DNA of 64,000 nt from Klebsormidium nitens (GCA_000708835.1 DF236989.1:62001-126000); one strand, 5' to 3'; shown: positions 1 through 64,000, counted from the first letter of the stretch. A program made the numbers and translations. Notes: generated by a model not told the origin, from the sequence alone.

Positions 1-2220
1 CCGGGCTATCTTGTACCAAAGCATCTCCTGCATGGAGTCATCTGCAGATCGCTTATAAAACCCTGCAGTTGCAAATCTAAGAGAGAATGACCAGAGCCAG
101 CTATAACCATGTAACATTCACAGAAGAAGCTAGCAACGCTGACCTTAGGGCTGAAGGGTGCGTCAGGCCCTGGCCGCAGCGGGTATAGATTGTCCGGATA
201 GACTGCGTCGTTGATCCCATCTCTGGGATCCCGCGTTTGTAACCCTGGAAGCAACTCCGCAGTTGACTCCGCTTCTTGCATCGGAACACACCCTGAGGAG
301 TCCTGCTCCCGTGGTTGTTGCAAGCTGAAGTGGTTCTGAGAATTGTTTTCCAGTGTGGGGCCTCGGGGGAGTGGATTTGCAAGCTCTGCTTGGTGCACGA
401 GCGGCTTCTTTGGACTCTGTAGGAGGGGCATCAGAGAGCTGCAGCTTCCCTGTCTGGACACTTTGTCAGCGGCCCCCTGCGAGAGTGAGGGCTAAGTCAA
501 AGGGTGTCCTTCTCGTCGCTGCATATCCAGATTCTTATTGAGCAGCAAGAGCATCCTTCAATTGCTATGGATAGTGACAGCACCAGTGCACAAATCTCTT
601 TCTGTGCACTTATTTGCAAGGTAGCTCTCTTTCCAGTCACTACTGTAACCCAGGTGCAAGCACCCTGACGCCCGTTCTGGTTTCAACCTCCAAGTAGATT
701 GCCAGCTTGAATAATCAACTCTGCTCATTTCTTCAAGCAGAAGGAAATGCAAACCAGGCACCACGAGTACCCTTTCTGCATGCAGCAGCTGGGATGTAAG
801 TGCTTACATCAGCTTGAAGCAATGAAGGGTCCATCGTGTTTGGCCTCTTGGCTTTCCCTTCCACTCCTGCCGACCGAGGCTGGTCAAGCAGATCATTGGT
901 CAAATCTTGCCCCGCCCTCAGCTTTGCACTTTGGCCGAAAAGTCCATCCTGCATATTGTATGGCACAACTGGGATGGAAGCTGCACACCCCATTGCTGGC
1001 GCCAGTACTGCCTCTGCTCTTAAGTCGCTGCCTGACATGCTTTATTTTGCATCCCCGTCCGTCAGCAGCAGTAGCGACCAGTAGTAGGCGTTGCTGGGGA
1101 GAGGTGCCACCGTGCCAAGCTTAGAAAAGCGGACCCGGCTGGGGACTTAAGCTTGTTGGCTGTTTCCCACTCCTTCAACTATGCAGGGATCTTCAAGTGA
1201 CATTCATTCAACAGATTGCTAATCCTCTGACTTGGTTGGTGTGGTGGTCCCCAACTTGGTGCCACTCGCTTGCCTTCTTATTGCGCCTGGTTCTCGTGAT
1301 CAAGGTGCTGCCCCACCGACCATCCTGTTTTCCAACCATCTCAGCATTGTATAAGGGCTGAACTCCGACTGCAACACTGCTTTTCAGTGCCTGTTGACCT
1401 TCTGTGTTTGCAAACCCTTGCAGAAGCACTGATTCAGGCTGTCAGGAAGCAACTATTGCTCACATTGACAGTGACATCCACTTTCAATGTCCCTGCATCA
1501 ATCAGTGCGCCATCTAGGCAGCCCTGCGCGTCCTGGACACCCTGTGTTAATGTAGACCACGGGCGGAGCCTCTTGCCCGCTTCATCCTCTTAAGGGCTTG
1601 CGCTTCTCTTTCCTACCCCGTGCCGCCTGTTAACGCTTTAAAATGCGTTATGCTGGATGCAATTGACGCTCCCAAAGGAGGCGCTCAGGGCTGCTTATCG
1701 CATCTACAATGCAGCAGCACAACTGACAGCAGCACACACCTGCAGGCCGCCACGATCACGAGTTTTGCTGCTTCAAGCACATTGATCGCCACGGAAGAAG
1801 GCGCTTGCAAAGTCTCTGATGTAACATTATTGCGAGTCAGGACTCAACCGTATAAATATTCAATCCATGGACCATACCCATCTTGCGCATTCCGCAATGT
1901 ACCTACATCAAGTTTCTTCTTCTACGGTATACCGGCGGCGGTAGACTGAATCTGGAAAACCGTACCTTCCAAGTTCCAGGCTTCCAGCACAGCCTGAGTA
2001 CCCGATTGGTACCTACCGTATCCTGGACCCTGAAGAATCCCAAATATCGCTGGTGGTGTCAGATCAGCAGCCAATGCCGCTTCCAGAATAGCGCACATGG
2101 CAGTAATGCACGTGCAAAAGCTGACACGCGGATATGATTTGTACCTTGGCACGGGAGATTTCTGTTTCCTGACAGGAAAAGTGTTCATCCAAAAGTACTC
2201 TCGTATCTGACAGCAAGCTC
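1..2220 (-). CDS. Probable multi-exon gene of unknown product; 5' end unresolved, 3' end runs off the window
   Basis: Two exon-like segments (~1032-811 and ~478-141) join in frame through AG/GT sites (...PSLLQAD|GAADKVSRQG...PFSPK|). Further candidate exons lie at ~1750-2220. I recognised no family. Confidence 0.4.
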
Positions 2221-2340
2221 CTGCAAGCCGTCCAATAAAAAGGTCATGCGGCCCGACGGTCAAGATTTGTGCAGTGTTGTAACGACGACTTGAAAGTTCG
2301 GCGACTGCTGAAACACTTCAGTGTGAAGGTTGATTGTGAC

Positions 2341-2500
2341 AGCCGAGTCCTGGCTCCTGAATGTCCTGACAGGGTCCTGAGTCCTGACCAGTCCCGCCGG
2401 GCTGTCCTGACTCCTGTAGGCTCCTGATGTCAGGGCCAGTCACGCATCCGACTCTGGTTGAGGTTGAAGTGACTGGTCGTGGACTGGTCACTCAATCCTG
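2341..2500 (+). repeat. Cluster of short TCCTGA motifs (about 7 copies)
   Basis: (G/C/A)TCCTGA recurs about 7 times in ~160 bp, with TCCTGG and TCCTGT variants. Confidence 0.6.
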
Positions 2501-3020
2501 AGATATTAAGCGCTATAGCAGGCAGCGGATCACTTTGATACCAACCTACGATTCAGTGAGTGTCGAAACAGTGCGTGAGATACTAGTCTCATAGTCTGCT
2601 AGCTCATCTCCAAGACAACACTGACACCTCCTCGGCGCCCAAGCTGGCACGGACACCAGTGGCCTAGCCTTCGGTTCAAGCTGTTCAAGCGTAGAGCACG
2701 CTTCATACCAGTGCACTTTTCTCCTTTTCAGTTTGCCATAATCGTCGGATCCGCGTAGAAGCACATCTCTATGTGTTGGGCTAGCCGAGATAGAGTGTCA
2801 AAGGTTGCCTTAGGTTAGTAGGATAGCTAGATAGAAGCATCTCAGTACTACAGTAGCATTGTTCGAACTCGGTCGAATCGTGTGTTGACACTCAGCCTCC
2901 ACTCAGCTTTGGGCCCATGCAGCGCATTGGCTACGGTCCTTATAATAGAAGTATAAATGAATGAATGAATTGAGAATCGTTGACTCAGACGGACTCGGCC
3001 TGAGCGGACCGAAGTTCAAT

Positions 3021-3494
3021 CCTGGGGTGGCAACTCGAGAAGATTACTGCATACACCTGCGACCAAGGGGTTGGCGAACTTAGTAGGTTATAGTGAAGTA
3101 TCTTATTGGAGTTTTTGCAATTTATTGGTAGATTATAGTGCAGGATCTTATTGACAGCTTCGAAATCAAGCAGGTTATAGTGAAAGATCTTACGTTCAAA
3201 TTTGTGACGAGCATTTTATAGTGTAGTATCTGTCGGATGATTGAGGCCTATGAAGGGAGTAGATTTGGTCGATGCCATATAAGTGCATCTTTTGCATCTT
3301 ATCGGCCGTAAGATCCGCGAGATTTATAAGATGGGGGGGTCAAAAATCATCAATCTATAGTGCTATGGAACCGTCTTGATGTGACGAAGACAAAGACACA
3401 TTCGGTTTTTCGAGATTCTAATTGAGTGCTTATGCGGATTCGTCAAGATAATTTTTTCTTTGATCATCTGCGGATTCGGAGTTGCCACCCCAGG
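3021..3494. mobile_element. Non-autonomous hAT-type DNA transposon (474 bp)
   Basis: Perfect 16-bp TIRs CCTGGGGTGGCAACTC (3021-3036) and GAGTTGCCACCCCAGG (3479-3494). 8-bp direct repeat AGTTCAAT at 3013-3020 and 3495-3502. Internal TTATAGTG..ATCT repeats at 3088, 3133, 3175 and 3216. No transposase ORF. Confidence 0.85.
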
Positions 3495-3539
3495 AGTTCA
3501 ATGGGGTCCGGAACGCATGGGAGGTGAGGGAGGTGCATG

Positions 3540-4275
3540 GGCCCATTTGCTCCGGAGCAAATGATGGACAATCTTCTCTGGCAATCTGATGCGGTCACTC
3601 TGATGCGGTCACTGCCAGCCTCTGCACTGCACGAGCATGGCATCGTGTCAAAACATCTCTGCAAGGGCGTCCGGAACTCCGAAAAATAAACCGGCCACCA
3701 GGGGGGTACAACCGAAAATTGACCCAAAAAACACCGGCCACCAGGGTACCCAAGTTCCGACTCGATGTAGTAAACCCGGTTTAGAGGGATATAAGGGGAT
3801 GGAGCGAGCGCAATATCCGCTTGATAATTGTCGAAACATGACCAGAGGTGGTTTTCAGGTGCTCCACTTCGATTCGGCGCCGCAATCAACTTATATAAAA
3901 GGCAAAATAGAGCACTATATATCTATACGCATCTGGATTTGTGTTATGTGGTGATATTTGTGCTAGACCGTGTGTTTCGAGATTGGTCGATTGATATGTG
4001 GCCTCGTAACCTCCAGCCCTTTTGCAGGGGGCTGACATGCTCAAGTGTACATATACGCGGCTGATAATAGTGGCTCATACGCAAGATTTTGATGATTCTC
4101 GGAATAATGAAACATTTATCAGAAAATTCAGCCGGGCACCGGCCACCAGCCCCCTCGAGTCATCTTGACGGTGCTCCGAGAACCGGCCACCAACCCCTTC
4201 AGAAAAATTGCGAAAACCGGAGTTCCGGACGCCACTGCACACATGTTTTGACACGATGCCCATCACAAATGGGCC
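3540..4275. mobile_element. Decayed inverted-repeat (MITE-like) element, ends uncertain
   Basis: 43-bp imperfect inverted repeat at 3639-3681 and 4218-4260. Outer 10-bp IR GGCCCATTTG (3540-3549) / CAAATGGGCC (4266-4275). ACCGGCCACCA occurs at 3690, 3733, 4138 and 4182. Confidence 0.55.
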
Positions 4276-5508
4276 GTCCGTGATACGGTATTGATCGTCA
4301 CATTCGTGTGCACCTATCTCATGCAGTGCATAAATGCAGGACTCGAATTATGGGACATGTCAATGATATTCGCTTTTAAACGCCGCGCGTGATCTACTAG
4401 CCACCTGGGCCACAGGCAATTCTCAGGGCACACATCATATGGTTATGTGTGGTGTCGACGCCTGAACGCCTGCCACACGCCTGCAGGATGGCAATTAAAT
4501 ACTCGGTCATATGTTGTTCTGCCTGACCGAGTCAATCCGAGCCGCACATTTCCATATTGATTTTGCCTTGTTTGAATTCAAGTAGGAATCTCAAGCTATT
4601 AAAATTGCATTCGAATGATTTGGACTGTGAAGCATGGACTATTTCTCGTCCGTGGACTGGTGGGGCGGCCAACATGGCGGCTGGCGAGCTACTAGTGATA
4701 GACGGTACGTGCTGCACACACGTACTGAGGCATGATTTGGAATGAATGATGCATTTAAACACAATGCCAATATCTCCATACGATAGACCCGCCTGACTTA
4801 GTCCAGCCTAAGTTACCCATGGTCTACTAGCAGCTGTTCTTTTCTCTTCAGAACTAGTTCCGCAAAATCAGTCTACACTGTAAGTTGCTCAAAAGCTGAG
4901 CAGGAACCGCTTCAAAGTGGAAGCTGAGATCGGATCCAGTGCTATATTTGCGATGGGGCCCATATCATATGTTGTGGAATTTGACGCTGGCATGACCAAA
5001 CGTGTTTCGTGGACACGAAAATGAATGTAACATGCCCGTTAGTAAACGATTGAATGAAGCAAGACAACAAGTTAAGGGAATGGTCACAATGAATGACCAG
5101 GTTTGGACTTTTAAATGCACAAAACATCGATCCAATATAATTGCTACACTATCAAAAGTTCGATTGAGGACCCTAGCATGCACTAATAAAGGCTCAGAAC
5201 TAGAATCAGCTGCTTTCGAGTTATCTTCTTATATCATTTACGTTTTGTTCAGATCTTCTCCTATCACCTTCTCTTGATGGCATCGGGACAGCAACACGGG
5301 ATATCCTGACCAGCTTGATCGTGGTTGAGCAAAGCATGCAGCTTCTTTCGAGGACGACAGACTTGTGCTGGCAGATTTCAAGCATCTTGTGCATTCCGAG
5401 ACAAATGTGCGACTTGACGTACAGTTGTGGGACTCGCGAGCCCCACCTTGTCCAAACGGTGACAACTATATCCACTTGTATCCGTTTACCCCTCAACTAC
5501 TTCCGTAT

Positions 5509-8500
5509 TCAAGCCCAGTATGCTAGCAAGTCCATCGTACCCATCCCCAAAAGAACGGCTAAGAAACAACCCCAGAGCAGCTTCGGGTTCCCCAAAACCT
5601 TTGCGCTGAAGAAATCGTGCGCAATCAGGTCCACAGTCGCCATGTAGATAAGAATCCCAGCCGTGAATGCATTGAAGGTGCCCTCGATCCCAAGCGCTTC
5701 TGGGGAGTTGTCGTTGTAAGACGACCTGCACGGAGACAAGATGGACTCAGATTGAAGTTTAGCTGCAGATTATCTTTGGGACTTTCACGTTGGCAATCTT
5801 TGAGGTGCGACGAAGCCGTTCAATCCCAGATCAGATGGGCTCGACGAAGGTGTCGTCGCATGCTGTTTGAGCGCGTAGAAATGTCGTCGCATGCTGTTTG
5901 AGCGCGTAGAAAACTGGACAATGCAACCAGGTGAAAGTCGAGCGACGATGCCCTCATCAGCCTCCAATCTTGTAAGACAAATCTTCCCTTGCAGTCAGAG
6001 CAAGCCCACCAACGTGATCAGACATGCGTATTTGGCGGGTGTGAAAAGATGGCGTCCACCTGTCAATCTTAAAAAGGACGTACATCCCGACTAGTGCGTT
6101 TAGACTTGGTGACGGCTTCAGCAGCTCGTTAAATGCAGACTCGAGTGGTCGCCAATCTGCTCATACATGGTCGTATGATGGACAGAATGGAACCACCATC
6201 CTCTCTGGCAGCAAAGAGTTGCAGTTGCAGTCGACAAAATCTGCCGGTCCAGGAAAAACCCTTCACGAGTCAGAGCCCATCAGAATCGCTTGTCCCTTCG
6301 AGCCAGACAGAGGTCACAACGGCACACTTCACACAGAGCAAGTCCAGCTTCAAAATATACTTTAAAAACAAATGTCCCATAAAAACCCCAACCACTTGAT
6401 TTCGTACCCAAAGGATCGAAAACAAACCAACGACATCACGTCAAATCTCCAGGACGAAAGTTACCAAGCCCACGACTGGCCAGTTACGCCGTCACCCCAA
6501 AAACATTGTTGAGATGAAATAATCATCAGAAATAATTCAGAAACTGCAGCTCCCTTACCTGACTCCGAGCCCGATAGCAATCCCAAGTGGCGTCGTGATC
6601 GCAAAGAAGAACGCCATGAGGAAGGTTGTCAAGCTTTTGTAGGCGGCCTCCACAATGCAGCTGCCAAGAGCCACGCCCTCAAAGAATTGGTGGAAGCAGA
6701 GCGCGATGAAGAGGCTGGTAACGGTGCACTTGCTGGTGTTCGTGCCGAGGCCAATGCCCACCAAGACCGAGTGCACAATGATGCCAATCTCAAGAACCTG
6801 ATGAGATCAGGAGGGGCAAGGGAAGCGTTAGCTTTTGGGATAACCGGAATGACAGAGCGGCAACGGATGATGGTATGATTACATTTGTGGGACCTTAGAA
6901 GTAGAGTTGGATTACAGGGGGAAGAGAGAAGACAGAAGAATCATATGCGTCAGACAAGCATTTTGGGGCACACAGTTGGGACACAAGATTTAAAAAGAAG
7001 GGAAGCAGAATCATAGATACTAGCCAAGCACGATTGCCCGCTTTTCCAGGATTCATCTTCAAAGCTGGTTGAGACCACATGTACAGCATTACTGTTCTGC
7101 TCAAGAGTTCAAGCAGGGTTACAGGAGAAAACACCGCACTTGGCTACCATAAGGGCAAAAGGATAGAACACTTGTTCGAAAGGACTTCAAATGCAAGTCA
7201 GATTTCCTCACCTCAGCAATGATCTTATGCCGGGGGGTCCCAAAAGTGCTCTCCTTGGCCACGCTGCCCGCCTCCACATCCAGTGACTTGACACTCCCGG
7301 CGGGGGGGTGCGCATCCCCGCTATCGACAGAAGGAGCTACCCCCTGGTGCGCAAGCCCGTGCACATGCACATGGTCTGGGTGATGGTGTCCATTGGCCAG
7401 CGCGAGTAGCGAGTTCTGGCCCGAGATCCAAGCATGAACTTGCACGGCCACGAGCTCGAGCGCGAGGCTGAGCGCGACGCCCATCGACGCGATCCAGAAG
7501 CTCCACGGGTAGACGGTCCACTTGCCGGTGAGGCATTCATTGGTCAGGTCTTCGGTGGCGTCGTTGAGGACGTGCGTGAACGCGAGCCCAAGGATGATTC
7601 CGGCGCCCAAGGCTTTTCCTGCAGAGAGGAGAAAAGGTGGGGGGGGTGAGCTGCATTAACATAAACATGAGGTGGGGGGTAAAACGAGATTAGTCTGAGA
7701 GGGTTTTTCGAGGGGACATGAGAGGGGTACATGACTTTTGAACCAACTGGGGGGGCAGAGGAGGGGGGGTTAGGGGGGGATGAAAAATCTGATCAAAGGC
7801 CCAGGTGAGCTAAATATGTAGCAAGAAGGACGCGAGTGTGAATCTGGAGGTTGGCGGCTGACAGGGGGCTTGGGGCCCACGATTGGAGTACTTAGAAGTG
7901 TAACAGAGATGCAAACAACGCTCGGACGAGATGGGGGGAGCCGGTGGGAGGGGCTTCCTAAGGCGGCAGAAATTCAACAGCCATTTCGCAAGGTTAGAGA
8001 GGATGGGGGCACTTGAAGGCTTTTAGTGAGATCAAGGGAAAAAGGAAACCTCAGACCACAACATTGCTAGGGGCAATCTGGGTCTGTGAAGGGCAGCTCA
8101 AGAAAGCTAAGGAGAAAAAATCTCAGAAAAACATGACAGTAGATAACAGAGCAGATCCTTCAGGCAGAAAGTATAGGACAGCACCCTTTCATGACCCCAC
8201 ATTCACAGGATGTCCAAACAGCGGGCCGCCTCACAAGGTTTCTGCACATTGCATGACTCTGATGTTCAGCCTAGGCAGTACTTCAAACTTTTATATGCGG
8301 TTTGGTAACAGAATGTGGCCCCGGCCAATCCCCTACAGCCCTCATATGACCCTCAGCTATCCAAAGCCTACCCAAGATAAGGCGCCCCAAGATAAGACGC
8401 CACGAGTTGACCGTCTCTCAAGGAAGCGGATGCTGTCCCGCCAGAAGCGGGTATGACTTCCAGTTAGGGTGCAGTCCGGTTGACGTCAACACAGAGGGTT

Positions 8501-8937
8501 TCTTCCATCAAACCCCACATTAGACCTGCTCAAGCACTACCAGGAAAAGATTGCTCCCAGCTAACCTGCACTAACCAAAACCACTCAACTTACCCGTCAC
8601 AAACTGGTGCCTTCCAGCGAGTCCTGGTAACCCAACCTGCTTTTAACCAACTTCACCCTGTCCGCGAGCCTTGAGGTACCCAAGGCGATTAGCTCAACTC
8701 ACCTAAAATGAAGAGGTTGCTTCCTGGCTGCAGCGACTTAACGAACCGCCGACCGTAGATGGGGAGTGCCACGCCCGCCGAGCTGCAAACCCAGATGACG
8801 AAGATCGCTGCAATCGCGAGCTTCTTTGCCTGGTCCGGGTTATGGCAGGACCCCTCATCCATACTGGGGGTGCATGTGGCCCCGTCCTCCATGATGTAAC
8901 AGTAACAGTTTTCTGCCGGCCCTACTTCCTCACTCAA
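5509..8937 (-). CDS. ZIP: ZIP (ZRT/IRT-like) divalent metal transporter, at least 4 exons (~8937-8704, 7618-7210, 6799-6556, 5725-5509); start codon unresolved
   Basis: Exons join in frame: [11 protein letters not shown]..., [17 protein letters not shown], His-rich loop [60 protein letters not shown], ...LLAYWA*. These are typical plant ZIP motifs. Confidence 0.93.
5851..5912 (+). repeat. 31-bp perfect tandem duplication in a ZIP intron
   Basis: TGTCGTCGCATGCTGTTTGAGCGCGTAGAAA twice in tandem. Confidence 0.9.
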
Positions 8938-9798
8938 GCAGTGCCTTTGGGTCTAGCTTTCCACAAAAGCTGGCCAACTACAGTCTGTGAATACGCAACA
9001 AGCTGATACGCTTGCTGGATCACCCTCTCTCGCCACCCAAAGCCAATGCTTTCAGCACTCAAGTAGAGCTGTCACCAAACGAGTGGAGGCCAACGCGACT
9101 CAATCCTGATGTTCCAACTTCAAAAGACAGGAGATCCTGCATGAGCGAGAGGTAATGATGGAAGGGATCCGAAGGATGCAAGGCAGGATCCAACAGCCGC
9201 AGGTTGCCTTCCTCCTTGAACCTGAGGCTGCAGCATTCACGAGTGACAGCCTACGGCCCAGACTCACGGGTCATTCAGGCTGGGGCTGCCGTGACAGAAA
9301 ACAGATCACCTTGATAACCCCAGGTGGGTGCCCATGTATCCTACGGTACAGGTTTTGTGCGTTGGTTACTCAGGCCCAGGCCCAGGGGCCAGGGCGCCAC
9401 AGACGGCACGGGCTGATCGATAGCACAGCGTCACACTGAAGAGTAATGTGCTCGCTTGAGGCACATCCCAACCGTTGGAACCCAAGGGGTCCCTCGATCT
9501 CTGATCGTCGATCAGATTTTGGCCCCCCATCTTTTCGACATGCAATCGCAGCTGACGTCACGGAAAATGCACTTAGCTAATGCATGACAGCCGGAAGAAG
9601 TCATCTCTGCCGTCCATCACTACTGAATGTGCCGGCTGACCGTCCGTTTGGAGCACTAGCTGAGAGTCGCTTCCTTCTCGCGACACAAACCGCGGCGGCT
9701 GGCACTGAGATTACCTAGGACTACTGTGGGAACGTCTAGTGAAATTGGCTTAATATTGACAACAATGTCGGCGGCGCCTGAGTCTGCGCAGTGCCAGC

Positions 9799-9862
9799 GG
9801 GCCCCTTGAACTATAACTTTGCTGATATGGGCCCTTGAACTACCGTATTACTTTGCTGATAT
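9799..9862 (+). repeat. Imperfect ~30-bp direct repeat between ZIP and MYB3R
   Basis: GG(G/C)CCTTGAACTA...ACTTTGCTGATAT occurs twice in tandem; the second copy has a 5-nt insertion. Confidence 0.6.
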
Positions 9863-10829
9863 ACGGTATGACGGTACCTTGGCGTGCATGGATTCTGGCC
9901 ATACCGGTATGTGTTTCTTCCATTCTTTGGCTTCGTCAATCCACATTCAAGCGCTAGTCATTTCTTGATTCTTCAATCTAGGTACGGTATACGGTACTGG
10001 TTTGCGGATCGGAAGGTAGCCCTAAGCTAAGGTAGATCAGCCTAGTATAGTTCCACAAGCTAATGGGACCGGCCACGCGCGGCATGCGACGCGATGATTC
10101 CGTACGTCTGTGATTACTTTCTTGAAGTATCAGTGATCGATTTGCATGAGCTGCATGTAGCACATGCTAGTTCTGGCAACTTGTATCAACGTTAAGAACA
10201 TGATGCCGCATGAAGCTCGCACGCGCTATAGTTTTCCATGATGCCACATGCACATGATGGTCATATATCATTCCGCTTTTGTATCAATGATATATATGGA
10301 TTGTTAACAGAAGATAATACGAATTACTTGAATTAGAAGACCGGTTAACAACAATCTGTATGCATCGCAAGCGCTTGATCACATCTTGCAAATTACAATG
10401 AAGAGGTTCGACTGCAACCGTACGCTACATGTGGGCATCTTGTTTTGGCTGCGCCTTCAAACATAGCTTGGACCTGAGGCGATTGAAAGGTGCAATCTCG
10501 GATCCAAGTTCTTGCGCGTTTGACTTGGCACAATCCTAGGCTACCGGTATGTGTCGGATCCAATAATGGCATGGGGTTGACATGCAGAACCTATGACCTA
10601 GGCCAAACAAAGCATGCATTCTTTAAAGAACTTTGCACTACTCTTTTGTGAATGTCAAGGGCGGTAAAGACCTATGAAATTGGCTGTTCATCGCACAGTA
10701 AATCACACGGCATATGTTACATTCGTCCCTCTTGTCCCTCTCCCCTCTGTGCGTCAATGTTTGAATGTAGCACGGCAGTGGTATACAGTATGGAAAAGAC
10801 GGTTGCAAAACTTATTCCAGGACATTCAG

Positions 10830-13800
10830 TCATCTACAATCCTTGAGCAGTCGAATAGGGGGCCCATACGTTTCTAAATTGCCTCTTTCCCGTGAGGCTT
10901 GTTCCGCAGCCATCGGTGTCGACGCCCCCGATGCTTGGGGGCTCGGTTGACCCATAGGTACCATCAGATGGCTGGGCTCACGGAGCGGCAAGGGCGAGGG
11001 GAGGCTCACGTCGAACAAAGACGGCGAGAAGGGCTCTCGGAAAGATGGCTGCAATCGAAGCACGAGTAAACTTCAGTCTCCTCAGATCTCCCAAGGTTGG
11101 TCGCACAGTCAAGTCTTGTGCAAATGCCTTTGACCACACAAGCATGTCCGTTGTGACCATTGTAAGCTTACACGATAACTAAGGTTGCGCAAGTGTTGAG
11201 CAACAGTGGGCACCCTCAATAAGGACTCTGTCCCCAGACTCTATACCACACCCCGAACGCGAACCGTGGTCAACGGCTCGACAGGAAGTCTAAGCGATGG
11301 CTGAGCTTACCGACGGGAGCCAAGTCAGGCCCGTGCCCCTATCCCCCGGGCGCCTTGGAGAGGGGCTCGTTAAGGCGGCTTCTACCGGGATGTTTTCCAC
11401 CTGACAGACAGACAAGAACGGTTTTTGAATCACTGCTCTGAATTTCAGCTATGATTGGCAGAAAACCATTGAGGCTAATGTTCCTTTCAAAGTCAGTTTG
11501 ATCACACCGCAGCCTGAATATCCTTTCGCATCGACTTTTGACCAAGACCCGCAATGCTCATGCTGCACCACTTGGGGGGCCTTGACTCCCCCGGTTGCAA
11601 GCTCCTCGCCATTGAAATGTGAGACGAGTTTGGTTGACCAAGTACCGAAGTCTGTCAGGCCGACTTGGTTCAACGACCAAACTCAAGAATCTGTTGTCTG
11701 TATAAGGTCATCGCGTTTCCAAGAATGGCGGGGTTGTCTTCGACGTCCGAGGATTGGACACGGGAAGCAAAGTAGAACGGGAGACTATCAATGCGGTGAC
11801 TGCAACAAGTAGTGCTTGCTGAAAGGTGGACTGAACCGAAGATGTTGTGACAACCCATGCAGATTGGCCGTAACAATTGGCCTTGACATCTGTCAGAACC
11901 GATGAGGCGCCACTTCGAAAGCACCAGGACCGTCGTATGATCTTCCAGATTTGCCCAGAAACGACGACGTAGTGTCCACTATTGATGGTTTCGCCAGGGA
12001 CGATTGGATGATTGTGAAAGAATGTCGTACTAACCGCTTCAATATGATGGTCAAAATCGAAGCAAAAACCCCGTCAACCTGAACAGAAATTCCGTACAAA
12101 CCCCTCCATCTGAACAATCACAACCGAAGCAAGACCCTTCAACCTGAACGATGAAAACAATGAGAGGAAAGAAATGCCGTGCGGGTGCTTTTGATGCCGA
12201 AATGAAAATTCGGAAAAGAACGATAAGGGCGCGCACCTCTTCTACAGCAGCGGCACTCTGGTCTGTGATGTGGCGCAGCATGCCGAGCGGGTCGTCCACA
12301 GCGGAGCCCGTTCCCATGAACAGCTCCAACTCCTTGGAAGAGAGGGTGGAGAAGGCATGAGTACGGTGCAGAAGATCTGATATTTTGTGAACAGATTACT
12401 TCGAAAAGTACTTGCGAATCCACTGAATCACAATCAGGAATCATTTGTTGTTAGGTTTGATTAGATGACCGAATGGTGACTTCAAATTGAACATTCTCGA
12501 AGCAGCTCTCTTTCGATTCAGAAACTACTCGGAACCAACTCTCGGCTAATGCGTAGTAACACAGAATCAGCACGAAACCAGATCGATCCGGTCCGTCGAC
12601 TCGCAAATAAGCCGGATCCTACAATGAAACCAAGCCGAAAAACCAAGGCATTGCTTGCCCTCTTCGTCTTTGCCCTTCGACCCTCTTTAAGTTAGTCCGT
12701 TCTTGACTGTAGAAGTACCCCAAAATCTCGATTCCGGTTGAGAGACGGCATCAAACGGGCTTGTCTTGGAAAGCGTCCTAAACTGAAACTCGCTTACAGG
12801 GTTAACACGTTGAGCAGATTGACATGTCAAAGGACTCAATTCCAAGAACGTTTCAAATCTGCATCTCTTTTACCGGACTAGCTTGGCTACGACGATGCGC
12901 AGAATCGAAATCCAGCTCTGCTACAGTGCAGAAGGGCTTCTAACACGAAACCTTCACCTCCGAGATGGCTATTCTCGATCGCGATCAGTAGCAACTCCGG
13001 GGACTTTCAAAGCAGAAAACGTACGTCCCGAGGCTAAGGCTCCAATCTACCAACTTCCTGAATTCATCCCATTCCCTTAATACACTCGAACCTCCTGAAT
13101 TTGGTCTGACATTCGTTGATTCAATCGGACTTCCTTGATTCAACCCAACCCCTTTCAACCAATCCAACCTGGCTCATTGGATTCAAAAGCCATTAACCGA
13201 ATCCGGTCTTTTGCCCCCAATCCAGCCGGACTCCCTTCACTCAGTCCGACTTTCTTCAATTACTCCGACTTCAGAAACCTAACCCAATCTCCCTGATTCA
13301 ATCTGACTTTCGTCCCCCCTGGAAAGAACGCCCTAGGCTTACCTGCTCATCTCGGCGCCGCTGAAGGGGCGACGGCGCTGCCTGGCGGGCATGGGGGGAC
13401 GGCCAAGGTCGCCAACCGGGAGAGTCTATTGCAGGCATGGTCCTGCAAACAGAAGGACCCACTTCTCGACTGAGTATCGCAGGTTTCAGGCCATCTCTAA
13501 TGCTCGAGTTGGATTTTCCAATGCGGGAAAGGGACAGGTTGCCAGTAGAGGAGGAATTGGCTACAATGGAGTGAACTACCAGCGAACGTGTAAAATTTCG
13601 GTTGACTCTGGGCTCTGCGCAGCGACTGCTAAGGCTCCCAGGTTTGCTCTGGTGCGTCAGATGCATCGGGTTGACTTCCGATGTGTGTGAAGTGCCCCAA
13701 TTCCAGATGGAAACCGGCACCATGTTGGAAACAGCCCTCAACACGTGAAAGAGCCACTGGCACCTACATGTACACCCCTCCGACCGCTGATTCTACCACT

Positions 13801-16800
13801 CATTGAACTATAACACAATCTGAAATAATGAAGTTCTGCAATCATTTCCAACTTACATGGATACGAAGGGATCCCCCGCATCCATCACTGGGAGCGCCGC
13901 CGGCACGGGCCGGACCTCGACAGCTGTCACGAGCCCGCCGTCCCCGGTCCACGAGGAAGCCACAAAAGGAATTAGTGGTTGCGCCTTTTGCAGCCCGGGT
14001 GAATTTCCCGAGGCCCTTGCTATGGGCCTGGCCTTGATGTTCTTGGACAGGTGTGAATGGCCCCCGGCCAGGGGGGGTCGAGAGGCCGGCACTCGGAAGG
14101 AAGGGGCGGCAATCGAGAGGCTGTGGAAACATTGGAGATAGAAGTTAGTGACAAGCTGTAGTGGTCGAATGAGGAAATATCAATCTACGTGAAATCTACG
14201 TGAAGCGGACTCGATGTTCTTACAAACAAAACGGGCAGGAAAATAATAGGTCAGAGACATAAAAGACGGAGTGACCGGGTGTTAAGAGGCTGCATGAAGG
14301 GTGGTGCTGGCAAGTGGCGTCAGGTAACGACAGCAACGGTAAGAAGAAGAACGAAGTACAACTTGAGCAAATTCACTCGGAAAATGAAACATGCAAGTCT
14401 ACGCAAGCGAAGCGAAAAAAACACGAAAACAAGCAGTCATAAGATTCGTAACTTCTCACAGAGACAGAATCTCCGTAACCACGATTGAAGCAGGGAAGAA
14501 ACGACTATACCAAAAGTAAACAGTCCCCAAAAAAAGCAGAAAAGAAGGGATCCAGGTCAGTAGTCACCTATTGAAAGGTTGCTCCACAAGGACGGACCCA
14601 TGCACCGGTACCGCCACCTGTACACGACGGCAAGTGTCCAGCTGTCAGAAGACATGACACCTGTCAGCAGACCTGACAGCTGCCAAGATCTGCCCCGAAG
14701 GACTTTCCGAGGATAACAGAGCTCGGACTTGAGGCTAGCCAATTCCAGCACGGAACACGATCCCCAACGAGAGCGCCAAGCTGTTTCAACTAGAGAGGCT
14801 CTGCGTGTTCGTACGTTTGCTTCGTCTTGACTTCTTCCGAGAATCTGTCCGCCAAAGCTTCAGATGGAAGGCTGGCCCCAAAGTCAAAAAACTGGATTGC
14901 AGAAAGAGAGTTGAGACGGTCGCCCGTTTGTAGAATGACAGCGTAGAGAGCGCCAAAGCATTTGGTGCATTGAGAAGGTGGCTCAAGATGCCACGCCACC
15001 ACTTTTCAGGCAAACACAATGAGACGAATCAATTGTTCCTTGGTTGCCTGGCCTGCTTATCCCACACGCTTAGTCAGCAGGACCTTGATCCGGATGATCT
15101 GGAAATTCGCCTCTCACCTCTTGAAAAAGGAAAATGCTGAAGACTCAAAAGTCTGACACGTTCAAACCAAAGTAATGCTGAATTCCACTCACATTCAGTG
15201 AAGGACCCTTGATGCTGGAGGTTTTTCGGGGGGGTGTCCTCCCCCCCCCTCCCCTCATCATCCCCCTCACGGGGCTGCCACTCAGGCTCTGCTGGCCCAC
15301 CCCGTTCCCTACTCCGTTCTTTTGCGTGCCCCCCCTGCTCCCCCCCACCTCTATGCCCGATCCATTCGCCCCCTTATTTACCTCACTGCTCCGCTCCTTT
15401 CCATGTAGACCGCTCGACCCCGCACTCCCGTTCACATGCCCGTTCGCATCCGCCCCCGCACCCCCGTTTCCGTATCTGGTGCTTGACCCCCCCCTGATCG
15501 TACCTCCCCCATTTTCTGTTGCCCCGTTTACTAATCCCTCCCTCGCATCGCCGTCGCCATCCCGCCTCTTTGACCCGGCTTCGTTCGCCTCATCTTCCCG
15601 GTCCCCCCCCCTCTCAGAAGCCCGTTCCTTCCCCCCCACTGACGCAGTCTCGTCCTCCTCCGCCCCCCGCTTTAAGGGCCCACTCACGCTTTCCCCCCCG
15701 CCGTCCTGTGCATTGCCCTGGCCCGCTGCTCTTCTTTCGCTTTCTGCCGCTCCCTCCAGAATGCTCGCACGCACCGCCCCCCCTTCTCTTGGACCCCCCT
15801 CGCCGTTGGCTCGGGCGGGCTCGGGGTTAGGGTCAACCGGAGACGGGTTTGGGTCTAACCGCCGGGGGCGCTTCCGGAAAATGGAGGGCGTCCCACCAAA
15901 GGTTTTGGCAGCGCTGCGCAGCTTGGACTGCAAAAAAATGGGAGGGGAGCTCACTATTTCTCTTCTGACCCCCAACTCTACCGCTTTTGAATACTGGGTG
16001 ATGGTGCTTATGCACGTGATTCCATCTTTTTTTCTATAAACCGACCTTCAGTTGATTGCACAGCGGAGGACTCGACTCCTGTCTTTTGCTCCTTCTTTTG
16101 TGTGGCAATGCTGCTTGTACAGGTTTCTTCTGAACGGTTTCTTTCAACGACAGATACATCAAGATATGCGCCCCTCACTTTCGGAGTATCTCGGAACACC
16201 CATCCTCTCCTCGACGCTGCCCGTCTTCTGATCGGCCAGAACGCGGAAACGCGTCTGAGAACAGACGAGAACCCAAGAAGGATACAAGTTGCGTATGAGG
16301 GTTCCGATGTGCAAAAGACAAGAAAGAAAATAGAGTAAGAAGTTTGCCCAGTAAACTCTTACCTGCGGGCTTATGCCATCGAAGAGCTGCGATGGTGTGA
16401 CTTGGTTGGGCGTCGTAAACGCGGACTGCGCACCCCCGATGACCTGCGTGATCCCCAGGGGCGAAAAGGCGCTCGCTTTTCCTTCCGGGGGGCTCCGGAA
16501 CGAGTCAAAGGAGGCCCCCGCAAACGGCGAGACTATTTTGGGCGGCTCGTAGAAGAGGCGGCCCGAGTTTGGCGCGTGGGGGGGGCTTTCGTTCTCAGCG
16601 CCGCGCTGCTCGTCAATGACCTCGAGCTTGCCGTCGGGGGTGCCTGGACGTGAGGGTGAGGAAGAGTTAAGGTTCTGTTAACTGTTAGACGAAGGTCAGC
16701 TTTAGATCTTCATGGTCCCTTCGGATATCGCAGGAACTGGGTTCTCCACGTGTGTAGAATTGCATTGCAGCTTATCCACTGGCTTTCGCTGTCAGTCAAT

Positions 16801-19800
16801 CTTTGGGTGTGCCTCTCACCACCGAGCTACCAACTCAAAATTGGGCTTGGGGGGGAAGCCAGCTCTGAGCTGATCATTCGAAGAAGGGCGCGCCCTGCCT
16901 GAAAGACCCCCCACCTATTGACTAAGTATCCCTTGAAGGAGCAGCCCACATATAAATCAAAAATGCCCTAGACGTCGCAAAAGCACTCCCCTCAGATCTA
17001 TAAGGACAGCGACCTGCCCAGAACGAAGTCTTAATGCAGTACGCTTTGCTGAACGCCTTTACCTGATACCGCAAAACCAGAAGCTCACAGGACGGACGGA
17101 GTAGGTTCACCCACTTTCGATTGCAGATTGAGGGATTATGACAAACCTAAATCTTGGGAAGCGTGAACTCACGCACTCTTCCATCTATCCTGCAAAGAAA
17201 ACCTCTACTTGCAACAAAACCACCCCCTTACCTGTGAGGTACTCTGGCAGTCGGTACTCATTCACCGCCTTGTTCGCCGCTGCCAGCAGATCCTCCGATG
17301 CGCCCACAACTTTCTGGGGGGGCTGCGCGCGCGTCGCCTGCGGCTGGATCACCGTTGGGGGGAGCTCCTGGGGTGGCGGCGCGATCTGCCGCACAATGTA
17401 CCCGTGTTCCAAAGACGGCTGCAACTGAACCCCCGTCTGCACCCGCGCCCCCGATTGCATCGCCAGCAGCCCTAGCGTGCTCACCGGTCCAGGGGGGAAG
17501 TTCAGGCAGGGCCCGGTACCCCCCCATGGAAGCGGCAGCTTCATTGGAACCGTCCCCCCGTTCTGTTGCGGGGGGGTCTGGAAAGGGCGCTTCCTGCCCC
17601 GCTGCTGCTGAGGGGGAGGGAGTGCCTGTTGAGGGGGGTATGCCGGCGGGGGGGGGTACTCAGCACACCCATACTGTGGCTCGTCGCCGTATCCCCCTGT
17701 TTCGTAATCGTCATCGTCGCCGTAGTGCCCCGCCTCGACGGGGGGGTTCCATTCGACTGGGACTAGAGGGACCGACAGATCCGCGCCCAGCATCTCCAGC
17801 AGTTTGGCCTCACCGTACTGCTCCACCTTCTTCTTCACAGTGCTGTTTACAAAAAGGGGGGGGGGTGGTTTCAAGATCTACAACCTCTGCCATCGCAATG
17901 AACAATGAAAGTGGACAGCCTTGCCGGCACCTCCAGTCTCAATCAGCACGCATGCCCATCTGTAGCAGTAATTCTCTTGCACTTCAAAGACCTTCTCAAG
18001 TTGGGGCCCCTGGTTAGCAACACTTTGTTCGTCCGCACATGTCTGGAAATCTGAAGCGCTCCAATCATAGTCATCACGTGTGCACTCTGATTCACTCGTA
18101 TCTGCAAGCCAGAGTCTCAATCAAACCTCAGCCTTTACCCCCGGACAAAACTTTAAATCTTAACCCACCTGTTCCAGTGGTTCTTGATGTTGTTGTCTGT
18201 CCGGCCCGGCAAGTAACGTGCGATCTCAGCCCACTTGTTGCCGAACGCCGAGTGTGCGCGGATGAGCGCCGCGTCCTCCTCCTCAGTCCAGTGCGTGTGC
18301 TTGATCACTGGGTTCAGGTGATTGTGCCACCTGGCAGCGTGACATTGGTCACCCTTGTCAGGACGCCGTCAGGGGGCATTGAGATTAAAGGCGATTGTTG
18401 CAAAGATACAGGAGTCATCCAGATGTCTTCAGATCTGAGTGTATTGATGGGAGGAACGAATGCGACATTACCATCTGAGATCAACAGCAATCGGAAGGTC
18501 AATCCGTAACAAAGTGCCAGTGACTATTAACAAAAAACTGTACACAGCTTTGTGTCACTCATTCTTGCCTTGTGCATGATTGCCAACGAGAACAATTCAT
18601 TTCCCGGGTCCGCAATGACCTACGCTGCAAAGAGGCCCTCGGCACATTCAATGATGTGAACGACACTCTGAAAGCCAGCCATGCTCTCAGTCACAAAAGC
18701 CAGCTGGACCTTTTCAAGGAGAGCTTGAGCACAAAACTGACGCGTCCAAAGTCGCAGCATTCGAAAACCCGCACGATTGCATACTTGCACATTTCCAGAA
18801 ATCCAGTTCAGCTGAGGCGCCCCGAGTGAGCGGCACCCGAGCCTCACCGCTCACGGCACTGCTTTCCGATCCTCCCCGGCAGGTTCTGCGCGATGATCGA
18901 CCACTTTTTAGCCCCATATTGCGCGACCAGCTGCGCGATCCGCTCGTCCTCCTGCAAACAGCAAAGGACGCACCTTTGAATGCCCGCAATGAATGAAAGC
19001 CCACAGAGGCTGCCGTGCCAAATGGATGCACCTCTTCCCGCAGAGCGTAATATTGTGACCCACATAGCTGTCCGCTACTACAACGTTGAGTGCCCCTCCT
19101 ATCTTCAAACGCACTCCGAACGCGCCTATGAAAGGTTGCGGCTTTGGAAGATTGACAGCAACTGAAGGCCCCAGAAGCCTTCTACTTTCACCTGTCTTGC
19201 TGCTCGAGTCTCACGGGACTTTATGCTCAAATTCGAATGTAAACATGGTCATCAAAAATTTGCATATGGGCATACCAGACAAAAGAGCTGCAAAGAAAAG
19301 GTCAGGCTTGCTAACCTCCTTTGTCCAGGGGCCCTTGACCAAGTCTGGATTGAGGACTTTCTGCCACCTGTGCAGGCACTGCACGTCTGTGCGATCTGGG
19401 AAGTATGTAGCTGCAACAAGAGATGGGGCATGATTGGTATGCATGACTCCTTGGATGGATCAGAGCCGCCCCCATTTTCCTGCCCAGTCTTCCTCAGACA
19501 CAACAAACAACCAAACTCGTGTTGTAGGGGGGAGTCTGCGCTTGAGCCGCAGCTTTGTATGCTCAGGCATCCAGTGAACTAGAGCGATGCAGCGAACAGC
19601 CCACTTAGGCAACCTCTGAAGTATTCGAGCTGGCAATGCATCCCCATAAGAATACCCTGATGCAAAGCAAGACAAGTGCTGCATCACTAATTAAGCTTCG
19701 GGCTTTTGTAAGTGGGTGCGTTGACCAAGTAAAACCATGTACGGTGCTTTTGAACCAGAATGCTGCTCACCAATCTTCTTCCAGTTCTTGCCCTTGTGGA

Positions 19801-20679
19801 CTTGCACTGCCCGCCGCAGGATGTCATCCTGGCAATCATCAACATAGCAGCAGCCAATCAGTGTCAAGCAACAATCAGAAGGTATCAAGCATCGGAAGCT
19901 GAATCCGAGTCCACAGCTTGCCCGACGCTCGTCAAGCCTGCCTTCAAAAGAACAAAGGATCCAACATTATGCCGCTGCACATGCCAGCTGTCACAAAGGT
20001 GCTGCCAGCTGTCCCTGCACAAGGCTGCCGAAGTCATTCATGCGCTTCCCCCGCTGTCTGTGCCCGTGGGAATAACCCGGTGAAGAGCATAACCCACCTC
20101 TTCAGGAGTCCAGCCTCCCTTGGACGACCTCCTCTTTGGCTTGCCTGCCGGCCTGCGCGAAAGCAACTGCACTGTTGAGCCCAATGCCACAATCCACGCA
20201 ATGACAGCTGTCGCACGACCATTTGACAGCTGTCCTGTCGCTTCCTAATTTCTTCTTGCCTACTGTTCAAATACAGCAGCTTTGTTAGCGCACGATCAGC
20301 CAAAGCGGCCCACAATCAAGGGATAGCAGAAGCAAGACCGTTCTTTACCCCCATTCCTGTCATGCAGGGCCAAAGTTCACATTTGCTGCTCATATGATGC
20401 ATATCTTCACGTCTGCATCATGACTTACCCTTCAAAAGGAGGGAGCCCCTCCGATGCGGATGGCTGGGAGAGTGACATGTCATCCTCGTCATTGCCCACG
20501 TCCACTGGTACGAGGGCCATCTCGTTCCCATGGGCATGATGCATATGCTCGTCATCATAATAGACGACGCCCCCCTCAGCCATGTACGCATCGTGCTCAC
20601 TCTGCATATGCCCCTGATTGTCCATGCTGGGCAAAGGGACCACCCCCGCACGAGGTACCGCCTGGTTATCTAGCTGCAA
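10830..20679 (-). CDS. MYB3R: Three-repeat (R1R2R3) MYB transcription factor, many exons, ~10 kb; start codon approximate
   Basis: Spliced repeats: [12 protein letters not shown]|[14 protein letters not shown]|[32 protein letters not shown]|[29 protein letters not shown]|[40 protein letters not shown]|STVKKK. C-terminal MYB3R-like motifs: GRLFYEPP (~16520), [18 protein letters not shown] (~15900), [20 protein letters not shown] (~12260) and terminal LLKDCR* (10830). Confidence 0.92.
13080..13320 (+). repeat. Degenerate short-repeat tract (GATTCAATC / CCGACT variants) in a MYB3R intron
   Basis: TTGATTCAATCGGACTT, TTGATTCAACC, CTGATTCAATCTGACTTT, CAGTCCGACTTT and CTCCGACTT recur in ~240 bp. 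Confidence 0.45.
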
Positions 20680-21980
20680 GATGGCTCCACCGCAAATGCA
20701 GAATCCAGGACAGATGGAAACTACCGCTAGGTAAAGAAAACACCTAAGGGCCTACACTAAGATTCTCTTACTCTTAGCACGCACTGCTCGCAACCTCAAG
20801 GCGCCATTCCTCTTGATCTGGTCCCCTCATATCTGTCTGGCTGGGCAGCCATTGTAGGCAGAACCGGATGCATCGAGAAAGACGTGTGGAGGACTCGGAG
20901 TCGGAGGTTGCCAATGCCAGTCGGCGCAGCAGCAAGAAGTTGGTGAAATTTGAAAGTTTGCTGAATATGGGCCATAAATGGACGCGTTACATATGACGTT
21001 TGTATTTCGCCTCCCTTCCGGAGCCAATCACAGAAGTTACGCGCGGTAACGATGGCCAAGCAAGCCGTGCCACCTGGCCCTGTCGGGCATGTGAATCGCC
21101 GAACTCCCCCAAGCTTGTGGTTGGTCATGACTCCAGTTTCCGATTGGTCTCCTCGTGCGACGCTTCGAACCCCAAGCCGTTCTCAAAACTGCTAGGAAAT
21201 GTAGATCGCACGAAGATCTCGCTACGTTTCAAACCAGGGATGAAAGTCACAAAAACAGGGATAATCGATCCATATTCCTAAATCAGCGAAGGAGAGACGT
21301 GTCAAGTTATGTTGGGATACGGCTACATTTTGGATCAGGTCGCTGCCCGGGGGACGGCTTGGGTTAATATGAGGTTTGGGTTTGATAGTGTGTCCGATCA
21401 TTTTAACCAGCTGAGGTTTGAATACGCCAGGTCGCCCGGGGTGTTCGTGCAGCTCAAATCTCAACTTGTGATGTCAAATTGCGCTTTGCAAATGGATAAG
21501 GGGGGAGACTCTGAGCCAATTTCCTGCCCACTGCAGTCTGCATCAGAATCATGGCAGGACAGTAGAAACAGCTGCACGTACGTTTGGCGCTTAGTTCCCT
21601 CCTCTCTTTTTGTAGAGATTTTGGTTTGGCACCTGTGAGCCCCTTCATTTGGCAGGTTGCAGCGATAGGTAAGAATCTGCATGACGGTAAAGTGAGTGTG
21701 CCACGTTGCTTTCTTGGGGGGTTCACTTTTTGAAGTTGCAATTTGGGAACGATAACAGCATTGTGTCTGGTTTTTGTCACAAGAACGTTCATTCCTTTGA
21801 CCCTGAAAGTTAATCCTTAGTTGCTCAATGCACCTTGACATAAAGTGGTCTCTTCTTATAAACACCACCGCGATAATGTGTATAGCAGTCCCGAAGCTCC
21901 AGCAGATAAGCTCGGTGTGCTCTGCTTATGGTTTCGACTGGCTAAACTCCAGAAAGTACGGAGAGAGGGGGGGATAAAGA

Positions 21981-22090
21981 CACCACCACTTTGCAGAAAT
22001 TAGGCACCACCACTTTGCAGAAATTACGCACCACCACTTTGTTGAAAATACGCACCATTTTGGGGGGGGGAAGGCACCGTCACTTTGTAC
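21981..22090 (+). repeat. 24-bp tandem repeat (about 3.5 copies plus one dispersed partial copy) in the MYB3R/TRM7 divergent intergenic region
   Basis: CACCACCACTTTGCAGAAATTA(G/C)G at 21981, 22005 and 22029; partial copies at 22053 and ~22075. Confidence 0.85.
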
Positions 22091-22206
22091 CCCATTTCTG
22101 CGTTCCAGTGTTACTTGTTTCCCATAGTGCTACTTTTTGTCCTGCTCCTTGCAGAAGGTTTGCTGAACTTGGGGTCTGAAAGCAACTCTTCGAGCATCAG
22201 TTCAAC

Positions 22207-25200
22207 ATGGGGAAGGCCTCTAAGGACAAAAGGGTGAGCGGTGCCTGCTGTTCTTAGCGAAGGTTTACTAAAATAATTTCCAGTGAAACATCTGCAAGGT
22301 TCCATTTCATTTAGATCGATTCAAATGAAGTCTTGAGGGGCGCAGCTCTGCTCGTCAACCTCATACCCATAGTGGTGGTGTAACCACCTGATGAGATACC
22401 AATACTTGTGGTAAGAACCATAAATTGTACCAGAAGAGTTGGGGCTGTGACGCGACAGGGTTACTTTCTGCCATTAATCCCGCCTTCCATCAAAAGTTGT
22501 GGCTAGTTCTGAGTTGGATAGTGTGGAAGGCCCCACCATCAATCGGTTTCTTGTGTCTGTTTCTCGAGAATCTGTATGTTGAGGGTGGCTGTTCATAGAA
22601 AGCTGTCCCCCCAAGTTCCCCTTATCATAGAGCTTGGTCTTACAGTGTGTCCGCTCGCTGGTTGGCCATGGTCCTCTTCAGATTGGCACATGTGAATGTG
22701 CGACAGTTGATCATCGTCAATTGACCCAGAGAACGTAAAGCTCTCGCTTCTGCAACACGTAACCTTGCGTCAAAGCTAACGCAGCTTTCCTACTTGAGAT
22801 GACCACACTGAAGTTTCCAGGTAACCACTAGATTTTTCAACGACTTACACACCTTGTTGCAGATGCTATTCTTCTTACTTTGAAAAGAGCGGCTTCGCTA
22901 TCATTGAGATCGTCTTTTGTGCCCCCGTGTCCAGGATATCTATTACAGAAAAGCGAAAGAGGAGGGATGGAGGGCCAGGAGCGCATTCAAGCTGCTTCAG
23001 ATAGATGAGGACTTTGACATCTTGACCGGTACGTGCTATGCCACAACTCAGCTTGCTGAGGTGTCTTGTCTTTGTTGGTATCCACTTTGGGAGTCTGCCG
23101 CTTATGTCGTCGGCATGACTTTCAAGGCCGATGGATTCAGCTACTGCCAGTCGGACTCTTGTCTAGCACGGATAAAGGTTGAACGCTACTACAGCAAGAT
23201 TTATAACGCCTGCTTCCAAAAGAAAGCCCTCTCAAACAGGCACAAGGCGTTCTGCCCGACCGTGTAAGTTGATTACATTTAAGGCCGTTCCGCAGAAGAT
23301 TCCTATCAGTTGTTCCTATATATCCCGAATACAATCGAGGCTGTTCGGTCGAGCTTTCAGGCAAAGGAGGTTTGAAGAATGTCGAAGCTTGAATTGATAG
23401 AAGCCAACCTCAGTCACATCAAAAGCGCAAAATATAATCGTTGCTTGACGGTCTCATCGAACGTCCGTCTATGCAGGCGTGCGCAGAGTGGTCGACTTAT
23501 GTGCTGCTCCTGGGAGTTGGAGTCAGGTTAGCACGCCTCCCCACTAATGCAGTGACTGGGACATCAGATATTTGAGTTTGCAGCCCCAAGGTGCTAGGGA
23601 CTTCGGGCTTTCTGTCATTAAGCACTCGCATGTGGGGGACCCGTTTGTGTTCCAAGTCTGAAGTAAGGGGAATTTGGAAAAGGTTTGAGGCCTGTTCGTC
23701 AACACCAACAATTGGTCGAGATATAGTTGGATAATTAGGAGGACAAGCTGAAGCCGCGAGGTTTGCATCCTCAAAAACTCTTTATGGGAATCAGACACCT
23801 CGAATCCTCATACTTAAAGCCCGTCCTCAATCAGTCTTGCTAACCATTTGTGAACCACTTCAGTCTGGTCCTCTGCGATCCGATAGTGAGTGAGCTGTCA
23901 CTTTTTAGGTACTCAGCAGGCGGCTCTACCTCCCAGCAAAGGCCGCAGCCCATAATGGGTGAGGCGACAAACCTCACCATTCGTGTGACGATATGCATTG
24001 CTTTCTTAGGCTTCTGCTTGGCATTCTAGATCTGACGCCGAGGTATCAAACCTGGGTACTCAACAGATAGATCAGACATTGCGTTCACTGAGTGTCTTCA
24101 CACTGCGCTGGCACGGATGCTCATGCTTTTAGTCAAAACTGCCCGAGACCTGACTTGTCAATTGGAGGAGAAGAAGGGGCGGTGTCACGGTCGCTCCGAG
24201 ATCGTCATCACGTTCAATGGAAAAGCGCAGATACCAAGTGCTTTCCAGGCGCCAAAGGGTGAACATTTATACCATGCTAACTTTTCCCGCTGAAGATGCA
24301 TATTCTGGTGGCTCCTTGCGCAGAGACGCCGCCGCACCTCCACTCATCGTGTCCATTGATCTCCAACCGATGGCGCCCATCGAGGGCGTGAAGCAGATCC
24401 AGGGGGATATTACCAGCGCGCGGACGGCTGAAGAGGTGCGACTCGTTTGCGTAAAGAGGGCTTTCTCACGCGGTTCTGGGCGGTCTCTTGGCAGCAGGCT
24501 TCGCTGTTGGGTTGCAAAATAGTCGATCACGTGGTACCGCGTGGAGCGAATAGACATATGAGCATCCGGGCTGTCTTATTGCTGAGATCTTACGGCTGCG
24601 AAGCCGTTCGACCCGCTTGATAGGTGCTGTCGCCCGTCAAATTCAAGTCGGATCCAGGATTGACCAATCCGCTCTGTAGATACTTGTACGATTGTCGTTT
24701 ACTGTCGCTGAGTATTTTTGGGGCCACAGTTTGTTGTGGCGTCCAAGAAATGCCCTCGCCACGTACGTTCGAACCAGTCTGCCACTTAGCTCGATATGAA
24801 ATCAAACGGCATGGCTTTGTAAATTTGATATTATTCCGATCGATAATCACAAACATTTGATCTTTTGCCTTGCGATGGGAAACAAGGGTGCTTTTGGATT
24901 GCATACTATGCAATTGAATACTGTTGACAGCTGTATGCATAATCTGTTGAAGAGTAGAGAAACTTGACTTCTTTTGGTTTGACATCATCGTGAACCTTGC
25001 TGGGGCCCTGAGATTGACTGCAACCAGTCGAAATGGGCTCGTCAAAGTCGCTTCTCAGACTGTTCTGTTTATTTGAGGGACCTAGAGATGCTCTCAGCAG
25101 TTTCGTGACCACGTGGCAGGTCATCAAGTACTTCCGAGGCGAAAAGGCGGACCTTGTAGTGTGCGACGGGGCGCCCGACGGTGAGGCTTGCTGCTGACGT

Positions 25201-27669
25201 CACTCCCGATGACGTCATTCCTGGAGGACGACGATCGTGCTGAGACGATTTGAGGATGGCGTGTCTGAGATTTGAAGTTGCTCCATCATCGTTGTTTGAA
25301 CCGTTGACGGCCGACTAGGCTTGCCTGGTGCCATTTTGCTGACCAGAATAACAGTTCCCAAAGGCAGATTGTGAAGTTTTGAGGCAGATTATTAAGTGTT
25401 TAGGCAAATCTTCAGTCTCTATGCTTCACAAGCGTGCGTGACCAGAGATGATTGCTATGCGCAGTGACGGGGCTCCATGACATGGACGAGTTCGTTCAAG
25501 CGCAGCTCATCCTTGCAGTGAGCCTCAGCTCTGTTTTTTCCGCCTTCGGTCCTTTGCTTTACTCCAGGTGTATCCCAGTTGATTTCCTTCTTTGTTGGCT
25601 CCTTTACTTCGTTGCTCGTATCCTTGAGAACGGTGAACTGACTTGACGGACGGTTTCCGACCTTCTCCGAAGCTTGTTCGTTGCCAGGTTCGTTGCGCCT
25701 TAACTGATCGAACGGCCTGTGAAACCGCTCTTCTTTTTGCGTCAGGGATTCCAAATGGCACAGTAACGTTAAGGTCGAAGTGCAGGCATGTCGCTCTAAG
25801 CATTATACACGTTTCTATCATGGCCATCGATCTTGCTTTACTCCCTCATTTGTCCAACATCATCGTTACAGACACTTTTCGCCGCCCCTGATTGCTTCAT
25901 CGTTGTACTCTCGGGAGGACGCTAGGCATATTGAACCGGTTTGTATTACCTTCTTCATAGCTTGGTTAAGCCGTAAGCAGCTTTTTTCCACAAATTTGCA
26001 TCCTCCTCTCACGACGGGTTATCTTTTGCGTCAATACGAACCCCCCGGCTGCTTACAGGCGCTAACGATCGTGACCCACGTGCTCCGTCCGGGGGGCAAC
26101 TTCGTCGCCAAGATTTTCCGGGGGAAGGACATCAGCCTTCTCTACTCCCAGGTAAACATTCCCTGCGTTCTCCTCTTCTTAGACATTTCCAGCCACAGAT
26201 GCGTGGAAGAAGGTTCTGCAAAACTTATTCGAGGGACGGAGCTTTTCTCCGGGGAACGACTGTGTTCGTGTGATCGTGAACCGCAGATTAGTTCCTGTCA
26301 ATTCGGTGACGTGGATTGACGTGGATTGGAAGTTCTCATACGAATGGTTGTACCCTTTGGCATGCCTTACTCGCTCTAAATCGCTGACGTATCTCGTTGC
26401 AGCTCAAGATCTTCTTCCCCACGGTCACGTGTGCAAAGCCGAAGAGCAGCCGGAACTCCAGCATTGGTAAGGATGATTTGAAGCGCATGAAATTCGCCAT
26501 ACCATTCCTTCTTGTTTATCCGGCGGCGTATATCCTTTTGAAAGAGTTTGTCGCCACCCGTCGTACACCGAAAAGTTTGTTTTGAGCCGAGCTCTCCATT
26601 CCACAGACAGGAAAGGGAGCTCCTTGTTTCCCTTTTGTGTCACGGGCCCTGCATGGGCTATACCGAAGAGTGAGGGCGTGCCCTTGACTTGTTGTCGATT
26701 CTCGTTGCCGAAAGTGAAGGCTATCAGCCGACGTTTCAATACTTGGAAGCCGAGCGCTTCCAGAGAATTCACCGGAACAATCAGCGCCACGAGAGCAAAT
26801 GTTGGTTTCTCGCTTCTCACCGTGATCCCTCGAAGGCCATTGTTTCCGAAAACCCCCCGTTGCCGCTGCAGAGGCGTTTGTGGTCTGCCAAGGCTACGCC
26901 CCGCCCCCCGACTTCGAACCGGCCCTGTTACGGGGCCTGCTAGAGCAGGCGGAAGCAGCGAATGACGACGGGGCAGGTGGGCAGTTTATCAACGTCAATG
27001 GCTCCCTGCGTGACCTGCGTGCGATGTATTTCTGTTCTGACACCTGCGAATGGCTGCTCATCTGGATACGAGACATAGATCAGCCTTCAAGCAGACCGCC
27101 CACCAAAGTTCTGAAGTCGTCCCAACTGAAAGTACTCTTCCGCACCAAATATAATTGTTTGTGCTCCCAGTGAGTCTGATCGCCACCGCCGTGCAGGTTC
27201 AAAATCACAGGCCTCAGATGTTTTGAAACTGAGAGCGCACAAGAGATTGGGAAAACGGCATGATGGTATCTTTAACCTGATTAAGCGCATCGGGTGCACT
27301 TTGGACTGAAAAGGGTGCTCTTGTCAGGGCCATATTGATGACAGCATCCCGCAAGCGTTCGCGGCTTGCTTCATCCGTTGGCACTCGGTTATTCTTTGTG
27401 GGTCTCCAACCCCTCTATCTTTGTTCCTTTCAGATTGTAGCAGCTGGCGCTTCGAAGGGTCGAACAAAGTGGTCGTGCCGTTCCTTGCTTGCGGGGACCT
27501 CGCCGGCTTCGACTCCGACCAGTACTATCCTCTCGGACCAGTAGACACATCATCAAAAGGGGGTAGAAAAACGGAAGGGTACCGGTCTTTGGAACCAGTG
27601 CAACCGCCCATTGCGCCGCCTTACCGGACTGCGAAAGAGATTGAGCGGCAGGGGCTCAGAAAACACTGA
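22207..27669 (+). CDS. TRM7: FtsJ1/Trm7-family tRNA 2'-O-ribose methyltransferase, ~11 exons
   Basis: MGKASKDKR|[24 protein letters not shown]|[16 protein letters not shown]|VLSRRLY|..[21 protein letters not shown]|..[10 protein letters not shown]|[10 protein letters not shown]|..[13 protein letters not shown]|..[10 protein letters not shown]|EAFVVC|..VPFLACGDL. The K-D-K-E tetrad is present and exon phases are consistent. Confidence 0.96.
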
Positions 27670-28754
27670 CGTCCTGCTGTGTGATTCGAGTACGGTATAT
27701 TCGAGCGGGTTGGTCCAATTTTATGTTGAGTCCGTTGTTGCGGTTTCTGTGAAGGGTCAAGATAAGTTTGGTAGCCCAATCCGCACACAGTGACTTTTGT
27801 AAACTGGGGCGGGGCAGATGTGTCAACATGCAATGATTGCTCGATCCATGCCAGAACCAGGATTACGAATCCGACTGTCGTCATCCGATCAGCGTATATA
27901 GTTGCATGATTGTACCTGGCATTTTGAGTACTACCGTCGCGTTATGGTATCCAGGGCCCGGCGCCGCCTCATGCGCCTGGTAGTGAGCGTCGATCTGGCA
28001 TGCGGGTCGGATCTTCAATTTTTGATTAAATTAGTGCATGCCGCGGGCCTAGCTACGTGCAAGGTTCCTATATACTAACAGTCCGCGACGGCCGACTGTA
28101 GATGGCTTAATTGTCATCAACCTAGCTAGCTTTGAAGATTGCAACGTACTATTGATCGACCACATGTTGGGGCGGGCGGCGCCGTCGGATGATTGCTGAT
28201 ATGATTGAATCAAACAAAGGACTGACACTAGTCCCATACTATAATAGGCATGAATACTCTTGATGTGTATCATTCTAATCAGCCCCCCGGGATATCATTG
28301 GAATGATCTCTTCCATGATGGATCATAGTCCATGACACGGTACGTGCCACACTGTCTACGCGGCTACCGTGCGTCAGTATAGTGGAACTCATTCAGGCGG
28401 ATTGACACCCACTGAGTCAGCGGAAAACCACGCTCCCTTGTCCAATCCTGTGACCACGCCCGCAACCATATGGCAAAACCTCTGTCAATGCACATGCCTC
28501 AGCATAGCTGGCACTAGAAATATGTATTCCAGATGACTACACAAGCTAGATTCTAACGTGTTCCCGGTCAAATTCGACCATCCGCGGTCGCCGACATGCT
28601 TCCAAGGCTCATAGGGTCAGGTTCGCTCAACCGCCCGCATCGCGAAGCAGCTCGCTGCTCAACGGATGTGTAAACGGCTGCCCGCTGGCACTACCATCTC
28701 TGTCTAAGATCCTAGAGTGAGTAGTCACAATCACCATATTCCATGTGCCCCTGA

Positions 28755-30293
28755 TCAGCCCTGATCTTTTTGCAGCTTCTCCAGTAGGTGCTCCATCCGA
28801 TGCTTCATCACTGGCTGGCCACGTGGCGTCTTCTTATGCATCTTGACAAACGTCTGTTTGCGGGCCCGCTCGGCCGCCTCTTTCTCTTTTCGCCGCTTCT
28901 CGACTTCCCGGAGCCGCTCGAGCCGCTCCGCTTCTTGCGCAGCCCGCTTAGCGTCCGCCTCCCGTTTTAGTCTCTCCACTTGACTCAAGGGACGCGGCTT
29001 CTTCTTTCGCGGCAAGCTACCTTCGCCTCCCTCATCTTCTGTTTGTCTAAGTTGAGCCCTGGTCTCCTTGAGCTGTTTCCTTTGCGAAGTTTCGCCCTCC
29101 TGACTCTGACGACCGGCTTGGCCATCGTCCTGCCAAAGGAAAAGACTTCAAAGCTGTAGATTGATGAGATTATAAACATTGCCAGCCTAAATGATGAAAG
29201 ACAACCGAACCTGATTAGGGAATCAGCAGCAATATGCAGAATCTTGCAATATAGAGTGACCAAACCGGTGCATCTGCCCCAGATATTGAAACAAGCGGTA
29301 CGAATGCAGTCTCTCGCTGATACACAAACTAGCAGACCTGATAAGCTCAATCGTATACTCGCCGAAATGATGGCAAACATGAAACGTTGCAGTAGTAAAA
29401 AAGTATTTTGCGGAATGACAAACCCTTACCAGCGATGTTGTGTGTTGGGGAGGGTGCTCAGCTCTTGAGTCCGAGACTGGAACCTCGTCGCTTTTGAGTT
29501 GCTTTCGGAACCTGCGCACCTTTTGTGCATTCTGGATGAACTCGTGTTTTCGTTCTGCAACACAGAGCCACAAATCCTGTTCAGCCGAATTTCTCCAGCC
29601 TTGGACAGACCATTATTGCGGAAAGTTGGGGCTCTTTTCAGAGAACGAAAGATTGCCAGACTGCTGACACTGCATAAGAAAACAACGGTAGCAGTCCCCT
29701 CACTTGAGACTTTCGAATGCTCTAAGTCCCCTGACTAAAGCTTTTGAAGGCTTCAACCTCACAAAGCGACTGCTTTGAAAGCTCGCAAGAACTCAGTTTT
29801 GAAGGAACTTCTCTACTCAGCTCTGAAACTAAATGGTTGATTCGTTTTAGCAGCATAAAGTTCCAAATTGGAAGAAACATTAGGCTTGCGAGCCAAGTGA
29901 TGGACAACAGGAGCTCAATGCAAGTCAGCCCAACCCCTGTGCCGTCATCAGAAGTTGCGTCAGGGTGGTATACCAAGGTCAAAACGACCACAACTCTCAC
30001 AACCATCGTCACATTGCTTAGAGCAACTTGTCAGCAGAATCAACACATATAATATTGATATTGCTCTCGTACAAAGCCATACCAACAAATGGCGCATGTT
30101 TACAGGCACATGTTTCACAACACCACCTTTCTTCTAAAGCCACGAACTCTTGGAACATCCACACATCATTTGGATGCGAAACCTCACTCAGTTCCTTGAT
30201 GTTGTACTTGCTGGTCTTTGCATTGGCAAAGGTTTCCAGCTTCAGCGGGCCGCTGTTCAGCCGCCGCTTCTTTCTGCCCTGAGATGACTCCAT
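28755..30293 (-). CDS. FYV7: Fyv7/TAP26 (CCDC59)-like rRNA-processing protein, 3 exons (~30293-30185, ~29555-29430, 29129-28755)
   Basis: N-terminal LKLETFANAKTSKYN..KRKHEFIQNAQKVRRFRKQLK, a charged coiled region, and C-terminal KKTPRGQPVMKHRMEHLLEKLQ matching the family signature as I recall it. Confidence 0.75.
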
Positions 30294-31054
30294 TTTTGCC
30301 TGCCAACTGACTTGTATCAGCAATCTCTCCGTGTAGATACCAATTCCTCAGTGAAGCTTTTCTATGATTTGCTGTCTAATTGATACAAAGTGCTGTCCAA
30401 TGTTCCCAAATTTGGACAGCCCACAACGCCAGCCCCCCAGCAGCTCCAGGACAAGTGCTCCCTGCAAACCAACTTTCTTTGTCAGGACTCAGGCGCCTTG
30501 CCAGAAATGCTTTTCAAAACCCATCAAGGCAATTCATGTTCTTCAGCTTGAATCTAGCTGTACGTGCAAGAAGAAACGTCTTCAACAGAACAGACTTGCG
30601 GCAGCAACTGGCACAAGCACTGGCACCGGTGTCGACCTTTGTGTTGACGTTTCAAAACGTCACGGTCCGCTGAGATGCCGAGCTCTGATTGGCTCGGCTT
30701 CGCGCCAGAATTTGGTCTTGAGTGCAAGCTCGTGAGTCGTGAGTCGTGACTCAGTCGTGATCCGCCACAGAACCTTCTCTGACTAAGTTCAAGTTCTCTG
30801 TCTTCCCGGTCTTGTGAATCTGTCGCCTCAGCTTCAGGACCACGCTGGGCGCTTTCCTGCCAGGGTTTGGGTTTCTTTGAGTGCATTCAGCTGTTACAGC
30901 TGTCAGACCTGCCTGACTCCTTCTGAGATATCTGTTGATCTCAAGTACATATCGTAACACTAACAAGAAGAAAGGGCATGGCGCAACCAGGCTCTTGAAA
31001 TCTGGGGCATTTTGAGCTGCATTCCTTGCATTTGTATTGGGAGTTTCATCGAGC

Positions 31055-34000
31055 ATGGCGAGCAAGGACAAGCGCAAGAAGGGCGCCAGAGGCGATGGCG
31101 CCAGCAGCTTCAGCGGTGCGAATCCGCACGCTTCCTCTGGCGGGTGCAACTGCGAGGGCTGCTTGCGGATGCTGGCAGCCAGTGGCCGCACCGATGATCG
31201 GGATCCTTTCAACTTGCGCTTCTCTCAAATGAGACAGCGGCTGGAAAAGGTGATACCTTTATCGACCAAGTGGGTTTAGCTTTCCATTTTGTGCGATTCT
31301 GCTCAACGGATCCATCTCCATATTTTCCACCACATTGGCTTTCTTTTAGATACATTGAGATTCTGGGCCAAGTAGACACATTCCCTGCATCTGCTGAGAG
31401 GGAAAGTTGTGGCAAGCTCATACATGGTAGCTGAGAAGGTTTTTCATGCTTATGCAGCCTGGTAAGGTAGACCCATCATCAAGTCTGTCGCTTGCTAAAA
31501 CTGAGCGTTTGTTACAATGCACACCATCCACTTGTCAAAGAGACTGTGACACCTGGAAGTCAGACCTTGTAGTACCCTCTCAGGGTAGCCAAGGGTTCCT
31601 CTAGAACAGCCTACAAGCTACGAAAGTAAACCATATGTGTTTCTTTCTTGCAGTGTGTAAGAGCTGTGCCAACTCGGCTGCTGAAGGCAGGGATGAAGGG
31701 GCCCTCTCTGGCGAAGTGCCTGCAGGACCTCACTTTCATCAGGTGCGACTTGACAAGGGACAGTGTCCGAGTTTCTTTTACAGAGTATACAACTCAAGCT
31801 TTTTGGCGTCTTTCTTTGACTTGAGATGAGAAGTAGACTTGCGAAAAGCATGCCTTTGGCCAAACGGTGTTAGCCGCCTCTGTAGGCTCTATCTTGCAAA
31901 TGCACATCATCAGGATTGAGGGAAGGGGATTCAGCTTTTTGAAGTCGAACTTCATTCCTTATCGGATTGACGATGCAGGATGGAGGAGGAGTATGATCAG
32001 CAGTTGAAGGAGGCTCACGCCCTCGCAAAGTTTGACCCGGCGAGGCCCATTCTTGCGGCGGGGCTCTACTCAGAAGCCGAAGAATGTCAGGGTGAGCCAC
32101 TCACTGTGTGTTTTAGAATCTCTGGCACTGATGCAACGGACTGTGGCTCTGTAATCTGTTATATTTCAACAGGGAAGAGTGGACCCTTCAATGATGCAAA
32201 AGCTTAAGGACGTAGCGTACAAAGATCAGTGTGGGACTTAGAACAGATTAGCCAACCTTTTGGAGAAAAACCAAGCCCAGACAATGGTTCCTTTGGGGGC
32301 TTCTGCATGTTTTTGGACAAGCTTGGAGCGGAGTCTTAGGTTTTTCACTTCGGTGGTCTTGAAAAACATGAGCTAGATGACAGCGGTATTTTGCGCTCTC
32401 TCTTCCAATTCTGGACTGCTTGTCGACACTGCTTCGAAGAAACAAGGCATGCTATGTGATTCTCCTCTTAAGCAGCCTCAAGGGTGATCAGATCGTCGCT
32501 CTTGGCTCGTAACAAAGCATAATCTATTGACCGTTCGCTTGTGCAGTGGCGGCTCTCATGTGCTTCTACAGCTATGTCAAGGACGGCGACTTTGAGCGTG
32601 GCTTTCCATCGTGGTGCAACGCTCTCAAGAGGCATATGGAGCTCCTGGACTCAGAGGACTACGAGGTAAGCTTGCTTTCAATGGCCTAAAGGGTCCCAGG
32701 ACCGGAAATGTGACCGTATCGGTTCTACCGTCCTATCACAATTGCCAATTAAATTTCGTCTGTACATCATGTCACTTAATCAACCTGAATCCTTTTCAAG
32801 GGAAACAAGGAAAATGAGTCAAGAGTGGACGAAGCATAGGGTCAGAAAGGCCCAAGTCGCCGCGTCTCTTCAAGAAGATATCCCAAAGCCTGGAGTACCC
32901 TGGACGAAACACTGGGGCTGCATACGTTATGTTGCTAGTAAACTTCGCTGTAACACTCGCTCTTTCAAATTCACATAGAAGGATGCTGCACATAGGGCAC
33001 TGGTTAGAATTTTCGGATCCCTAGAGGTGGTTGGGACTTCATCCTCCTGAAACGGGTTTCGAAGGTTTCACGTCAGGAGTTGCGGTCTTACACGAAACAC
33101 CTTCGACCGTGTCCCAAACCTTCCGCGTACTTTGCATGCCGTCGGGCTGCTGGACTCGTAAGGGTTGCAAATTTTCAAGTAACAAATATTGAGTGGGCTC
33201 GAATCTGGAGTCCAAGCAGAGTGCATAACGACTCTTTACATGATTCCATTGTTTCGCAGGTGGTAAGCTATGCGGCGATGTCCATCGCACTTCTCGGCAA
33301 CTCCCCGTACTTCTGCGACGTGAACCCCACTGGAGGCCTCCAGCATCGCTTCTATGAGATAGGGGCGGTGCACAAGATGATGGCGCTCATGAGCAAGCAA
33401 CCGACGAGACGCAAGCAGAGGTGAGCTGTTCTAGGATCCTTTTTGGGTTGTTAAAGTAGGATGCAGATTACTCAGCAGAGACTTCGAGCTGTTCTCTGAG
33501 AAGCATTACGTTTGGATTCGTATGCGGCTGAAGCACGGGTGTGATCCTGGCTGAGCGCACCCTTTTGGAGGCAATAGGCATCATGTCTGATTCCGCAACT
33601 GCTTTCCCCCGATCAATAAAGGCATTGACGCGTTGATTGTTGATAATGCTTTGAGCACTAAAGTCTCTGCGGAAAGGCCCTAACTATGTTCCAGCAATCT
33701 CCCGTTTACACAGTCAATTGGCTGTAGATTTCTATGAGACAGAACGCTGCCCCTTCTTGGAATGCTGCCTCTCCTGCATCTCTATTGTTGCGACTAATTC
33801 CCTCGATAGATTCTCTTGAGAACCTGCTGTGAACTTAAACCAACTAGTAAGTCTTGTACCTTTGCTTTATGGGGGCACCCGACTACCTCGTCAAGACTTG
33901 CGCAACTCTGTCGTTTGTCCCAAAAAAGCCGCGAAGTTGGGCATTATTTGCCGCTGCCCCTGTGACCCTCCCTTAAAGCTCATGTCGAACTTGCAAGCAA

Positions 34001-37000
34001 ATCATCACTTCCGTCTCGCTTTTGAACAGGGGAACCGACACACTGGAGGTCGTTAAGATGGAGTGCTGCTACGCGCTAGCTGGGCTGCTGGCCAACTACG
34101 TCGCGCTCCGTCAACCCTGGGTTCCGGAGCGGGTTATCTCGGAACCCGCTTTTCTCGACAGTGTGATCAAGCTGACGTACTGCCCCCAGAAAGGAGGCGA
34201 AGTGCAGCGCATGGCCCTCATGTGCTTAGGTTGGTGACTCGCTTTCTCTTTCATATCTGCCCGTTCGATCATTGCTTTTGAGCTTGCCCATTCCTGGCTT
34301 CTCTGATTTGCGGCAGTGTGCTCGTCTCTTTGCCTTTGCGAAGTCGCTGTAAGATAGTACCTGGTGTTCAAACCCGACCAAGCGGCTCACTAGCTGTTGT
34401 TTCAGCACTTCTTGTCGTCACCATGCATTTGCGGACGGGGTGGTGTCTGGATTTTTTCAATTTTTGATCCCAGATGGGTGTGACCACCACATCGAGCCTT
34501 GACTGGATTCTTCATTGGACTTAGTACAAACAGTCGAACCCTGGGTTGTCACTTCTCTGAAGGTCACGCGCGAACTAAATAAGGCATGATCCCCCCAGAA
34601 ATGCTTATACAACGAGTACGGCGTCTGCCTCTCATGCCGTCTCATCTTTCAAGTCGCTCGCCTCGCTGGTCTCTCAGGGAGCATCGCCCAGATGACCGAT
34701 GATGTCAAGGCGGAGGTGGTGAGGCTGGGGGGGCGCGAAGCGGCGGAGAAGGCGCTCAAAATGCCATTTGCGGACTCGTCCGTGGTAAGCCGATATAGTC
34801 CGTTCGGACATCGACGAGGTCTTTTCTGGACCATTTTTGTTGCTAGAAGCAGTTCGCCTCTGTTACCGCTTCTTTGCTTCCTGCACGTTCGTTGATAGGT
34901 TTCTTGGGCTCTCGATTCTTAAAGCGTCTCAACTACAAGGCTTTTGAACTTCTGGTGCTCTGGACTGTTCAAATTGTCGCTAAGTTTAAGGTGAGCGATG
35001 TTCAGACTGAAAGTCCTCCCCCTCCCATTGAAGGCGGCTCGTTTTCTCCTTTCCTACGTTTTCCGAATCTCGGGATGTCGAGCCCCCCAAAGTAACCCCA
35101 CCCGTACCAGTGCGACTAACCATATTTTTTTCTCGATAATATGTTCTTGGGTCCGATGCAGGGTCGGGACCAGGAGACCAAGCGCCGGGCGGTTATCGTC
35201 ATCAAGGCGCTGATGTCAGTCGCGCCGTCAGCACCGCCCAAGAAGGTATGCTTGAAGCACGCGTTCCTCGTTTTCGTTTTCGGGATCGATGCAGCAGTCG
35301 GGGCCTGAGAACATTTTCTAGCTATCTTGATGGCTGCGAAGCTTTTTGTACCTTGGGTCTGTACGAGAACCGACACTAGCGTCTGCATAAATAGTCAGCG
35401 AGGTCGATTTTTGCAGCAAGTATAACCGTAGGTGCAATGGAAAAACCATGTAGTTGAAATGGAGCGGACCCTGTTCAAAGGAGCTTACAGTGATGTGGTT
35501 TACAACGCTTAGAAAAAAAGCTGGACTTGCTGGCATGAGCAGTGTAACTTCATGTCCCCGACTATTTTATCTCCCCCTTACCCGCCTTGGCTCCCCCTCC
35601 TCTCCATAAATTTCAAGAAAGATAATATCAAGCCTAGAAGATTTTAACCCCAGACTAACACTTTAAAACCTAACCCGAAAAGCTACCTGCTCCGCACCCC
35701 TACCCACCCTTACCCCCAAACTAACCCTACCTGCCCCAGTATAGTTACCTTATCATGATTATCTTTCTTCAAATCAACCTCCCCTCCGCAGCCGGTGCCG
35801 TCCGCCGACCAGATCGCCGCCATGAGCGTCCGCGAGCTCGAGGAGCTGCTGACGCAGCACAACGTCAGCACGCAGGGGTGCGTCGAAAAAGCGGACCTCC
35901 AGAACAAAGCGCACGCGTTGCTCGGGGGCTCTGCGTCTGATTCCGCAGCCCCGGCGGCCGCTTCCGCCGAGGAAACGAAGAGCGGAATCCCGGGAGCGGA
36001 AAGGAGGGAAAACGGCTCGCCCGGAACGGGAGTTGAGGATAAGGATGAAGTGGAGAAAAAGGAGTCAAGGGCGTGGGGGGTGGTCGACAGAAAAGTGGAC
36101 GGGCTTCCAAGTAAGCGAAACTTTTCCTTCTTCTTTTTGTCCCATCCTTTTTTTCTTTCTTTGCCTTCTCTGTAGGGAGAGTAAGATTCGAAAGAACCGC
36201 CTTCAGAGCTTCTGATGCAGAACGGTGTTCTTGGGGCCTAAGTGCAACCCATCAACTGTGGCCGGTTTTCCTCTTTTGTTTGCATGATGATGTAAGCTGG
36301 CGTCATCAGGCTTTTCGCCTTCTGAGATTTTTCCATTCCGCCACGTCAAACTGCCTCGCCTCATCCTGCCTTCGATCGGCTGAAACGCCAGCGACTGATG
36401 CCAAGAACTAGAGCGTTACCCATTTCAGTCCCTCACGTTATCAGAGTCTTTTCGCAGGCACGGTCGAGGTGCTGGCGATGCCAACCAAGGACATCCTGGC
36501 GTGGCTGCGGCGATCGGAAGCTCTGATAGCGCACTGTATATTCTTGTATTTTAACGGATGTTGGAGGCTGCTGACGTCTTTATGAATGCTTATGATGACG
36601 TCATGCCTTGTCGCAGGCACTGTCGAGGTGCTGGCGATGCCGACCAAGGACAATCCGGCGACTGGAGTTCATCACGAAGGGGCTACTTTTCTACCTCTCT
36701 TGCAACAAATCGTCGAAACTGCTGACGTCGTCATGCTGACGTCATGCTTTTCTGCAGGCACGGTTGAGGTGCTGGCGATGCCCACCAAGGACATTCTGGC
36801 GTGGCTGCGGTGGTTAGCACTGTCGGCGCTAATGCCGGATTCTCCGTATTTTCACCAGGAATACTGGTGTGACGTCATCAAAAACATTTATGCTGACGTC
36901 ATGCTTTACTGCAGGCACGGTCGAGGTGCTGGCGATGCCGACGAAAGACATTCTGGCCTGGTTGCGGCGGCTGGAGGTCAGCACGGAGGGTTGTCTGGAG

Positions 37001-40000
37001 CGGCAGGATTTGGCGCTGAAGCTCATGGGCCAACTGCAGCTGATGCACACGGCAGCGGCGATGGGTGAGTGGTGTCAAATGAAGCCTCTCATGGTTTGTG
37101 TCTAGAATTTTGACACTAGAGCCGCGAGAATGGCTGTTTCGAGCGTCAGGACTTAGCGCTGAAGCTTATGGGGCAGCTGCAGCTGATGCACACAGCAGCA
37201 GCGATGGGTAACTTGTGTCACCTCTCGTTAGCCGGGTTTATTATTGAAAGACTTGACACTAAAGTCTCTTGAGCGTCAGGGCTTGGCGCTGCAGCTTATG
37301 GACAACTGCTGCTGCTGCACCGAACAGCGGGCGATGGGTGAGTGGTGTCAAGTCGTAAGACTCTTGTTACGCTTATTGCTCTTTTGACACCGTCACACGA
37401 AAGCCGGCAAAAAAGCACCTGGCTCTCAAGTTCATTGCAGAATTCCCCTCCACTCGTACAGACCAATGCGCCTGGATGCGACCAACAAAAGCAAACCTGA
37501 CGTGCCTTTTCCTTCTCCGGGAATAGAGGACGACCCCACTCGGACAATTATGGACCTCGCTCTCTCAACAGCCGACAGCATCCGCCGGTAGTGCAACCTT
37601 GGCAGTGCTGATCTGCTTCAACAGCCGAAAGAATTCGTGCATCTGAACTCAATCCTGTGTCCTCAAGTGGACCGACAAAGTGCAGTCAGCAACATCTCAA
37701 ACGTACGCATTGTCGCAAACGTGCGCATTGTCTCCCTTCTCAGAAGAAGACGATGCCGCGCCTCCGAGTTTGAACTTCGCTCTTGCAGCCTGCCGGCGAC
37801 GTGACGTCGGCGGCACTAATGGAGTTGTTCAACACCGTGACGAACAAAGGCGTGCACATAACTTTGACTCATTTATTAGATTCAATATGCAAACAACAGA
37901 CGTACAATGATTCTCCTCCAGCCGAAGAAGACGACGCCGCTCCGCCTACTCTAGACCTCGCCCTCCCGTCCGACGAAACTTCCGCCGGCGATGCCACGTC
38001 AGCAGCGCTGATGGACCTTTTCAACACCGCGACGAACAAAGCCGCGCGCTTAGCGGCCGAAGAAGCGCTCGCGCAGCTGTCGATGAGCGAGGACCTTCCC
38101 GCGGACATCTCGCTGGAGCGCGCGATCCTGCTGGTCGTCAAGGGCAAGTCGGCGGCCACGAAGCGCATGGGGCTGACTGTTGTCGTTGCGGTAAGCAAAG
38201 GTCTTGCTTTTTGACTTTTCCTCTCTTTACTGTCCTTTTTGATTTTTCCTACTTTTCATTTGGTATGGTGGTCGTCAAGGGCAAGTCGGCGGCCACCAAG
38301 CGCATGGGGCTGACTGTTGTCGTCGCGGTAAGCAAAGGTCTTGCTTCCTGACTTTCCTCTCTTTACTGTCCTTTTCACTTTTCTTACTTCCCCTTTGTTT
38401 TGCTGGTCGTCAAGGGCAAGTCGGCGGCCTCCAAGCGCATGGGGCTGACTGTCGTGATCGCCGTCAGGAGAAGCCACCGTCTGCTTGTTCATCTGCTTTT
38501 CCTCTTTGTCGCTCGATGTCCTTTTCTGCTCGTTTTTCCTGCTTTTCTTCATTCGTTTCCCTGATGGTGGCTGCTTTTCAAGGGCAAGTCGGCGGCCGCC
38601 AAGCGCATGGGGCTCACCGTCGTGGTCGCGGTGAGTATCAGCAAGAGAGTTTTGAAACCTCCGTTACAATCTCGTTTCCCTTTTGAAGGTTTCAGATCTA
38701 TTCGGTAACGAGGAGCAAGCGGCCGCCGACTAATTAATCGCTATCACCATTTCGGCAGTAAGTACCTGCGGGGATGTCTGTTCCTCTCCGCAGCTTTGCA
38801 CTGTTTGATTGCTCATTGTTTTGTTCTTGATAGACTGACTTCTGCTGTTGGACGTGAGACAGGATGGGGGCCTTTTAATCTCGCGGTGGGCAGCAAGGAC
38901 ATTGTCTAACCCGAAGACTGCTATCGTTCTGCTGCTTTGTTCATCCACTCGGTTCTCTTGTTAGCCTTGTTAACTTTGAAAGTTTTCATGAGGCGGCAAG
39001 TTCAGTTGTTCTTATTTCCTGGCAAGGACGGCCGCGAGTTGCGACACAACCTGGCCGGGAGGATAGATGACATCCGTGATGAAAGAATCGCGATCCCATT
39101 GCGTGACGTCGGTTAAACCAATTGTTACCACAGGCGATCGACAAGAGCGGGCACGAGTTGCGTCACCGGCTGGATGCGGCGGGCGTGCTCAAGGCGACGG
39201 TGCGGCTGCTGCACGAGCGGGACCGTCCCTCCCGCTGGCACGTCGTCGAGGCGCTCTGCACCTTCGCCAAGAGCCCCTCGCTCGCGCCCAAGATCTGGTG
39301 AGGCGCCCTGATACTTCGGGCTTTGGAAGAGTGGTCCGAAATTCCTACTTCTGAGAGCAGCTGCGTTTTCTCCTCCAATTAGATTGACGGTTGCGTGTTT
39401 GAAGTCCGCTGAAAGCAAGACTTGAGACGCTCTGCGTCTTCCTCAAGAGCCCTCTGCTCGCGCCCAGGGTCTGTTTGGGGCGCCCAAGGAATCCATTGTA
39501 TAGTCGGGTATTGAGTGCGGATGTCTATCCCGATTCTAAATGCATTCCGGCTCGTGTATATGAAAGGCGCTGAGACTCCTTGCTCACAAGATCTGGTGAA
39601 ACGGGATCGTGGTGTTGGGTTTGCTCGTAAGTTGTGTGGCATTGATTTCTCAACTAGATTGGAGGTTTATGGCAGGGGCTATGGTGCGATGGGCCCGATC
39701 TAGAAGGCATCAGAGAAAATTCGACTTTCTAAATGCAAGGGCGACGGTGCGATGGGTCCAGTCTGACATACTCGACTGGATTGTTCGTTCGCAGGGGCTA
39801 TGGCGCGGTGTAAACGCTCAGAACAAACTAGAGGCTACGGCGCGATGGGCCCCTTTCTGGAGGAGGTCAGAGAAAGGACTTTTGAAACACAAGGGCTACG
39901 GGCGATGGGCCCAGTCTGAAAAGTGGACTGGATTCTCTGTTTCGCAGGGGCTATGGCGCGGTGTGAATACTCTAGCAACCTAGAGCGGGGTGTTTTCTGC

Positions 40001-43000
40001 AGGAGCTAGGGCGCGATGGGCCCGATTTTGGAGCAGGTGAACATCAGAATCACATCGCAAAAAATCCTCAAACCCCCAGATAAGGCAACCCCAACAAACT
40101 CGATCAAACCAACTTAGAAATTCCTGTTTGCAGGGGCTACGGCGCGATGGGTCCGATTCTGGAGGAGGTCAAGAGCCCGGACGTGCTGCGCGCCATCAAG
40201 AAGCAGAAGCGCGGGGTCGTGGACGGGGACCCGTACTCGCTCATCATGCTGTGCAGCCTGCGGCTCTTGGCCAACATGCTGATTCCCGCCAGCATGGAAG
40301 ACTTCTGCAGACCGGAAGGGGGCACAGTGCTCACAAGCTCCAACCAGGTGCGCTGTAGAAGAGTAACTTTCTGGTTTTGTTTCGACCTTTTGTTTGTTTG
40401 CAGATGCTTCGCTTGGTGCTTAATTTCAGTCCGCGTGGAAGACTTGTGCAGACTGGAAGGGGTGACCGTGCTTACGGGCTCCAACAAGGTGCGCTGTGGA
40501 AAAGTAAGTTTTGATGATTTTGTTTCGCCCTGATAACCGTTTTGCTGTGTGCTCAATTTCAGTCACCATGGAAAATTAGAAGGGGGAACCGTGCTCACCA
40601 GCTCCAACAAGGTGAGCGAAGAATTTTGTTTGTGAAAGACTATCATTTCCGTCCCCTCTCCCCCTTTTCCGATGTAGCGAACGGACCCGTTTATTTGCAA
40701 GCTGGGGCGGTGGGATGAGGAGATTGCGAATATGCTAAAGACCACGAGCTAAACCACTCACGCCAATTGTCTCGCTCAACTTTATTGTTCAAACGGAGCG
40801 CTCAAGGCCCCAAATCGAAGGAATAAACGAAACAAAACGAAAAGATAGACAAGGAAAACAGACAAACACGAACAAGGAACCTACAAAAAGTAAAACTGAA
40901 ACGAGGAAATGGTCTTTGCAGAGCACCGTTAATACGGACCCCTTCACGCGTAAGCTCGGGCGGTGGCTCGTCAAGAGCGGCGTGCATTCGCAGATCGCGA
41001 GCATGCTGGGCATCGCGCGGTCCACTGGTTGGACTCGTGCCACGCAGGACAGGGAGATCACAATCAGCGTCGTTCAGCAAGGGGGGCGTGTGTTGCAGCT
41101 GCTGGTGCAGAACACGGATGTTGCGGAAGCGGTGAGTAAGCGGAAATTTGGTATTTCTGATGCCTTGAAAACTTGGTGGAAATATGGAAGTTACGGAACT
41201 GCGCGAAGCTTACCAGGGGCGGCGCAGCTCACAGTTGCTGGTGCAGAACACAGAGATCGCAGAAGCGGTGAGTAGTGGCGAAATTGGAGCATTATAATCC
41301 ACTTGAGCTCTGTTAGGTACTTCAGAACACGGAGGTCGCGGGAGCGGCGAGTAAAGGCGGCGATTCTAGAACTCCGTATACTTGAAAGTTGTTTTTGTGG
41401 TTCAGAATACCGAGTTCACCATCAGCGTCGTGCAGCAGGGGGGGCGTTTTGCAGCTGCTGGTGCAGAACACGGAGATCGCGACAGCGGTAAGCAAAGGCA
41501 GAGGCTTTCAACGTTAGATTCCCCGAAGTTCGTCTGAGTAGTGCAGAATGCCGAGATGGCGTAAGCTGTAAGCAGAAGGAGTTAGTCGGATTCCAGAGGG
41601 CTGCAAATCCCTAAAGTGGACCAGAACACGGAAGTTGTGGCAGCTTAAACTGGGCCGCGATTGTGCTAACCCACTCTCTTTCTCTTCCATAACCCGCTCC
41701 TGATTGCGGTGCTAACCCAGCCCAGCTCCACGCCCTTCTACAAATGGGTCTACCCGACATTCTGCTCACGAGAAAGGCCTAACCGTTTCATAGTTAGCAG
41801 CATTCTGCACCCGTACTAAAACCTCAAGACCGATCCCTTAGAAACCCGTATTTTCTCCAGTTCTGGGTCAACCGGCAGTCTGCCTACGATGGCTCACTTT
41901 CTGCGGCAGTACAAGGTGAGCCCCGAGAAACGCTTTCGAGGCCACTGTTTGGTCGTACTCGTAACGCGTCACTAACCCGTCGCACACCCACTCTTTTTCC
42001 AGGTTAGTGGTCTACCTGACATCCTGCCTACGATGGCCCACTTTGTGCAGCAGTACAGGGCGAGCCCCAAGGAAGCAGAACCCTCGGCTGGTCCTTAACC
42101 CTAAGACTAACCCGTCACAAACCCGTTCCTGTGCAGATTATTGGTCTACCCGACATCCTGCCTACAATGGCCCACTTCGTGCATTAGTACAGGGCGAGCC
42201 CCAAAAGAGGCCTAGCCGCGGCCATTGTTGACCCGTCTTTAACCCATGACTAACCTGTGATTGAACCCGCTTTTTTGTAGATCATTGGTCTACCCGACAT
42301 CCTGCCTACGATGGCCCACTTTGTGCAGCAGTACAGAGTGAGCCCGGAAGAGGCCGCTGCGGCGGCCATCTTTCTGACACACGTGCTCCAGTTTCACGAG
42401 GACAAGATCGACAAGCTCTGGGGGGCGGAGAGCATAGCGCGAACCGCCGAGGCGCTGAAAAGTGAGTCTGGAGACATAGTCACTTTCAGCTTTCAAGAGT
42501 GCTGAAAAGCTTCCAGCCTTTTGAGCAGTAGCTTGGGAACGAAAGCTCCCGGTCGAAACCTTCCGTTGCATCGCTGTTTCGAAACATACCCTATAAAAGC
42601 GCCGATCGGGACTTTCGTTATGATCTTAGAACCTAGAGCCTCCCTTTCTATGATTAATTCTCATAGGATACCTGCCCATCCGACACCAAGAAGTTCTGTG
42701 ACTGCCGAACCATCCGGCCACCGTTTCTCTTGCAAAGTGGTTATCGTTACTGTTTCGGAAACCACGTTCTTGTTAGCTTTTTGTGGGGGCCCGCCCTTGA
42801 GGTGTGCTTAAATATGGATGCCCTGAAGACGATACGGAACGATTTTAATTTTGTCTTTGCGATCCGAGGGCCAAGTCAGACGCAGGGGTCATGACCCAGC
42901 ATACACGTCGGCGCCCATCAACGTTTCGCTTATTGAAGAATTCCCGTAACTTCAAACAGAGAACGCCCTCAATTCCGAGTCCTTTAAACGATATTCGGAG

Positions 43001-43796
43001 AGATTTGGATTTTGAAACCTTTGCACTTTTCTCCAGCGGCGCTGGTCTCTAACGTCCTCTCGCCACCCGACTTCACATCGCACTCCGTCCTGCTCGCGCT
43101 CTTGGCCAGCCGCCTGGCGGCTGGCGCCGGTGTGAACGGGCCCCCGGCCGGCGCCAGTGTGAATACGCCCCCGTCCCCCTGGCAGACAGCGGTTGCGGCG
43201 ACCTTGTCGCCGCGTTTTACGGCGGGCGTGAAAACGGAACCGGGAACGGAAAGGGAAGCGGAAGAGGGAAGCCAAACCGGCGCCGTCGCGTGCGGGGTGT
43301 GCGGCCAGTCGCCCGCAAAGAACTGCAGCCGGTGCCATAAGCAGGCTTACTGCGGCAGGTGGGAATACGCGATTATCTGCTGCTCGATAGGCTATGCTTT
43401 CCTCTGGGCTGCTTGTAAGTAGCAGATGGTTTTCCATGCGACCTGCTATGTAAAGCTCGTACGTATTCTGTGGGACATGACCTCGTATTCGAAGTCTCGA
43501 AAGGCCGTTGTTCGTTGACTATCTTTCCATATTGCGTTTGAGAGCTCTGTACTGGGTCTCTTTGCTTTGCGCACTCTGCGCGCCTATGTAAATCAAGCTC
43601 CGCGCTAACTCTGCCCTAGACCTTCTTCGTTTCCTCCGTTCTCAGTGGATTTGTCTTTGTAATGACCTGATCTCAAAGATTTGCGGACCACCGCAATTCG
43701 TATAACGGATTAAGATCGCTTTTGCTTCTCCGCAGGGACTGCCAAATGCAGGACTGGAAGCAACACAAGAAGACCTGTAAAGAGAGAGATGCCTAG
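31055..43796 (+). CDS. Large ARM-like repeat protein with two SAP-like (ARMET-C-like) motifs and a C-terminal MYND zinc finger, ~16 exons
   Basis: Exon phases chain consistently from ATG 31055 to TAG 43796. ARM-like helices (EVVSYAAMSIALLG, MECCYALAGLLAN, QRMALMCLGSIA). Motifs MSVRELEELLTQHNVSTQGCVEKADL and MPTKDILAWLRRLEVSTEGCLERQDL. MYND motif CGVCGQSPAKNCSRCHKQAYCG|RDCQMQDWKQHKKTC. Confidence 0.82.
36448..36815 (+). repeat. Three acceptor-side partial copies (branch point + CAG + first ~14-18 codons) of exon 36915-37064
   Basis: CAG|GCAC(G/T)GT(C/T)GAGGTGCTGGCGATGCC starts at 36458, 36617 and 36758; the full exon starts at 36915. Period is 141-159 bp. Confidence 0.95.
37141..37350 (+). 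repeat. Two donor-side partial copies (last 22 codons + GT) of exon 36915-37064
   Basis: 37141-37207 and 37271-37337 copy 36998-37064, each followed by GTAACT or GTGAGT. Confidence 0.95.
37741..37850 (+). repeat. Acceptor-side diverged partial copy of exon 37922-38190
   Basis: CAG|..EEDDAAPPSLNFAL..GDVTSAALMELFNTVTNK versus exon AEEDDAAPPTLDLAL..GDATSAALMDLFNTATNK. Confidence 0.9.
38270..38637 (+). repeat. Three donor-side partial copies of exon 37922-38190
   Basis: (GTCGT)CAAGGGCAAGTCGGCGGCC..AAGCGCATGGGGCT..GC(G/C)|GT at 38270, 38403 and 38579; the exon copy is at 38131-38190. Confidence 0.95.
39424..39600 (+). repeat. Two decayed donor-side partial copies of exon 39134-39297
   Basis: ETLCVFLKSPLLAPRV (39424-39473) versus exon end EALCTFAKSPSLAPKIW; CAAGATCTG|GTGAA at ~39587-39600. 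Confidence 0.75.
39661..40045 (+). repeat. Seven acceptor-side partial copies of exon 40134-40347, with higher-order ~155-bp periodicity
   Basis: (CAG)GGGCTA(C/T)GG(C/T)GCG(A/G)TG variants at ~39675, 39738, 39794, 39831, 39892, 39947 and 40002. Confidence 0.9.
40436..40620 (+). repeat. Two donor-side partial copies of exon 40134-40347
   Basis: GAAGAC..GAAGGG..GTGCT..CTCCAACAAG|GTG at ~40436-40489 and ~40579-40611. Confidence 0.9.
41215..41650 (+). repeat. About five donor-side partial copies of exon 40922-41131
   Basis: (GTG)CAGAACAC(A/G)GAG(A/G)TCGC..GCG|GT variants at ~41232, 41320, 41416, 41541 and 41621. Confidence 0.85.
41745..42215 (+). repeat. Four acceptor-side partial copies of exon 42281-42461 (~140-bp period)
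   Basis: CTAAC branch-like motif, AG, then GGTCTACC(C/T)GACATCCTGCCTAC(G/A)ATGGCCCAC variants at ~41747, 41861, 42003 and 42137. Confidence 0.9.
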
Positions 43797-45348
43797 CACG
43801 TTGCGCTTCGTCGCTGGTCGTGGGGACCACCGTAAGAATCACGGGTGAGCTGCCGTTATATCGTACTTGTTTTTGGTTCCTTTCTGCCTTTGACACTGCA
43901 CGCCACTCAGGCGAGCCGCACGCATTCCTCTAGCTTAGACAAGTGGTTCCAACACGCCTGGTATTTTTGTGCCAATCTTTTGTTACGAGGCGTTGTCAAT
44001 CAACGTGACAAAAAACCTTTAGGCCGTTTTACTAGAGATCATGAACGTTGATGCAGCTCGCAACTTACCGCAATTGTTCAAATATGTACTGATCAGATAG
44101 ACTCTCAGTCTCGACGGCTTGAGGTGCTAGAAAGGATATTTTTCTTTGGCGACACTTCCAATGCACCAATTGTCAAGGTGGGTGATGGAAAAGTCCTCGC
44201 AGTCGCTATTCGGCGACTGATTGGTTGGTCTTTCTTCACCTTGCAGAAGACAGAATGAGCATGGACCGGAACGGATCCGCAAAGGCTGCCCCCTTCCAGC
44301 TTTTTATAGCAAGCCATTAATGAAGCGAGACTCCAAGTCTCCAAGAGTAGAGACATTTCCTGAAATTGGGCTGCTCCTAAGAAATCTTGAAGGAAGGGCT
44401 CAAAACTGTCTTCACAACAGTGATTTTTCGTTGTGCTCTGGACAATTGTGCTATTGTCTGGTTCTTGAGACAGAGTCGAAGGAGCATTGAATCTTTTTCT
44501 GTGTTCTGAACAAGCATCATGGCATCACTTGGAAGTCTCTATACCCTAAACTTGAAAGCCGTCAAAGTTTGTATCCGCTGTGGCGCACACATGCAGGAAA
44601 CCTCCAAGATGCGCACAAATATTGATACAATTGCTGCGCGATTCCCATTGCGGCCTTACGGCCCATATACCCCCGGATGATGGATCGTTTCTGCTTCGTA
44701 CTTATACCGCGATCGTTGCCAAAGGTCACAACCCTAACCCCTGAATCGACAGTGAGTCCATGGTCGATCTACAACCGTTGGCGGATGCATGATCAGCTCT
44801 AGCTGCTAGCTGGCAAAGGGTATGGGTACTATACCGCGGTATGGTATATACCGTAAAATTATATAGTATATCGCGTACGGTGTGGTATGCACATATATAT
44901 AAGAAACCAATGATCATTGCAGGCCCGATCGATCGGAATCTAGCTCTCTATATTAAGCAAAGTTATCCGACGAATGATCTTGGCGGCAGGCCGATCATTA
45001 GCCTTACAATGTAATAAACGGTTTGCTACTCGCGCGCTAGCTAGTAGGCTGATATAGGCTCCTTCAATCAATGATTGTCATATTGAAAACCCAAGAATGA
45101 AGCGCACGGCACATCGCGGAGCATGCTTTTTCTGCATGGGCCGGAGTCAACCCTCATGTCTCTTGCATGTATGTTACATTTCGGTACACAAAAAGTTTGC
45201 TCAATCCCTTTCGTACTGCACAGCTTATGTCCGTCTATTTTCCATCTTGTCTAGCTCCCGTATCTCTTGTAATATCTTACAGAAGTGGCTTGAGGAGTTG
45301 CTGCGTGCATGGGAGCCTAGCAGTGGACTTCGGCAAGAGCACTCTTTG

Positions 45349-48300
45349 TCACAAACGTTTCTGCACAATCTCCTCCGATGCCTCCCACAGCCGAGCTGCT
45401 AGGGCCGGATCATCAGCCACCGGATTCGCAGCCCTGACCTTTCCGTTTGCGATGTACCTACAACATGGAGGAGCAAGGCTTGAGGAGGGGTGGAGCAACG
45501 TTCTAAACCCAGCCGCTCTGAAACCGGAGCGCTCTCTCCGTAGAACAACTTGGACCACCTAGTAGGCTTCACAATATCCTCAACGACCCAGTTGCGAATG
45601 CCAAGGCGTACAGTCGGGCTCACATGACTTAGCCAACATAGCTGTAAACGATCCAAATTTCACTCGTCTTCACAACTTCCGTTCCAATGCGTTGGGCATG
45701 CAAGTGGACGCGGTCATTGGCGCCGCTTACTAAAAACAAGCAAAGCAAGGAAACAGCCTTACTTCCCGCCCACTGCGTCTTCAGGCGATGTGATGGCCAT
45801 CATAACGTCCTGAACGGCCTGCACATTACGTCATGCGAACTTAAAATCCCGGTTTCCGGTCCAGGAAATTGGAGAGGGAAAACTGATATATATTGTCGGC
45901 TTTTGCCGTAGACTTTGTCGAATTTGGGTTCCAAAAGTTTAATATCTGCAGAGTCCGGGCAAACTTCTCGAACCTTGACCCTAAATTACTCCATCTCCTA
46001 AAGATACTAATGTTAAAACCAACTATTATTTCTTCCCGACCGACCGACCCACCCACCCGTAAGGGGGGTGAACCGGAAATTGGGGATTGACTTCGATCCG
46101 CCTACCCAAATTCTACAGACAAAAACTCTCGTGAGTCCTGGCACAATGAACGCAGCTGTCCAGAGAACTCGCTCAAGGACACAGACATGCCTTTGGTGTA
46201 CTAACGATATCAAAACGTACGCCCAAACTTGATTCCACTGCATCCTTTTATTTACTGTACAATTTGGCACCTTCAAAACCCCTGGATTAGGCACCGGATA
46301 AACGACCAGCGGTCGGACGTGCTCCTGCGTCAACCTTGGCTTTGCGTCAGAACCGTAAAGTCTGAGCTCGATTTTGTAGCTGGAAACTGAGGCAGACACT
46401 GATGAGCTAGCTTACCTGTTCCGGTGTCCGTAAAAAGGCGGTATAGACAGGGTTCAACACTGGACGTAAACAAGACTGAAGGGGTCGTGGAAGCACTCCG
46501 GTGAAGAAGTTCCTGCAGGTATTTGACGCCGTATAGGGAGGTTGAGTGCACAAGCATCAAGAGGGAAAAGAACGTGGGAGGAGGGTAATGTTCTGCACAA
46601 GACTTACAGACGGACGAAGCGGGAACCAAGTAAGAACAAGACGTCTGGCAAAAAGCTGACCATCAACAGCTAATCTCACCTTGCGAGTTCTGTGTCAACC
46701 AACCCTGGGTGCACGCTCACCTGAACAGCACCGAACAAAATCTCGTGAACGTCGGGTTAAGGTATCTTGCTAGCGCGAAGGGCTTCCAAACCACTGCAAA
46801 TCGACGGTCAAGTCGATCCAGGGTCAAGACAACAGCGTGCATGCCTTCCCCAGCATCACTTACCGCACTGACTCCCTCTCTATTGTATCGCCGCTGTATT
46901 TCCTTTGTAGACAGCACTATCGCCAGCTTAGCCTGCACAGCTCAAAAAGCACGTGAGATGGCAGTTCAAGCCAGAAGAAAGTCCTCGAAGGGAGCTCGAG
47001 GTGGAAGTTCGACGACGAAGCACGGACCAAGGATGGGAAAGTCTCAACGCTCTTGTTGAAACGTGAGTGCAGGCAAGCTTTTCATTTTCCAGAGCGGTGG
47101 TCCACTTGATAAAAACGTTATGTATGTACTGATAATAATACAAAGTTCCAATGATTATTATTACGATATCTAAAATATGTCCACTGAGCCAGCAGCCGAT
47201 GACGGACCTGTCCATAGCAGGCGAAGGGCCAGTACTTCTTTTCGAACTGCAGGTCGTCAAACCAGATGTGCCCCCCCTGGTGCACTACGCTGGTCAGGTT
47301 GACAATGCGCAAAGGCCGCACCGCCTTCCCGCGCACGCGCGCTCCTTGCCGCTGTTCGAGCAGCTCTCGTGTGAGCTGCCAATGCGACAGGTAATTCACC
47401 TGCGAGACAAGGACAAGGGAACGGTGAATGGGGAGCGGTGATTGTAAGGGGGCGGACGAGCGCGAGAAGGTAAAAGGGCAGAGGCCAGACAAGAGTTAGC
47501 GCGAAATGGCACTTTGTACCATCTGAAGAGCTTTACAGGCCTAGCTTCGGTGGACCCGGTAGGATAAGTGGGCGGGTTGCAGGCACTATGCAATATCAAT
47601 AAGCATGTTCAGATGTTACATGCATACAAGCAACGAAAGCCAAAACGTGTGGTTCGCGTCAACTAATCAATTCCTTTTTTCACAATGATCGACCTGTAAG
47701 AGAGGAAGATCACTTGTCCTTGGCAATTAGAGGCAAGAATGGTTTTTGGAAGACTTCGCCCAAATGATACCTTCAAGACCATGAAGCTGGTCCTAATGTC
47801 ACATGAAGCCTTCGCCGAAAAAGTGGCAATCGCTTCGCAAGCATGCGCACCTGAAATTGCGCTTCTAGCCCGTCCTCAGTAACTATCCTGTCTGGCGGTG
47901 CCATCACTCCTGCGTTGTTGACCAGGACGTCCACCCCCAGCCCTCTGCGTGCGTACTCGTCCGCAAAGTGGTGCACGCTCCGCAAAGATGACAGGTCAAG
48001 CGACATGCTCTCCACAGGGCCCCATGTGTGCCCCTTCTTTGAAGCAGCGGCAGCCTTGGCCTTCAGTTCCTGGACGGCATCCTTTGCCCGCTCTGCAGAT
48101 CTACGTGCAGGAGGTCAACGCGTATTTAGAAATTGCATGGTAAAACTAGAGATGGCACCAGCATTTGAGGCCTTTCCTATGCAGGACAGCCCTGATTGCG
48201 ATTGAGTTGACGCACGAAAAGTCTTAGCTGGGCCATCAGGAGCTTTTGCAAATGTTTTACCAGAGAATGCGATCTTTGACCTTCATGGTTTTTGCATGAG

Positions 48301-49081
48301 TGCGACTGTCTTACCTGCAGGCGATGACCACATGTGCCCCCTGAGCTGCCAGTTGCTCAGCAGTCCCCTTCCCCACCCCTGCATTGCCCCCTGTCACCAC
48401 ACACACCTTGCCCTGAAGTGTAGTTGAAGTGTTTGGAGGCTTCCGTCGAATGTGATCGAGCACGTGCTCCCCGACATTCTGGCAGACCTCAACGGTTCCC
48501 TAAGAAGATGATTGAGGACTCTCATTAGCTTGTTGCGACCAACACGCTGCTGTAGCTGCTGACTCGAGTCAATCACCAGTACACAAAGAGTTCTTGAGAG
48601 GCATGGCTTACTGCAACCAGCAAGCAAGCAGTCATCGTTTAAATGAGACACGTTTGAGAAATGCCATCATAGTGAACGGCAGAGGCAAGCCGCTTCACAT
48701 TGCAAGTGCGGGCTAAGGTTGACAAGAGCAGTCTCAAAGATGTACCTAGTTTGATTCAAGGTGATAGTGACGAACGTTCACGAGATATTTGGTGCAAGCT
48801 TGTACATGTCTATTCTTCTGGTCCCTAAAAGCTGATGGAGACTGGCGCTGTGTTCACAAACACCACAACCGGTGAAAAACCTGATGTACAATTGATACTT
48901 TCAAGCCAAATGATGCAGCAACACTGTAGAGAAACAAGCACAGAGGCATGCCGTGATGTCGAATAGTCACCAAACCAATCAGGTATGTTGTTGAAGCTGC
49001 TATTTTCCACCTCTTGCCCCATCCCGGCTCTGCTGAGCCGCCGTTTTGGCCGTCAGTGCTGGAAGATGCTGCGGCCGCCAT
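45349..49081 (-). CDS. Classical short-chain dehydrogenase/reductase (retinol dehydrogenase/Tic32-like), ~9 exons
   Basis: LQGKVCVVTGGNAGVGKGTAEQLAAQGAHVVIACR (TGxxxGxG), LDLSSLRSV, DVLVNNAGVM, VNYLSHWQLT, RIVNLTSVVH, catalytic YGQ|AK, AVHPGLVDTELAR, and LAARLWEASEEIV*. Confidence 0.92.
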
Positions 49082-49766
49082 AGGTCTGCTGCAACTTCAC
49101 AATGTCAATAGGACGTGCCGCCACCACATGCCGGTACCGCCACCACCGCCTCCACCAAATGCCTAAAGCATCATCACACAACTCCCTTACGCTCTCTGAA
49201 ATCGTCAATATACCTATAAGCCTACTTCTACCTTCAAGTAGTTGTTGAAGATAAGCAACAACTATCTTCGAACCCTCCTTGCAGGTTCAACCAGCGCCAT
49301 ATTCCAAGCATGTAAGCAAGCAGCAAAGTCATGCAAGCAAATGCAACTTGCAGAACTTGCAAGCAAGAAAGAAGGGCTTCAAGCTCAAGTTCCAGAATCC
49401 AAGGTGCGCAGAAGTTAGAACTGCCCAGAGTTCCAAAATCATACAAAAATAGTCCCCGGGCCAATAACCGGGCACAATTCAGCCCTAATGAAAGGCCCGG
49501 TTCATCCCATTTCCATTTTTTCAGGCGCTCGAGGAAGAGTCCCTTGGTCCCCATTTTCCGGAGCCTGTTCACATTTTATCAGGCAAACGCGTTTTAACAC
49601 GGCCCATTTTGTACAATCACACTGATCGACAGACACAGATTGCCCCTACAACCCCCAAAAACGCAAAGGTGTCCACGGGCCGGTCAGTCCCTCAGTCTGA
49701 TAATCGCTTGATCGACCATTTTCAACTTCAACTACTTCAAGCTCCCCCATGCGTGGCCCCTCTCTT

Positions 49767-49790
49767 CATACATACATACATACATACATA
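49767..49790 (+). repeat. (CATA)6 microsatellite
   Basis: Six perfect CATA units. Confidence 0.95.
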
Positions 49791-50932
49791 CTTCATTTAT
49801 AAGGCCGTAGCGGTGAAGCCATGGACCTGAGAATGAGTACACCTCTGTTTCGAGTCTCGACCTTCGGTTCAAAAAGTCACTCTACGGAGAGACTGCTTGT
49901 ACACTACACAAAAGTGACCGGTCACGACTGCATGCGCAAGCTACATACCAATGCCCAACTAAGCATCCAACTACACTATTTGTGAGGCTAGCCTACAACA
50001 TCATGGTCTTATGGCGTGGTCTGAGTTGTCGCCCAGTTGTCGTTGGCTTCATGTTGGGGATGCAGCTGCACGTCATGTCGGTACGGTAGTCATGTACGAT
50101 GGAGCAGCACGCTAGCACGCTTGTTGAGTAGATCTTTTTGGCCGGCAGTCCAGAACCCTCAACAGAGTTGTTGTGTACTTGTGAAGACCGGGATGGAATT
50201 GACCGCATGATACGTTCGTAAGTCTATGGGGCCAGCCACCCCTTCCGCAGAAGATGACAAACAAACTCTTGTATTCAGCAGCCGAGACCATTCGGGCACA
50301 AATGTTTTGGGTGGAATCTACTCCGAATCACTGGGAGTCTATGCCATGCGCTCAGTGCGATGCACAAAAATATACTCCGCAGAGGGAAAGTTTGGGGCCA
50401 TTAAAAACCCTCTTCAGGTACGCCCTGTTTTGTTGCGTCCGGTTTTTCAGGAAGAGGGAAAAGGTACCCCAGGGGTGCCTTTCCGTGCATAAATGGAGTT
50501 TTTCTGCGGCGTCACAAGAATCTGGTCGCATCATGGCAAAGAGCAGTGTGGAGAAGCCATTTGGGGGTAAATAGCATTTAAATTCCTCGGATGTTAAATC
50601 AACAGGGCCGACATTGGGCTGACACCGATGTCAGGCAGTGATGCATCGATGAAAAATTTGCGATATAAAATATGAGGGAGCGAGATGAGTTGCGGGACGG
50701 GTGATTGTGAATATATAGCGAATGGCGGTTCTTTTTGTTTGTTTCTGACCACGCTGTGTCAGTCCGTGATCTACTTGTGCCGTGTGTCAGTCGGCTAGTA
50801 TACAAATCGTCGAGGCAACGTCAATTTGCTGACAACGTATTATTCAATGTGAAATATCAAAGACTATCCTCAAGCATAACCATCTGGCCACCAAGACAAG
50901 CTTACCATATAGATGGGCTAGGGAAAATTATC

Positions 50933-51799
50933 TCAGAACTTCTTGTTGGTGCCCCAGCCCCAGTCAGAGGCCTCGAGACCCGCTTCGAGGAGCTTCAAAT
51001 TCAGCTGCTGGAAGCGGCGCATCATGAAGGACTTCGCCCCGGAGTTGGCGGCAACAAGGCGCCAGGTCCTGCATCTCGGGCCGGGGTTGATGGGGATGCA
51101 CTCCTTGAGGAAATCGCCCCCGACAGTGGTGATTGCGGCTTCCACGCCTGCGTCAGCGAGCGCGTCGAGCACGTCCGACTGGTTGGGGAAGAACTTGCTC
51201 AGTGTTGATGCTGCCATGGCGATCAGTCTTGCGTTGTCGGTGACCTGGAGGCGGCCAAGCCTGGCTGCAATGGCCCAGATTATAAAATGTGAGAAATCTG
51301 ATGGATCTTGTCGTGATGAAGATCGCCCGAAGATCGCAAGCTGTTTTTCTGAGACTTTGCTACTGGAAACAATCGGTTGGGTTATTCCGTTATTGATGGT
51401 GCTAGAAGCGTCGACTGGGTTGCCGCGCTTGCAAGCAATGCAACGCAAGCAATGCAAATTGTGTCCGGAGTAGCAGACAAGTGTGACGTATGTACGGCTG
51501 TATGTTCAACGTGCACGACTTGCAGAAACGGGGTCCGGAGTATGCGAAGCATATTGACAGATTACAAATGAGAAACGGTGAATATCGAGAGTGGTGAATA
51601 CCTGGATCTCTCGGCACACCGTTGTCGATGCCCGGGGTGTGGCGGCCCTGCTTGTTCGGGCGCTGCCAGTCGTTGATGAGCCCCGTGTCGAGCGGGCGCT
51701 TGATCGCGGGTGCGCCTTCGCCGAGGCCGTACGATGTGAGGCGGCCGAGGGCAGTGTCAGCTGCCCCTGCCCCCAGAGCGATGGCGCTGGGCTTGCCAT
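50933..51799 (-). CDS. Small two-exon hypothetical protein (~169 aa; exons 51799-51602 and 51244-50933) with a plastid-transit-like N-terminus
   Basis: S/T/A/R-rich first exon, phase-0 GT-AG intron, and a GC-rich coding-like second exon (VTDNARLIAMAASTLSKFFP...GWGTNKKF*). I recognised no family. Confidence 0.6.
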
Positions 51800-52719
51800 T
51801 CTGCTCGAACAAACTTGTAGATTGCACAAGTTGAGCTGTTAATGTGTTAGACGCCTCCTAGACGCCTGAAGATCATGGCCAACACCGTGTGCTGGCAAGG
51901 CACCACGCTGGAAGGTTTAGTGTTGCATCATCTGGCTGCGAAAAAGACAAGCACAAGGGGTTGCGCTCTAAGGTGATTATGTTTGTTTCCATTCATGGGT
52001 TCGTGCCCTTATCTTACTTCCTCAGAATGTCACAAATGGTGGTATTTTCACATCTTGGTCAACTGCAGGTGTAGAACTTCTGCATGCATGTTCAGTGCAT
52101 ACTTTGGTTTTGCAATGCTGTCAACTGGACCTTAAGGGCAGTCAAAGCACTTTGGATCCAAACCACTGCCATCGGGCATGCTGTTTCACTTGTTCTTGTT
52201 GTCTGCGATGTCTGGAAGTAAGGACTGCTTAGCACCATTGAGGAACTTTGTGTTCAGCTTCAAATTTCCTGGTACGAAACTTCCACAGATCCTGTTTCTA
52301 CACCACTTGAGATCGTGCTATGAAAGGGAGCTGTGCTTGTGCATCTATGTTGCCAAGTACTTTAGCCTACAGCTCTTGCTGTTCTTACATGCACTGACGA
52401 GCGCTATATTTATGATGCCGCACCGCTCCGATAGAACTTAACTGCATTGCCCCTTCTTAGCATGCCTGTGACACATGTTCCCTGGAACCCGGTTCTTAAC
52501 TCAGCTAGTTAGTACCTTACTGAGCACCTTCGTCGTCCCTGAAAGGCGTTCAAACACACTGGGTCACGCGTGAAAAGTTCCCCCGCGTGAGGCTGCTAAA
52601 AGTAGGGTGGTTTGGGGACCAAACCATACTTTCATTGGGAGGGTTCTTCTTGTTGGGTGACAATTGAGTTTTTGCGGGTGTCAACTCTCTTCCACATATT
52701 CACAGTCGCTACTTTCTCC

Positions 52720-55700
52720 ATGTTCAACAGATGCTCTAGTGTGTGCCCTGCTATTGCCACTGGCCATCGGCTTTGGTTGAAGGCTGGACCGCATCGATTG
52801 ACCAGGACAAGCGACCTTCAGCACCTCTTCCAAACGCAGCAATCAATGAGGCGCACCGGAGTGGCCAGAGCTGCTGCTTCTCCTAGGTGACTCGTTTGAA
52901 AAGGCATTTCCAAAACAGCTTCGAAGGTTGCCCGAAGGTTGCCCTTACTATGTAGGGTAGTAATAGCGGAAAACCAAATTGGAATAAGAATGTTCCGAGG
53001 GAATGCTTTGCGTGCATAGGCCATTTCTCTGTGACGCCTTACACGTCTTAACTCCTTGGTGGTCAGCGCCTTAGCTTGGCCATAACATGGTGTAAGGTAG
53101 TGCTTTATGTGCTGGAGATCTGTGTACAAAAGGCACCATGAGGCTCACAAGCATCGATTGTCCTCTCCGTTCACATGTTGAACCCTTTGTTTGGGGAAGC
53201 TGACCCTCTTTTCTGCTTACAGAGCTGAACTCAAAACGTATGAGGAAGCCCCTCCTAAAGATGGCCAAAGTCGGTGAGCTAGTGTCCTCCCCCCAATTCC
53301 CCCTTATGCCCCTGACGTCCTGTCTAGATTGTACAACAAGTGCACTCTGAAATGTAACACTCTACGGCTTCTAGTGTTTCTGCTTTACATGTGTGTCCCA
53401 TCCTGCATTTCGTCGACGGGGCTCCGTAGCAAGCAGACCGCCTCTTGGTGGAACGTGGGTCCGTAATCTCGAATCGTGCATGCTTGGTGGTTCATCGAGT
53501 TCAGGAACCTCTTCCGCAGTTCGTCCAGACAGGGTCCCTTAACAGTGTTCTCTTATTCATACAATTCCCTCTAAACTTCTCGTCTGCTCTTCAAAATCTC
53601 TCATCTGCCTCAAAGTCAACTCTAAAACAATCTTCAAATATGTCTGGTGCAGATTCTACATGAACCCAATGTGCCCGTATGCTCAGCGGAGCTGGGTTGG
53701 TGTCAAATACAAAGTGAGTGCCGAAGAATGTTTCATGAGTTTCGTTCCTCGCATTTCTTGCCATCAAACCTAAGGTTCGTCTTCGTAGAAGCTACGGTGC
53801 CTGACTGGCCATGGCAATGTCATGGCTACCTTGTTAGATAAGAGCTTCTTGAGCAACGGCCGTTTACGTATCTAGTGTGGCTGAAAAATATGCCGTATTC
53901 TTCCCCCGGATCAATCTGCAAAGAAGCGGATTGTGTAATTGAGCCCATCTTGACACTGCGTTGAACTTGAATCTCGTGCCGATTTTTTCAGGGACTGGAT
54001 AACGAGTTGGAATCTGTGGAGGTCGACTTGCGGAAGATGCCGCAGTGGTACAAGGACCTGTATCCCGTGGGCAAGGTAAGCCCGTCGGGAGCGGACTTAC
54101 AAACAGGGGTCTCAGGTGGCTCCATTGTGTAAGACTGTCGGTGCAAAAGCTGAGTCAAAAGCATAGTCGATGGATTTTCGTAAGACATGCTATCCCTTTG
54201 TCCATGACCCGAAAAGAGGGCCGAAGAGATTGGCTCTCCTGGACGACGCCGTTTGGAAGCTAGAACCGATGACGACGATGTGCATCAGTTTCCGAGGAGT
54301 TTCTGTAAGATGACCGGAACGGCTGAAGAAATCCTGAGGGCCTTCGTAGGAGTTCGTCGAAGTCTATCCTGTGGGGTCAGCGAAGTTAGTTCCAAGCGAT
54401 CGATTACAATATTGGTTAGCTCGTAACCTACTCAAGGTTTCCGAGCGTGGTCATGCGCCCATTTCAGAAGCAAGATTTGCTGAACCTTCTGACCTAATTA
54501 AAGTGTGTGTTTCAGTGGTCGAAATTCACGCTTTTATGGTTATCATGATTGTTGACGATTTCGGCTTGCCTACAGGTCCCGTCGATCGAGCACAACGGGA
54601 AGGTGACCGGGGAAAGCTTGGACGTGCTCAAGTACCTGGACACGCATTTCGACGGTCCGAAATTGGAGCCCGCTGTGAGCGTCTCGGACTCCATATGCTT
54701 TCTTGCTGTATAACCTGCCTCCTCTAACCCTCGTTTTTGTCGATCACCTATTTCCTCAACTCGGTCTTCTCGTGCCGCTGCCTAGGATCTCTCTCCGGTT
54801 CTCCCGACTCCCGATCCTGGTCTGCACGAAGGAAGTAATAACGCTGTTTTCTCGTACTTGACGCCGAGTAACATGCCACGTTTCTTCGGGCGCTCGCAAG
54901 TGCTCCCCTGGTGAAGCAATGGTGAGAGGTGCAAAAGATCAGCGCCGCAGGCAGGTTTTGCATGTACATATCCTCTTTATCACACGACTCCTGATTTCCC
55001 CGTTTCATCAGCGGAGGTCACTCTCTGAAAGCAGCATATTGGCGGAGCCCAACCGAACCCTCTTGAGAAGGTCGAGCAGGCACTTTGGGCCTGCTCTCTT
55101 GAAAGAGTGCTGTCCTCAACAACAGCCATCTCCTGAAATTATCACCAGCGACTAATACATCGAATCACATTTCTTTCGCCGCTGCGCACTTTGCCGGCTT
55201 CAACTTGGCACTTCACGTCGTCAATGACCACCCAAACTCCGCTCAGCAACCTCCCGCCGCGGAACCGGCGTCCGACGTTCCAGCCAATGGTGTGCCCCTT
55301 GAGCAGTTGGGCTTCTGGAGGCCTCTTCCAAACGCCTTTTCGCATCAAACACGAGAACCTCCTTCTTTTGCAGTCTAAGGAGGATCGAGTCACCGTACAA
55401 AAGCTCGTCGAGTTTTGCGACAGGGAGCTCGTCCCGCTTGGCTTCGGCACGGCGAGTATGAAGGACGCAGCGCCGCACGAGTACAAGAAGGGGATAAGTA
55501 AGCTCACAAGGCGATCTGTTCTGCTATCAAGGTGCATTTCCTGTATGCACCCGGATATATGATTTTGACCCCGCTGTCGATTGCCATCCGCGATGAGGGG
55601 GTATTCGAGCCCGTATTAGTACCTGGTCCCTGTCCCGGTACCTAACTCGTATGTAAAGAAATGGGTACCACAGTTCCTTCGCTTTGTTCGGGTTCGGGAC

Positions 55701-57873
55701 TCGGTTCCGAGGTTCAATAAAGGTCTGGGCTCCGAGCATGTTCGACTCTTCGCGTGTCGTAGTATAGGGCTTTGCTGCTGTTCCTGGGGTTCATATCGAG
55801 AGGCGACTATTCCGAGAGCACTTCAATGTCTTTTCCGGTCAGCTTTGGCGCGGCGCACGGGTACAAGGCGGGAGTGATTAAGGTCACGGTTGGAGTTGGC
55901 TCGAAAGGCTTTACTAACGAGTCTAATCGGCTTTGTGTGTTCCCTGCTGTCTTTATCTAGAATAAATGCTCGCAGCGAGTGGCTCTTCGATCAGCCTTCA
56001 AAGAGATGAAATCCGAAGGATTGTATTTCGCAGTATGCGGTTTGATGCACTTGCGATCTGTCGGCCGGTATCGGCTCCATCACAACCATCTGCTTTTGGA
56101 TTCCCTCCGAGAACTTTCACACCTGTGTGCAGAGCCGGTTCTCGACGTCTTGGAGCGCCAGCTGGAGGCCGCGGAAGCGGCGGGAAAGGGGCCATATCTA
56201 GTTGGTGGTTTTTCAACGGTGAGGTCGCGCATTGCAATTGCGAGCACAACCCTAAGACGCTTAATCTGGAAACTTTACAGGACCAGGGCAAATTGAATCG
56301 GGAAGAGGTGATTGTTCTTGTCTCTGTGTGCCGCACGAGGAGAGGAATGGCTTGACCGCAGGACGGGCCCAGAACATGTAAGAATAAGAATATGGTGGTC
56401 TATGGTTTCCTAACCGATCTCCAGGCGCTCACCGAACAACTAGGGACGCAAGCGGCGCGCTCGTCTCTCAACCGCTCCCGCGGCCTTTCAACCCTGTCCC
56501 TAGACGTAACCCAAGTGTCTGCCGCTATCCAAACCCTTGACCTCTGCCGCACGGTAAAGATCAGAATCTCGCTGCTGGTCGGGTCTGACACCCTGCCATA
56601 TTCGAACCCTTGACTCCACCCGTTATCTACGTCCTCATTCTTAATCGCTAACTCAGCTTTCGACTATCCGCAGGCGGATGCGGCGATCCTGCCCTTCCTC
56701 TGGCGCTTCCAGTTCATCTTCGAAAACTTCCGGGGCCTCGACCTCTTTGAAGATCACCCCCGGCTCGCAAAGTACTTTCAGGTGAGAGGCCGTGTGAGCT
56801 TTATGTCTGGACCCCTACTGGAATGGCCAAGCTCAGGGGTTTCTGGCCTGGTGGTTTTGGCTCATCGCCGTTCGACAAACCCTTGATCGACGGAAGGCAC
56901 AGTTCAGGCGAAGAGGTTGGACTGCTTTCCGCCTTCCGAAAGCGAGCCGAGGTTCACGAAAAGGAAGAGAATCGACCATAACTTTGTGGCGTTTTTCGGA
57001 GCAGAGTGTTGGCTTCTCTCTGCGGCTTCTCCGCACATTTGAAAACCATATGAAACTCTCAAAAGTAGAGGCTTTTGAGACGTCTGCCCAGACTCTTTTA
57101 CGAGATGGTGTACTGATTGCCCAATGTCACGTGATTGAAATGTTGGGTCGTGGCTTTCTTCGAGTTCAGATGAGGTGGGATCCTATTTTAGACAGGTGGT
57201 TGTTCATCGTCTTTCTACGAGCATGTGCGTGGTTCTGCGGCGTACTCAGGACCCTCTCCGAAACCTTCGCCTAGCCCTTTTGTAAGCATTGGTCCAAAAG
57301 TTGCTTGACATTTCGAGCTTTAACATTTGTCTTCGTACAAACATGGTCAACTCTTGCCTCATCATCCAGCACGTGGCGAGCCAGCCCTTTTTTACGGAAA
57401 CCACAGCGGACCGGGACCGCATGCTCGAGGCGTATACGTTTGCGCTGGTGAGGTTCGGCACGTCCCCTCATGCGCTTCATTTTCCTTTTCTGTAGATCGT
57501 GAGCGAGCAGCCGTTCTTTGCGGAGACTAAGCCGGCACACGAACGAATGCATGCCACGTACAAGACGTTCCTGGTGAGGGGTCGGGATCGGCGGAGGTTC
57601 CAAGATCTATCCTGCATAAGCTCTGTCCTTTTTTGGAAGGATCTGGGTACCCCTGTGCAGTGCATCGGTGTACGGGGCTCGTGAAATCGATTCTGCTGTG
57701 CACGTATGAGGATCCTGATTCACGGACTTCGCAGCTCATTCCCGAAAGTTCGGGTTGTGCTTGACGAGTAATATCGCATGTCAATCGGTGTGCAACTTTT
57801 TCTCTTACAGGACATGGACTACTTTGGCAAGATCGGGCTGGCGAGGAAGCCGACTGCAGCAGCTGCCTCATAA
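52720..57873 (+). CDS. GSTL: Cys-type glutathione S-transferase (lambda/omega-like), probable organellar transit peptide, with a duplicated penultimate exon
   Basis: DGQS|RFYMNPMCPYAQRSWV (active-site CPYA), MPQWYKDLYPVGK|VPSIEHNGKVTGESLDVLKYLDTHFDGP, KGPYLVGGFST|ADAAILPFLWRF, HPRLAKYFQ. Exon phases are consistent from ATG 52720. Confidence 0.9.
57370..57573 (+). other. Pair of paralogous 78-nt exons (57370-57447 and 57496-57573), candidate mutually exclusive exons
   Basis: Both are phase 0-0 with AG and GTGAGG sites. They encode HVASQPFFTETTADRDRMLEAYTFAL and IVSEQPFFAETKPAHERMHATYKTFL and are separated by only 48 nt. Confidence 0.8.
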
Positions 57874-58953
57874 AACAGTCACGTCCAGGAACAATCGGGT
57901 GTCGTCAGAAGATCCGATTGTATCTTGTAAAAATGTACATACATTCTTTGCTGGGCGGCACGTTAGTGTAGCGGGTTTGCAACGCTTGACATGCCAGTGC
58001 GCGTTGGAACAATTTCTACAGTCCAGGTATTTGGATTGAGACGCATGCGCGCGCGCAAGCTTTTACGTGAGTCTTTCGTAAGGGAATGACTTGAAAGCTA
58101 GGAGTTACTGTTTTGTGTTGTATTTGAGTAGACGCGTTTCATTGATTTACACCAGCGCTATCAAAGGGCCGAGCTTTGTACAACCATGGCAGAACGATCT
58201 GATGCAGCGCAAAGCACGGACCTGTATAGTGTAAAACGGACGGTTTTGGCCGCATCTGGGCATCCTTAGGCAATCCCGAGCATGCCACCAGTACGTCCGT
58301 ACGGTACAATTTGTTGGTACATACTGCACACCATGTGAGCTATCATATGGCCCCGACCATGTGTGGCTGCGCCAAAAGCTAGATCTAGCCATCCGGGCGG
58401 CCGCCCGTCCGTGACCATCACAACAAGCGCCTGGACGACACACGTCATGATCATGGCATGAGAACAATCACTAGTTATGGCATGTATGCAGCGCTAAAGT
58501 ATAATCGCCTGGATCACTCGCATATCTTGTGATGTATCATCAAAAAGCTGACTGGGCTGAGGCCGATAAGAAACTCGAGAGTACTAACATGCAAGCGCGC
58601 TGGCATCTGATGGTTGCTCACTTCTTTCTTGATCTGTGAAGTGCACTGATCCAACAGTGCTCCATGGCACAATGATGTAGCTGGACAGAGTGCTGCGCGG
58701 GACCGTCCTGCGTCTGGAGGACCTGAGCTCTAGAATGAGTCAGGCAACCCAGATTGAGGTTGTCTGAGGAAGGCATGCTAGAGTTACCTGGCCGTTTTTT
58801 TGCACTGCTCCAAGGCCCGACTCAGTGATCCGATCTGAAGATATCCCCTGCATGATACTGAGAAATGAAGCGATAAAAGCCTCAAACTCCAGGAACATAA
58901 AGAGGAAGAAAGGTAAATGTACAAGAGAATGTGAGTTCAGAGGCGCTTTTTCA

Positions 58954-60298
58954 TTATCCTCTTGATGCGGACGCGGGATCGCTAGAGAACATGTGCTTGA
59001 CTCGTGATAGAATGGAGTCCTGGTTTGGGTCGTACGGGTGGTCTTTGCTTGGAATCTCCAGGATAGCCGGGATGGTGTTTCGGTAGTTGTCCACCACATA
59101 ACGGATCATGTTTGCGATCTGCAGCCAAAAGGGAAGCTTTGTCTGGACGGATGTATCTCAAGTGCATAAAGCACACAGACAATCTTGCAGCAACTGAGGA
59201 ACATGTACACATGCCGTATCTGTGAACCACTGGTCCCTTGGAGGCTATATCTTTCATTGTCTTCAAGACAAGCAAGCTACATGGGACGTCTAAGACCAGA
59301 GTCTACCTACTTTTTTCAGCAGTCTTGTGCATTATAACAATTGCCCTGAGAAAAAAGCAGCTGCAGTAACATCAAAGAGCGATTGAGGACTTGTAATACT
59401 CCAGGCCAATGAGCCAAACCACATTGAGAAGCAGAACTCACATATTGACTAATAAGAACCACCGCAATGTCGTCCCTTGACGTGAAGTCTTTGAACGTAT
59501 CCTCGATCTGCTTTGTCGTCGTTTCTGCATCAAATCTTGTTGTTAGTAGCTTCAGAAAGCTGAGCTTACACACTGGCAATCCATACCAACAAGGCTGCCT
59601 CAGAACTTAATCTGTGGGAGGGTCGGAATGAGAAAGGCGCGACCCAAGACAGATTGCAGTAGTGCTTGTGGAGGCGAGGGCGACTGTATAGTCGCAGATG
59701 CAATCGTACATACTCAATATTGCTAGAGCGCTCTCGAATTGCCTTTTCAGGAGAAAGTGTGCACAGATGACGTACTTGAATCCACGACGAGATAGTTTGT
59801 TTTTCTGCGCAGATCTACATTCCCCACGCCCGCGAGCAGGAAGCCAGTGATAGTATCCTGCAATGAAGTCCACCATCAGGATTGTTGCGAAAATATGCCG
59901 ATGAGCAAGTCCAGTTTAGAAGTGAATTCTAGGTCTGTTTTGCCAGGCAATCACAGTTGCCGATTGACCAAGTGGTCAGTGACGAAAGTTGTCTGAGCTG
60001 GAAAATTATAGCCGAATTGCAAATGCTGGCAGTGATTTGGAGCAAGTCATATGCAGGGATGATGTGCAGCTCATTTGAACGAACTCAGACTACATCGCAC
60101 GTTTCATTGTTTGTTGGCATTGCTGCTGAATGAAGTGGTGAAAAGGTTGTATCAACTTGAAATAGGCATTAAACAGATTCTGCCTAAGCGCAATTGCAAG
60201 GCCCACTGCAAATCATTGCGGCCAACTAATTCAAAGTGGTAGGGCCTCACCTCATCAGCAATCATAGCCACCAACTTCCCTTCTTGTGACATGGCCAT
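58954..60298 (-). CDS. VHA-F: V-type H+-ATPase subunit F, 4 exons
   Basis: [16 protein letters not shown]|[27 protein letters not shown]|..[26 protein letters not shown]|[41 protein letters not shown]. Confidence 0.97.
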
Positions 60299-61184
60299 GT
60301 CCCCAGCTTCCCAAAAAGGCTTTTCACCTTCAGTTGGTGGTTTCCTTCTATCAAGCTGTACTGCAGATCAGATTCCTCAAACCCCCTCTAACAAGGGGCT
60401 TATCGAAAGTGATAGATGAAGGCGTTGAGCTTCAAATGCAGTGATGCTTCGCTTCCTCTCCAAAGTCTCAGCAGGTCAAGCAATCCTGTACAGCTTCGAT
60501 CAAACGGCCAGCTTGCTCTTCAGGAGAGAATGAATCCTGATTGCTTGAAACTGATGAGGATCTCTCGCATCAAACTGACCAGCTTCACAACCAGCTTCCT
60601 GCGCCCCTCCTCAGCAATCCGAAGCTCTGGCCTCTTGCTTCAATGCTTGTGTTCCATGGGCCCCTGAAGAAGCTTTTCAGATTACAAGTACCGGTACGTT
60701 GTTTACACATTCGTCCTCTGTAACGATAGGTCGGCCTGACTTCTCTGCGTTACGTCGGAAACGAGATTCAATTTGATTCCAGTCGTGCAGATTGCGCGAG
60801 TGCTGTGCATAGCGCGGGCACAGCGCAGCAGCTGCTCAGTGCTTGGTCTGCTTGGGAGAAGTTGGGAGCATGGTTGAGGGTCCGACTCCTAGGGCTGTGG
60901 AAGGATGCTGTGTCCAAAAGGGGAAACGACGCAGCGCAGAACAGAGCCTGGGCATTATCCAGAGGCAGACATTGTTCCGTGATTGCAGTTCTAGAATTAG
61001 GGTTTCAGCTTGAGCATCTCTGAACGCCGGGACGTTAAGAGCTCAGAAGCGCTACCCGAGTCTCCAACACGTTTCAGAGGTGGCCAGAGGGTTTGTTTTG
61101 ATCACAGACAAAGCCAAACTGCAGCTGATCATTTGAGGGCGTTCAGGTTGCAAGTTCAGGGGCACCTAGCAGGATCGGTCTACC

Positions 61185-63773
61185 ATGGCTCTTAGGACAG
61201 ACCAGACCGTGCTCTGCTTATGTATTTTCATATTGGGAGCCCTCACCCTCGCATTGCCTGTGTGCGATGCACAGACGATGGGGATCAATAGCACCGAGGC
61301 TCTCACTCAGAGAAAGCCGCCGGCCCCAGGCTGCAACAACACCGCACAGCTGGTCAGCACTCTTTCATGTCTCCTGCCCCCCTTTCTTTCACACCACTGA
61401 GCCCCCTTCTGAGCACTGCGAGGAAGTGTAGGAGGCTTAAATTCTCTCTTGTTCCTGTCAAACTCTCCTTGCTATGGTGGTCTGAACGGAACTTCTCTAA
61501 TAAAAGCATCAGGTTGCAATCCTGGTAAGCTCGCAAGGCACTGCTGATCAATAGACACATTTAAGGACAGCCTGATTCTGCCCATGTTCACAAAGTCTCT
61601 CTATAACCTGCAGGTTAAGCTCTCTTTCCAAGGCGAGAGCGGTGCGTCGAAAGAGGTGGTCGGCGCATCCTCCTTCTTTGGGGGCAGGGTGCCGGTTGCC
61701 AAGACCGACGCATTGCCATTGGTAGCTGAGCTTATGGCCCCTCTCACTGGGTGCAATAGGTCGGATGCGCAGGTGATTCAGCTTCCCTACGACATACTCA
61801 TAAGGGATCTTTTTTGGTTGTGCCTCCTCCCTGAGTTTGCTGGAGGCCAAAGGCAGCCCCAGAAGCTTTTCAGAGGGCAGACAAGGGAGATTTTGCAACT
61901 TGGATTGGGTTTGTCGTCAGGATAAACGCATGAGGTAAACGGTCCCCTTTATCTCTTTCTCACACTGAATGCAGTCAGATCTTTAATCAGATAAGTCTAC
62001 TAAGGGCTCCTAAACCAAGGGCTCCCTAATTAAGGGCTGCATCGTGTGCCCCGTACCGACTACAGGTTCTGTCAGAGTGGCCGCCAGAGAACTCAAACTT
62101 CCACCACTTGAGAAAAGAAGTGAATTGACTGATTAAGCTGACGCTCCGATGGTCTGATCTCTGCAAACGGGCTCAATCAGGGTCAAGTGAGGTGGCCAAG
62201 ACTGGCATTACACTTGCGACTTGTTTCTTCAAGCTCCTTCCGACAGTAAGAAGTGTGCACTCTTGTCAGCAGGCCAGCTTGAAAGGCAAGCTTGCGGTGG
62301 CGCTGAGGGGCGACTGCCTTTTCTCCCTGAAAGCGGAGGTTGCGCAGCAGCAAGGCGCCGTGGGACTCATTGTCATCAGCACGGCTGAGGGTAAGGTGGG
62401 CAGTCCTGGAATCGTCTGGTCTCCCTGGAAAGACAAGTGTATGTATGTGAAAGCGGATGCTGGCATGATCACAAAGGTCGGCACCGTTGTCCGTCCTTGG
62501 TCACCTTTCTTCGGTCCCGTGGGACTTGAACCAGACCGAAATGGTGAGGTAGATACGTACAACCCCCTCGATCCGCGCTTGTCCCATCAGGCAATTGTTG
62601 CGGGAGTTGGATGAGCACTATCGGAAGCATCTGGATCTATCTTAGTCACTGGTGGGTGGGAATACCGTCAGTCCAGATGACTTCCAAACTTCAACCCAAA
62701 GAACTTGTCCATCTATGCGAAACCGGATAAGCCTGACAATAATTTGGCAATCTCGATATCTGGATATTGGCTGCAAAATATGCTGCGCGACTCAATGAAA
62801 GCCAGAATGTGGACGTGCAAGCGCAGCTTTCCGGACACAACTCCGATGTGCTTACCAAGACGTCCTCAATACAGAAGTCGAGCCATCAGATGGCAGTGGG
62901 TACATCGCTCTCGAATCTAGATCTCCCCACGTTCATACGGAGAAGCTCACACGAGCAGCCGGCTTTCTGTTTTGGCGTTGAGTGCGCTGGCTTACGCTGG
63001 GTTCGCGACGTTCTTTCAGAGTACTTCCCGATGTCTTGCGATGAGGACAAACCTCCCACAATGGAGATCGACATCCCGTCTGTCATGATTTCGAAGTCGG
63101 CTGGCTACAAGCTGCGGGCGGCTATGAGACAGGGCCCAGGTAAGCTCTCGCCTACGAAAGCGCTCCTTGACTTTACAGCAGTTGAGTTTGTGCGTCAGTT
63201 TTGTGCAGTCATTTGCGGCAGCAAGAACAAGACGCGGTTTCTCGTCGATCTAAACTTCAGTCTCTCGTCATTGAGTGGTCGTGCAGTTCTCGACCCAAAA
63301 TTTTAGCAAAGTTCTGGTTTTCTATGATGCCGCCCCACATTGGCCACGTGATCCATAGAGCTAACGAGGGAATGCAGCAATATTTATCGGTGCTTGAAGC
63401 CCGCTCTCCTTTCGCGATTTCGATGCATGTCTTCCTGCCGGTCTTCCTCATTTTCAAAGCGGGGAAGAGAATCTGGACGGGCCTTTGCTTAGCAATCGCC
63501 TTTTCCATAGCCTTGGTGCAAATTCACATCCAACTCGTTTTACAGGACGAAATGCATGGCTCTGGAACGGAAAGATTGCAAGAAAGATTGGCTGACCCAC
63601 GTCCGATTCCGCTTATTCTTACAGTTTCAGTGCGGATATTTGCACCTCCCCGCCCCATTCTGGACCCCTCCGCTGCCATCCTGTGGTTCGTAGCCGTTGG
63701 CACCGTCGTTGCGGCCGCCTTCTGGTCCGCATCGGACGTCCGAAAGGGGGGCAAGTACGAGCGGCTCAACAAG
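61185..63773 (+). CDS. SPPL: Signal peptide peptidase-like (SPPL) protein, N-terminal part (signal peptide, PA domain, first TM); continues beyond the window
   Basis: Signal peptide LCLCIFILGALTLALPVCDA; PAPGCNNTAQLV; PA domain LKGKLAVALRGDCLFSLKAEVAQQQGAVGLIVI; IDIPSVMISKSAG; VSVRIFAPPRPILDPSAAILWFVAVGTVVAAAFWS. Confidence 0.9.
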
Positions 63774-64000
63774 GTGCATCCGAGCACCCCCAAGGCTCTC
63801 TATGTGTTTGCGCGTTGGCATTACAAGCAAGCCAATACTTCGAATCATTGAGTCAGATGGTGTTCGAACTTTGAGGCCCTCCCGATTGCAGAGCCGACGA
63901 GGGTGAGAATGACATCTTGACAGTGTGGCTTGCTTGAGATGTTACACCGTACTGTTATTCGATTTCTGCCCCGAACATTTATATAATCATCAAGAGGGGA

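Follow-up and report, generated by a model that had tools for sequence, protein, structure and literature searches.

The gene examined here, kfl00040_0200 of Klebsormidium nitens, lies on the plus strand of the window (the whole 64-kb stretch of DNA that was analysed), and its public protein record, GAQ79876.1, is described as a "glutathione transferase" of 335 residues. It bears the name KnGSTL1 in the supplementary alignments of PMC9937507, and is placed in the maximum-likelihood tree of that paper; the Lambda-sister "Kn1" of the same study is another gene, kfl00304_0120, and is distinct from KnGSTL1. Two alternative forms of the second-to-last coding exon, termed A and B below, are found in the gene, and the public annotation holds isoform B alone: the translation of the model containing exon B is identical to GAQ79876.1, and isoform A is unannotated. 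Both isoforms are in-frame and 335 residues long, with differences at 15 of the 26 swapped residues. As isoform A would be 95.5% identical to GAQ79876.1, and the 90% identity cluster of the latter has a single member, isoform A is absent from the protein collection.

The exon map and the evidence on splicing come from assembled Logan contigs (not raw reads) of four runs from four studies (X1, X7, X11, and X14), mapped to positions 52400-58200. The RNA label of these runs was a guess; the contigs contain eleven GT..AG joints at high depth and cover the introns thinly, and the runs therefore contain spliced RNA. The features of the locus are as follows.

51875..51972, plus strand: exon 1, coding part; start codon and first part of the N-terminal extension, completing the match to GAQ79876.1
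52731..52886, plus strand: exon 2; GT..AG joints in four runs, splice sites checked
53223..53273, plus strand: exon 3; RNA contig joints
53653..53713, plus strand: exon 4, with the catalytic motif CPYAQR; joints and translation, with C, P, Q, and R invariant in the alignment
53992..54075, plus strand: exon 5; RNA contig joints
54576..54674, plus strand: exon 6; RNA contig joints
55374..55497, plus strand: exon 7; RNA contig joints
56133..56218, plus strand: exon 8; RNA contig joints
56674..56781, plus strand: exon 9, GST_C region, helices alpha6 to alpha8; Pfam GST_C_2 (E 2.3e-6), joints to A or B
57370..57447, plus strand: alternative exon 10A, 26 codons; joints on both sides in four of four runs, orthologue on contig L001 of a relative
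57448..57495, plus strand: spacer between A and B, 48 nt; GT..AG, in-frame TAG, spliced out in no contig
57466..57470, plus strand: putative branch site of exon B, CTCAT; motif scan
57496..57573, plus strand: alternative exon 10B, 26 codons, the annotated form; joint to exon 9 in four of four runs and to the last exon in three of four, orthologue on L001
57811..57873, plus strand: last exon, coding part, DMDYFGKIGLARKPTAAAAS and then the stop; joints, contigs, and translation

At the 5' end, an RNA contig loose end ahead of 52729 matches 51941-51970, in exon 1; at the other end, the 3' UTR of KnGSTL1 extends at least to 58200.

Several lines of evidence place the enzyme in the Lambda class of glutathione transferases. 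The four residues C, P, Q, and R of the CPYAQR motif are those that do not vary in an alignment with Lambda and Omega homologues, and the precomputed Pfam domains are GST_N and GST_C. A sequence search of the PDB returned poplar GSTL1 (4PQH, E 2.1e-36) and GSTL3 (4PQI, E 3.6e-33) first, followed by Leishmania TDR1 (1e-24) and by Omega GSTs at 1e-13 or weaker, and the same two poplar structures, 4pqi and 4pqh, were the top matches by fold in Foldseek (TM 0.82-0.89, normalized by target). Among named homologues, conifer IN2-1 proteins come nearest, at 44% identity. On the basis of the motif, the sequence and fold matches, and the published tree, KnGSTL1 is a Lambda-class GST, as the first-pass annotation, made from the sequence, had supposed. 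Plant enzymes of this class are monomeric, with deglutathionylation (thiol transferase) rather than conjugating activity (PMC4138524), and KnGSTL1 resembles its land-plant counterparts (poplar GSTL1 and GSTL3, and the maize IN2-1 family) in its CPYAQR cysteine, its GST fold, and its additional helix alpha9. An N-terminal extension of 71 residues, encoded by the coding part of exon 1 and by most of exon 2 (51875-52943), precedes the fold and is poorly predicted in the structure model; transcripts of a relative, described below, keep the open frame and have a similar MAN... start. Plastid-targeted GSTLs also carry such an extension (PMC4138524), and by analogy with them that of KnGSTL1 may be an organelle-targeting peptide.

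Exons A (57370-57447, HVASQPFFTETTADRDRMLEAYTFAL) and B (57496-57573, IVSEQPFFAETKPAHERMHATYKTFL) are each 78 nt long, in phase 0-0, and preceded by an AG acceptor. They share 11 of 26 residues and 43 of 78 bases. The ungapped BLOSUM62 score between the two is 46, which was equalled in none of 200,000 shuffles, and among 51,640 stop-free 26-residue windows read in six frames across the 64-kb window, B is the sole other one to score 46 against A. The motif QPFFxET likewise has two sites in the window, one in A and the other in B, and neither tblastn nor the motif search returned a third copy of the exon within the 64 kb. At the DNA level blastn draws no link between A and B; since the two have diverged beyond its reach, the duplication must be old. 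The pair had been singled out from the sequence as two paralogous 26-codon exons of phase 0-0 with good splice sites, and this description holds on all counts, down to a shared donor. So does the remark that the intervening 48 nt are far shorter than the other introns: the remaining ten measure 237-758 nt, and the spacer (57448-57495), which reads VRFGTSPHALHFPFL in frame, ends in a TAG stop. With regard to the splice sites themselves, the donors of A and B (57439-57453 and 57565-57579) are the same over nine bases (CTG/GTGAGG), with 55% of the exon bases shared, and the pyrimidine tract of the B acceptor, TTTTCCTTTTCTGTAG, is much stronger than that of A, CTCATCATCCAG.

Contig depths at the joints that connect either exon to its neighbors were as follows, in the order X1, X7, X11, and X14.

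56781 to 57370, exon 9 to A: 352, 77, 42, and 5.8
57447 to 57811, A to the last exon: 347, 77, 42, and 5.8
56781 to 57496, exon 9 to B: 41, 137, 61, and 9.1
57573 to 57811, B to the last exon: 0, 137, 52, and 9.1

Three of these joints are thus present in every run, and that from B to the last exon in all except X1. No contig of the four runs contains the joint from A to B (57447 to 57496), or the joint from exon 9 to the last exon that would skip both (56781 to 57811); as assembled contigs drop rare variants, double inclusion and double skipping may each occur at a low level. The mutual exclusivity that the first-pass annotation had proposed is therefore upheld in the contig joints, where neither of the outcomes it had named as fatal to the idea, routine inclusion of both exons or an exon that is never used, occurred. 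It is very probable, in our judgment, that the second-to-last coding exon of KnGSTL1 was duplicated in tandem long ago, and that the copies now serve as mutually exclusive exons. The contrary position, that A or B is a pseudo-exon or a product of splicing noise, or that both are usually included together, could appeal to the annotation of isoform B alone, and to X1, in which the contig containing B retains the next intron and the joint from B to the last exon is unlisted. This position is already contradicted, and we regard it as extremely improbable: joints to the last exon were found from A in four of four runs and from B in three of four, at depths comparable to those of constitutive joints, no joint between A and B was found, and, as set out below, a relative has separate A-only and B-only mRNAs, and both exons are under purifying selection.

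The balance between the two forms is not constant. The depth ratio of A to B is highest in X1, at about 8.5:1, and lowest in X7, at about 0.56:1, an approximately 15-fold spread between studies which, with one depth to each contig, is a rough figure, and this variation hints at regulation. In X1, where A is dominant, the contig with the exon 9 to B joint (57494-57839) retains the following intron (57574-57810), which in X11 is also covered by a thin unspliced contig. If read through, the intron would supply 36 codons and then a stop. Such intron-retaining B-type RNA may represent slow splicing, unfinished transcripts, or a product that is unproductive under some conditions.

Exon 9 by itself, used as query in an exhaustive protein search, led to sequences of an uncultured relative, comprising a 136-kb environmental genomic contig (L001) and two metatranscriptome contigs, L002 and L003, the latter of which emerged from a scan of metagenome contigs. 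On L001, an exon A' at 7339-7416 (HVTSQPFFEATKADRDRMLEAYSFAL) matches A at 21 of 26 residues, and an exon B' at 7458-7535 (IVSDQAFFAETKPEREKMHAVYKMML) matches B at 18 of 26; AG and GT sites are present at both, and the spacer between them is 41 nt. L002 maps from exon 9 to A' and on to the last exon, and L003 from exon 9 to B' and on to the last exon; the relative too therefore produces mRNAs of each single-inclusion type. Conservation in a related alga, which had been put forward as a check on the original proposal, is thus found for the two exons, for the short spacer, and for both mRNA forms.

Between K. nitens and this relative, synonymous sites are saturated (pS 0.75 for A and 0.80 for B), and pN, at 0.108 (A) and 0.171 (B), is in line with that of the constitutive exons (exon 9, 0.083; last exon, 0.123). 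Each exon has its own orthologue, with pN of 0.11-0.17 for A with A' and B with B', versus 0.38-0.39 for the crosswise comparisons. Taken together, this orthology and the low pN indicate that the duplication is older than the split between the species, and that both copies have been retained since. Residues that distinguish the isoforms are kept in both species (A/B: H/I at position 1, A/P at 13, L/H at 19, and E/A at 20), as is the lysine at position 23 of B. Judged by these substitution patterns, purifying selection maintains A and B alike, each with an identity of its own. In the intron upstream of A', L001 also contains two decayed A-like copies (7034-7102 and 7181-7265), which match the A exon of L002 at 78% and 85% identity and have no usable donors: in one, both splice signals are missing, and in the other the frame is shifted and the donor destroyed. 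No trace of such copies was found in K. nitens. The decayed copies show the fate of copies that are not under selection, and that duplication has continued at this spot.

That ongoing duplication, with two dead A-like copies upstream of A' in the relative, lends some color to the idea that the pair is truly alternative yet functionally neutral, a leftover of frequent local exon duplication in which the proteins are interchangeable and the use of either exon is unregulated. We nevertheless find this unlikely. Both exons have remained open, with intact splice sites, over a divergence that saturated synonymous sites; they have changed at non-synonymous sites at a pace similar to that of constitutive exons, and have kept the residues that tell the isoforms apart, whereas the extra copies of the relative decayed quickly. 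The variation of the A:B ratio between studies also speaks against unregulated use.

With regard to the mechanism that enforces the choice between A and B, the geometry of the locus points to the spacer. Its 48 nt in K. nitens and 41 nt in the relative compare with 237-758 and 226-1221 nt, respectively, for the other introns, and it has stayed short in both species while its sequence diverged. We found no intron statistics in the genome paper (PMC4052687) against which to set these lengths. In both species the A of a CTCA[T/C] motif (CTCAT in K. nitens, CTCAC in the relative) lies exactly 25 nt before the B acceptor, and this candidate branch-site A is 23 nt after the A donor in K. nitens, and 16 nt after it in the relative. 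Splicing would then require a single decision, in which the donor of exon 9 pairs with the acceptor of A or with that of B. If A were chosen, the putative branch site of B would be 23 nt from the A donor (16 nt in the relative), too close, as we propose, for both sites to be occupied together, so that A would be joined to the last exon; if B were chosen, A would be removed along with the intron. On the precedent of alpha-tropomyosin exons 2 and 3, a distance this short between donor and branch site would prevent the use of both sites. Those exons resemble the pair in KnGSTL1 in being adjacent and paralogous, equal in length and phase, and present exactly one per mRNA; alpha-tropomyosin is, however, an animal system, whereas KnGSTL1 belongs to a streptophyte alga, and its steric step is deduced from geometry. 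By this analogy, steric exclusion by the short spacer, acting at a putative branch site, is probably the mechanism, and the most likely of those considered.

Three other candidates were tried and rejected. An RNA-structure switch finds no footing in the cluster, which folds no better than shuffled sequence (z-score +1.24) and whose exons and flanks are connected by no inverted repeat; a search for Rfam families within 51000-59000 returned none. Decay of aberrant transcripts cannot enforce exclusivity, because each exon is 78 nt long and the reading frame survives whether both exons are included or both are skipped. A U2/U12 mismatch, involving the minor spliceosome, is countered by the donors, both of which are ordinary GTGAG sites (GTGAGG). 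Exclusivity might still be real and owe nothing to the short spacer, arising instead from competing RNA structures, from splicing regulators, or from decay of the wrong products. The folding result, the missing repeats, the in-frame products, and the ordinary donors bear on this broader explanation too, as does the finding that splice signals alone are conserved with the relative outside the exons, and as does the persistence of a short spacer in the face of sequence divergence; we allow it a small, though not negligible, chance, and retain steric exclusion as the preferred account.

To locate the swapped piece in the protein, AlphaFold models were made of K. nitens isoform B without its N-terminal extension (pLDDT 87.4), and of isoform A of the relative (L002:260-1060; pLDDT 89.2). 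Modeling of both isoforms had been suggested at the outset, and the two folded with identical secondary structure, at pLDDT 92-97 over the swapped piece. In the models, the cassette spans the final turn of helix alpha8, a QPFF segment that forms a short helical turn, a loop (xETxx), and helix alpha9. Downstream of it, both isoforms end in the same 20 residues, and the shared last exon adds two short helices. The original description of the event as a swap of the C-terminal helix is supported as to the position of the swapped helix.

From the sequence and helical periodicity, the alpha9 residues that A and B share (R17, M18, Y22, and L26) fall on one face of the helix, and the isoform-specific ones (16, 19, 20, 23, 24, and 25) cover the remaining faces. 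Isoform A has L19, E20, F24, and A25, where isoform B has H19, A20, K23, T24, and F25. Omega, Tau, Delta, and Lambda GSTs all possess a helix alpha9 (PMC4138524). In related GST classes it faces the hydrophobic substrate site, and it would do so in KnGSTL1 as well; in the literature searched, we found no report of contact between alpha9 and substrate in Lambda GSTs. The change from L19/E20/F24/A25 to H19/A20/K23/T24/F25 could then yield a pair of enzymes that differ in the substrates or ligands they prefer, and by analogy with those classes we infer such a difference between the A and B isoforms. A more ambitious reading would make the choice between A and B a condition-regulated switch, by which a Lambda GST that is probably organelle-targeted has its substrate or ligand pocket retuned, and would make the pair one of many such conserved pairs in Klebsormidium. 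We advance this tentatively, and would sooner expect it to fail in some part than to hold in full. If it is true, then the Klebsormidium lineage would be an exception among greens, and would offer a natural system for learning how either-or exons come about through tandem exon duplication with short spacers.

Mutually exclusive exons that arise from tandem duplication are a known kind of gene structure, as are GST genes that encode several enzymes by way of alternative splicing. In the green lineage, mutually exclusive exons are to our knowledge thought to be rare; the literature that we searched yielded few validated pairs there, a full-text search found no paper on such exons in Klebsormidium, and no report was found in the literature searched of either-or exons that swap alpha9 in a Lambda GST. 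Poplar GSTL3 has two splice forms, one of which is barely expressed, and the kind of event is not described (PMC4138524). Alternatively spliced insect GSTs, for example Drosophila GSTO2A/B, GSTD11, GSTZ2, and GSTT3 (PMC4195677), like KnGSTL1 combine a shared N-terminal part with differing C-terminal parts. In GSTO2A/B, exon 1 is shared and is followed by alternative terminal exons with their own 3' UTRs (PMC4195677), whereas KnGSTL1 swaps a single internal cassette of 26 codons and keeps its last exon in common. In Klebsormidium, exon skipping is associated, unusually, with short introns (PMC6142364), and pairs such as A and B could account for that pattern.

One gene of a land-dwelling green alga thus gives rise to two enzymes that differ in the swapped cassette and nowhere else. 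For studies of the enzyme family, this adds an unannotated isoform to a gene that features in published GST analyses of the streptophyte outgroup to land plants. It also supplies a clean and conserved case of mutually exclusive splicing in the green lineage, the geometry of which makes the steric model directly testable. The substrate site of Lambda GSTs is poorly understood, and here nature provides a helix-swap experiment in which the enzymes are identical but for 15 residues around alpha9.

A further observation concerns the 5' end of the gene. Directly 5' of the GST start codon, the minus strand at 51560-51810 carries an open, G+C-rich stretch that looks coding, and the RNA contig loose end, which runs for up to 255 nt ahead of exon 2, would extend into it. 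The GST gene and this minus-strand neighbor may therefore be arranged head-to-head, with 5' regions that overlap or are shared.
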